DNA of 63,910 bases, counting the filler, from Lenisia limosa (taxonomy: Eukaryota > Protista > Breviatea), in NCBI GenBank assembly GCA_001655205.1. It is 7 parts of 7 records of this genome, joined end to end, with 100 filler letters (N's around TTAATTAATTAA, not from the genome) between each part and the next. Parts side by side here need not be neighbours in the genome. Positions count along the whole stretch, not along the records: positions 23,159 to 43,501 come from LPNZ01006601.1; 6 more parts are not named here. One strand, given 5' to 3'. Numbering within the stretch: the stretch's first letter is position 1; each line of letters begins with the position of its first letter. A program made the translations under genes and the position numbers. This document shows positions 1-63,910 of the stretch, piece after piece. The notes below the pieces were generated by a model that ran no database searches, was not told the origin of the DNA, and was given only the letters and a program-made list of their open reading frames with translations.

Positions 1-3000
1 CATGGCAGTTCGGGTACCGCAGTCGAACGTTTGGCCCCTCAGAGCACCTGAAATGTGATGAATGTTCCTCAGCAATTTTTAATTACTTCACAGATAGAAT
101 TGATTTTTTTTATTTCAAGGATTAACCATTTTAGCTGGTTAATTTATAATGTCAGATCATCCATCCCACCAGTTTGGCCTTGAAGGACACAGATGGTGTC
201 TTCAGGACGGCGTTTTTGCTGTTTACTCGTGTCACTCAAGGCAACCTATGGCGTCAATGTTACCTTATCACCATCTGTATTTGCTATCTCATTCTCAATA
301 CTAAGTACTTAATAGTGCATCAAAGATCCCAGCTCATCAAGACGAACTACTCAAGACTCCTTACCGCAGAAGTCAAAAGTTCACATTCGTTTGTTCCTGC
401 CTCAATGTCCTATATGGTAAGTGGTGAATGGCTCGAACATGTTAATTTGGAGGTGACAACAGAATAAATTTTTGCCATGAAAAGTTGAGTTGATAGAAAG
501 TAGTGACATAAAATCACGTTATTTTTGCTATTCATGTTCTTACTTGCCCCAATGCAATGTTAGTGATTTTCTTGGCTTCTTCATCATTTTGCTTTTCTTT
601 AATCCGTGACAAAATGTCGCCCTTATATTGGGGACCGGAGCCGCAACATTCCTGAAATGGTAAGAGGCAACCCAAAATTGGTAGTTGAAGATATAATCAA
701 GGTAAAACCCATCTACTTTGATTTTCCAGTAAATGAGGGCCATGGTATATGCTTCCTCAGCTTCAATGTTCTTCTGTTCGACGTCCCCTGAGAAATTGAG
801 TTTGGGGGAATTAATGGTCTTGAAAGTAACAATAGAACAAAACATAAAAGTGAGAATGTAATGGTTTTGAAGATTTCTGTATTATTTTAGAGTTTTGTAC
901 AAACCTCGCATGACTTTGACTCGATAATTCATTTCAATGATGACGGAGAAGAAAATGAAAAGTAGTCTGAAGGATTAACATGGATGTTTACAGTCTGTGG
1001 GATATGGTGATGAGCATAATATATGATAATATATAATAAATGAATCTATACAGATGGTAAACAACCATGTGTATACACCAGAGATACTCACGTTACGATG
1101 ATGGCAGCAATACAAACGAAAATTGCGAGAGCAAAGAATGCCCAGAAGATGTTGTCACCAAGACGCCACAGGATGAAACCGAACGTGAGAACAAATGTTG
1201 AAGATCCCTACGGAGTAAATTGACATCATCAAAAATTAATTCAAAGTTTACTACAAATCAATACCTGCTACAAAAACCAAATCATACCAGACAGAAGTTT
1301 TCGAGGTCGTTAATTCGTTTGGATCTGTAGGGGACCATCCACCGATTAAGGAGATAGGCAAAGAGCTGGAGGGAGTAAGCCGGTGTGAAGGAATGTGAAC
1401 GGAGGCGGGGATCAGTGTACCTCATAAATACACCCAATAACTCAAGCAAGCTAATTACTTGGATTGGAACAACAGATCAGATAATTATGGGACATTATAA
1501 AAACCAGCATCTCTCACGATAGCCATGTAAACCAATGTCAACTACCCCTCACACCAGGGCCAAAAGAGCACCTGAAACTTGCAGCCATGTGGTGTTGATG
1601 AAAAACACCTTTGAGAACAGAATCATGAGCTAAAGTGTCAGATCCCCCAAAACACAAAACAGGTGTTCAGATAGGAAACTGTTTATCCATTTTTTCATTC
1701 TTCTTTAAACCCACCTTTCTGCTAATGACAACAAGCTCCCAAAGAAAACATTCGTCTCGGTACCGAAGGTATATCAGACCACAGAGGTACACTGAAGCGT
1801 CTTCTTCCAAAGTGTGTCTTTGCCTGCAGGAAAAGGCGGGAGTGAATGGAAATGGAAATTAACTCGGATTAAATACAAATTGGACCCATGACAAAATGTG
1901 TGTGATAATCTAAAACCATACCTGAATAGCAAGATAAAGAACATGATGGGAATACCAGCTCCATAAATGACCAGGAAGGTGATGATTGTAGGCAGAAGGT
2001 CGTACCACCAGTCATCATAGCAAACGTGAATGGCCTCGTCTGGCATGAAACGCTCCTCTCCATCCACTGTCTGAATTGTCATGAGCGCTCATATTCTATT
2101 AGCTAAACTACTGTTCCTAAAGACTCTTAAGTTGACTCGAGCATCGATTATTTTGGTACTTATAAATATTGGAAACGATAGTCCATTTGATGAAAGTATC
2201 TCCCAACCTTGCACTCGAAGAACGACACCAGCGTATCGGCAAGGGTCAGATATGCTATACCCAAAAGGGTGAAGTATGCGTTGAAAGACCTGCGGAACAT
2301 TTGTTTAATGTAACTTAAGGGTTCAAAGTGGCGGGTAGGGCACATGAACTTGGTTGTCAACATGTAGAGCAGGAATATAAAGAAGATAAATGCGAGGACG
2401 GCAAAGAACATGAGGGGCAGTGACAGCTTCATCCACATGCGGTTCTCAAACGACATGTTACCAACGGTGCACTCAGCCTGATTGTGAGGGTAGCACAGGA
2501 TAAAATTGAAAATGGTTGCCTCCTTGGTCCAGCATAACAATTGAAAAAGCACAACAATTTCTATTGGAACAGAAAGCGTTTCATACCTTAATGAACTCCC
2601 AATTAAGGTTGAAAATCTGCGACAGTTTGAAAGTGAAGCTGACCTGGGAAGTGAAATTGCAAATTTCTGACATAGTATCATAGTCCATCATTATAGCATC
2701 ACGACCAATCACCTCCTCAGGCCACTCTAAGTCGAAGTCACCATAGAGTCCAACCACCTAAAGCAATAAAGGAAACACTCAATCCAGGCCCTTATATGAT
2801 GAGAATATTTTCATTGTTGTTTGAAAGATGTGTGTGAAAAAGGCAGTCAAAAGAAAAAACCCATTACTTACTTGGACAAAGTTGAACCCGACTGTGACAG
2901 AAGCGTAGTACGCAGCTGCAAGGGTTAGTGCTTTATCCCTTTTATCCTACACAGCATGTATTATGCATATGATATGATGTGAATAAATAATTGTTCAATC

Positions 3001-6000
3001 ACAAAATCAAGAACAAAACGAGAAGCACTGACTAACCAGTGTGACTTTGTGCTGTCATTCGAAGTAGCAGTGCACAAACAAGGATAACCAGGATGATCAT
3101 GGCAATTAGGAGGTAAGTGGCGTTATCAGGGCAGACCTGTCAAACGTCAAACAAAAACAGCTTAACTTATGGTAGTTTCTTCTATGTTCACAGTAAGAGA
3201 ATATTCCAATGTTTTACGTCTCACTTTGCATTCGCCCTCGCTCTTGTAGAAGCCCATTTGACAGACAGTGCAGCGTTCTCCAGAATAACCGTTAGCACAC
3301 ACGGTATCGGCACGACCTGGGAGGGGGGATGGGCATGGGTTTCTTGTTGAATAGGACGGGAAAAATGCGAATGAAGGCCTTACTCATAAAGCAAGCCAAC
3401 TGCCTTTGTGTTCTGCAACTACCAGCCTTTCATGCCCATTGTCAACCCATTACGCCCCTCAACAGATGACCCATTAGATCTCAGTCATTACCCATGCCCG
3501 GCTCACCGCCCAGACATGCTGCAGCCACAACGCATTGTAAGAACTCTGGAGTACCGGTTTCCAAGGTCTCACCTGTGGGTTAGGAGTTATCTATTGATAA
3601 TTCATTTCCAAGGTCTCGCCTGTAGGTGAGATAATTCACAACTACTTAACATAGTATTGCCACACTTCCACTAACCCCCCACCACTGGCCCAGCATCCAG
3701 GGAGGGCCACGGGGAACTCATCACCACCCGGACAGTCGCCGCACGTGGGACAGGCCTCACNNNNNNNNNNNNNNNNNNNNNNNNNNNNNNNNNNNNNNNN
3801 NNNNNNNNNNNNNNNNNNNGGTGGAGGTGAAGAAGAGCGGCCGGCACCAGCACCGAGGGGACTGCGAGAATATTAGTACTAAGAGAGAGACTGAGGGGTT
3901 TTTTTAAGACTGATTATGGAAAACACTTTTTGAAAGAGAGCTTAGGTACTGATATGTAAAGAATGTCACATCTAAAGTCCTATCTGTTCACTGGCCCCCT
4001 CCCACTCCTTCAGGACTATATGATGAATTGGGTGTTTCTTCTGAGCCATAGTGGTCAACACACTTGAGGCACGAACTCTGTCCGGCCTTTGGGGCAAAAT
4101 TGTTGGATGCACACGCCGTGCAGCGAGAGAGGCCTTTGGAATGTGAGCAAATTGTGATACACGTGTAATAATATACTTTTAAAAAATCAGCAGAAAAACC
4201 GAAAACCGAACAATTCATCAGCGTGATATTGTTCAAACGAACAAAAAGTGACTATTGAGAAGCCAGAAGCAATTTCAGCAATACCAACCACAAAAAGAGC
4301 ACCTACCTTCAGAAGCAGCTATGTAGCCAGCCGGGCATTTGTCGTTACAATGAGACTGTCCCTTTCGGGCAGCATAGTGCCCCTTGGCACAAAGGAGGCA
4401 CTCACTCATCGACTCTGATGGAGTGTACGATCCTGCTGTGCATTTGTCGCATTGAGAGTATTCAGATTTGCTGAAGGTGCCTTTTGCGCATGGTGACGGG
4501 TCAACCTGTGTGGGATTAAGGCCTAAAGTAGGGTATCCAATAAGGAAAACCAAACAAAAAGAAAACTTTTGTTGTATTACCATAGGTTGATGCAAACCTG
4601 TCCAAGTTCACAGTAGTATCCAGGCGGACATAGCTGACACTGGTCTTTGGTTGTGTTGCCAGGGGCATATCGTCCTGTTTGGATAGTGAGAATTCATATC
4701 ATGCTTAATTGACCAAGGATGTCACGTAACAACTAACATCTCATTTCAACCCCTGTGTGTTCTGAGAATAATATCACTTCAAGAATACATTGGAACAACC
4801 ACTCACCAGGCTGACACAACGTGCACTCTGATTTTCCAGCAACAGAGTAGGTACCAGGAGAGCATGGTTGAGGCGTCACCGAGCCTTCGGGGCATTTATG
4901 ACCTGAAGGGCAAGTCTCACACCTACGGAGTTAGCGAACCGTTTTACACATAAGATAAATATCAACTGATAATTAAATTATCAAATAATCAAATTAAAAT
5001 GTAGCAAATACTCCATATTCTGATCACCCCACCCTCCGGAGCCGGTGGCTGCACTAAACGATCCCTTTGGACAAATAGTGCAATCTGATGACCCCTTCAG
5101 CGACATCCATCCCGCTGGACAGAGCTCAAACTTCGGTGATGCCTAAAATGTGAGATGAAAACACTGTGTCATGGATGTTGAAATGTATATCAGAATTGGA
5201 TTTAGCTCCTCACATATCTGTTAGATATGGAATAGTCTTAATGGATATTTTAAATCACCCAATGGAAACCCAAAGATGCCATTGCTTACTTTGGCACAGA
5301 ACGCCCCCTGGGGACACTGGGTACACGCCTTGCTGCCAGTCTGGGAGGATCATCGTTAGTGGTATTATTGCAGAACAGAATAATATATTAAGATTATATC
5401 ATGTCAAAGTCAATTTAGTGTACACGTCATTTTCATACCCAAGACTGGAAAGTTCCAGGGGCACACGGTGTGCAGACTGTTGACTTGGTTTTGGGAGCAT
5501 AGTAGCCAGCCTTGATCGCATTAGTTGCATCTCTAACAAAGATATTTTCTTTCATAAATAATATTGAAACGTCATTGATAATATGATAGGTTTTTCGATA
5601 TGAAAAATAACATATCAACACCTACACATCTTAAACGGCTCATATCAACACCTACATACCTTACACGGCTCACAGACTTCAGTTCCCGAAAGAGTCGCAT
5701 TTCGACCTAATTCATTACAACAAGAAGGTCTTAGTGATGAAGATGAAGGAAAAAATCAGAAAAGAAAGAACATCAAACATTTTCAGACCTCATATGATAA
5801 ATTTGAATGTTAATCATGAAAACATACCAAGAATGCAGGGGCTGCATTCGGATGAACCCTCAGTACTAGCGTCATGCCCTGCGGTGTCAGGTCCATTGAT
5901 TGATAAGTGCGAGAAATTTAATTAACCTGGTTATAGTACCCCATAATTATGCAGTTAGGTGTTGCCCATACCTGGAGGGCAAGATTGACATAAGTCAAGT

Positions 6001-9000
6001 GATGTAGCTTGTTTGAGCTGATGCGCAGTTCCTAAATAGAATAACAGACATTGCATATGGATTTCACTGTGTTAAAGCGAAGCAAGATATTAGTACATCA
6101 AGTGTAGAAGCATGTAGATTCTATGTATTCTTGTTCACCCTCCCAACCCATTGGACACAACGCGCATTCTGCCATGCCCGGCACATTGCTGTAGGTGCCA
6201 AAGCCGCATTGATTGCATGAAGACTGGCCAGTCAGGGTTTGGTCAGTTCCAATTGGGCATGCGGTGCAGTTGGACTCTCCTGGGGGAGACTTGTCAGAAA
6301 GCGGCAAAATAGCATTGTAGTAGGCCAAACACAAAAAGTACTAATAATGAGAAAACCAATTTGAGACAAAAGTTTCACCCGTGTTTCTTGCCTACCCTTG
6401 GATGTTCCAAACGTGCCTCTAGGACATGGGATACAGTCAGTGACGTTCGAAGAGCCGAACAGGTGGTTTTGCGTCAAGTATGGGCAGAGAATACACTCCG
6501 ACTGGGAGGTTACACAGGGTATTTGCATTGTATTTATTAAGTCTCAATATGGTATAGTATCATATGTTTCATTATTGGTTTTGGAACCACCGAATATAAG
6601 AATTCTGATAACCTCTGCAACTTGTTTCATTGCAACCTCCCACCAAGGCAGTGTCGTTACCATAAGAACCCGGGTTGCAACGGAGGCATTGCGGACTGCC
6701 ATTCGAAGCAAAATGGCCCAGTTCACAAGGCTGACAAACTGCGTCCGACTGCGCTCCAATCTGAATGCGTCAGGGGGTTTTCTTCAATATGACTTTTAAG
6801 TATAATATTTATCTTTATTGTACAATAATAATGCAAATAAATATGACACATGATGACGTGACAACATGATGGTCCAAACACTATGATATCATCACATCAC
6901 CCCAAGAAATAATCCTATCCTGACATTTTGCATCAATAGTCAATTGTCGCATTCATTTAACAATGAATCAATTTCTTCCAACTTCTCGATATACTAATTC
7001 ATTAGCATTGCTCACGTTGAGACTTGAAGTTCCCGAGGGGCAAAGAGTACAGTTTGTCTGGTTAACTAGGGCGTTGAAGGTACCAGGAACACACTAAATA
7101 ATGATTAGTGCGGCATAATACGCAGAAATGACAAGATCTGCTTTTCTTCAAAATGTTTCACCTTCAAACCCCACTAACCAGTTCCAATAACACGTGTATT
7201 TACCTCAAACCTTAGTGCAGCTATCAAGCCCGTCTGTCGGTGAAAATGTCCCCTCCAAACAGCTGGAGCAGTGGGTGTTTGACGTTCCATTTGCATAGGT
7301 ACCTGAATTGATGCCGTAAGCAAGGACGGCCCTCCAAATTACTCTTTACTCTATATGATATATACTATGTGTAATATAATGCCAAAATACTCACACAATC
7401 TTTGTAAGGTTATAACAATTCCCCCTTACCACCAGGGCAAATGTTACAATGTTCCTGCTTTCCGTTTGGCTTTAAAAGTGAGAAAATGTCATTTTAAGGC
7501 TTGCTTGTAGCATTCAACATTGATAAAAAAAAATTGATAACTGAAATAAGATATAAAATGTTTTGATGTAACGTGGGAGAGGAGAGCATGGATGATATAA
7601 AGAAAGATAGGAAAACCACCCGACCTGTACGAAGCCCGGCAAGCACTCGAAGCAGACTGTCTGTCCAGTGACGTTCATATGCTGTCCTGGGAAACATGCA
7701 TTACAGGATGTTTGTCCTGGAAGGGGCTGCACCTCTCCAATGGGACATTTTGTACATTCCTTTGTTCCCAAACTAAAAGCAGGTCAAAAGAAACATTGGG
7801 CAAACGTGGTTATTGGGCAAACAATATCAATCTACTATGCTGGTATTAAATAATCTGTATTTTTTGTCGAATTCAAAATGGATAATCCCAACTGACATAT
7901 CTGTGAACGTCCCCTCTGGACACGGCAGACACACAGCATTGGCGTCCTCACTTTTATAGTGCCCGGGTAAGCATACTGTAGGGTGACTGGACAAAAAAGA
8001 CCAAAAAATGATTAAATCTAAAGCCGCCATTCAACAATTAAATAGAAAGCCACTCACAGGAGCAGTTTCCTCCTGCTACAGCATTGCCCTCTGCACCATC
8101 AGAACAGACCCCACAGGAGATGCCTGCATAGAGAAGTGGTTCTTCACCTACAGCAGTGAGTTTTATGTGAGTATTTGAAGTTGTTTATTATATATATATA
8201 TATAGTATGTCAGCAATACGGGTAAATCTCAGGCACCCTTTGAAAGTAGTCTTTAAAGAAAACCGATCGCGAAAACATAGATAACAGGCCCCCAAAATCC
8301 ATCGTACATGGGCATCGTCCGCCTGAGGGGAAACAATATTCCAACTTTCCGAACTCATTTACAACAGTTTCAGTATGGTTGTTGCAGCTGCATTTCACCT
8401 ACACAAGTGAGTTAGACTGGTGGGAAACAGAAAAATAGATATAAGAATTTCAAATAATTTGAATCACAGTCTTCTCAGGTAAGTGATGTTTGAAAATGCA
8501 ATCAAACTACTCGTGATTATAGTCATAAAAAAACTAAAATTCCGCCTACACAAACGGAACCTTCAGCCAAGGGCTTGTAGAGGCCTGCAACACATTCATC
8601 TTCGCATACCACACCCAGACCATGGCGTGATATTGATGGTTCCTGTCAGTGAGAATGTTTGATACACCGTGAATGGGTATCCAATTTTGAAAAAGAATTT
8701 AGGCAATTGTGAAGGGGTACATACCCCATTTCCCCACAAACCTGGTCAGGGTTCGCTCTAGTTGGACAATTGTCGCAGAGATCTCCGACTGGGTTGCTTA
8801 ATTTGATTCATTATTTTATAGGCATAATCAATTATCATGTTTTTATCCATGCAGATAACTAAGAAACATAAAATATATATAAATGCATAGGAGTAAGTTT
8901 GTACCTCAGTTAATCAAGATGAAAAGGCTGAAATTTGTTAAACCACTCTCACGTCCATCATCATCAAAGTCTTCCTGCCCTGGGTTGTACACCTAAAGTT

Positions 9001-12000
9001 TTAGCTAAGTAAGACAACAGATGGCAGTATTAACTGTTCTATTTCAGAGGTTCACCAAAAAACAAAATTTAAGAAGGGAAATATGAAACACTACGACAAA
9101 CACCTTAGTTGTAGATGACAGGCATAATCTAATGTCATATGCCTACGTCAGGACAATTGTCTTGGAACTTGGTCTTAGGCATGCCACTTGGCAGTAAAGA
9201 GACGGACGAGTTGGACACACCATCACCGTCAGCGTCATTATTAGGGTCGAACATGGTAAGGTAGTAGGTTGTGCTGTTGACTACTATAGGGGGTATTTCA
9301 CATCTGAATGTAATAAATTGTTGTTAGATCTATTAGGTCAGTCAACTTTGATATTTTTACCAACATATTGTTCCCAGAATTATTACAATTTCGCCTAACC
9401 TGTCTCCGATGTCGTCATTGTCAGCATCGAGAATCTCTTGTCCGTCCAACACGCCACACTTGTCGTAACACGCCTTCCCGTCGCCGTTTCTGTCCTCGTA
9501 TCCAGCTGAGGGAATGAGAAGATTGATTTTTGACAATTTATGAATTGATGGTGCTCAGAGCTATTCTAAAGGTTATTTGAGAGAACGTGCACTTTATGAA
9601 ATTCAAGTTTGGTGAAGATGTTATTCCAGTTCGAACCAAGACAAGTGCAAGTGTAGCTTCCTGATGTGTCCAAACAATCTGCCTTCAGTGAGCACGGTGC
9701 ATCAACCTGTAGAAATAATGGGCAATAACAGAATACAACACGCATGAGATCATTACACTATCAATATGACAACCTCCATAACATACATAGCTATAACTAA
9801 TTATCAACATGTACAAAATCAATTCTTTACTCCTCATACAATGCATTCGTCAATGTTGATACAGACATTGCCGGCAGGAAAGTTGGAAAGGTCCTTCTCG
9901 TAACCAGGAAGGCACTCGCAACGGTAGAAGGGGTCCTCGTTGATACAGGTCTGTGGTGGTAAAGTGGGCATTTGATGCCCATCAGGTTATGAAACAAGTG
10001 TATTTCATTTCCAATCATATTTGAATTAACTCGAATAATATTTAAATTGAAAGCTGATCACACAATCAACAAGTGGATAGGGTATGTGAAATAATATAAA
10101 AGATGCGACAAAAATGTCACCATTCATAAGTGATATTTCCCAGCAGTGCCTACACTGAATTCGTTACAAGCGTACGTCATCTCAACACATTCGTCAATAT
10201 CCAGGCAGGTTGTCTAAAGAGTTATGATAGAGGGGACGAAAGACAATAATAACAAAAGGTTGAGATCATGAATTCGGTGTCTTAGAACTCAGTATAAGAA
10301 TAAAATCTTTTCAACAGTCAAATAATCAATAATTAAACCTCACAACATCAAAACCCCACATTGTCAGCGCTGAACAGACGATGGCCTTCAATACAGGAGC
10401 AAACAAATCCAATTGTGTTGTGCCCAATGTCAATTTCGTTGGGACAGTCGGGGTTGTTTGGCCACGGGGAGCAGTCCTGAGGGGGTTATGCTTAAAATTC
10501 CCAAAACTGCATAAACATTAAGGAAAGCAATTCTCCTTATCGTACTACAATGGCTCTATTTATCAACCTGTCACGCTCCTCACCTGGCATATTTCCGAGC
10601 ATCGTCCAAGTCCGTCATTGTAGTTACAGTTGTCAATATCTGCATGGTGAAAAACAAAATCAGAAGCATACTCGCCGCCCTTGTCTTCTACCATCCAGTG
10701 ATAAATGGGGTTCCTTTAAACACCCCTCCCACTGGTACAAACAGAGCCATCTGCACCCTCGTAGCCCTCAGGACAGGTGCCGCATTTGTAGTACAGCCCA
10801 TTGAACGTTTTATCACAAGGCAATGTCTCGCAGCCAGCCCTGTGGGGTTAATACACCTGGTCATGGTGTTAATAGGCCCTGTCTATGGTGTTAAAATAAT
10901 TGATCACAAACACTATGTATGAAGTCAGTGGACATTGAAGGAGAAATTGTTGCAAGAAAGTCTTTATATCCATTTAGTATATACTATCTGAATAATCTGA
11001 ATAAGGAGTAAACATAACCCCCCTTTACAATGGATCACAGATGGAGGGGTCCTCAGCGCAGTAGTCGATTTTGGTACATGTATAATTGCCTTCAAGTCGG
11101 TAGTTCTCGGCACACCTGTTATGTCAGAGGATGGGGTAGAAGTTTCAAATTTCTCATATCATTCCATGTGTTTGTCATTCATATATTAAAGTGAAATACA
11201 AATCAGGAGTTTGAGATTATTACTAAAGGCAATATGAATATATGCATATATACATACCCGCAGTAGTACGATCCTTGAGTGTTTGTACATAAAGCTGCCA
11301 GAGATGGGCATTCCGGGATGCGGTCACATAGGTCGGTCTCTAATCCGCATTCGTTAATATCCTACTACGTCAGTTCCATTAAGCCATCTTGCCTCTCCAC
11401 TGTAACATATCAGTTTTGAATATATCATATACAGAGTATTTATATCAAGATAAATCTACTAACTGCAAATCCACATGAGATGAATGAAGATAAGAGGTGA
11501 GAAATATATGACATCCAATTAGGCCGCCACCAACAGTGCAGCCTTGACCGTCATCATCGAGACTCCATCCATCGTGACAGGTGCAGTTGAAACCACCAGC
11601 AAAGTTCACGCTGCGGATGAGGCATGATGAATATGTGCAGGTTTGTTATAATATCAGAATGTTATTGGGAAATACATATGATGTGTATATTATAAAACAC
11701 AAGCAGTTGTTTTTACACCGACCAGAGTTCAGCGAAGAAGCAAACGTTATTGCCGGCATCATTGAGGGTGCATTCATTGATGTCAGTGCTTTAAGGTCAA
11801 TTAAGTATCAAAATATAAGACATAAGTCGTTTTTGGTGACAATGAATATGGAAAAGTACTTTAAAGAAAATGACCCAGCATACATGTATTATAAACATTT
11901 TTTATTGCTCAAATCCAATCTCATCATAGAAGATGAAGAAACACCCAACATACCAGCTTGCAGTGTAAGAGTCACCAACATATCCACTTGGACAAGGGTC

Positions 12001-15000
12001 GCAGCTGAACGTACCCGGAAAATCATGACATTCAACCTGAGGGATTATTGATAATCATAAAAATAATTTCACAAATTTGCTAAGATAAATATCCACAGCG
12101 AAACGCAGGTATTTAATAAAAAGGATATTGTAGAAGCGAAACAGTGCAAAGTGACTGAAATTCCAAAACATCAAATGATGCTACCAAAGTGTCCGCCAAC
12201 CAAAACGTCACAACCGCCATTGTTGTCGTCGCATTCGTTAATATTGATGCAGCCGGCTCCAGAATAATCCCTCATAAGGTCACCTGGAATGTAAATGAAA
12301 GCAATCAGGGCAAAACATAACTGAAAATCCACTGAGAATACTTGGATTTGAGGAATTCACCACCCAACCCTATGATCCTGCCATAAGGGTGATAACGCAT
12401 TGTATATGCAATACGGACCTATGAACCAAAGCAATACCCCTCAAACTGTGTCCAGAGTAGCCAACAGGACATGAGGTGCATTTATACGAACCAATGGAAT
12501 TTGTGCAGTTGGTAAGGGGGTCGCAGATGGCTGTCAGACACTCATCAATATCTACATTGTCATTCAAGTATATATTAATAGTACATCATATTATTTCAAT
12601 TGTCTTGATAATTTACGGCACAATAAGCCTTAGAGTCAAGTCTGATGGACTTTCTCCAACTCCAGCTTTATCAATTTTGTCATTGATTAAGCCTCCCACC
12701 ATCACAAGTTTTCTCATCTGCGTTAAGCAGATAACCGGTATCACAGGTGCAGAGAAAACCGGGTACAGTGTTAACGCAATTCTAATGGGATGTTAAATGT
12801 AGCATAGCAGCAATTTCACATTTTAAACTGTCCTACTGACTTCTTAGCAATGCACTCAAACAAAAGATCGCTCCCACCTGGTCACACTCATTTGTGCCGA
12901 TAGTACATTCGTTAATGTCAACGCATAAATGAGAGTCGTCGCTGTCCACTTCAAAGCTGAATTGGTAGTGATGGGATAATAAAACAAGAGATAATTTTCA
13001 GTAAATTGTACATTCAAATTAAGCTAATAACTCCGTACCCGTCATTGCAACTGCATGTGTAAGAGCCGGCTGGTTCATTTGTACAAACCTGTGGGGTGAA
13101 ATGGAGTAAACTTGGAACAAGATTACAAATACCAATACAAATGAAAGGCATGTAACTTACATGGGAGCAGGGGTTCACAAAAGCAGGATCGTTACACTCG
13201 TCATCTTCGTCACACACCTTGCCTCCTCCAGTATATCCTGAATCGTGGGAATGGAAAATAATGGTGCCTTTATGCAGAATAGCACAGGATATGAGAGTGT
13301 TTTTATATTGGAGAAGTTCGAATATAATGTCAATCAAATTTGTGGAAGATGTGACCGCACCTTCATTATTGTCATTTTATATATCCATTCGTCTTCAGTG
13401 TCATTTTATATCCATTGTCTTTATTGCTATTTTATCAATCCATAGTTTCAATTATCTTGTCATTTTGCTCATCATAATCCGCAGAGAAGCATCTTCTCAC
13501 CTGAGGGGCAACTCGTGCAGCCACCTGCCTTTTGGGAGTACCTCACGCGCATTTCAAACAGATCAACAGTTCTGGCAGAATGAACAACACCAGATAACAT
13601 GTAATAGCTTTGGAAAGTACATTATTTGTAGTAAATCTGCAGTACAATGTTGTAACACACTGGGAAAGAGACCCCTCATACGATCCGCGAAGTCCGACAA
13701 AAGCCTTTGCAGGCACAGATGTGATGATTGATATCTTCGTAGCTCCAACATAATCGCCTTGAGCCACAATGGGGTCAGATACTGGTGAGGTCAGGAATAA
13801 AAGCCACGTTGTGTATAATGGGTATTGTCTAAATATTCTTTTCAGTAATACAATTTAAATGCCCACTAATGTTGTAGAAATGATATAATGAATGAACGCA
13901 AAAGGTCAAAATGAACTTATACACGCAGGAAAATAAGAATTATTGAGATAATAAGATGTACTACCTGATATACAAATAATAGTCCATTAACGGTTAATGA
14001 CCGTATAGAGCCCCACATACCACTTGTCACAGCCACCTGCGTCCACTGGAGTCCATCATTACTGACTAAGAGCTGGCCGGGTCTACAGGGTGAAAAGTGG
14101 GACAAATATACTGTTTAATTGCTCATTAATTATGCTAAAACGCCTCATCTGTCTTACCTTGCAGCCCCTAAGTAGTAGGCTTCCTGGATGTCCGGCATGT
14201 TTGTGGTGCCGACCGCCGCTATTTGGATGGCAACTACAGTCAACTCTAAAGCAATAAGGGAGTTGTTTTTATGGAATGCAATGTTACTCAAAATTGACAG
14301 GTGGAAAATGGGAATCATATTGGGTTCATTGAGAAACATATACACATAGATACTTCTATTAAATCTAAATAATGTCACAGTACTATCTTGAATTAACAAC
14401 AACATAATTATCTTGAAAGCTATTGATGACAAATAATTTTAGAGTTCAACATTTTCAATGTCTGTTACCTATTTAATACCTCCAATTCATTCCACCAAAC
14501 ACACCATCTTCTATTGGCACCGCTATGTCCAGCACACTGTCAATCAGGCCATCAAAACTGCCAAGGTCTGTCATGACCTCGCGAGTGGAATACGTCTGAA
14601 ATTGTCATATAAATATTTGTAGAAAATCATTAATAAGTAAGATCGCGCATTATCATTCAAGATATCCACTGACATATTTGATTCTGTTGGTGGTTTCGTT
14701 GAAGCATTGCTGAATGTCAGCAGAAGGGCTTCCATGTGTAGCAACTCCAGTCAATCTAGAAAATGATAAAAACGAACTAAAAATCGATGATAAGTTGACT
14801 ATGAAAGCAATTAAAAAAGTAGAAACATGAATTTGGTGGTTTTTGAATATTATTAAGAAACTTTTGGGAACCAAAGGGAACTCATCCCTCATACGAAGGA
14901 GTTACAGAAGCATGATAACAAGGTTCAGTATTAAGAGTAAGCCTGATCGTTGAATTTTCGGGGTGTACTTTGAGTTGTACTTCATCCTAAACGGTTAGTG

Positions 15001-18000
15001 GTGTTGAGAAATATTCAAGTCTGATCTCAATTGTAACAGAATATCCATGATACATTTTACCAAGAGTAAATGTAAAGTGGTGCGCTTGAATAGTCCAAGA
15101 AGAGTTCAAACAGTCATATCAGCTTCTGACTTACATAGAGTGTTGAATTGAATTCTGATGATGTAATATTGACAGCTACTTCTTCAGCAGTTGTCTTATT
15201 AAGATACACTGTGAGGTCATTCGGAGTAACTTGGTAGCAGGCAAATACAAAGTCCGATACAGTCTCATGAGATGTGGCATTGATGACGCTCAAAACTTCA
15301 GACCTGAGGTATATGAGTAAGATGCCTTAAGTACTTCAACAAGTAAGTTAATTGTTTAAACTTGCATAATATTGTTTTCATTGAAAAAAATTTGCAACAT
15401 ACGTGTAGCAAGCCGAGGAGCTTAGTTCAACCTCATCGTAACTCCCCTTTCCAGCAACATAAGGCACCTCAGTGGTGTCAATCACAGTTTCGGTCTGGAA
15501 TTTGCGACCAGAGTGGGCTGGGAATGCAAATAGAGTTTCCTAATGATAGTCAATGACTTTGAATTGCTTCTGGAACTAAAACACGGGAAAACGAACAAAT
15601 GATTATCGAGAAAGGTAAGGGATTTGGATATCTGTACCCCTCCAACATCCAAATTACAAGATGAAACATCAGAGCAGTCAGCGTCATTGGCACATTCCAG
15701 TTCAAGAGGTGTGCACGTTCCAATGACTTCTGCGTAGCCCTATATGGGGATTAAGCGGTGTAATATTGTGAAAATCAACAAAACATAGCAATCAAACTAG
15801 GCTCACAATCTGACACTACATTCTAAAAGAAACACTTTATCAATGAATTTTTGACCCCACTACCGAATGACAAAGACACTGGTATGTACCCTGGGTATTG
15901 GAACATATTTGTTCACAACCTCCATTGTCGACAATGCATTCATTAATGTCAACTGCAATGGTGGTAATTGTGGAGGGTGTAATGATAAGAGTCCCTTTGA
16001 TGGCGATGATCGAAGCCGAAAAATGCCGAGTCAAATACTGAGTTCCAGGGAATACATGAAAAATCCAAAGTTCCAACCCCTCATACTACACGTGCTTCCA
16101 ATGCTGGTGTAGCCTTCTTTGCAAAGGCATTCATAGCTTCCTTGCGTGTTGTTGCAATAATGTTGGCAAAGGCCCTCATTAATCACGAGGCCAGCTGAAA
16201 GAAAGTAAGTATTTTTTATAGTATGTTTAGATATAATTTTTAAAAAATTGAAGACATTTCAGAACTCTCAAATCGTACACCTTTCCGTTATTTTAGATAC
16301 TCACTCCCACCACAAAAATATCTACATTAACTTTGCATTTGCCCCCAACATTCACTGTCCAACTCGCCGCCGGCGCTGCATTCGTCGAAATCGATGCAAA
16401 ACGGCGAGTCTGCTGAAGGCTGCACAAAGCCGGAGTGACCTGCCATATCAAAAAAAGAAGATAATTCTTGTCTCTGCAGATATCAGTCAATATAAAGAGC
16501 CATAAGCAGAAAGAAATTTTTTGTTCTTGTTTGTTCAACTAAATTATGCATTTAACTGTGGATAACTTACATGAACAATAATGGCCAGGAACAGAGTTGT
16601 GGCAAACATGTTGGCAATTATCAATGTCATCTGCACACTAAAGGGTTAGAATATTGCTGTGTTTGTTTGATAAATGAAAATTGTCAAGGATTAACAATAT
16701 GACCAGGTTACCTCGTCAATATCTTGACACTCGTCCCCGATTTTAGAGTAACCATCTTTGCAATTACACTCGTAAAAAGGCGAAAGGTTGACACTGGACA
16801 AGTTAGAATGATTGTGAAGGTGAAACACACTAAATCTATCTTAGTATGTTATGGATTCATTTGCATTGGTTGTGAAAGAAAATTGTACAAAAATACTTTT
16901 TTTCTCTGGATTTATGCTGATAGATATTCCTGTATAGCATAATTATCAACAGTAAAATATGAAGGTATGTATGAATATTTTTAATAAAGACCCGGAGTGG
17001 TAATCCAACATACCAATCTTCAATAGCAGAACAGGGAGAACTTGCACATTCATTGATATCTGATGATAAGTAATGTCCATACCCACAATTCAAGTTAATC
17101 AAAGATAAATAAATAATGCAGATGGTAACCGGTATCTTCCAATTGACAAAAGCACCATCAACAAATTAAATGGTGTATATCATATGATGTATCAAACTTT
17201 ATACCTGATAGCTTTTGTTGCAATTTCAATGAAGTTTATCACCCATCCCTATTTGGACAAGTCTTCCCCCTACCAATACAGGAACTATCCTCGTATCCGG
17301 CATGACAGGTGCATGTGAAGGAGCCGAGGGGCTTGTTGGAACCTGTGGGTATTACAAAGCTATGAGGTACTGTTTTCTTAGAAAATAAATACTCATCAAT
17401 AAGTCGCACAAAAGATAACTAATGTTTGATATTAAAGGGTATGGTATCATACCAAAAATTTCCAGCTGATCATAGTGTTTTAATATAATAAATGAAAATA
17501 AGAGTTTCCCACCCTAATCAAATGCAACAACCCAAAACCCCCAACATGATGAATGCGTAGGGCATCCGTGCGTTCCCTCTGCACACTCATCAATTTCGAC
17601 ACATGATTTACCTGGGTCTCCCGGGGTGTTATCTCGATAACCTGAAGGGCAGCTAGCACATCTGAAAGGGGTGGTGGTGACTGGAATTTATGACAGGTAA
17701 ACTTTATTACACACAACGCAACACCTCATATTAATGCAAACTACAACATATCAATTGAACAATTGGATGCAAAACGTCAAGAAAATCACTACCAAAGCAG
17801 ATTAATACTCCCAGTTATGTTATAAATCTCGTTACGGTTATCTTTGTGCTTTCCCAGCTTACACATAGGTACTTTCGTCGGGGGTGGTGCATTTGGCTGG
17901 TTCATAACACCCTGCTGACGCACACGGATCTATTTAGTTGTAAATAAATAGAGTTTTTGGTGATAAATTCAGTTCATAAACGGGGAGTGCACTTTGTTAA

Positions 18001-21000
18001 CATAGTCAATCAGCAGAAAAGAGGGTCACACCATGGTGCGAATCTAAAGAGTAATAATTGAAATTGAAACTGATTACATACAACCCCCAAACAAATACAA
18101 ATACAACTCTTTGCAATTCCTAATCATCGGCAAATGTGAAAGTATGACTTAGATAATAAAGATATATTACTTGGTTTTGGTTTCTTGGAAAGGAAAACAC
18201 CCACCATCGCGACCGAAGATCTCAAAGGAAATGACATAGAGGTATGATGTGGCAACAGTGTTGGTGGTGAGACGAATGACTCGAGCTCTCTGCCCAATCT
18301 GAAGTAGCTTATGAGAACAGTGATAATGAGTGAAACAATTTTAAGCTGGGGATAGAAAAACAATTTTTAATTAGCAGTCACACTATATCAAAAATAACAA
18401 AAGTAATGTCATATGTAATTATGTATTAGAGATGTTGGTAATAGTACACGAACGCATACCGGGATAGTGATCACGAGGCGGTCATTAAACGACTCCTTAT
18501 CAGAAGCTTGGATGTCATAATGCCAATTGGAGCTTGAAATTGCACTGCTGCGTGAGGACTGGGTGAAGATTTCCGTACTTGTTACAAGTGTCAACTAAAC
18601 TGAGTTAGTATTGTCAATTGACCAATTATATGGGTATAGTATATATTCATAATCATAATAAAGTATCTCAAATATCAAAATTGAGATAAATAACCCAGTT
18701 AGTGTCCTCAAACTATGCTGTTGTCTTCCAATGTATGACAAACAACAAGCTTACTTCGGGCGTTGTGTCAGTATTGATGATCAGAGTAATTCCATCAATA
18801 AATTTAGACTCAGGAAACTTGAAGTCCATATTTGCCTGCTGGGTCAGAGATAGACAATTTAAGTCCCCTCTTTCCAAGACATACATCAGATGTTGACGAT
18901 GAAGCATATGCCAGATACTGTGCGGCGGTCGATTCTATTACGTATTGCATCTGAAGGTTAGAATCAGAAATGAAAATTTGAAGCTTCATCAATAAGTGAA
19001 ACCTGAGGTATTCAAGCTCAAATTTCGAAAGAAGGAATTGTCAGGCTTGGTTATTGACAGCTAATTGACAAAATGGAAAATTATAACTTCAAAAAAACCA
19101 ATCCAGAAAGAAATTCATGAGAGATCAAAGTTACTTTTTGAAATAATACAAAATGATAAAAATGGAAAATGTATATGTAATACTCATGTGTGGGAATTCC
19201 CAAAGAATAGATTATCCTACAAACAGTATCAAATTTGTTGTATGTATCAGCCCCAAAGGACTCCACGGATGACAGCTCCGAGTTTAAGATATCTAAAATG
19301 TAAACTTCGAATACCAAGTACCGAGAGGTAATCAAGCAAGATAAAATGTGAACATTAGGCCAGCTTACTGGGTTGAACAAAATACGAAATAGTAAGCTTG
19401 TAATGAATGTTCCAGTCCTTGTTATTGCGAACTTCAATGTCTGCGTACTGAATACCCTGTTCCACTACTCCAGCCCTGAAAGCGAAGCAAATCAGATTTG
19501 TGAGCCATATTGTTAGATAGACTAATCATTCGTTTCTCCCTGAAGGTGATATGGCGTAAAAACACATTTATTATTGACTGAATGGAAGAGCTATTGTTAT
19601 TTCATTGACAATCCTAAATTGAATTCAGAACTGATACACTGGCTACCATAGTGGATTATTCCCCCTCACGTAAATGAATAGCCTTCAACCCAGTTTGTTG
19701 CGCCGATAGCCACTTCTTCGTTGACAACAACTTGAAGGAATATTTTTGGGGCTGTAGAGAGGGGGAAACTCCAAGTTATCCTTCTGTTGTAATTCTTAAC
19801 CCTTGTACTTGGAGGGTCGATATTGAAGCTCCCCACTAATCATTGGTCAAATTGCAGAGATAATATCACAACATCTGTTTATTTCTGAAGATAAAATTGG
19901 TTTTTTGGTTTAAATTAAATAGTGCTTTTTTCATTCAATGCAAATTGAATATCCTCATAATTGAGAAAATAAGCGGTACCAATAATAGAACACAACGTAT
20001 TGAATAAGCGGTACCAACACCTCTCACCAAGTTGTCCAACTGACTCTGGGCGGTATGACATAATTGTGTTGATATTGCTTGCTGTCATCGTGTTCCAAGA
20101 GAAGGTGTTGGTGTTTCTCACTTGTCTTGCACCTTCCATCTAAATATGCGAATAAGAATTCAAACAACATGGGAAATGAAAATAAGGAGTTTTGGAGTTT
20201 CTATCACAATATCAGAAGCATTGTATTAAAACAGGTTGGTAAATCAGATTTTCACCTCGGAGTTTTGGTAAATGCACATACATAGGCAAATGCAAGATCT
20301 TATTACTTGTTCTTTTACACTTTTTCTAATATTAACAACCTACATTTAATTGTATTGGAAAATTGTCTGGTAGTCGTTGGTTTTAAGGTTTTATCTAATT
20401 GCCGCTGAGCCACTGTGTATGTTTACACTGGGCATATTTAAAGATATTCTGCTTAAATGTATAAAATGGTATTTTACAGCCGAGAGAGATCAAACTCTTG
20501 CTCCACTCTACCTTTTACTTCTTCTCCTTGTTTCTGCATCACACATGATCAATATGCTTATTAAAACAACAGCTAATAGGGATAGTCGTCAAATATATAC
20601 AATGGGGGGTCTCGCCAGAGACCCCTCAAATATGGTATACATAATATATACATAATGGGGTATGGGGGGTAAAATATACACCTCTTAAAATTTATTCTTT
20701 TTGTTGGTAAATAGATGTTTGATAGGGAAATTAACCTTGATAGAGTAAAACTATTTTTTGATTTTGCTGAAATCCAAGGTTTGATAAAATGATACCCACT
20801 TCTGGTTGATTCATAAGAGGAACCAATTAGTAGGATAATTTTTTTTACTGTCTTTTTGTTTTTTCTAAAAGTTTTAACATAATATATACTGAACCGATTC
20901 ATTGTTCCAAAAAACCAAGAACCTCGTTTAAGGACAGAAACGATAATTATTCAATGTGATTACTAACATATGATAAATTTCAATCATATGGCTCTTAAGT

Positions 21001-22390
21001 ACTAAAATCCAATGCCCAAACAAACATATAATTGGGCATTATTATAAGGATTGACATAGATCAGAGGCATGTAGGCTTTTCCATTTTGCGTGTTTCTATC
21101 CCTTGCCAGACAGGTACCCTAGATTGGTGTGAGCTGAGGAATTTTAAAGGGATACTTAACATTTGGCAGTTTGATACATGTTTGAGCAATTATTACCTTT
21201 TGGGCATTACCGACGAATCCTCCGCCAGAGACACTGTAACCTAAAAATATAAACTATAATTGGTTTTTCTTGATTGAGGAGTGGACCAAATAATTAGTAA
21301 GGTGAAAACATATGCCGTATAAAATCCCAACCAACCATATAGGTCTTGAACAATGGGGGTGCAGAAGTAGTTCAGGTAAAATTTACAGTTTCCCTGAGTT
21401 TGGCATTCGTTGACAGAGGTTCTGGGGCATAAAAAGTTGCATTTCAAAATGTAAATAAAAGACTAATCTCTGAATGAATGAAATAGTTAATTCACATGGA
21501 ATACATAAGAAGTTGTCTCAAATCAATCCATATTTGAAATGACAAACCACAAAACATAATACGCAGTATCTTCACCCAAAACCAACTGGATATACACATG
21601 ACTAGCACCGTTGCCTCCACTTCGCATTTGAAGGTTAGGCTTACTGGCGTGACGAACAATCTAATCTTTGAGCGTAGTCAACTGGGCCCGTTTTAATAGA
21701 AATATCAAGCACAGTTTACCATTCAAATAAATAGTATCTTGTACATGTCACTTTAGAAATTCACTCTATTAAATATTGAGGGATGATTACTGAAGTGGCT
21801 AATTGTTGCATTTAATAATAAAGGAAAGAGAGCGGCTAATTTCTTCATTGTATCATGAGTTGTCATCCAATATCCAATTGTGCTTATCCCTCAGTATTCC
21901 CTTTCAATAATGCTTCAATTCAGCGAAAGCAAGTTATAATATACAATGGCTGAAATATTTTAAACTCGGACTATCAAAATATGGACCAAATATAAGCAAA
22001 GATATGTATACACCATAACAGAAATGTTGTGCGATGTGCGTAACATTGCCGATAACCACCTGATAGAAACAATCCGCCGAGGGATGATTGGCTGCTGCTG
22101 GCACTGAGGTTTTCACTATTCCGATTTGGTCAACAAGAATCTGGCCGACTGCGCGGGAGTAAAAAAGGTGAATCAAGGGTAACTTTTAACAGGATGATTG
22201 GAATTCTTGCAATTTGGAGAGTGATGCGTTGGTGTTGATTAATCATTAAAGGAACAGCAAATGAACGATTACTTCTTGTATGATTAACGAACAAACCATA
22301 TTTTGCGTTAATTGGCAGGAGAAGGAGAGCAAGCAGAACAATATAGTGTCGATACAGATGCGAAGATACTGCTGATCTCTGCGTCATCAT
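1..22390 (-). CDS. Giant multi-exon surface receptor: signal peptide + discoidin/F5-8-like blocks + ~15-17 EGF/cbEGF + thrombospondin type-3 repeats + GCC2/GCC3-type Cys repeats + multi-pass (about 7TM) C-terminus; probably runs off the left window edge
   Basis: Spliced minus-strand exons with GT-AG ends. Signal peptide MMTQRS...IVLLALLLLPINA (22390). cbEGF exons such as VDINECIVDNGGCEQICSNTQGTYQCLC (~15960) and DIDECLTAICDPLTNCTNSIGSYKCTSCPVGY (~12555). TSP3 motifs DADGDGV...QDNCPD, VYNPGQEDFDDDG and GDLCDNCPTRANPDQ (9520-8740). CxxCPxGT repeats 7980-3400. TM exons, e.g. LLIAMIILVILVCALLL (~3130), LSLPLMFFAVLAFIFFIFLLY (~2430), WELVVISRK (~1740). Confidence 0.85.
5611..5670. repeat. 30-bp tandem duplication spanning a minus-strand 5' splice site
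   Basis: catatcaacacctacacatcttaaacggct followed by catatcaacacctacataccttacacggct. Confidence 0.85.
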
Positions 22391-23058
22391 GGATGCAGGC
22401 CGTTTATGATGGTGTTTCCGTATTAAAAGAGCAAATATAACTTCATTATCATTACTGCTTGAATGTTATACCGTTTTGAACTGATAGAACGCGAAATAAC
22501 AAACTCCGTCGGATAAAATAATTCCCCCGCTATGACGTGTAACACTTACATTAGTTGCATTGTGATTATTTTCTTTTACGCTCTTCCAGCCCTCTAGCCC
22601 CATGAAAGTTGCATAAGAGAATAGTATTGATAGAGGGATAAAGGCAATTGTGAGATTGTGAGCGGTTTCCTTTAAGTCTCCTCATTTTTTGTAACCAGGG
22701 ACCGGGGTACAGAGAACTTTTTTAGTGGTTCACCTTGGCTTCATCCAAGTTTCACCCAAGGAGGGTTTCACCCAGGTACGGGTAGAAATATAAACTAGTT
22801 TATTCAAAGTTTATTCCAAGTTCATAGCCTGCAGAAAATAGCCAGAAATCTATAATTTTTCAATTATTTGTCACAATCGCGTATCAATATGTTGCACAGT
22901 GGCTGTGAATACAAACGAAGAATACATAATCAGACATAAAAAGAAGGCTACGCAGCAGGCTCGACGGGCTCAGTCTCCTCACAACTCAGCTGTGGCGTGA
23001 GTACGTATTACAAGCTTTAACTGTAACTATTTTGATACTAACCGGTGTGTGTGTGTTG

Positions 23059-23158
23059 NNNNNNNNNNNNNNNNNNNNNNNNNNNNNNNNNNNNNNNNNN
23101 NNTTAATTAATTAANNNNNNNNNNNNNNNNNNNNNNNNNNNNNNNNNNNNNNNNNNNN
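23059..23158. other. Artificial contig-joining spacer (44N-TTAATTAATTAA-44N)
   Basis: Identical 100-bp structure occurs six times; the 12-mer encodes stops in all six frames. Confidence 0.95.
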
Positions 23159-23653
23159 GGGGGGGGGTAGTGGTGGGTTACACGGTGGTCCGCAAAGCAG
23201 GTAATTATCGAGATTCATATACCATATTGGGATATTCTAAAAAAAAAGGATTAAAATGATAATATGGATGCGGTGCTGCAGAAAAGACTGGCCTGGCTGT
23301 TTGTTTTGTTCTCAACCCTCGTGTGTTGTCAGCCGACAGAGTTGATTTGGGCTTTTTTTTTGTTTCTCCAATTTTGCTCCCCTTCTTGTTTTTTTTTTTT
23401 TTTTTTTNNNNNNNNNNNNNNNNNNNNNNNNNNNNNNNNNNNNNNNNNNNNNNNNNNNNNNNNNNNNNNNNNNNNNNNNNNNNNNNNNNNNNNNNNNNNN
23501 NNNNNNNNNNNNNNNNNNNNNNNNNNNNNNNNNNNNNNNNNNNNNNNNNNNNNNNNNNNNNNNNNNNNNNNNNTCGATATGCGCTTCGACCGCACAGCAG
23601 AGAGACAGATCCCGAAAATCAAGAAGATTGTCATGAAGGATCAGGTTCAATAA
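23159..23653 (+). CDS. 3' fragment of an unknown gene (terminal exon DMRFDRTAERQIPKIKKIVMKDQVQ*)
   Basis: Open frame after the N gap ending in TAA at 23651-23653. It is preceded by a pyrimidine-rich intron end; candidate donor cag|gtaatt at ~23201. Confidence 0.4.
23265..23395 (+). repeat. Intronic hairpin repeat family A, copy 1
   Basis: atgcggtgctgcag...tttgttttgttctcaaccctcgtgtgttgtcagccgacagagttgatttgggc; matches 28806, 54868 and 63182. Confidence 0.85.
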
Positions 23654-23829
23654 ACTATTTAACAACAAAGCACATGGCTCCAGGGCTTGTTACTAATATT
23701 TAATATTCACCTGCAATAAAAGCTCACGTTTTCTAATAAGCACACAACAATATACATTACCTAAGTCATACTTTTAATTTTATACACGAACAGAAAACAA
23801 ACAAGAAGAAAATCGGAAGTGACACAGCA

Positions 23830-26800
23830 TCACTGCATTTGAACCGCCTCGGCAGAAATAGGTTCCATACCCACAACTGGCTCAACCGCACCTTGACTGA
23901 GGGGTGTGCTGGGATATCAGCTGCCATAGGTATTATATTATTTTTTTACACACGATATTGATACAATTATTCTTCAAGAAATTTCATTTCACGCACAAGA
24001 GTAGGACAAATGATGATGATAAAATGATATACAGAAGTAACAACTAACCTTGGGGGAACAATTGCAGCTCCGTTTGGATCCTGTGGGAAAATAGTGGGCA
24101 CTGGAGGTTCCGCATACGACTGAAAAGAGAATCAATATAATATAGGGAACGCTCATTGCATTTTTTTAAGTGCAACAGATCCCCAGAACACGAAACACAA
24201 ACATGATTTCAGACTGACGTAATGTGGATATTCATCAATATGCTTACTCCTTCAACTTGAACAAGAGGAGGCAGCTGCAACATTTGTAATTCATTGTCCA
24301 GAGGAACTACGGGGATTTCTCCTTGCTACTCTTGTCAGGAATATTGTGGGGGCAATGATAGTTAATACCTTCCACCCACCAAAAAGACCCCCCTTTCATA
24401 CCAAGGATTGTAACTGTTGGATGGCTTCTTGTGAGACAAAATCGATGGGTGGCTGTCATAGTGAAAAATGTGTGAGGTTCGGAGAAATTGGTAAAATATC
24501 AATTTTACTGGCTTCCTTAACAATTAGCAGCAATCCAGAAAATTGTCACGGATATCCGAACCAAAAGTTTCGGTGACGTTATCTTTTAGCTACTTTTTAC
24601 TAGAATATCAAGAAGATTTTGCTCAGTGATAATCACAACATTTGCTCTCTTGCTTTCAAAACAACTGCTTTTATAACAGCAAATAAAAATCAAGCTCGAT
24701 TTTGACGCCATTTGTAGTTTATCCGAGCCAGTTTCTGGGTTGGCACCCTGCTTTAAAAATCACCCTCACATATAATAAATGATATTAAAAATTGCAAATG
24801 AAATGTTATTTCACCTATACAACCCAGCCTACCAATTGATAGTTCACACCTGGAACCTGAAGGAATAAGAAATACGGAGAAATAACTCAAATATTCCAAT
24901 AGTACTTTGAATTGCAATTATACAACTGAAATCCCTTTTTTCCTCCCCCCCCCCCCNNNNNNNNNNNNNNNNNNNNNNNNNNNNNNNNNNNNNNNNNNNN
25001 NNNNNNNNNNNNNTCGATTTCATCCACAGCCCGTCTCTTATTCCGGCCTTGGTTGAGGCGAGCAACAGATCTAATCTCATAAGATCCGTATATTTTTGAG
25101 AGCAAAAGAGAAAAAGGTACATTAAGGTTATCTGCTAACAATACCTCGTCAATAAAGGGTTACACTTTTAATCTATTAACGCAAGAAGTTCTCGACAGTC
25201 TCTACCCCCTTACGGATGGGCAAAAGCAGTCTGAAGTTTCTCGAGGGGTGTTTGGCCCGAAGTGGTCAGTTGGAAGTAGTGTGTACTAAACCAGAGTTAA
25301 ACGAATGCAGGTTCAGCCAACAAATTTGTCACAAGTGATAGTTGGAGCTTGTTACAATAAAAATATTAAACCTGATAGATGCAACAGATCAGGAACGCAA
25401 TAAAGTGAGGTGGGGTGCCTACCAGAGTTTGAGGAGAAGATCTTTACTCACACCGGCTGGCACCACTTCAGCGAAGTCAGGAACCCTCACTTCGTCAACC
25501 ATCTTTCCGATCCTTTTGATCTCACAAATACGACTGCTTGCTGTGGGAGAGGGGCAAGTGAATAAACGAAGGACACTTCGATGAAGAAGGGGGAGAGGAA
25601 TGGTGTAGCAAAACCAAAAAAAAAGGAATTACGAAGAAATAGCTTTTTGTAACACTGACCAAGACAAGGTCTGAACCTATTTAATACTGGTTCTTAACTA
25701 ACCTAGCGTACCATAATCGACCGTAATACTCAAGTCGATATTATATGCTATTCACTTCCACCAACCAGCATTATTGATAAAGGACATTTGCCAGGCGGGA
25801 ATAGTCACCAAAGCTCTCATTGTGGAGGTTCCAGCCTGGGAGAGTGAAACGAAGGAAATGTTCAAAAAAGAAGCCAGCATTTAATCAAGAAGAAAGTGTT
25901 CTTAGGCAAGCTAAATATTCGATATCTGAGTACCATTAGATCTGTTGCATTTTTGCCCATCTTAATCCTCCCGAATATTAAACATCAAACACCCTCCCCA
26001 CGTAGGTCCATGAATGCGCCTGAAGCCACCCCGAGGGCTTTGGGAAAGTTGCAGTGGTGCAGATGTAGGGCCACAAGTCACGGGGAAGGGATTTGATTCT
26101 GAAATATATGAAAATAGAACTACACATATACACTCATATATCTACACACAAATAGTATCTGGAAAAACATGTAGTAATAAATTTGTTGCATTGGAAGGCA
26201 ATAACTAAAGCAACGAGTATTCATTTATTATATCAAGACAATATGTACATGTACTTGTAGTATATCATTGATACCACACCCTCCCACCCACCTTTCAATA
26301 ACAAGAGAAAGTTCAGCATCTTCCTCCTCTCCTTGGCTAACCTGATGGTCCTAACACGTGAGTCTTCACATTATATCCAAAACCATGATTTCTCACAGCA
26401 ATTTCATCCATTCTTTGGAACTTGACTCTTTCCCAAAATATTCTATCGTTATTGTTTTCATCTGTTGAAAGAGACACGATTACGACAGCTCTTTCACTAT
26501 TTTGACAGCGATAAATCCCCCNNNNNNNNNNNNNNNNNNNNNNNNNNNNNNNNNNNNNNNNNNNNNNNNNNNNNNNNNNNNNNNNNNNNNNNNNNNNNNN
26601 NNNNNNNNNNNNNNNNNNNNNNNNNNNNGGTTGTGGGCGGCGTAATATGCTCCCATGCTTAGTTGGGGGGCTTCCGTGGTGTTGTCAGCTCTAGCATAGT
26701 GAACAACGGGTTATGTGTCATGACGACAGTGGCAAGATTTTCTATTACACAAGAACCTACGGTAGACTTGGTGTGAAGAGGGCCCCGGGGCTGGCCCCTG

Positions 26801-27260
26801 TTGAAAGAGCATCTGAAACTGTCATTGCAGTTTATTAATATTTTTCATGACATTACAATTTGTAACACAAAAAATAGATTAAAATATTGTCAAAGATAGC
26901 AAAAGGGTTTAATCTGACGTAGGCTGTCATATTTCTATTGAGCATAAGACACACACACAAAGTTGATCTGTACCTCAAAAATGAAGAAACCATAACGGAG
27001 GGCATTGTAGGCGCGAAATAGTTACACTTGTTATCTTGTTTTCCGTTAAAGTTTTTCAAACCTAAAACAGCAGCTGTGGCCTCCGCAGACGGCGTTGACA
27101 ACTGGGAGATAAAAGTGGGAAACATGGAAGAAATCGAACCCAGGGTGAAGGCTGACCCACAAAACAACATCAACATGTGTTTATTCCAATCCACGGTAGA
27201 GAAAAGACTATGGAGACCAACCTCAACATCCACAGGTTCCTGCATGACGGGTTCTGACAT
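23830..27260 (-). CDS. Probable multi-exon gene (or genes) of unknown function; hydrophobic N-terminal segment, Pro-rich C-terminus
   Basis: ORF 26853..27260 (MSEPV...HMLMLFCGSAFTLGSISSMF). GT-AG-bounded open exons such as SRICEIKRIGKMVDEVRVPDFAEVVPA (~25540), GEIPVVPLDNELQMLQLPPLVQVEG (~24320) and SYAEPPVPTIFPQDPNGAAIVPQ (~24120). No family recognised; exon linkage uncertain. Confidence 0.35.
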
Positions 27261-27864
27261 TTTGCAAATCTGGACTGTCCAATTTTTGATAGTTTGTTAT
27301 ATATAGTGGTACTCTATTCGAATCCAACCTTGAAGTTGCAATCAGTTCCCTGGAAACAAAGTGTAAAAAAAAGAACAATCAGATATACTTCTGTTGCCTA
27401 GTTATTTGTGTTAATGTACTGTGTTGTTGTTAGTGCTATGGGGCTATGGCGGCCAAGAGGTTCATACTGTTGAAAATGCGACCCCAAAAAGGACAGTGTA
27501 TAAAGGGTAAGAGTTACAATTTAGATGATTTGATTTGAAAATGTTGGGCCTCTTTCTTATCCTTAGAACAAAGCAAAATATCACACTTTCTTTGTTTTGG
27601 CATTTAGATTTGTTATTTGTAGTAAACTGTTGTCAATAGGTTGTAACCAGACAGAGCTATTAAGCGTTTGAACGTCTGTTCACTCTAAATAACGTCTAAT
27701 TTAATTGTTTCTGGCAGGGTTAGGCAGATTAAGCTGCATTCCTTCCGATATCCTCTGTAAGCTGTTCTGCCATTCCTACTTCTCTTATTTTATCGACAGC
27801 AATAAACTACGTGGTGAAAATCAAAGTCAGTTACTCACAGCCCAGTTCCCCCGCTTCATTTGCT

Positions 27865-30034
27865 ATGGCAATCCCAAATCAGAAAAGGAGAGACCTCTCT
27901 CATGGTATGTTCTCATTTGGGGCTCTTAAAACCTAAGCCTTAAACAGCATTAAAGTGGGGAATATTTTAGAATGGTTTTGTTATTCTGTGTCTTATTTTT
28001 TCAGAAGACTACCCTGTCCTTGGCCTAAAACGTGAGTGGGAAGAACACTTTTTAAGAGGAGGGAAACGCATAAGTTTTTTGGGATAAGTGTAGAGTGGTT
28101 ATTCTTTCATTGTGATGATAATCGATCCAATTGTTCAATTATAAATGAGATTATAAAATGAGAGCTCCCAGTGCACTGTTCTTTGTATTCTCATTGCCAT
28201 GTACTTTTTATATGGTTGCTCACGAGTGCAGCAACGCAGGAAGATTTCCCATCCCTCCCTTCTTCAATGCAATCGGTTCCCCAGCCTCAGTCACATCAGC
28301 ACCACCAAGCCAATAGACAGCAGCTGCAACAACAGCAGCAGCAGCAACAGCTCCACGTTCAGCAACAACAACAGCAGCAACAGCAATCCCTCCCAAGTTC
28401 CACCGTCCCCGCTCCTGCCGCAGCTTCCATGGTTGGCCTCTTACGTAGAATCCACATTTTTAATTCCTTTATATTTCTTCCTCCCTCACCTTCATCTATT
28501 ACTCGTTTGTGGTTTTCATCTCAGGAAGTCTAGATTTCAGGCTAGATTTGCGCACCTTCACCTCTCTCACACTACCCCGACTCTCACACGTGTTTTTGTT
28601 TTTGCGTTAATATTGAATAGACCCAAAAACAGACCCAACCCGCCTCCACACCCGCACCACCTCAAGACGATGATAGCAAATGGAAGGTGAAAGGGACAAG
28701 TGTTATTGTGTGGAGGGTTGAGAGGGATTTGTTGATTTGCCGGAGTTGGTTGAAAGTAGCAGCTTGTAAGTAGTATAAGATCACAGTGGGCCAACCAGTT
28801 AACCAGTGATGGGACGCGGTGCTGTAGAAGCGACTCACCAGGGCTTTTTTTTTGTTTTGTTGTTCTCAACCCTCTTGGTGTGCTGTCAGCCAACAGAGTT
28901 GATTTGGGGTCCATAAATTGTCCAATTTACCCCCTCTCCCTCTCCAGGTTCTTGGTATTGTGGATGTTGTGAAGCAGAAGAATCGTGAGCTCTCCAACAT
29001 CACACTAGGAATGGACTTGACATCTTTGGGACTCAATTTGACCTCTTCTGAGTAGGCTCACCTCCGTTTTCTCCTTCAGGACTTTGAGCCATGTTGATCC
29101 ACATTGTTTCTATATTCAACTTCACATTCACATGAGGTACCTTTTCTGTAATTGGAAGTAAACTTCGATCATATACCCGATATTTTAGCCTGGCATCCCG
29201 CGTCACCTCATATTTGTAGCGTGCTGTACCCCACATTCAGTTCGCCTTGGCAGGCACCATTAGCTGCTAACCACAATCGCGATGCGTCTGTGCCCCATTG
29301 CTACTACCTCCAAAACTCGACCTTGGTGTGTGGACTTCTCAATTTTTTAATAATTTTGCTCCCCCCCCCCTTTTTTTTTACAGCCGGACACTTTTTTTTT
29401 ATTATTATTTTTTTCCCAACTTCAACGTGTATATAATATGGTATATGGTTATTGGCTTACATTGCATTGTTTGTATCCTTATAAGTGCGAAGAGATGTCC
29501 GACATGATATCCGCTTTTCAACTTTTCCTTTTTGTCTGATCAATAGATCCAACCCCCAATCACTATGATCGAGAAGTATTCCGAAGATAACCTCCTTTGT
29601 ATCTTCTACTCCATGCCGGGGGATGCAATTCAAGTCAAGGCCGCCCAGCAATTGTAGGCACAGGGGATTTAAATAAAAAAATGTTGGAGTCAATAGTTTC
29701 ACTTATGCTAGTAACCTTATTATCCAGATATAGCCTTCCACTACTTTAATTTCCGCACATATCTTCGTGTATAACATTCATCAGGACAACAAAGAAAGGC
29801 TGGTTCTACGACCAGTCTAAACAACAGTGGCTTAAGCTCATTAGTAGCACTTCAAGGACCCCGCAATATATCACAGGAAACTTTGAGGTACGAATGAGAA
29901 TCTTTTTTTAAGAAAGCTATGGTCCAGTATCTTTTTTTTGTTTTTTGATTAATTAGGCGTTAAACCCTTCAACATGGACAAAGGAGCCGCTGTCAAGTTA
30001 CACCCTTATGTTATCAAATGTGTACACTCCATAG
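27865..30034 (+). CDS. CNOT2: CCR4-NOT complex subunit 2 (NOT2/3/5 domain) with N-terminal polyQ region
   Basis: Exons: VLGIVDVVKQKNRELSNITLGMDLTSLGLNLTSSE (28949), LYPTFSSPWQ...SVPHCYY (~29220), KYSEDNLLCIFYSMPGDAIQVKAAQQL (~29575), GWFYDQSKQQW (~29800), NPSTWTK...YTP*. These match the NOT-box signature; the EDFPSL motif lies upstream. Confidence 0.9.
28310..28386 (+). repeat. CAG/CAA trinucleotide repeat (polyglutamine) in a CNOT2 exon
   Basis: QQLQQQQQQQQLHVQQQQQQQQQ. Confidence 0.9.
28806..28948 (+). repeat. Intronic hairpin repeat family A, copy 2 (CNOT2 intron ~28687-28948)
   Basis: gtgatgggacgcggtgctgtagaagcgac...ttgttttgttgttctcaaccctcttggtgtgctgtcagccaacagagttgatttgggg...tccaatttacccc...ccag. 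Confidence 0.9.
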
Positions 30035-30345
30035 CTTTGTTTTAGAATGGTGTTTCTGTTGTTCTGTGATTCTGTGTTCTACTAGCGTCTAATTCTGACT
30101 TAATTTATTTCCTTGTTGTATCATTTTGTTATTATAGTATTATTATTATTTTTGTTTTTATAATTATAATATTATTATTATTACAGTATTATTATTATGA
30201 TTATTTATTCAGTTATTATAATTTGGTCCGTCTCGTGCAGGTATGGGAGGGGGGGGGCTGTTACGTTCGCACCCCCACAAAAATATTGTATTTAAAATGT
30301 TCCTGCTACAATTCTCAGCCCATTATATATTTCTTCAGTGTCAGT

Positions 30346-30787
30346 ATGAACGTAATTGAAACTCTTTATCAAGATTTCCAAAAGGTGCAGGCAGGTATTC
30401 AGGTTTTCTTTTTTATGAGACATGACTGGCCTGAGAAGCAAGATTGAGAAGCTTCTGACACAGAAAGACGAAACCAAGACCGTTCATTCGGAAATTGATC
30501 TTCTGAAGGAAGATGCTGATTTATTCAAGCACGTTGGTCCCCTTCTTGTGGAAATTCCCCACGAAGAGGCTAAGCTTAACATTACTGAACGTGAAGAGTG
30601 GCTCGAAAGAGAAATGTTTGTTATTTTTCTTGTTTTTTTGTTTGTTTGTGTTGTGTGTTCCTCTTTCTAACCCTGTTCTAAAACCGAAAAGGATTTGAGA
30701 GCGGCTGAAAAGAAGTCAATGGAACTCCAAACTTTGATTCAAAAGCAAGCACAGAAGCAGCAGCAACAGCAACAGTCGAAGAAATAG
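30346..30787 (+). CDS. PFDN6: Prefoldin subunit 6 (beta-type), 3 exons
   Basis: MNVIETLYQDFQKVQA / KLLTQKDETKTVHSEIDLLKEDADLFKHVGPLLVEIPHEEAKLNITEREEWLERE / ...KKSMELQTLIQKQ*; resembles the KE2/PFD6 pattern L.E...VYKL.GP.LV. Confidence 0.8.
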
Positions 30788-31385
30788 GAACTTGGTAGTG
30801 TGGATGTATAACAGTGGTTTGATGGTTGTTTTATCTTTTGTGAAATAAATATTTTCTTTTTTCTTCTGCCAGTGTAGAATACAAGAGAGACACTATTTTT
30901 GGTGTTTGTTTTGAAGTAAAGCTTTGATAGACTGTTTGTGGTCTGTGCACACATTGTTCCCAGTTTTCTTCTGTGCGTTTACCTTTCTTTGAGTTTCTTC
31001 TGCCCCCCTCTTTTCAAATGTCTTTTTATATTATGTGTCATTATCGATATCATAATTTTCTGAGTTGTTTCTTTGATTTGGTGATGTCCCGATGGGGAGG
31101 CTCCATACAATTTTCCTTTTCGCCCTCCCCTACTCCTATTTCTACCAGGCTTTGTTTGGTAATTACTGAATATTCAAAGTGCTATATTTTGATAATCCCC
31201 GTTTTACCCCCACTCCATTGGGATGCGGTCTGCGGAAGCGAGCTTTTATTATTATTATTATTATGTTTTGTTGTAAATTCTCCATTTTTACTCCCACACC
31301 ATCAGTTATTTGAAACAATGGAAATCTACATCCAAATAAATAAAATACACTACTACTTGAGATTAAATAAGGGTAACGTGAGTGT

Positions 31386-34083
31386 CTACTGTGAGGCTGA
31401 AGCAAGGCTGGTGATTACATCAGTTTTTAGGTCGCTCACACGGTCAGCTCTGTAGGGTAAAGAAGTATGGGAGTGGGGGNNNNNNNNNNNNNNNNNNNNN
31501 NNNNNNNNNNNNNNNNNNNNNNNNNNNNNNNNNNNNNNNNNNNNNNNNNNTGCTTACGTGAAGATCTTCGGACCGCCTTTCATTGGAGTTTTTCTGACTG
31601 GCGTTTTCTGTGGAGTGAAACAGATGATGGGTGTAATGCTGCATCCGACAGTGCGATATGACTTTGTATTCCCGCTATTATAAAAAATCACAGAGTTATC
31701 TAAGACAATAATAGTGTGTACCTTCGGGGAATTGAGGAACCTCTTGGTGGGGGTGGAGGGCAGGGTGTGTTTAGAAGGGGTAGAGGGGACAGAAGAGGGT
31801 TGAGGCATAGTGTTGGAGCTGAACGTCATTGTAAGGCGTCGACGCGCGCTGTGGTCGGCTGACAACGAGAATCTGGGCGACTTCAGGCGGGGAGAACCGG
31901 CTGCGGGTGAACTGAATTCGGTAAGATCAACTAACCTCTCTAAATGTAAGAAACGCGAAGATAATCTGCGGTGGTGGTGGGGTATTTGTCACACCAATAT
32001 TCCAGTACAATATGGGCGAACCCCATTTGAAACACTCATAATTCGCCTCTTACTTGGTAAGCGAGGCAAACCCTGTTTTAATGGGGCTTTGGGATAGTTC
32101 CATGGGACTTGAGGGTGATGTCACCCTAGAAAATAAGCAAGATGGATTTCATGTTTGGGAATCAATGTGATTAATATTCTGAAAAATTCCCTTCCCACTT
32201 TTTGATATTCTTTACTTCAGCCACGACAATTGGAAAGTCATCATGCTCCAGGAACTTCTCATAGAAAATGACCGCCAGCCCCATTGAGTCCTTAAAGAAG
32301 TTAGTTTTGGGGGGAAATGGGGGACATGGTTTAACGTGTATTACATGAATCACTTGTAGCTGAAAGAAGAAAAACAAATAATCACAAAAATACTCTTGGA
32401 TATTGCAAAACAAGAGTTCTGTAATATTCAAATAAAGTGACAGTAGAGAGCCTACTTTAAGCGGACTGCGCTTGATGGATTTGTAGTGTTTGAAAGTGAG
32501 GGACTATTGGGTGAGAAGAAAAAGTGGTTACAGTCTCCTCAGCCCCCATACACCACCTTAACAGTGTGTCATATTAGTATTATAATATTATTAATTGCTG
32601 AATACTTAAATAAGGTGGGAACGTTGTGATATCGTCTGAATAATAAAATATAGTTATTTACAACTGATAACTATAATTATGAAATATTGAAATTAATGGT
32701 GTCCATTCTATCTATGTACCAAATTGATCCCTAATCTTACCCTGCTGGGTCCGAATAATCTTTGGATAAATCCCCCCCTTCAGCAACAAAGCACCCCTAA
32801 CCATTTCTGGGAAGATATCGCTATATTCCTCATTCTCCTCCAGATTCTGTGAATTCGAAATCTTCTCCGTGATAACTGAGATGGATTCACGAGCCTACGG
32901 TATGAGGTTAAGAAAGCCAGCCGGAAGCATCCCTTCAAGCACATAACTACTTTACCGATATTTACATAATCATTCATATGTTGTACAAGATCCCAAACAG
33001 TACAAACTATATCCACCCATATTCATATGAAAGCAAACAGGCGAAATACTCAGATATTCAAAGTGACACAGCGAAAACACACACCATGTCTTCTGTAAGG
33101 TTCCTGCCCATAATGACAACTTCAGGATGCTCCAGGAAGTAGAACAAGCCCACAGCTAGATGGAGTGAAAATACCAAAACAATATTGAGGAATATTGGGA
33201 TTAGGGTTTAGTGTATTACAGGTTATTCAGATATCATCCGAACAAGTAATATTCTTGCGGTCTGGGAACAGAAATAATAAGATGACTCCTTACCCCCTCC
33301 TCACAGTATGCAGTGTTTTTCTTTGTCAATGCACAGCGGGCTGGTAGGAAGCGAACATCATAACCCCTTTTGTCCAAGGACCGGAGTAACTTCTTGTCAC
33401 TGCTATCCTGGGGGGGGGGTGAACAACAAGTACATTATGCATATAAAGTACACCGCATTATATAACAATAAAAAAGGAATGATGGAAGAAGAAAAGAGAA
33501 AAAGAAAAGAAAGGAACGAAGAAGAAAGGAATACGAAACAAAGAATAAAGGAAGAATGACACACGAAGAGGAAAGAAAGAAAGGAAGGATCCAGCCTACG
33601 AAGCACCCCGCCTTTTTGAGTAGCTTTGCACGTCGAATTAAGTTTTGCTGTCTATTCAGGAGAATCTTTCCGTCAACAACTGCAGCATAAGTAATAGAAA
33701 ATTAGAGTAGCCAACACATCAATCGCATGCAATTATAACTCCATCTTTTCTTGTAAATAACTATAATACAAAATTGCTTGAAAGTAATACTTCCACCTTG
33801 GCCAGTTTTCATCCCCCCCTTACTCTCGGGCTCTTCTTCCTGACTGCTCACAGGAACTTCCTCGACTAAAGTGTTAGGATGACAGGAGAAACTGTTGCAG
33901 TGGAGGGGGGGGGGCATGAGTAGCCAGTTTGCTTTAACAATTACATTAGTAGAGACAACATAAACCAAATGCAATATCAAACCACAAGAACAAATTGCCA
34001 TTTCCCCTCATCTCATGCCCACCTTCAGGTTTTGTGACCTTGTCATTCCAGGTGCGAGTGAAGATACTCCACCATCGGCTCAT
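31386..34083 (-). CDS. DUF4262-like protein with Ser/Pro-rich C-terminal tail
   Basis: Phase-consistent spliced model: MSRWWSIF...DSSDKKLLRSLDKRGYDVRFLP...NTAYSVGLFYFLEHPEVVIMG...DSMGLAVIFYEKF...FPIVV. The AYSVGL..HPE motif is recalled from DUF4262; not searched. Confidence 0.55.
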
Positions 34084-34434
34084 TGTGCTAGGAGTTTAAA
34101 TCTCACAAGGTTAGTGACAGGTTTTGCCTGTCCTAACAACTTCCCGCCTTCTTATTGCTCAGAAATAGGAATAATATATTTTTGTGTTGTGTTTTACGCA
34201 CACAATATGGAAAAAGGCGTTTTCATTTCCACCCCAAAAGTTAGATAGAAAAAAGGTACCTGGGGGAGTAAACACAAATTCAAATATAAACTTCCAGGCA
34301 ATTGCTCCCAGGCTCCCAGGCGTGTTTCATTGACTATTCAAGTATTACAACTACTGGTAAACAGAATATACTCATAGGAAAATTTAAAAGCTGAGGACCA
34401 GTCCGTTGGTTGCCTCTGGTATTTCTGTGTCAAA

Positions 34435-37400
34435 ATGAGTTTACAAGACGCTAAAAAAGGTAAGGGCAAAGACAGAGTCTCGGATATAATCTTGCATTGT
34501 GTTGCTTTTATTAATGTTCTTAGCCTCAACGCTTCTTGAGGACATTCAAAATGCCCGGGATCTCTCCATCAACCACACCACTCCTCCATGTAAGCTAGAC
34601 TGAAAACTGTGTTTGAAGAAAGACAATCAAGTGTACTTATTCTGTAGCCCAGAGACACAATCTTAACTCAACCCAATCATATTCGCCCACTGAACGGGCG
34701 TCTGCGACTCCCGACCGACGTNNNNNNNNNNNNNNNNNNNNNNNNNNNNNNNNNNNNNNNNNNNNNNNNNNNNNNNNNNNNNNNNNNNNNNNNNNNNNNN
34801 NNNNNNNNNNNNNNNNNNNNNNNNNNNNNNNNNNNNNNNNNNNNNNNNNNNNNNNNNNNNNNNNNNNNNNNNNNNNNNNNNNNNNNNNNNNNNNNNNNNN
34901 NNNNNNNNNNNNNNNNNNNNNNNNNNNNNNNNNNNNNNNNNNNNNNNNNNNNNNNNNNNNNNNNNNNNNNNNNNNNNNNNNNNNGTCCTTCCACACCTTA
35001 AATTTGGGCATTGAGTATAAGGTATTTCTTCTTCTATTTTGGTTGAGGCCCTCCCCCATTAACAGGATCAGGGATTATATCGGAAGATCTTGAGTTCAAT
35101 TTGCCCCGGGTGCCGACACTCTTCCAGATTGCGGTGGAAGGAGTCATTGATAATTTTGAAGGTTCGTGGCCCAAGAGGGGGGGGGGGGGCNNNNNNNNNN
35201 NNNNNNNNNNNNNNNNNNNNNNNNNNNNNNNNNNNNNNNNNNNNNNNNNNNNNNNNNNNNNNNNNNNNNNNNNNNNNNNNNNNNNNNNNNNNNNNNNNNN
35301 NNNNNNNNNTTCGGGTTTTTTTTCTTCACAATTCTTTGGTGAAAATATGTAATACCTTGTTTATAATGAAACTCATCTTGGAAATAATACCTTTTTCCAC
35401 TCAAGGATGACCCTTTCTACTCTTATTTCCCCAGGTTTATACCACCCTAATCATCACTATTAGAAGAGAGTTGCTGTTCTAACAAATTAAGAGAGTCCCG
35501 ACATAAGCAGACTACCGAACCGAGCCAAGATTGCGGTTCTTGATGGCCTGCCAGTGGACCTTTCTCTTCCAATTGCCCTCAACCACATTTTTGCCCAGGG
35601 TAGGCTGGATACTAAAAAACATGCTGGTGCATTTTCGCATAACTCTTCATTCTAAGACTTGATAATAGTGAGATGGATTTTTCAGAAAATGCTGTCCTTT
35701 TGGAACCGAAAAAGTGCTCTGTCTCCCTACCATGCTCATAGATGGAGGAAGGGGTAATAAAAGGGCTGACACCACAGGCTACTGGGTGCGCCGTTTGAAG
35801 GCTGAATGGCCCCAGGCCGTTTACGATAAAAAAGACAAGACGTCTCCCCGCAGAGAATGGTGCCAAAGGACGCTATCAAGAACCCTTGGTTGGCGTGTGG
35901 GGTGAATTTCGTTTGGACAACGTAGTTTTGTTTTTGTGAAATTCAAACAAATAAAGAATCACACTGGGAGTTTAGTATTAAGGATACTATTTTTTTTGCT
36001 ACGAGATTTTTTGAATTAGATTCTTGATAAATGTGACAATTATATTATTTCTCATTTAATATACTACTAATATATGATATATCGATATATGTTATACTTT
36101 TTCTAGCTACATGTACTGCTATAGTAGTACTATGTGATATATACTGAGGATTTGATGATCTTGCGTTTTTACAATTTTATAGAGCTCTGGAACCCCGAAG
36201 TCATGGACAATGATGATCTGATGGAAGTTTGCGGGTACTTCGAAATTCAGGATTGTGTTAGAAAGATGTTTCGTCCAACTTGTAGGAATATCCTTTAGAA
36301 ATGTGATAGTGTTGACAATTTGGGCCTGTTCACCTTTTCTCATTTATGGATCTATTACTGCGCAGCTGCTGACCCTCTGCGCTCCATTTACGCAAAAACT
36401 GAAGCTTGAAACGCTTCCTGGCCACCCCGACATGGCTGTCATCCTTGGCACTCTGGAAAAGGTCTCAGACCTCAACCTTGTGTTCGGGTGGGAGGGGTAG
36501 CTTGGCTTGAACAGATCAACAAAGTTTATTTGGATCTACCTGAGTCACATGTGTCGTGCATACATTTCAAAAAGTAACTTTAATTTTGTAATCTGTAGCT
36601 TTTGGATGATTTATGTGGAGGAGCTATATAAATTGTAAATACAAAAGCAACCTAGTACAAACTTTTTGAGATTTACAAACATCGCACATCGGTTTGCTTT
36701 CTAGTGTGTTACATCCTGGGAACTCTCAATTTCACAAGCAACACTTGAGGTGAACCCTATTAATGCGCCTTTGTACTGACCAAACAGAGTGGGTCAAGTT
36801 GGCCTGGACTTTTCCTGGGACCTTGTGGGGATGCGACAAGCCGATGCCTCTTCAATCGGTGCGGGGGGCTTCCCATGTTCTAACCCCTCATAATTTTGGT
36901 GATTTTTGTTTCTGGGTTTGTTAACTTGTGAGTGGGTTCAAGCAATTTCTCCTCTCAGAATATTTTCATCCCGCCAAATACCAAATTCGATTAATTTCCA
37001 TCATCTCTTCAAAATATATCCTCGCCGTTGGCAAATACTTTCTTGCTGCCAATATTGAATTCTAATTCCTGATTCCAACTCGATCAGGTACCGCTCTAAA
37101 GGCGTCAACGGCACTAACCCGGGTTTCTCTTCAGCGGTCCCTTATTGGTAAGAGGCTTTACTTACCAGCAAAGTTGATAGTTACATTAATATTTGTGATT
37201 GTCAATTCACCCACTTCCGTAAAACTCTTCCCCTTCTATTCGCAGATGATAAGCTTATGAGACCCTTGGCTGCGGGTGTCTCTGAATGCAACCAGCTCAA
37301 ATTCCTTGGTGAGGGGTGCTCTGTTCTTGTCAGCCAAAAAGCTCCTATTTACCAAGCATCACAGATTTATCGCATAACAAACTGGGCAACTTCAGTGTCA

Positions 37401-39184
37401 AAGCCCTTGCAGCGTGCCTGGCCAAACCCACGTGTCAAATCGAGGAGCTCCTGTTGGACGACAATCATGTCAAATCGGAGGTGAAAGGGGTTTAAATTTG
37501 ATGTGGACATAGTACCTAATTTCTGCCAATATGAGTATATCATGTAATATAGTAAGTAACAAATAGAAACTTCCTAAAAAGGCTTTTTTTTTTTTTTGTT
37601 TTTTTTTTTCAANNNNNNNNNNNNNNNNNNNNNNNNNNNNNNNNNNNNNNNNNNNNNNNNNNNNNNNNNNNNNNNNNNNNNNNNNNNNNNNNNNNNNNNN
37701 NNNNTTTGGTCGTTGGATATGTCTTTTCTACGACCAAATTCCAAAAATCCCTTCTTTTGTTCTGGAAGTCTTTTTTAGTACAGAAGTTATTCCTTCCATA
37801 TGGATGGACAACAACTACTCCTAAATACGCTATTGTTTGTTCATGGGATTATTACAGTATCACTGCCCCCACTAATGCTAATGCCATATTCCTCCCTTTT
37901 ATATGGCATTTTGTAACCGAAAACCCAAGTGTTGACCTTTTTAGGGAGGAACCTACTTGGCGAAGGGAGTAGCCAAATGCAACAGTCTCCAAAAACTCAG
38001 CCTCAGACTCAATAATGTGAGGAGGGTTTTTTTTTTCTAAATCAGGCTCTCTTGTAAGTGAGGAATGGTGATTCGGCTTTACAACAACAAAATGAGCTTT
38101 ACTCATAACTTCATTTAACTCATACATAACTCTTCTTATTTTGCAACTATTTCACAGTATCGTGATCGTGTTTTTCTATTGTCATATGAGGGTTAAAAAG
38201 AAAAGGCAAGATATATGTAAATGTTGATTGTTTGAGACAGTTATTTTGTGAAAACGCCTCAGTATTCATTGCTGAAACCTCACTAAACCTCACTCTTTCA
38301 GATCGGAGATGAAGGTGCTGCTGCTCTTCTCGATGTGGGTTTTGTCTCCTGTGATCCTGTCGGATAACGTCAATCTTGTAAATCATGCAGCATTGAAATA
38401 CAACTTATCTAATACTCTTGCTCTTGATAGTCGCAATAAACGCACTTTTGATTTTAGTTCACCATATTTGTTGATATTAGACCATCATATTTTCACTATT
38501 TAGTCTGTTGCTAAGTCATCGTCCCTGGTTAACCTCAACATCTCAGCTAACTCTATCACTTTTGGTGGAATTTGTAAAATAGTAAGGGGGGATACAGTTG
38601 CTGGTACCTCATTGAATTCTTGATATGGTAGTTGTTATGCTCGATTAAAAAACAGTGTTTTGTCGCCTTTTCACCATATTGAACTCCCATGTTACCGTCA
38701 TTTCTCACTGATCGTAGAATGAAGTAGCGTTAGTGAACAAAACCCTGGTGCATCTGGACCTTGCATGCAACAATGGGATTGGTATCCAAGCCTCCCAGGT
38801 TAGGCAATAACTATTCTCTACAACTCGATTGAGACCTATACTTAGTGAATCCTTACACCTGTTTGAGTATGTCCATTATTCTTCCTATCTCCCCTACCTC
38901 ATCACCTCTTGCTCCTTTTCCCCACAACATTCGAGGATTTACAGACTGAACATTTAGGTTCTCATGGAGGCTGCGACAAGCTGGTCCTCTTTGAAGACAA
39001 TGGTGCTACGACTATCTGGGTAGGTGGACATGGGGTTTAACTTCGGCTAAATCAGACGGTCCTGAAAACGTTAATCAACGTTGACGGTTTTTATTTGGGA
39101 ACTGTGTCTTGACGCTGTAGACTTGGGCATGAATTTGAGAGTCGCATCAACACGGTTCTGCTCCGCCGGCCGAGTGAGGCTTAG
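34435..39184 (+). CDS. DRC5: Dynein regulatory complex subunit 5 (TCTE1), leucine-rich-repeat flagellar protein
   Basis: Exons: IISEDLEFNLPRVPTLFQIAVEGVIDNF (35060), LPVDLSLPIALNHI, YWVRRLKAEW, GLDFSWDLVGMRQADASSI (~36800); RNI-type LRRs DLSHNKLG, LLLDDNHV, LSLRLNN-IGDEGA, LNISANSI. The two 5' exons (MSLQDAKK..) are less certain because of the N gap. Confidence 0.85.
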
Positions 39185-39350
39185 ATCCCCTGTTGTTTCC
39201 CCCTGTTCTTTTAACTATTTCTTATTTCTATGTTCAAACTATGTAAAACTAATGTATATTACTCTGATTTTGGGTACAAGTACATAGTTTTTCAATAATA
39301 CTAAAATACAATACACATTTACTTCCACACGAAGTCTAACAAATAGTCAT

Positions 39351-40650
39351 TCAAATGACCTGCTGGTCTTCACGGACATCATTGAACTTCAAAGTCACTT
39401 GACATTCCTCACATGCACGTGTGATTAGTTCGATATACGGAGCAATGTAGGGGTCTGTAGGGTCACGAAAACAGACTACGTCAGTCACTCCACTTTTCTT
39501 GTGTTCCTGAAATGATGAAGATATCATGTGCATGTACGAAATTTCAGTATTAGGATATCATATACTGAGGATTTCCAGAAATGTATTATGTCTTGTGAAA
39601 CGAAATCAGCCAACTCTCAATGAGGGTCGTAATATGGGAATTTACTTGTAAAACTCCATACTCATTATTTGCAGATAGTGAGATAAAAGTTCAGGCAAAT
39701 CTTTCAAAAGCAGCACATATACAATATGATACACATATCGATATATATGTATGTATAAAAGCAGTATTGGGAGAAAACCCTCAAACAGAAAGCTGTTGAA
39801 TAACAGTGGTCAATTTCTGTTCCACCTCGTGGGACAACAGGAGATGATCATACCTGGAATTGAGATAAAATAACTTCAGCATTGCAAAAAATAATAATAA
39901 TAATAAAAAATCATATTAAAAAGCAAAACTCTCCCTCCTACCAGGGTATGCGACTGCTCGATTCCAAAAGCCCATACACACCCGAGAGAATGCAGAATTC
40001 TAAGCAGGTAAACATGCTTCTGATTAGAATTTTGCCTTCACTTGTTAAAAGAAAAGACCATCATATACTATGTTTGCTATTCAACTTTTTCACTCCACAC
40101 ACCTTGTTCCAGTTTTTTAGAATGGTTGAAAACAGCCGTGATACGAGGGGACTGGTACCGCTGAATCTGAAGGGGATGGTCAGCGACCGACAAATCCTTG
40201 AATATCAAGGCAATACGATCATTGTTTGTGATTTTCGAAAAATATTTTTTTCTTGACGCAAAGATACTTATTTATAGTTGTATGCTGGGGAGGCACACAG
40301 ATACCTGTGCGCACAGAATTGTAAGGCAAATGATTGGGTGAATTATATTTGAACAACGGCAACACCCAAAAAAAGACAAGCTGAATTTTCGTGAAAACTC
40401 ATAGTTGAATCCGCTTTCCCCTGAATATGAAACACTTATTTTATGCTTTTAGGCTTGAGTCCTATATCATCTAATAAAGAAGTAAGAATGACATGCCTTA
40501 CAGAAGTTGATTTAGAAATGAGACTTATTCCACCAAACAAGTCATATGGAGCCAAACCTTCTTACCGCAGGAATACTGCCTTCAGCTTCATCCTTATCCT
40601 TACAGCAATATGTTACATTCAGTATCATAGTGATTTTGCTGAGGCAGACC
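39351..40650 (-). CDS. Unknown multi-exon gene convergent with DRC5
   Basis: Terminal exon EHKKSGVTDVVCFRDPTDPYIAPYIELITRACEECQVTLKFNDVREDQQVI*; upstream exons RYDHLLLSHEVEQKLTTVIQQLLFE and DLSVADHPLQIQRYQSPR. The 5' limit is uncertain. Confidence 0.45.
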
Positions 40651-40719
40651 CAAGACAGACTCCGCAACTTTTAACTTGTAATATTTTAGTTATTTTAACC
40701 AAAAATTCACCAATAAGGA

Positions 40720-43340
40720 GCCCTTTCGGCCCCTACTACATTACTTCGTATGTTAATGAGCGTGCTATTATTTGTGTTGCTATTTCTTCCAATCAGCCTC
40801 TTTGGCCAGACCCTTACCCATGACTCCACTGTGGCTTTTGAAGGTTAGCTGGTTGACTATGCGTTCTATATGTCACCTCTTTTTACCAAGCACTGAATGT
40901 CACATTGCTCTTAGCTTTGATATATCAAGCCTGATTGGACTTTTCTTACACATGCATATGATAAAACGCTGTGAGGTCCTCTTATTGCTAATACAATAAA
41001 CCATTTGTGGGGTCTGCTATTTTCATCCAAGATAAGCCTCCAAGGTAACAAACTTAGGGACAGTGAGGGCTACAGTATTTTGCGATGAGTGCCCCCCTGC
41101 CGCTTCCCAGCCTTGTGGTCAGGTATGTGGACGAAAACACCGCTCCAAAGGCCGTTCTGAAGCCTTTGTACAAAAAAACAAAATATCCATGACCCAGTTG
41201 TCAAGGATTTGTTTCACTTCTTTTTCCTTTTTGTATAATAACACCAATCTACCAGGCCGTAGTAAACTCTTGCGGAGAGGCTTGCAGCACAACTGGTACG
41301 GGTTATAATGTCAACCAGTGTCTTTACAAAGCATCTCTCGGAGTGTGCGGTATGAGTGTAGGCAGGGGGTCAGGTGCTACCAGGTTGTCCTAATCTAATA
41401 TTTTTCATCACTAAAAAAATATATATTCTCGTAGATTGACTGGGAAATTAGTTCATAGGGGGGCTACCTTTGATAGTATTCTTCTTCCTTAGTGTAATTG
41501 CCTGATAATGCCTTTGTGTTGATATAATCATATGCATATGATATGTATTTTCTAACAGTCACTTCTCTTTCCGCACCCCTTCATCTCTGCTCTTGCTGCA
41601 GGTGAAGGACAATTGCGGTAACAGCTGCATGGATATGCCAGGTAGTGCATGTCTTACCGGCTTTTGTGTTGAAGGTGTGTGGAGGGGGGGGGGTATTTTT
41701 TAACATTTGTGACGGGTATCATTTTATGAAAGTTATTACAGGCTGAAGGTTGTGTTATTTCCACTACGTTATGATACTACTGCATCGTGTGTGTTTTTCA
41801 ATACATTCCGACTCTTGTTCAAACTAGTTTAACTTGTAAGGAAAGTGCAAAGTGCCCACAAGCTGCGGGGATTACCAGACACTCTTTGAAGATGGTATGT
41901 GGCTGTGCAGTTGCCCTTGGGGTGGTGATCTTGTTTGTTGGTGTGTTTTCGTTTTACTCATTGGAATATCAGATTATTGGGTTCGTGGTGAGTAAGCCAA
42001 TACTCTCTATTTAGATTTCTTTCATTTTTCCTCACCCTTCCCCCAGATACCTTGAGTGTCAAAGAAGTCAGTGTTGATGGAGTCATACAAGATGTTGTGT
42101 GTGACAACAGACGTAAGAGGGCTTCTTTTGCGTCTTGTGTGCTCTAATGTTATCTAATCCTTTATTTTCTGTACTCTCCTATCACTGGGGCATCACTCCA
42201 TCCGAAATAGACCTGGACAATATACTTTATCGAGGATTTATTGAAGATTCAGTATTCTATTTTTACAATTGAAGTCTTGTTTTCTCTGATTTTGCACTGT
42301 CATTTCGTTTTTCTGTTTCTACTCATTTTCAATTGCCTTCGCTTGCTAATAGCTGATATTTTTCTTTCATTTGTTTCCACTTAACCCCCCTCCCCCAGCT
42401 CTGATTCTTGGGGGCGGTTGGATGTTTGTGCGGCGCTTGAAGCCCTACGCAACTGCCTTTTTCCCTTGTACTGACAACACTGTTGGTATGCTGATTCATT
42501 CTGTTTTTTTGAACCGCAAATGTTTGCGAAGTGACACTATCAAATGTCTTGGCTTCTTTCTTTACACCCCACCTTCTTAGGCTCAGCTTCTTTCGGGACA
42601 TACGTTGCGGATCACCTGGCTGACGCAACCTTTTCAATGAAGTGTGTTCTTGGGATATTTAGTTTAAATTATATTGACATCAAATTCGTGGGTTAATTCA
42701 TTTGATTATTTCATTTGCGTACGTTATTTAAGAAACCAACAGGAAGCCAATTCCCTTCACGCACCTCAGGTACGACAACATCCCCCATACCCAGCGGCTC
42801 TTTGCTTACGGCACATTCAGCGGGTGGACTGTTATGGACAATGATATGATTGCTGTGGGGGGGGGGGGTGAAAGAAACTATAGACGGGAAACTAGATNNN
42901 NNNNNNNNNNNNNNNNNNNNNNNNNNNNNNNNNNNNNNNNNNNNNNNNNNNNNNNNNNNNNNNNNNNNNNNNNNNNNNNNNNNNNCCTTTTAGACACAAA
43001 CGGTCTGTAACGTTGACCGCATGGTTGTTGCTACTAGTCTCAACCAAAGCCCCCATAACCTTGCCATGTGCAATAGGGCAACTGGTAAGTGGGATGCGCT
43101 TTATATCATACTATATCGTTTATTATATAGCAGTGAGAAATAAAATAAGGTAGTATCTGGCCGAAGCCGTCTACACCATCACGCGTATTACATGTATACC
43201 ATAATACTGGGTTGGCAGTAGTGTTATTGTATATTATGCTTTTTTTTTTGCTAGGTGCAATTGTGCAATATAGTACAACAAGTCTTTGAGCGTTATGACT
43301 TGGGCTTCCCTGCGGTCCGAAAAAGAACAGTACTATTTAG
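40720..43340 (+). CDS. Cys-rich protein with a C-terminal fibrinogen-related-like (VxCD...GGGW) domain; ends uncertain
   Basis: Exons: FCDECPPAASQPCGQ, NSCGEACSTTG...QCLYKASLGVC, DNCGNSCMDMPGSACLTGFCVE, VIQDVVCDNR, LILGGGWMFVRRLKPYATAFFPCTDN, SASFGTY...DATFSMK, RLFAYGTFSGWTVM. Confidence 0.6.
43127..43184 (+). repeat. Intronic repeat family B, copy 1
   Basis: tagcagtgagaaataaaataaggtagtatctggccgaagccgtctacaccatcacgc; matches 47699 and 63592. Confidence 0.75.
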
Positions 43341-43501
43341 AATAGCTATCGAAAATTTCACTCTTTTTTGGGACCAGAGGGAAGCCATATTGTGGTATTG
43401 ATAATGTATCATATTATTTATTGGCCTTTACTTGGTTTTATAATAAAACTGGAAGTATATTCCATCCTATCAGGAATTACCTCTGAGAAGCGAAGTCCAT
43501 A

Positions 43502-43601
43502 NNNNNNNNNNNNNNNNNNNNNNNNNNNNNNNNNNNNNNNNNNNNTTAATTAATTAANNNNNNNNNNNNNNNNNNNNNNNNNNNNNNNNNNNNNNNNNNN
43601 N
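43502..43601. other. Artificial contig-joining spacer
   Basis: 44N-TTAATTAATTAA-44N. Confidence 0.95.
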
Positions 43602-44539
43602 TTCTTTGCTGGTATGTTGGGCTATATTTGTCAAGCCTCTTTCAGGTCACAAAATAGATTGGTCATACATATGACTTATCGAGATATCACAGGCATTTCA
43701 TAGACTGTCAAAAACCCATAACAGCGCTTGTAAAGCCATAGCATTGATTGGTCCTCATCCTTTCATGGGCATATCATCGACTTATCATAACACATGTATA
43801 TATGCTCAGGGTNNNNNNNNNNNNNNNNNNNNNNNNNNNNNNNNNNNNNNNNNNNNNNNNNNNNNNNNNNNNNNNNNNNNNNNNNNNNNNNNNNNNNNNN
43901 NNNNNNNNNNTTTTAAATAAGCTGTAATAATAGTAGCAATAATTCCATTTTTTTTTTTTCTCATTTTTTGGAGATCTTCACAAGATCATGTTAGTGATCT
44001 TGCGAAAAAATTGAGTTTTGGGACCTTCTGATTGTTGTTTTTGGATGATAAAGACTTCCAAAAGGAGGAAAAAGGGGGGAGAATACATCGAAAGGCAATT
44101 TTTTTATTTTGAGCAGTTTGCGCGCCACGCTAGTGCGCGCATCCCTAGTCCTAGAAAATTTGATAACATTTTTTTCTCTTTTTTGTTGTGAGGCATAATA
44201 GATTAGTTTAGAGAACAAAGATAAGATATTAGTATAGTTTTGCTTCGTGAAAAACCCTTTGAACTGCCAGTATCAAGAAACCGTTGGAAACCCTNNNNNN
44301 NNNNNNNNNNNNNNNNNNNNNNNTGTTTACGATGGTTCGCGGGCGAAAGTGGGCTAAAAGTGCTTTCTCCCCTACCTTCGATGAGCTTCCTGGCGGACAG
44401 GAGAAGCTGTTCTGTCAATAAGAGAGAAAAATATTTATCTCAAAAAAGCTGTTGAAACCTATTCCAATTTTGACAATCAAAAAGATCGTCCCCACTCTCA
44501 TCCTTCCTCCACCTTGATTGTGAGTGGTTTCTCAGTGAA

Positions 44540-47500
44540 GATTCCAAGATCTACTTTTATCGGTTCTCTCGCCCGATTTGTCCACCATCGCTATGTGAGA
44601 GAGTCTCAAGACGACTTTGTGTTCTTCGGACAAAAGCCTGGAAGAAAGCCCATTGGGAGTGAAGCCAAACTCGAAGCTATTGAGACATGCAGACTCCAGT
44701 CGGTATGAGGGTGAAATAATACCCCCTTTGTTTGTCATATTTGCTTGGTTTAGCTTATTTTTATAACTACATGTATATTATTCTGCTGATTCAGTTTTAC
44801 TTTCAAGATGAGATTGAAGATTCCAATTGAAACTGTCATCAGAAAGCTGAAAGAGAACGATGCTATGGGAAGAGGATCCAAAACACTGGCCAAGAGCATT
44901 TGGAGAAGCGCGTTCCTTCTGATCTTGACCAACAACGTCAAGAGAAGACTCAAGTGAGAAAGTGGTTTTAGAATTATTATATTATTAGATGGTATTCTTC
45001 CTTCAGTTTCGACTTCCCTTGTCTCATATGATTTATCAAATAGCCCCCCCCCCCATCTATCAAAGAACTGAATAATTTCCTTTTTAGCCCGAAAGTACCC
45101 TTACAATGTCTCGACTTTGGAATGCTGGTATGCGAATTGCAAAGAAGATCAAGTTACGTCATCAAAGCTCACTACAAATGAATCCAAGAAGAAGGCTGCA
45201 ATAAGGGCGTATGGAGTTGCTGTCGCTACAGAAGAGCTGGTGACAATCAAGGTTGCTGCTCTGAGGCATCATCTTGATTCAGACTTTGAACTCGGTAGGT
45301 TTTGTACTGTGGATGCTACTCTATTCATGCTTTTGTTAAGTGATATTTTCACTTTTTCAAGGATTAATATTTATTAGCGGTTGAAACTTATAAGTCCACT
45401 CTTTCTGAAGAACTTAAGTGTTACATGAACGATGCAAAGAAGTCCCTCCCACTTACATTCAAGACCCTCGAAGCCAAAACTGCCAAGGTTTGATGAGAGA
45501 ACTACTCCCGAAAATGATGTCTCCAAGTTTTTGTTTCTTTCTTTTTTTCATTTTTTCTCACACTGTAGCATCTCGAATCCCCTACCTCTAAAGAGAAGCC
45601 CACCCTACAATTGATGGATGAGTGGGTCACCCTTCTTGAAGACTCAACACTCACTATTGAAATCGAGAATCAACGTCTTCTATTTTATGACGAGAATGCC
45701 TGGATGGAGGAGTCTTCAAGGATATGAAAGATGATCCCATGGCGTCTGCGGTGACAATAACATCTTTGTCTGGGGAGATCGTTTCATCTGGAATTGTTAT
45801 TGGTTACCCATCCTTCGCAACTGCAGGCTCAACACGAAAAGCCAAGGCTGCCCCCCCCTATTGAACCATATCTCCCCAAGCTGTTATCTGCTGACACACC
45901 TGAGTCAAGGAAAATACTTAAGTGGCTCCAAGAAAACAATCCCCTGGAATTACCCGTGCTTTCTCCCCAAAGCCCGAGTCAATTTTGGCAGCCCAGGACT
46001 GGAGTATGGAGGCAATTGGAGTGAATAGCTCTGCGTACTTCTCCACTGAAGCCTTTCTTCGCTGTGTCGAAGCTGTCAGCCGCATCAAGAGGTCATCACC
46101 AGAAGATCTTCTTGTCATGATCGGAGATGGAGCACGGATACATGCCACAATCGAAGTATGCTATTTTTTATATTATTTATTCGATTGCTGTCTGGAATCT
46201 CTCTCACAGTACTAGGTGTGCGCTGCAATCTTCTTACTGTACGGAATTGTTTACATTATTGAGCCATCTTTTACCAGCCACTTCTTTCAGGTTTGGTAAA
46301 TGTGGCATTGATCATAGTAATTTTTTTTTATAGTGTTTAATATTTACTATGGTAGAATAAGTATGTGCTCTGCTGAAATCTGGACATTATCTCGAGTGAG
46401 TTAGCAATAACAATCCAGGTGGCAGATTCCCACTACCATGCCAAATTCAACCATCAAGTGTATTCACAAATTGCGGAGTGGAAGTCAAGTAAAGCAGGAA
46501 GGTGAGTGTTTTGACAAAACTTTTAGTTTATGTTACTGCTATTGTTCTTTTTGTGAATAATTTAGATTATTCTAACTAATCAGGTCAATCAAAGAGGAGG
46601 AAGTGTTCCGACTAATTGCTAAGGCAATGAGCAGTCCCAGCACGTCCGTTATTCGGTATGGGTCTTTCATTTTATACCACTTTATTCCTGTGTTTCAACT
46701 TCTCAATATCTTCATGCACTCTTCACCTATACCAACACTCATGCACCCTTCAATGCTCCCAATCTCTATCCCCGCACCTCAGCCTATCCTCGAATGACCT
46801 GCAAGCCAACTGCTCTGGAGAAGGCCAAGGCCATGACCGAAATTAACACCGCCACCCCAGAAGGACGACTTGAGTTTGAACAAGCGCTTGCAAGTCAGGC
46901 GGCAGCTTTGGTTGAAGAGGATGCTCCGTCTCCCGAATTTGTCAAGGGAGCAGCTGCAATGATGGCTGCCGCATCTGTGAGGTTTCCCAGCATCACGTCT
47001 GTCTTTCAAGAGCTGAGTCACATTAAAAACAAGAAGAACTGTTAATTGACACTAATTAATTTGTAGGTTGTTTGTAAGGAGAGCGATGTCAAGGTTACTG
47101 CTGTGAGGAAGGTCAACAGTGACACATCCCAAGGCGCCNNNNNNNNNNCCAGGCGGCATTGGTTGAAGAGGATGCTCCTTCTCCCGAATTTGTCAAGGGA
47201 GCAGCTGCAATGATGGCTGCCGCATCTGTAAGGTTTCCCCGCATCACGTCTGTCTTTCAAGAGCTGAGTATGCTCATTTGACGCTAATTGCGAAGAAATG
47301 GCTTCTGCAATTGTTCGTGCGACCCAAATTTCAACTTCACGAGGTGCTATTGTTGAGAACGTTACCAAGCCCCTTTCCTTCCTTCATGTTCCTCCAGGAC
47401 ACCGTGTAGCGATCCTTGCCAAAGGAGAGGTATGTTTGCTTCTTGCTTTATGCAAGAAGAACTGTTAATTGACACTAATAAATTTGTAGGTTGTTTGTAA

Positions 47501-47560
47501 GGAGAGCGATGTCAAGGTTACTGCAGTGAGGAAGGTCAACTGTGACACATCCCAAGGCGC
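44540..47560 (+). mobile_element. Intron-containing pogo/Tigger-type (DDE_1) transposase or transposase-derived gene, with an apparent frameshift; no TIRs visible
   Basis: D1 RLLFYDENA (codon 45689), VTITSLSGEIVSSGIVI, AYFSTEAFLRC, D2 LLVMIGDGARIH (46126), IVYIIEPSFTSHFFQ, D3 QVAD (46425). D2-D3 spacing is 36 aa after splicing; the exons are bounded by GT-AG introns. Confidence 0.65.
46895..47560 (+). repeat. Near-identical direct duplication across a 10-N gap (46895-47138 vs 47149-47560)
   Basis: Both copies carry caggcggc...gaagaggatgctcc...gagctgagt and caagaagaactgttaattgacacta...cccaaggcgcc. The first copy lacks ~190 bp present in the second. Confidence 0.85.
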
Positions 47561-47579
47561 CATTCTTGGTCACCACACA

Positions 47580-47679
47580 NNNNNNNNNNNNNNNNNNNNN
47601 NNNNNNNNNNNNNNNNNNNNNNNTTAATTAATTAANNNNNNNNNNNNNNNNNNNNNNNNNNNNNNNNNNNNNNNNNNNN
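47580..47679. other. Artificial contig-joining spacer
   Basis: 44N-TTAATTAATTAA-44N. Confidence 0.95.
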
Positions 47680-47698
47680 ATAAGCACATAAAAGTAGA

Positions 47699-47751
47699 AG
47701 TGAGAAATAAAAACAGGTTGTAACTGGCCGAAGCCGGCCACACCATCACGC
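47699..47751 (+). repeat. Intronic repeat family B, copy 2
   Basis: agtgagaaataaaaacaggttgtaactggccgaagccggccacaccatcacgc. Confidence 0.75.
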
Positions 47752-49208
47752 TTGTAAGATATTCACCAATCATTTGCCGCACAGTACAAGGTGACTCACC
47801 TCTGCACGTGTCTTTTCATTGCGGTGAAGAGAACCAAGGGGTGGACATTGCTGTCGTTGAGAAGCTTACAAAGGGACTGATCGTGTTATGATCAAGAGAT
47901 GTGAAAGAAAACAAAGTTTGAGCTGGCGCCTCCCACACTTCATGAGATTTTGGATAATAGTATGATAGTAATATTAATTTACTATGCATTATATACTATA
48001 TATATTATATACTATATATCATATGTACTATATGGTCATATTCACGGGGTCCAAAGGTCTGGGCCTATTTATCTTGAATTGTATCACATCATATCAAAAT
48101 AAAAATTTCCATGAGTTTGGGCAAGTCAATATTATTATATGTTTAAAATATGGACTAACACTAAAACAGCATTACAAACTTACATTTTTCTCGATATGAA
48201 AGATGTCCGTGATGATTTTGAACCATAGTGTACCATCTAAAGGAAATAAAAGGAGAACCGCGAAACAAAAAAGTTGCGTGTGATCATCATCACGGCATTC
48301 CGTTAATAAATGGTTAGATTAAATATCATACAAACTTATAATATCATGGTTTATGGTGAAATTTGGTCTTTCTGGGTTCAAAAAGACGCTCAAACCAACC
48401 CACCTGTGGCAGCAGTGTAGTTTGCTGTCAGTAAAGCGGGGAATCTCTCAACTACCTATCAAGTATTAATAGGAATCTACCCACTTGTCAAAATTGCATC
48501 TTGCAACTCCAAGATAATTGTTGTTTTCAAAACAAAAGAAAGAAACCCACGAAGCACTCCCATCTCATCAATCTTACTACCATAATCAATGTGGGGCTAA
48601 GGGCCACCAAATGGACACCTTGTACATGTGTAAGTGCTCTAATTCTCGCACCAAAGCAAAGAGGAAATATTTACACGACAAATTGTAAGAAACCTAGTCA
48701 AAAAAACCCCTCCAACCGTTTCGCTTGGCAGACTTTTGAGGAGAAGCTGCACCACACACAAAGGAAGAACGTGCAAAGGAGTGTTCTTCTCCATTGTTCC
48801 TCCGGCGGAATATATTCTAGTCAATTAAAGAGACCAAAATCCGGCTAAGAAGGAACGTCTCTTCTCATCTGTCATGAATGGCTTGGATTTTATATAGGAG
48901 TAAGATAGTGAGTTTCTTATTTCACTCTCTCCTGTAGTCAAATGGTCCAGTCATATCATTTATTTATTTATATTCGTCAATCCTGAGTCAATCATCAATA
49001 GAGTGACCACAGAACATTTTGCAAATAAATGCGAATATTCCTGGGGAGGATAAATATTGTTTGTGAACAAAAGTTGAGATTTGGCGCAAACAATCATCCA
49101 AAACAATTATTTATTATATTAAAGGAAGGAGAGAGGGGAAAATTTGGTTTAGCAGCAGCTTAAGCATTTTTCAAGAGAGATAAGCTTCTTCTGGCCCCTC
49201 CTACCACC

Positions 49209-52200
49209 ATGTCAGGGGCCCCAGAGGCTCACGATGTTTTGTCGTTCTTTGAATCATCGCCTATGGCGTCAAGAAGTCAAAAGGAAGAGCTGACCTATGA
49301 ATATGACCAGATGTCCGCAACAAATTCCACCGGCCAAGTCCCAAAGTCCTTTGAAACAGAGTCTATCATTGAAACTATCGCTTTCCAGAAGGGTCAAGTT
49401 CTTTCAACCGTAGGCTGGAGTCATTGTTTCGTCTCCTCTCACCAAGCTTCTTGTCATCGCTACTTCTTTATATAATTCTGTGTCATTTGGTCATATCTCT
49501 TTTTCAAGGGCCCTCAATTTAGCTCCATTCTACTTCAATCCTTTACATTGGTCGGGCATTTTCTTGAGCCATTACTGTCCAGGTGGTGATGCTTTCCTAC
49601 GTCATCCTGGTGCTAGCCCTCATCACGGTCGAGGAGAACTCATCAACTCTCATGATCCTGGTGTTCTTGGTTCTCTACACAGTATGCTTATTTTCTCGTT
49701 CTTGTCTTGTTGTCCAGCTCAAGCTGTTTGTTTGGGGCGTATTTGAATAGGGTTGAGTGGAAGTGATTTGGGAGCCTTCGCTCTTTCTTTGAAAGCAGGC
49801 AAATTCCTTGCCCCCAAAATTTTGTTTTCTGTCATCGTGTCACATTTTCGCACAACTTCCTACCCGATTCCGATGGCTAGGGCTTGAGGGGGGGGGGGTG
49901 CTCAGTCTGCTGCTGTGGTTGTGGCAGCACCGATGTCATGATGTCTGACTTAGCATGTTATTTCAACCGTCTAATCAATGTTATAATTAGTTCAATTTTT
50001 ATGAAAGAAAGTTTGATTGAATTTGGAAGTCACCCAGTTGAACAATGATTTTTGATTGATGTGATGACCGTCATTACCCGCCCCCCCTGACGCTGACAGT
50101 TGCTCCATCGCATCTTGACTGGAACTCTTTTCCCTACTCTCTCGTCCAGCGCTAACATGGTGGGTTGCAATGCGAAATCCCAATTTGCTGTTCTTCACGG
50201 TGGTTCAAAAGCGACTCATTGACCCCTTCTTTTGTCCCTTCACCTTCCAGATTGTTTCCATGATTCTTTGGACAGTGCATATCACACTTTTTCTGATGGC
50301 GGCATCGTAGGGGGTTGTCTTTGTCTTTGATGATCACATGGTCTATTTGGCGTGTTATTGCAAGACATACCCAACTTGACTCTCATATAGGACATACATA
50401 TCATATCGTAGGTCAAAAACAAGAAACAGTCATTCCAAGCCTGGATTGGCACTTTTTGTAGCACTTTATTTTCTTTAGACTGTCGACCGTTTTGAGTCTG
50501 CGGTCCGTCTTCGTGCCCACAGCCGTTGTCGTCCACACTCTCATCCTCACAAATGTCTATTACACAACGACTATTTCCTGCATCTTCATTTCCTTGGTGT
50601 CGTACGGGGGCAAAGGATGCATACCTTCCGTTTTACTGATTGCTTTCTCTCTTACTAACATTTTAGAGCGACCTTCTTGCTGATTAACTTGTACTTCCCT
50701 TCAAATGAAACAGAAAGAGGTGCGAGATGAGCTAATTTGTGGAAGATAGTGATTGATCAGAAGAAAGATAGTTCAACTGGTTATCCCTGTAGCGCCATAA
50801 TTAGACAACCTTGTTGTTTTTAGTTACCTTTCCAGACAACACATTGGCTTCGCTATTTCTCTTTTTGGGAGGAACTGTGTTCACTATCTTCTCCATTCAG
50901 AAGCGCAAAGTTTGCCTTGGGCTGAGTTTGATTCATTTCCAATAGCGCTCTTATTTTATTAATAAAAATAGACTGCCGAAACCGAGGAAATTGAGTCGCT
51001 GCAGAACATTCAACAGTGTGATCTCGAACGCTCCAAGGCCAACCAAATAACAGCCCATCTGCTGCCTCGACACGCTGTCAGACAACTGAGGTTTGTCGGG
51101 GGGTATCAGGCTGGGTTCCCAGGCCTAATGAGTAATCATGTTTGCCCCTTTTCACCAGTTTATAATATTTGGGATTAGAGCCCTAATCCACTTACTTACA
51201 AAAAGACTGAATACAATCAAAAGCAGAGATATGGAGAACTACTAGTCTCTTACCAAAGGACTGTATTAACTAATAATTATCACATACACTCGACCTGATT
51301 CACGCTCCAGGTCTAACGGCAAGGTGCGATCAGAGTTCTTCCCGGCAACCACTGTTGGCTTTTTTGGAGTTGAGAACTACTCAGCATTGGCACGGTCCTG
51401 CACCACGGCCGAATTTGTCGGTATGCCAGACTTGGGGGCTAGGCTTTCTTTTGGTTATGAGTTTTACGAAATATCATCTCATGTGGTTATTTTCTGGTGT
51501 ACNNNNNNNNNNNNNNNNNNNNNNNNNNNNNNNNNNNNNNNNNNNNNNNNNNNNNNNNNNNNNNNNNNNNNNNNNNNNNNNNNNNNNNNNNNNNNNNNNT
51601 GTATTACCTTATCGCCTTACAAACTCAAAAGTATGTTATTCTTACCCCTCCACAGCCGCACTGAACTCCACTTTTCAAAATATCGATGAGATCATCCTGC
51701 AACATGGAGTGTACAAGGTATGGGGACTTCTGGATCAGAATGACCTTCTCTGAACCATTATCTATAATATCTCCATGATCGACCATGTACAACAACATCC
51801 CTTTCTGTATTGATATGAATACTTGATGGTTCCTCATATAATCAAGCCCTTTCCAGACAGCATTTGGAGAGCTCTTCTATTCAGAATGGAGAACCATTTT
51901 TCATAGTTGCAGGTTGAGAATGTTCGAGAAGTTCTGGTGGCGGTAGCGGGCTGCCCTGTGCCGCGGCCGGACCACGCGATTGTCATGACATCGGTGGCCG
52001 TCAAGGTCCAGTCCTGGGCCAAGGACAGGGTGCTGGAGGCAAATGGGTGGGTAAGGGCAATCGTATCTCAAGCTCTCTGAAAGTATTGATAAACATTACT
52101 GAGATATAATGATATTCTCAATGTGTAAACGAAATAATCGACAAGTCTAACATGGTTGACACTGAATCCCGTATTTTCATGGATCTCCCCCTTCCATTCT

Positions 52201-55200
52201 GAACAATGTAGAGACATGAAGGCCCCTCGGCTCACTATCGGCTTGCACAGTGGACCGGTCACGGCTGGATTGATTGGTAAAGTCAACTCTCGTTATCTGC
52301 TCACTGGTGTGCTGGGATGGCATTGAAGGCTCTTCGTATGATTTATCGAGTTGTATAGGATGACATGTTTTTGATAACGCTTTCCTTCATAACTGCTGAA
52401 TGACATACGGCTGGTGGTGAATGATGCTGCAACAGTCAATTATAGCCAGTTCACATCTTTTTTGGTTCCATAAGAGAGCTCTCATCTCATCTTCAAGGGG
52501 ACACCATCAACACGGCGGCGCGATTCCAGACCTCCTGTCAAAGAGGCCACGTGCATGCGTCTGAGACCACTGTCGACCTTATCATGAGAGATAGTGGGGG
52601 GTTAGTTTTAAAAGATTATCTGGCTCCTTCTTTTATGATTAGACATTTCCATAATTAGTTTGCTCTTTCGTTAGAATATTCTTGTGAAGAGTAAGGCAGT
52701 TCCCCGCTTCTGTACCTTGCTAAATTTGGATTCTGATTTGTTTTCTCATTCTTTCAGGGGCCTTTATCATCAAAAGACGCAAAATGATTGACTTGAAGGT
52801 TTGCTCTATTTTTCTGATCTGTTGTCGATCTTTTCCTTGCAACATATTTAGTTCTTTTTAATGCCAATCATCCCCCTTTGTTTGCTCACCCACGTCCTTC
52901 CTCTGCTGTCTATCTCAATACTGTCAAGACCAATGGCAGTACCATTTCCACCTCTCATGGACTAGGGAAAGGGATTTGTCAAGGCCTTTTTCATCTTCTC
53001 TGCCAATGACCCTAATGACCAGACCAGTGAATGCTCTGAACAGTAAGCGGCCACATGCCTTTGGTCACTGTCGAAGTCATTAATAAACGGCAAAACCAAC
53101 CTGTGTCTTTTGTGGACTGTAGAAAGCCTCTATGTAATCATTTTACTGAAATATCTTTGTTGTATAGTAGCTGCTGGTTCTTTTAGATCCTAGTTTAATA
53201 GAGAAAAGTGACTGAAGTCCATCATGTTCTAACCTGTCCAACCACAGTCATAGCTTCATGTCACTGAGCCAGGCCTCGTCCAATCGAAGTCTTCCGGGAA
53301 TGACAAAGCTCACGTCTTACTCGCAACTTGAAGAAGGTTGGCACTCCCTTCTCCCTCAAATTATTATCAACACATCATCCTTGTACAGTGATTGCTTTCT
53401 TTGATTGGCCGCGATTGCTTTCCTTAATTGTTCAGCTGGACTGCCTCGACCCACTTCAATTCTGAAGCCGAAGTCCTCGTAAGTAGGGGTAATGACTACG
53501 CTTTCACTTTGACTGAAAGGACTACTTTGAAGATTATTATTAAACTTCCTCACGATGTAGTACCAAGTCCACACCAAAACTCCTGCCGAATTCCAATATC
53601 CTTGAAGACGCAATTGTGGTCCAGCCAAACGCCTACGAACGGTGGAGGGAGGGAGCAAAACGTCTCTTTTTTGTTAAACATGAGACCTTGCATTTTTGAA
53701 CTTGGAACATAGAACCATACACAGCCCCTGGCTTTTTCTCTTTTGATGATGTCTATGATATAAGCCTCTCCACCAGTTGACCGCATTTAGAAGCGGAAGT
53801 GGCCTGGCAGAAGGCGGCGAAATCGATATCAAAAAGGGACGGTCAGGCAGCCTCCTCTTCAACCCCTCACGTCTCAGCTACGCCAGGTCTGTGCGGATGG
53901 GAAGGGGTTTTTTCAAGTATACTGTCAAATTTAGTGAAGGTAGCACTGCATCCCCCAAGTCTCCCCACCCNNNNNNNNNNNNNNNNNNNNNNNNNNNNNN
54001 NNNNNNNNNNNNNNNNNNNNNNNNNNNNNNNNNNNNNNNNNNNNNNNNNNNNNNNNNNNNNNNNNNNNNNNNNNNNNNNNNNNNTCGTTAATCTTTTTAT
54101 TGCCACGATTTTGATCAATTTAACAGACGCGAGGCGATCTTGACCCGCATGGTGGAGGTAACGCGGATGTGGCTCTTCCGCCCGTCAGCCTTCCGCGTCT
54201 CACAGTACACAAAGGTGGGGGAGGAACAAAACAAAATGGGTGACTTCAGTTCAGTTCTGATCAATCGAGAAGAAAGTAGATCAACTATTCGTTTCTTAAA
54301 ACTGTTATCAAGCAAGGGTTTTATTGTGCATTTTTGATCGCTTTGGTCAGTCCTTGTCCCAATATCTCCATGAGTGGTCGGTTTCATTGACATTCCAGAG
54401 ACCGCGCTTTGTGTCGAATATCAACTCAAGCTTCAAACTGACTCCCATCTTCCTTCACTTTGCCAACTCGAGAATATCGGTGGGCTGCCTCATGGACAAA
54501 AATGGACTTATCCTTGACAGTATTTCCTTTGAAAATAATTTACAATTTCTTATCCAACCCTGACCAAGAAAAGGTCTGAGCCCCTTTTAAGATATTACCA
54601 CTGAAATGATGGCAGATCTTATCCTGGTTACTGTATCTTTCGGATCATATCTGCCTTATCCAGTATCAATCCACCCACACCACGAATTTATCCCATTAGG
54701 AGCTCCAGCATTTAGACAGCCAAAAGCGCCAGAGATCTTCTATTCTTATTGCCACTGCCATCATCAGCGTTCTCTTTATAGTAAGTAGTCTTCACAAGAG
54801 CTCGTCTTCGAGTTGATATTTACTTTTTCATACACAGCATTGTTCCCCATATACTCTCTGTTTCATCGTGATGGGATACGGTGCTGNNNNNNNNNNNNNN
54901 NNNNNNNNNNNNNNNNNNNNNNNNNNNNNNNNNNNNNNNNNNNNNNNNNNNNNNNNNNNNNNNNNNNNNNNNNNNNNNNNNNNNNNNNNNNNNNGAGTTG
55001 ATTTTGGCTTTTTTGTTTCATAATTTTTTGTTTCTAGTTTTACTCCCCCAGTTTGCGACCTATGATATTGGCAGTCGAGTCAACGACTACTTTGTTTGGT
55101 TCCTTCTCACGTGCATTGGAGCATCTCTCGTCACACAGCTCGTCATTGTGTTCCCTTCAAACAACAAGAAAAAGTTGGCTTGATGCTTTTTCGTCTGGAA

Positions 55201-57421
55201 ACCTGGCTGTTTTGGAAATCAAGAGTACCATTTAGTTGATATATGGGGGGGGGGGGGGNNNNNNNNNNNNNNNNNNNNNNNNNNNNNNNNNNNNNNNNNN
55301 NNNNNNNNNNNNNNNNNNNNNNNNNNNNNNNNNNNNNNNNNNNNNNNNNNNNNNNNNNNNNNNNNNAGTAGCATTGTAAGATCTGATGATCTCACCGCCC
55401 ACTGACCAAACAGGGGGAACCTGCTTCTCATGACATTCCTCCTCAATGTCTTCTTCATTGTCGTTACCAAAACCTTACAGTTTCGTCTACACGACATTGT
55501 GGGGGGAGCAAGATGACATGCTCTTTTCCATCACAGAGAGTAATAATGTTCTTGATTCACGAAACCTAGGATGAAATCGGCTTCGCTGAGGAAAACCGGC
55601 CAGTTGAAGAGAACTCTTACTCTTGGGATGTATGAGGTGTTGAAGAGAACTCTTACTCCTGGGATGTATGAGGTGTTATTCCGGCTTGGGATGATGAGAG
55701 GTTATTCCGGCATGATCACTGATCAGTAAAAATATTGATTATAATTGTTCATGCTCTGTTTGAGTTTGACTACACGTGATTATTACTTTGACGCAATGTT
55801 CTTCATTAACATTTCCTTCACCCCTCCCCGATTGTTAACCTCCCGTAGGTAATGGTTCTGATAGCACTGGTGCACATAGCAAGCCCCACAATTCTCAAGT
55901 CCCTTATTCTGCTCTTCCTCATCGTTTCCTCTGAAGCATTTATACTCTTTTGGATAAAGGTATTGGAATAGATCATATGATTTGTTATTGGCATCACCGT
56001 TTTCAGAAGGAAGCTAAATTCTCTCACATTATTCTTCACAAACTTAGGCCGACATGACCCTCTCTTTTGTGCGAATTATGACGTTCATATATCTCTGTCT
56101 GCCCATCGTAACCCTGAGGTAAGGTATTCTTTCAGCATATTCAATACCTATGTGTAGGGCTTCATGTCGGTTCGAAAAAGACTGGTAAAATATCGATAGT
56201 TTTCGAGGATCGAGAAATTCAGTCTTTTTCGAACCGAAGTGAAGCCCTACCTATGTGTTCTGTTTTTAATGTTGTCAGTCAAATCACCTTTTTCTTCTTT
56301 CTTCTGTTCCATGCCCATTATACCCCAGGTACTTGAACGAAAAAGACTCTCGGAGGCGATTCATCATTTCGGTCACCCTATTTGAGGAAAGGCTTCGAGC
56401 GAGTGATGTTCTGTTACTAATGTTACCAGTTCATGTAAGCCCCAGGGGAAATTGTAGAGTTTATCTTTATTTTGTTCCTACAATCCCCTTTGTCTTAGCC
56501 TATGCTTATCCCCTACAGGTAGTTGAAAGGACCCTTGCCAAGTCCACCCTGACCAACTCGGCTGATTTGCCGCTACTTGCTGACCACTTCGCCTCGGTTT
56601 CAGTGCTGCAGGTCTGGGGGGGGGGGGGNNNNNNNNNNNNNNNNNNNNNNNNNNNNNNNNNNNNNNNNNNNNNNNNNNNNNNNNNNNNNNNNNNNNNNNN
56701 NNNNNNNNNNNNNNNNNNNNNNNNNNNNNNNNNNNNNNNNNNNNNNNNNNAGACGTTTGCAACTTCACGAGCCTCTGTGAAACACTCTCAACTGAAAAGG
56801 TGGGAATGGAGATGTCAAAAGTCAGGAATGAGGGAAACACTCTTCCTTGGAACCTCCGTTAGGTCTTGTTTGTTACATGAGAGCGTGACATTATGATTTC
56901 TTATGAATTATAACGAACTTATCGTTTCATAGGTGTGTCTTTGGCTCAATATGATCTACGCCATGATGGAAGACCTCCTCGAAGTTCACGACATCAACAA
57001 ACTCTACACTGTGGGGTAGTGAGTTTGACGATAGCGGGCCTCCAGCCAATGATTTTTTTTTGTTCAGTTTCCTTCGACAAATTCACCACCCAGGTTGGCG
57101 ATGCTTTTGTCGCGTGTGGTGGTCTGCCCGGCTCCTCGCCCGACCATGGGGTGGCTACATGCGCCTTTGCTCTCGCTGTCCTGGCTGGCCTACAGGATAT
57201 TGAACCAGCTCTGCGCGGCTCTGGGCTGCCAGAAGTGGGGGGGGGCAGCTCATCTAAGTCTTTTCAATATGATATGATGACCACGCTGACATTCACACCC
57301 TTTTTAATCAACAAATCACGCCTATGGGTTTATAATAATGCTCACAGTCAAAAGGTGATTTCACACACAATATCAGTAGTAGCCATACGTTCACCCCCAT
57401 CCCCTCCCCCCTGCGGTGCTG
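49209..57421 (+). CDS. Class III membrane nucleotide cyclase with two TM blocks and two catalytic domains, predicted guanylyl cyclase; 3'-truncated at the contig end
   Basis: C1: EFFPATTVGFFGVENYS / LNSTFQNIDEIILQHGVYK-VENVRE / GLHSGPVTAGLIGKVNSRYLLTGDTINTAARFQ / IDLKGKG (51330-53000). C2: LLLMLPVHV..SVSVLQ.DVCNFTSL / INKLYT-VGDAFVACGGLP (56330-57236). Hydrophobic exons precede each domain. Confidence 0.85.
54868..55051 (+). repeat. Intronic hairpin repeat family A, copy 3 (interior lost in an N gap)
   Basis: gtgatgggatacggtgctg[N]gagttgattttggc...ttttactccccag. Confidence 0.75.
55603..55716 (+). repeat. 36-bp tandem duplication spanning a 5' splice site, followed by a shorter duplication
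   Basis: gttgaagagaactcttactc(t/c)tgggatgtatgaggt x2, then gttattccggc x2. Confidence 0.85.
56155..56249. mobile_element. hAT-type MITE (95 bp) in a cyclase intron
   Basis: TIRs TAGGGCTTCA..TCGGTTCGAAAAAGACTG / CAGTCTTTTTCGAACCGA..TGAAGCCCTA; perfect 8-bp TSD CCTATGTG at 56147-56154 and 56250-56257. Confidence 0.85.
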
Positions 57422-57521
57422 NNNNNNNNNNNNNNNNNNNNNNNNNNNNNNNNNNNNNNNNNNNNTTAATTAATTAANNNNNNNNNNNNNNNNNNNNNNN
57501 NNNNNNNNNNNNNNNNNNNNN
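57422..57521. other. Artificial contig-joining spacer
   Basis: 44N-TTAATTAATTAA-44N. Confidence 0.95.
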
Positions 57522-57818
57522 TCAGAAGAGGAAGGGAAACTCAAACTCAGAAATATGCTGGATCCGTCTTTCTTGAGTTATTTGTGCTTGTTAGATGTAC
57601 ATGTAATTCCTTGCAGAAGATGATTTACACACCACACTTTGTATCCGGTGTTTTTATTTCGTGACCATAACTGGTGTTTTAACCGAGCCAAAAGCCTTTC
57701 GGTCACCACCTCTTCGGGCTGAAGGGTTGGTATATTATATCATGTGCGCAGAAATATTCCAGTCAGCTTTCTTTTTTTTCTTTCTTTTTTTATCTCTATA
57801 ATCCGTTCGCAGGTTTAG

Positions 57819-59262
57819 CGAACTTCCGGATCCCCTCAGTGTGCTGTCCTATCACATCTACTGTTTCTATACCAACTCCTCTAATGGCGACCCAAGGTAG
57901 GGGATTTTGAAGTTAGTTTAGTTACTCTAGTTGACAATCAAGCCCAATATCGTTTCTACAGGCAAATAGAATCATCAAGCCAAGCCTCTTTTTCAATGCT
58001 ATTGCTGCATGTAGAATCTACTAATTACAAAATTTTCACATAAATTTAGGTCGAAATTCCTCTGTGAGACCATGAAAGACTTTTTCTTCGAGCAGGAAAT
58101 GCACGTCATTGTAAGTACATTTCAATCATTGTATTAATAGCGGTGATGTAACATGCAATATGAGCTGATTTGATTGAAATTCAACATTTTTTTGTGTTGA
58201 CACTGAATTTAGAAGAAGCTTGGCATCCCCGGGTTTCTAACTGAATTTGGTGCCACATCAGACAGCGGAATTGCGGTGGAAACTCTTCAGGACCTCTTAG
58301 ATCATGGTACGGATTGACTGCAAATTCCTTGATTCCCATTTCTTAACAATAGACTTCATAACCCTTCAGCTGAGAAGCACCGTCAAAGCTGGACGTGGTG
58401 GCAGTTCAAGTTTTTCAATGACCTCACTACCGCCTCAGGTTAGTAGGCGAATATTTGGTTAACATTTCCTTCTTCTGAATAAAGTAATCAAGCAAAATCG
58501 TGATAATGTATAATATAAAGATATGGCTTTTATACCTTTGCAGATGCAGCTGAGTCCTTTTATGATACGAACGGACACCTCCAAACAGAGAAAGTGGTGG
58601 TATGATGGAGTTCGTATTTTCTTTTGTTTTGACTACTACCACCCCACAAAAATATATTACCCAAGATCAGTAAACAGCTATGTTGGTTGGGTTTTTTTGG
58701 CTTACTAATACATTTTCTCGACTCCAAGTGTACCCCCAGAAATTCTTCACATCTAATATGTAGGCGTTAAGTCGCCCCTACCCTTCTTCAGTTGCTGGTG
58801 AACTCCTGAAATTTGAGACCAACCACAAGGAAAGAACCTTTACTGCCACCATTGTTGTATGCTGGCTTTTTTTATGATTCTCTCCAGCTATTTTGTCAAT
58901 TGTTTTTTTTTTTCCCTAACTCATTTGTTGTACTCAAATGAACGGCTTTTGGGCTGACGAATATCTTGAGTGGGTGTGTTTCAACATGAATATTACTGAT
59001 GTTTGCAGCCAAGCACAGCTGATTGGGTCACTATTATCAAGGCACCAAAGAGTAGGAGGAGTTATACCCACCCATATCCAAATTTTNNNNNNNNNNNNNN
59101 NNNNNNNNNNNNNNNNNNNNNNNNNNNNNNNNNNNNNNNNNNNNNNNNCCCAAAGTAACAATAACCCCTGAAGGGGCAGGAAGCCCCGGTCTCCCCGAGG
59201 GTGAGGTCCGATTCCAGTCAGACCACCCCGGAATGGAGGTGACTATTGATGTCACGTGCTAA
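57819..59262 (+). CDS. Glycoside hydrolase family 5, endoglycoceramidase-like (C-terminal half)
   Basis: Exons: FSELPDPLSVLSYHIYC, KKLGIPGFLTEFGA (nucleophile Glu), QSWTWWQFKFFNDLTT, ALSRPYPSSVAG...FTATIV, ...VTIDVTC*. Confidence 0.8.
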
Positions 59263-60394
59263 CGCTGTCTTGTGTGGAGGGGTTTTTTTATTATATGATA
59301 TATTGTTTCAGCTCTACCCAGGAATTGTTTCGGATATAATAATATCATATTCAGTTGTTCCTCTAAACAAAAATGTATAGTTTTTTCTGCCACTTTTGTT
59401 TCCCTATTGTTTTTAATGGGTCAAAATGGAATTATACTATCCATTGAAAGATAAGTTACATTATTTCACAGAATTACTCAGCGAATCCAAATCTACGATA
59501 GTAAGAATTATGGGAACTGAGATCGATCGTAATAATTATGGGACCGAGGAATAGAAATGATTTCGCCTCCAAATAAGACAGCTAAAGAAAAGGGAAAGCA
59601 CCTTCGTCGCCCTTGTTGCGCCCTCTCACCTGAATAGAATATTTTGCCTCGGTAAGTGAGCGTAGTTGACCCCCCCCCCCCCNNNNNNNNNNNNNNNNNN
59701 NNNNNNNNNNNNNNNNNNNNNNNNNNNNNNNNNNNNNNNNNNTGAGAAACAGATGCCGATTCACTGAAAGGTGAGAGGTAGAGAGAAAAATGAGAAATAA
59801 AAACGAGATGGCCAAAGTTGTTCATGTCATCACGTATGTAAGAGGTATTGCTGACAGTATAACTGTAATTCAGTAATACTAATAATACATGATCTTTACT
59901 ATACGTAGAGATGAGAAATAATTCGGTAGATAGTCATTGTTTTGATAGTGATATACACAAAAAAATAACTGCCAGAAGATGTGTATGATTTCCTACCACT
60001 CACTAATTATTTCTCATCTCTACAAAGCAGTATATATGGTGTATAATTATGTGTTAATACGGTGGGAATAGTCCCACTGTCAGGCGCAATAAAAGACATT
60101 AGAGACGTGATAAATGGACCAGTATTGCTATAACGTGTGTACGTGGCGACAAGGCAAAGCAACAACATATCCATGCTTACTGATATGTAGCAAAATAGAA
60201 ATCAGAGACTTCGACAACTTTTGACATATGGGACTGCATTATGAGAGGAAAGATCAAAGTTAAGTCATATTTTGACAAGCAACGTATTATACTGTAAAAA
60301 TTTATAATATGTAATATTTATGTACATATCATATTATATACTGTAAAGATAATGTTATGCGGTATATATTGCATATAAATTATGGATGCGATCG

Positions 60395-60975
60395 TTCAGT
60401 CTCAAAAAAAGATGTCCCTCAGTCTCAAAAGGAAATATTCATTCTGTCTCAAAAGTTGGATGTCGTCGAAGAAACATCCCATTTTCCAATGGTGTCTCAG
60501 CCTAAAAAAAACACGTCACTCAGTCTCAGAAAAAAAAAGTTGAAACTCTTCAACCCAAGCAATCAGAAGACTGCGCGTCCGTGATGCTCTGTCATTGTGT
60601 GGAATGTATTTATCTAGATGCTTAATGATGTGTCTTTCTCTCCCAACAACAACACAAAAACAAAGAATAAAAACACAAAAAAGAAGAAAGAAGCTGAATA
60701 CGATTGATTTCTTATCATTAAGAAAATATAATGATAAAAGGGAGGAGGAAGAAGAAGAGGATTTAGAGGAGAAATGAAAGAGTGAGATTATCTTACGTTT
60801 TGTTTTTGACTGTTATCATCAAAACACTGAAACATCCAGCACTCACCACAGCAGCAGCACACTTGTGATGAGACAGAAGGAGACATGAGGAGCAAAAAAA
60901 AAGAGACTGAGGATCCCTTTTTGAGACTGAGTGACCTCCCTTTTTTGAGACTGGAGGACCTTTTAGACTGGAGGA
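60395..60975. repeat. Modular CAGTCTCAAAA motif arrays in inverted orientation
   Basis: About 5 copies of (c)agtctcaaaa at 60396-60535 and about 4 of ttttgagactg at 60900-60975. Confidence 0.7.
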
Positions 60976-61337
60976 CCACTCTTATCAATTATACTAAATA
61001 CAGATTACTATACAAGTAAGAGACCCCTCACCGTGCCTCCAGTCGCGCTGTTTATTTGAGCCTTTTGTGCAAAAGATGTAGTGGCGAAAACAGAATTTGA
61101 AGCAGAGGTGGCAGTGAATTGCCGGGCTAATTTGTAAAGATTTAAAAGTCTCATTGAGTTTTGAGGCAAACAAAAGGTTTGGGTGAAAAGATTTGGGTAA
61201 ATTCAAATATTGTCAAGTAAAATACTTTTTGTATGTAGTATGTCATGTATACTATACTATATAATAATACATAATATATAGAATAATATATCAAAAGATA
61301 TTAATAATAGTTTGGGTGTTTATGCATACGTTCACAG

Positions 61338-61437
61338 NNNNNNNNNNNNNNNNNNNNNNNNNNNNNNNNNNNNNNNNNNNNTTAATTAATTAANNNNNNN
61401 NNNNNNNNNNNNNNNNNNNNNNNNNNNNNNNNNNNNN
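61338..61437. other. Artificial contig-joining spacer
   Basis: 44N-TTAATTAATTAA-44N. Confidence 0.95.
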
Positions 61438-61616
61438 ACACCCCCCCCCCCTTTCTTTTTTTTTAAAAAATATACTATATCATATGAGATAATTATATAC
61501 TATATGATATGTAATTATGTATACTGGTTATCACAAGTAATAGTAATTATATCATACTAGAAATTAGATTAGTGAACTATTTGTAGTACTGTGATTAACA
61601 ATAAAGAAAAACACCA

Positions 61617-62737
61617 ACCTGAATCCAGCGTCCCTGGGAAGGGCCTGGATAACATTGGGGACTGAGACGCGACTCGCAAACTCGTTCATCGCATTAATCG
61701 TCTCCACCTCTCCACCAGGAAAACTGCGGGGGTGAAAGAAATGCGGCTTGTCTAAAAATGGGGTGACTCGTTAAAAAAACATCAGGAGTTGCAACCTTTT
61801 ATTTTTGAATACCACTTTTATCACTTTTTATTTTTTAACTACAGACGTTGCCACCCCCTTTTAAGATGAGCCAGAAAGTGGGGTAGTCTGTGAGTTAATA
61901 ATACAAATCCACATCATTTTCCCCACATCAGGGGAGAAAAAACACATGATACATCGACACAGGTGATCACCAAGTCTGTAAACAGGAAATCCGCCAGGAC
62001 GCTACAAACCTAGTCACAGTCATGTCAGCGGTATTGAAGCCGCCAATACTGGCGGTACGTGCTCTCTGAATGGTCAGAAACTGAATTTCCAAATAAATAC
62101 TCAAAAACTAACGATATTTTATCGGTCATATACATACTGAAGTGAAGCTTTATACATTAGGAATTTAGGAAAACAATTAAATATATAGGGGGTACCCTCC
62201 ACCCCAAATATACCAGACAATTCCCCCCCCCCTCACATGGGTATCCTGAAGCCTGCGAGTGAACACTGCGCAAGTTGAGCCACAAAGGCCGTCAGTTAGT
62301 ACCGTGACCTACGGGGGAAATTACGAACGACGTTACGTTGGCTAAGATTTGAATCTATAGGGAGATTTTAATGAAATAGTTGAACCTTGGATCAAACCAA
62401 GAAATTCAAGAATACAATGGTGACTAGGGTATTCCTTTATTCGATATTGACGTTTCATTGAGCCCAGCATTTTACCTGGTCAGCCGAAGGGGATTTTGAG
62501 TACGGTGGAGCCCAGTAGGTGTAGGCGTAATTGCAGTTCTCCTAAAGACGTTATGCTGCAATGGCAATAAATATCAATATTTTACCGGTCTTTTTCGACT
62601 TCCCAAAGCTAATAAACTTGGAACCCCTTTTCTCCCCACGCTAATAAACTTGGAAAAGGGCGCAGATACGCCGCCGCGTTTCCTCATCGTTGGAATGGCA
62701 AACGAAACGTCCGTATAGGGCTTGCCTGTGGACGGGT
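61617..62737 (-). CDS. Peptidase S41-like protein, internal/C-terminal fragment
   Basis: Exons: PSTGKPYTDVSF...RGGVSAPFS, YWAPPYSKSPSADQ, VTVLTDGLCGSTCAVF (resembles the eukaryotic S41 ILTDG.C.STC motif), RTASIGG, FPGGEV. Confidence 0.6.
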
Positions 62738-62837
62738 NNNNNNNNNNNNNNNNNNNNNNNNNNNNNNNNNNNNNNNNNNNNTTAATTAATTAANNNNNNN
62801 NNNNNNNNNNNNNNNNNNNNNNNNNNNNNNNNNNNNN
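62738..62837. other. Artificial contig-joining spacer
   Basis: 44N-TTAATTAATTAA-44N. Confidence 0.95.
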
Positions 62838-62866
62838 CTACTCCATAACATACTCACCCATTTCAG

Positions 62867-63381
62867 GTGGAATTTGCCATTGAATCATCGCATGTTCGAT
62901 ACACGCTCATTTCTCGAAGGTTGGACTAGGGCTTTACTCCAGTCCGAAAAAAAAGACTGATTTTATCATAAATCCTCGATATTTTACCGGTCTTTCACCC
63001 CCTCCCCGCTACTCCCTTCTCCCAACAACTCACGCTGGTGACCCCCCCTCAGGTTAATGTAATAACATAAACAGTACGCCTGGGCTNNNNNNNNNNNNNN
63101 NNNNNNNNNNNNNNNNNNNNNNNNNNNNNNNNNNNNNNNNNNNNNNNNNNNNNTGGTTTTATGAAGTTTTCAATTTTACGAGTGATGGAATGCGGTGCTG
63201 CAGATGCGACTTTGTTTTGTTGTTATCAACTCTTGTGTGTTGTCAGCCAACAGAGTTGATTTTGGGCTGTTTTGTTTCCACTTTTACCTCCAGGTCACGG
63301 CATTACGCGGGCACGCGCTATCTCAAAAGAGGCGTAAATACAGAGGGCAAAGTTGCCAACGAGGTGGAAACAGAACAGATC
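62867..63381 (+). CDS. FIG4: SAC-domain phosphoinositide phosphatase (FIG4-like), two exons
   Basis: 62867-62919 + 63294-63381 splice to [36 protein letters not shown], the SAC-domain signature in its FIG4-type form. Confidence 0.8.
62927..62995. mobile_element. Degenerate copy of the hAT MITE (partial copy also at ~62576-62599)
   Basis: tagggctttactccagtccgaaaaaaaagactgattt...cgatattttaccggtcttt aligns to the reverse complement of 56155-56249. Confidence 0.7.
63182..63293 (+). repeat. Intronic hairpin repeat family A, copy 4 (FIG4 intron)
   Basis: gtgatggaatgcggtgctgcagatgcgactttgttttgttgttatcaactcttgtgtgttgtcagccaacagagttgattttgggc...ttttacctccag. Confidence 0.9.
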
Positions 63382-63591
63382 GTAGGGGGGCGTGATTTAT
63401 TCTCTGTAAATAATCAACTCAACTTAATTTTGTAGACACTACTACAAGAATAATAGGTACAATACACGGGGCATTGGTCAGACCAAAAATTAGTTTGACA
63501 GTACTAAAAGAAATGTTGTTTTTTTAGGAAATTAGTCAAATCTAAAAATTTAATAGATTGTCCAACTTCTACTCAATCAAGTATCATATAA

Positions 63592-63646
63592 TAGAGCAGT
63601 AGGAATAAAAATAGTTGTATCTGCCCGAAACCGTCCACCATAATGC
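63592..63646 (+). repeat. Intronic repeat family B, copy 3 (diverged)
   Basis: tagagcagtaggaataaaaatagttgtatctgcccgaaaccgtcc..ccataatgc. Confidence 0.6.
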
Positions 63647-63910
63647 ATATGATATAAGTAATAATAATATAATATTAATTCACCATATACATATAGATTG
63701 TCCAATTAAATAAATTCCATTTATATTGCTCAAAGTTGTCCAATTAATGCCCCTATAGATTGAGGACCTACAAACGAGTAGCGTAAACCCCTGTCTATCA
63801 AGCTTCGTACAACTCAGGTTTGTTTAAGCATATATATGTATAGATTGTGAATATCCAATACTCAGTTGTATAGTGATACATCATATCAAATTGTAACCTA
63901 ATTTTGTGAC

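Follow-up and report, generated by a model that had tools for sequence, protein, structure and literature searches.

A high-copy repeat family at the 3′ ends of introns in the breviate protist Lenisia limosa

Why would a short repeat come to lie, in sense orientation, just ahead of the 3′ splice site in introns of unrelated genes? The question is raised by a stretch of 63,910 nucleotides of the breviate protist Lenisia limosa (the window, seven parts of seven records joined end to end), in which an earlier note had described four copies of a hairpin element. Two of the four lie in a 20-kb piece of the window (positions 23,159–43,501; LPNZ01006601.1), both on the plus strand. We find that the repeat family, called family A here, is real, and that the copies at 23265 and 28806 are as they were described. 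When aligned they show 80% column identity (nhmmer E = 3e-43 and 7e-37), and they share a 19-mer that occurs in the piece only at these two places, where 0.01 occurrences would be expected. Family A is a short (about 138 nt), non-coding, dispersed repeat.

The copy at 28806 (copy 2; 28804–28929, plus strand) matches positions 5–136 of the 138 positions of the family model (nhmmer E = 5e-33) and is 90–92% identical to the consensus. It begins GTGATGGGACGCGGTGCTG at 28806 and is laid out as a head, GTGATGGGACGCGG, a T-rich linker, a palindrome and a tail ending in CCAATTTAC; the whole runs out in GTCCAATTTAC followed by a C/T tract and CAG, the last letter of which is 28947. RNA contigs place exon pieces of a CNOT2-like gene at 28232–28430 and 28946–29051, and the 65 letters that they carry between these pieces fit a 66-nt exon at 28621–28686. 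From these joints it follows that copy 2 lies in sense orientation in the intron 28687–28947 and ends at its acceptor, as had been claimed. The NOT2_3_5_C domain is found downstream of the copy, in exon 29547–29654. The intron is 261 nt long and consists of 119 nt of single-copy sequence (DNA depth 33 in the bin 28559–28758), after which copy 2 fills the 3′ half. The branch-like A of the copy's TTTAC, at 28929, is 18 nt from the intron end, and the interval behind it (28930–28947) is a tract of C and T only with the acceptor AG, as judged from the sequence, from motif distances and from the RNA contig piece that starts at 28946/28948. The motif GGTGAGT, which resembles a 5′ splice site on the antisense strand of copy 2, was considered as a family feature and rejected, being private to this copy.

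Copy 1 (23265–23385, plus strand; nhmmer E = 4e-30) begins about 60 nt behind a CAG/GTAATT donor at 23200/23201. Its tail reads TTTTGC, so that the branch A is lost, and is followed by a T run and an N gap; the acceptor falls within this gap (23408–23573), at least 40 nt beyond the tail. The RNA contig of the last exon extends upstream of 23574 into the gap near the copy, which is likely to be intronic. A third copy (31216–31295, plus strand), detected with nhmmer, has head, linker and tail with the palindrome deleted, and on either side of it stands a direct repeat of 17 nt (15/17 identical, p about 5e-4) starting with TTTTAC. This one is probably intergenic and located between convergent genes: a prefoldin-like gene nearby ends with AATAAA at 30843, and the strand skew switches here. 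Neither the spliced prefoldin protein nor one ORF of the piece led to a contig when looked up by exact match. The piece also holds a copy of a sister family, B, at 41961–42028 (plus strand; nhmmer E = 8e-8; 81% identical to the B consensus). A predicted intron of 150 nt (41896–42045), with a GATG/GTATGT donor, the ending CCTCACCCTTCCCCCAG and an open frame past the AG, has this copy as its 3′ half. C-run sites at 29352, 33410 and 42857 were examined as degenerate copies and rejected.

How common the element is can be read from DNA contigs of the organism. Depth in the two bins holding copy 2 is 93,070 and 17,799 as against about 33 beside them, and the pile-up on the element is 500- to 2800-fold, from which we conclude that L. 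limosa carries family A in the order of 10^3 copies or more. As many as 2,708 DNA contigs match the element, most at 90–99% identity, and an exhaustive HMMER search recovered its translation in 56 ORFs on different contigs, whereas a word-indexed protein search with the same translation gave no match. A scan of JGI metagenome contigs with a conserved 25-mer was also without a match. Copies spread in a star-like manner around one consensus, at 69–98.5% identity.

The consensus starts with GCTGGAG and finishes with TTTTAC(C)n. Sister family B is shorter, about 78 nt, and has the 3′ end, TTTTAC and a C run, in common with A. The tail always ends in CCAATTTTAC while the motif preceding the head varies (TTGAC, CTTAC, GTCAC, TTTCAC and others), and the tail motif therefore belongs to the element and did not arise by target duplication. 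A C run stands behind TTTTAC in most copies. The tail is kept in 37 of 46 family A hits and the head in only 28, which anchors the family at its 3′ end, although this retention may stem from selection on a splice signal that is in use and not from 5′ truncation.

For a larger sample, ten loci (128 kb) were fetched around 10 of the 56 recovered copies, and the statistics below cover 148 kb. The ENA contigs concerned are presumed to be of L. limosa, as they share the families, have a similar coverage (25–33x) and show the same intron features. Their gene calls follow another genetic code and were left out as proteins. As Pfam proved uninformative on individual short exons following an element, exons in the fetched loci were called with a small composition classifier, not from RNA, which was 90% and 83% correct in leave-one-out controls. 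In this sample, 57 hits of family A and 26 of family B form 52 same-strand, head-to-tail arrays. Counted from the first AG that follows the tail, the next 60 nt are exon-like in 37 of 44 arrays against a background of 44% (p = 4e-8), and the 60 nt upstream of the arrays are exon-like in 7 and intron-like in 44 of 51 (Mann-Whitney p = 6e-12). The loci had been found through ORFs that read through the element, a procedure that favours copies beside open frames; among arrays outside this locus-finding set the downstream side is exon-like in 20 of 25 (p = 2e-4). Exon-like sequence is absent downstream of about 15–20% of the arrays. The strand of the arrays can switch within a locus, as in L010 with five on the minus and two on the plus strand. 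Host genes are unrelated, comprising the CNOT2-like gene, a protein kinase and dozens more arrays beside unlike exon-like flanks. The kinase gene (L004; plus strand, collinear Pkinase matches) illustrates the arrangement: one of its introns consists of 36 unique nt, an A copy (81%), a B copy, a second A copy (98.5%) and T(C)10AG, after which an in-phase open frame follows. Copies are overwhelmingly intronic, in sense orientation and at the extreme 3′ end of the intron, and they are often stacked head-to-tail.

The earlier note had argued that random insertion would not predict such uniform orientation and position, and the argument holds on this much larger sample. A rival reading that deserves consideration is that an ordinary transposon inserts at random and that selection keeps only those sense copies for which the next AG is the true acceptor. 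The tail does resemble the native 3′ splice region of L. limosa, tails are retained more often than heads, and with a gene-dense genome and introns amounting to about two thirds of a gene, insertions that survive would mostly fall in introns in any case. Under such a regime, however, neutrality would be expected of intronic antisense copies and of copies in the 5′ or middle part of an intron, but scarcely any occur in the 148 kb. Moreover, both B-to-A and A-to-A junctions run tail-to-head, and together with the C runs that stand immediately before heads, in 17-fold excess, this stacking points to site choice at insertion. The copy adjoining the exon also tends to be the youngest in its array, the exon-proximal A copy being closer to the consensus in 8 of 11 arrays. 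We regard selection on random insertions as an unlikely explanation.

The C runs merit a closer look. For 17 of 41 heads, 6 or more consecutive C on the same strand are found within 40 nt upstream, as compared with 2.4% of background windows, and the counterpart at the protein level is poly-Pro, present before 8 of 26 heads. A pyrimidine run with AG directly before the element was rejected as a rule, since it is seen at only 7 of 65 junctions (3.3% expected, p = 0.005), and is a minor pattern. The earlier note had named the terminal inverted repeats (TIR) or target-site duplications (TSD) of a known transposon class as evidence that would speak against its reading. No TIR joins head and tail, the consensus ends being different, and, apart from the 17-nt repeat at copy 3, no TSD is detectable beyond the C run (0.29 for matched and 0.33 for mismatched flanks).

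These features could suggest that no transposon is involved, and that gene conversion or template switching at flanking C/G runs has carried the module from one intron end to another. Many copies have C runs on either side, such runs are very common in the genome (20 kb contain 12 that are 7 nt or longer), neither TSD nor TIR is seen, and composite A-B units recur at separate loci (L003 and L005). We nevertheless find this quite unlikely, as about 10^3 copies radiating from a single consensus speak against it, as do variable 5′ ends with a fixed 3′ end; in addition, first copies in an intron, such as copy 2, often have no upstream C run.

Could the element instead be a functional intronic RNA, either a structured RNA or a hairpin that controls splicing by masking the branch point? 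Both had been put forward in the earlier note. In the consensus there is indeed an interrupted hairpin of 13 bp, with 89% of cells paired, and the position relative to the acceptor is constant. In copy 2 the corresponding imperfect palindrome (28866–28902, plus strand) folds with −11.1 kcal/mol (sense strand, z −0.3; antisense strand, z −3.1). The sense-strand folds of the two full copies are no better than those of shuffled sequence (z −0.3 and +0.4). Covariation was not seen across 22 copies, in which pairing and double changes in the hairpin did not rise above shuffles (117/500, 82/500 and 42/500), and with a consensus fold of only −1.4 kcal/mol there is no consensus structure. Rfam gave no match at E up to 10 for copies 1 and 2 or at E up to 1 for the piece. 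Copies lacking the hairpin exist, also at intron ends, and hardly any RNA contigs carry the element.

The masking model had relied on TTGAT in the 3′ arm as a branch site at the expected distance. In copy 2 this motif is 45 nt from the acceptor, whereas in verified native introns yTnAy, often TTCAC, stands 8–22 nt (mostly 8–12 nt) from the 3′ end, and a native 31-nt intron has GTTTAC 8 nt ahead of its AG. TTGAT is outside this range, and TTTAC, at 18 nt, is the better branch-site candidate. On these grounds we consider a functional RNA, in either form, highly improbable. Between tail and AG lies a C-rich tract with a median length of 16 nt, and the element apparently provides the branch site and the pyrimidine tract that the host uses.

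Of the three readings originally offered, an introner-like mobile element comes closest. Introners are intron-generating transposons known from Micromonas, Aureococcus, dinoflagellates, fungi and others (Gozashti et al., 2022, PMC9860276; 2025, PMC12130899), some of which bring a single splice site and use one in the target as its counterpart. They are recognized by similarity among introns that stops no more than about 10 intronic nt short of the 5′ splice site and extends near to the 3′ splice site, in at least 4 introns of non-paralogous genes, and survey pipelines discard families that share one boundary only as ‘secondary insertion’ (PMC9860276; PMC12130899). Like introners, family A is high-copy and non-coding, occurs in sense orientation in introns of unrelated genes, at least four of them non-paralogous, and has splice signals aboard. 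At the 3′ side its similarity runs through the tail and the branch-like TTTTAC to the C-rich tract and the AG, with RNA proof for copy 2, though the AG may be either the element's or the host's. At the 5′ side the likeness ends, for the similarity never reaches the 5′ splice site and family A thereby falls outside the definition: it stops 30–120 nt or more before the donor, with 119 unique nt in the CNOT2-like gene and 36 in L004, and the upstream flanks all differ. Furthermore, A copies stack in existing introns and do not give rise to one intron apiece.

One might still ask whether each insertion makes a new intron, with the element as the acceptor side and a cryptic upstream GT as donor. 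With its GTGATGG start and its branch site and C tract (plus AG) at the end, the element looks like a whole intron, introners with only one splice site are known, and certain host introns are almost entirely element (36 and 30 unique nt). The donor, however, lies in unique upstream sequence in every examined case, and RNA of the CNOT2-like gene uses 28687, not the GT at 28806. Nor do the unique 119 nt of that intron look like a former exon in frame, as a stop occurs after 27 codons. Intron-like upstream flanks and stacked arrays likewise indicate insertion into introns that already existed. That family A creates introns is, in our opinion, very unlikely, and we describe it as behaving like ‘half an introner’ and not as a classical introner.

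Alu and other SINEs of mammals have an oligo(A) tail and many 5′-shortened copies, and insert into older tails to give tandems of the same orientation; the pyrimidine-rich strand of an intronic Alu can serve as pyrimidine tract and acceptor. Family A resembles them in being short and non-autonomous, with a homopolymer tail, a fixed 3′ end, a variable 5′ end and same-orientation tandems. It differs in its oligo(C) tail, in the lack of a visible TSD beyond the C run and in its head, for which Rfam and ARAGORN gave no tRNA, 5S or 7SL-like match; an internal T run would also terminate pol III on the plus strand. A partner LINE was not found in the 148 kb, where no reverse-transcriptase or transposase ORF and no transposon-like ORF of at least 300 aa is present. 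The bias in orientation and position is near-total in family A and mild in Alu, and family A normally supplies the acceptor region that is used. Some non-LTR retrotransposons target microsatellites or small-RNA genes, and with such site- or repeat-specific elements family A would share the oriented insertion into a short recurrent sequence resembling its own 3′ end; its target, though, would be a functional class of sites, the pyrimidine tracts of introns, and not one repeat or gene family, and we know of no enzyme-encoding element for it. MITEs resident in introns match family A in size and copy number and, like it, are non-coding and frequently intronic, but they have terminal inverted repeats and a fixed short TSD, and the strong strand and position bias of family A is foreign to them. 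Helitrons begin with TC, end in CTRR closely preceded by a GC-rich hairpin, and insert between A and T. We rejected a Helitron origin, since family A has other ends and its palindrome is AT-rich and about 35 nt from the end.

Taken together, we consider it probable that family A is mobile and non-autonomous, that it builds up in the stretch from branch point to AG, and that the branch site and pyrimidine tract are re-created with each insertion. A and B elements would be mobile and integrate in a single orientation into C-rich pyrimidine tracts, that is, into the interval between branch point and AG of an intron or into the C tails of earlier copies. A new insertion would restore a consensus-like TTTTAC and a pyrimidine tract before the AG and would be harmless for that reason, while the intron would grow at its 3′ side. 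By analogy with Alu insertion into older Alu A-tails, we would hazard the guess that an RNA with oligo(C) at its 3′ end might be integrated by target-primed reverse transcription. Tentatively, A and B could represent an undescribed kind of element that homes strand-specifically to the interval between branch point and acceptor and displaces the host signals, a form of 3′ intron accretion, and this homing might be coupled to splicing or to structure formed by C/G runs.

These findings bear on how transposons and introns act on one another, a field in which the introners known so far create whole introns. In L. limosa, a relative of animals and fungi that branches deeply, family A takes up the acceptor side of numerous introns, and surveys that discard repeats with one shared boundary would miss families of this kind. 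If the site preference is real, it would offer a transposon a safe haven where genes are dense, show concretely how introns can become longer and provide introners with a plausible precursor. ‘Half-introners’, if this holds true, could be the missing step from ordinary transposons to introners.

We find that family A, a short repeat at intron ends, is a real, high-copy, dispersed family, stacked in arrays and without an RNA-structure signal. Of the four copies named in the earlier note, copies 1 and 2 fall in the piece covered here, 23159-43501. Copy 2 starts at 28806 on the plus strand with GTGATGGGACGCGGTGCTG; behind a T-rich linker come an imperfect palindrome at 28866-28902 and ..GTCCAATTTAC, followed in the sequence by a tract of only C and T plus CAG that ends at 28947. 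Copy 1 (23265-23385) has the same orientation. The two agree in 80% of columns in a pairwise alignment and have in common a 19-mer found nowhere else in this piece (expected 0.01), and a profile built from the pair recovers both (E = 3e-43 and 7e-37). Copy 3 (31216-31295), found via a weaker head match, consists of head, linker and tail without the palindrome; its flanks form a 17-nt direct repeat (15/17 matching, p about 5e-4), and it probably sits between convergent genes.

RNA contigs give exon pieces of a plus-strand CNOT2-like gene at 28232-28430 and 28946-29051, and the 65 letters between them fit an exon at 28621-28686; the host intron of copy 2 is therefore 28687-28947, made up of 119 nt of single-copy sequence and the sense element, which reaches the acceptor. 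The element itself has almost no RNA contig coverage in the poly(A) run. By Pfam, NOT2_3_5_C falls in the exon at 29547-29654, and the gene that follows has Prefoldin_2; the exon of this prefoldin-like gene matches a EukProt entry from the breviate Lenisia limosa. Within the CNOT2-like gene, 28 nt into intron 29324-29546, the stretch 29352-29383 reads AATTTTGCT(C)10(T)9ACAG, like a family A tail; it matches copy 1 exactly over 13 nt, with a non-significant nhmmer score (E=2.9). Copy 1 comes after a CAG/GTAATT donor, and an N gap conceals its acceptor. Nearby, a small plus-strand gene ends with an exon at 23574-23653 (..DMRFDRTAERQIPKIKKIVMKDQVQ, then stop); the RNA contig of this exon extends upstream by at least 255 letters, and at least 30 of them match nothing in this piece, so that the N gap at 23408-23573 conceals exon sequence. 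RNA contigs also outline a minus-strand gene with at least 13 introns at 23741-27455.

Contigs from one DNA run and one poly(A) RNA run were placed on 23159-29150. The 2,708 DNA contigs placed there were nearly all 90-99% identical, and word depth was about 33 in single-copy sequence vs 93,070 and 17,799 in two element bins. Summed contig depth does not equal copy number and is taken as an order of magnitude only; read in this way, the number of diverged family A copies is of order 10^3, and an artefact of adapters or assembly is ruled out. A different repeat, unrelated to family A or to its shorter sister family B, lies at 24530-24700 in an intron of the minus-strand gene (24453-24832, 380 nt), with a DNA contig depth of 222-1584 vs about 33 alongside and a C>A difference at 24562 common to 23 contigs. 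Another side observation is a long, nearly perfect hairpin at 43286-43402. Both of its strands weakly match miRNA-precursor-like families in Rfam, far under gathering scores (mir-81, E=0.32; MIR319, E=0.42), and it is probably a mere inverted repeat.

Neither scanning metagenome contigs nor a word-indexed protein search gave further family A copies. When 36 residues of translated copy 1 were run in an exhaustive HMMER search, 58 proteins matched, 56 of them ORFs reading through an element at 64-94% identity, on contigs of a single ENA assembly (ERZ3820729, coverage 24-33x). This assembly presumably represents the same organism, as its repeat families and intron style are the same and its coverage is similar. 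Such ORFs exist because one family A reading frame is open from the head ATG through the C run, which reads as poly-Pro. The stored gene calls of these contigs do not match the recorded products under table 11, and one has 7 stops; evidently they come from a prokaryote-style caller using another genetic code. Ten loci (L001-L010, 128 kb; 148 kb with the window piece 23159-43501) were fetched. In this sample, ascertained for the ten loci through ORFs containing the element, 57 family A and 26 family B matches form 52 arrays of 1-5 elements, all on the same strand within an array and joined tail-to-head.

The family A consensus is about 138 nt (closest noted copy L004:10328-10461, 98.5% identical) and runs GCTGGAGTGATGGGATGCGG.., a T/G-rich linker, the palindrome, TTGATTTGGG, a T run and ..CATAAATTTTCCAATTTTAC, usually followed by a C run. 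Family B, about 78 nt, ends in ..AAATTTCCTTCGTTTTAC and a run of C, sharing its TTTTAC(C)n end with A, and in the window and the ten loci it lies sense at intron 3′ ends, single or fused behind A. A shorter version of B, beginning at position 30 of the model, is found repeatedly in A-B composites (L003:10169-10561, L005:9994-10310), and the one B copy in the piece 23159-43501, a diverged one at 41961-42028, terminates a predicted 150-nt intron (to 42045). Tails are retained in 37/46 A matches and heads in 28/46. The family A element has no terminal inverted repeats, no target duplication is detectable past the C run, and the 148 kb hold no enzyme-coding partner element.

The L004 locus carries a plus-strand protein-kinase gene with collinear Pkinase matches (Pfam). 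One of its introns consists of GTGAGC, 36 unique nt, A (81%), B, A (98.5%) and T(C)10AG, after which the frame is open and in phase; a second is filled with A-A-B-A-B and ends in TTTTACT(C)12TAG. We extended this with a second-order Markov exon/intron classifier, trained on RNA joints, collinear Pfam matches and several cases read from sequence (on 60-nt pieces, 90% of exons and 83% of introns were called correctly in leave-one-out). With exon status outside the window judged from composition, reading frames and the collinear Pfam matches of one gene, the 60 nt past the first AG that follows the terminal tail were exon-like in 37/44 arrays vs 44% after random AGs (p=4e-8), and the 60 nt upstream of arrays in 7/51 (Mann-Whitney p=6e-12). 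Arrays that had no role in locus finding gave 20/25 downstream (p=2e-4), and opposite-strand arrays within a locus had the same polarity (in L010, five on minus and two on plus). The elements thus lie sense and 3′-terminal in introns, with a branch-like motif and C tract adjoining the AG; the pattern that the earlier note had proposed from sense copies at intron 3′ ends holds in roughly 80-85% of arrays, the exceptions including copy 3.

In 15 verified window introns we measured the distance from the nearest yTnAy to the intron end, which was 8-12 nt in most and 18-22 nt in three, while one 59-nt intron had no yTnAy within 50 nt. The motif most often reads TTCAC, and TTTAC is also frequent. 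Branch-like motifs are unusually close to the acceptor here (window introns 23909-29219; L004:10565-10595), the latter being a native 31-nt intron with GTTTAC 8 nt ahead of the AG; introns go down to 31 nt, and donors are weakly conserved (GTnrGn). The TTGAT that had been put forward as branch site lies 45 nt from the acceptor of copy 2, vs 8-22 nt in the verified introns, whereas TTTAC lies 18 nt away with nothing but C and T up to the AG. The sole plausible branch site of intron 28687-28947 would thus be the TTTAC carried by the element.

The same note had read the palindrome as a structured hairpin, and a functional RNA would be one explanation of the family. The hairpin is paired in 89% of cells in an explicit test on 22 aligned copies; pairing, double changes and covariation are not above shuffles (117/500, 82/500, 42/500), and the RNAalifold consensus energy is just -1.4 kcal/mol. 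No Rfam family matches the element at permissive thresholds, no tRNA-like part was found in it, and sense-strand folds of the whole element and the hairpin are no better than shuffled (z +1.3, +0.3, -0.3, +0.4), the hairpin being stabler in antisense (z -3.1 and -1.0). Copies without the stem also occupy intron ends. These results speak against a structured RNA; the stem came with the founder sequence and is not kept up after insertion.

True introner behaviour is another rival. The family, its 3′ end and its branch-like motif agree with the introner-like mobile element suggested earlier, but similarity never extends to the donor side, so family A falls outside the working definition. It resembles SINEs in tail, truncation and stacking, and differs in having no recognisable pol III head, clear TSDs or known partner; its ends fit neither MITEs nor Helitrons. 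We therefore class it as an introner-like or SINE-like intron-resident element, a member of none of these families. Published introner pipelines drop such families as secondary insertions (PMC9860276, PMC12130899), and a 3′-anchored family would escape detection by design. Lenisia limosa is absent from the accessible part of the supplementary tables of the 2022 survey (Gozashti et al., PMC9860276), and the literature searched gave no description of its repeats or introns.

Same-strand runs of at least 6 C lie within 40 nt upstream of 17/41 heads vs 2.4% of background windows, and poly-Pro precedes 8/26 heads in an independent protein sample. These runs mostly stand behind a branch-like motif (TTGAC, CTTAC, GTCAC, TTTCAC or a B tail), which varies, whereas the element end is constant (..CCAATTTTAC); the tail motif thus belongs to the element and is not duplicated target. 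Insertion appears to go into a pyrimidine tract behind a branch motif, or into the tail of a previously inserted element. A rival account is that the family spreads by conversion at C/G runs. Separately, C or G runs of 7-13 are very common (12 in the 20 kb of 23159-43501, for example at 24945, 29361, 33410, 33905, 35177, 41684 and 42857); several adjoin assembly N gaps, and some directly precede a possible acceptor, as does CAC(C)10AG at 33410 on the minus strand.

The exon-proximal A copy is closer to consensus in 8/11 arrays with at least two A copies, which is suggestive of repeated insertion beside the acceptor. Selection on random insertion is a further rival account. We favor mobility, and by analogy with Alu insertion into A-tails we speculate that integration might proceed by target-primed reverse transcription with an oligo(C) tail. 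We infer that the elements are mobile and prefer to insert into C-rich tracts in one orientation, and that their TTTTAC would serve as the branch site of the introns in which they reside.
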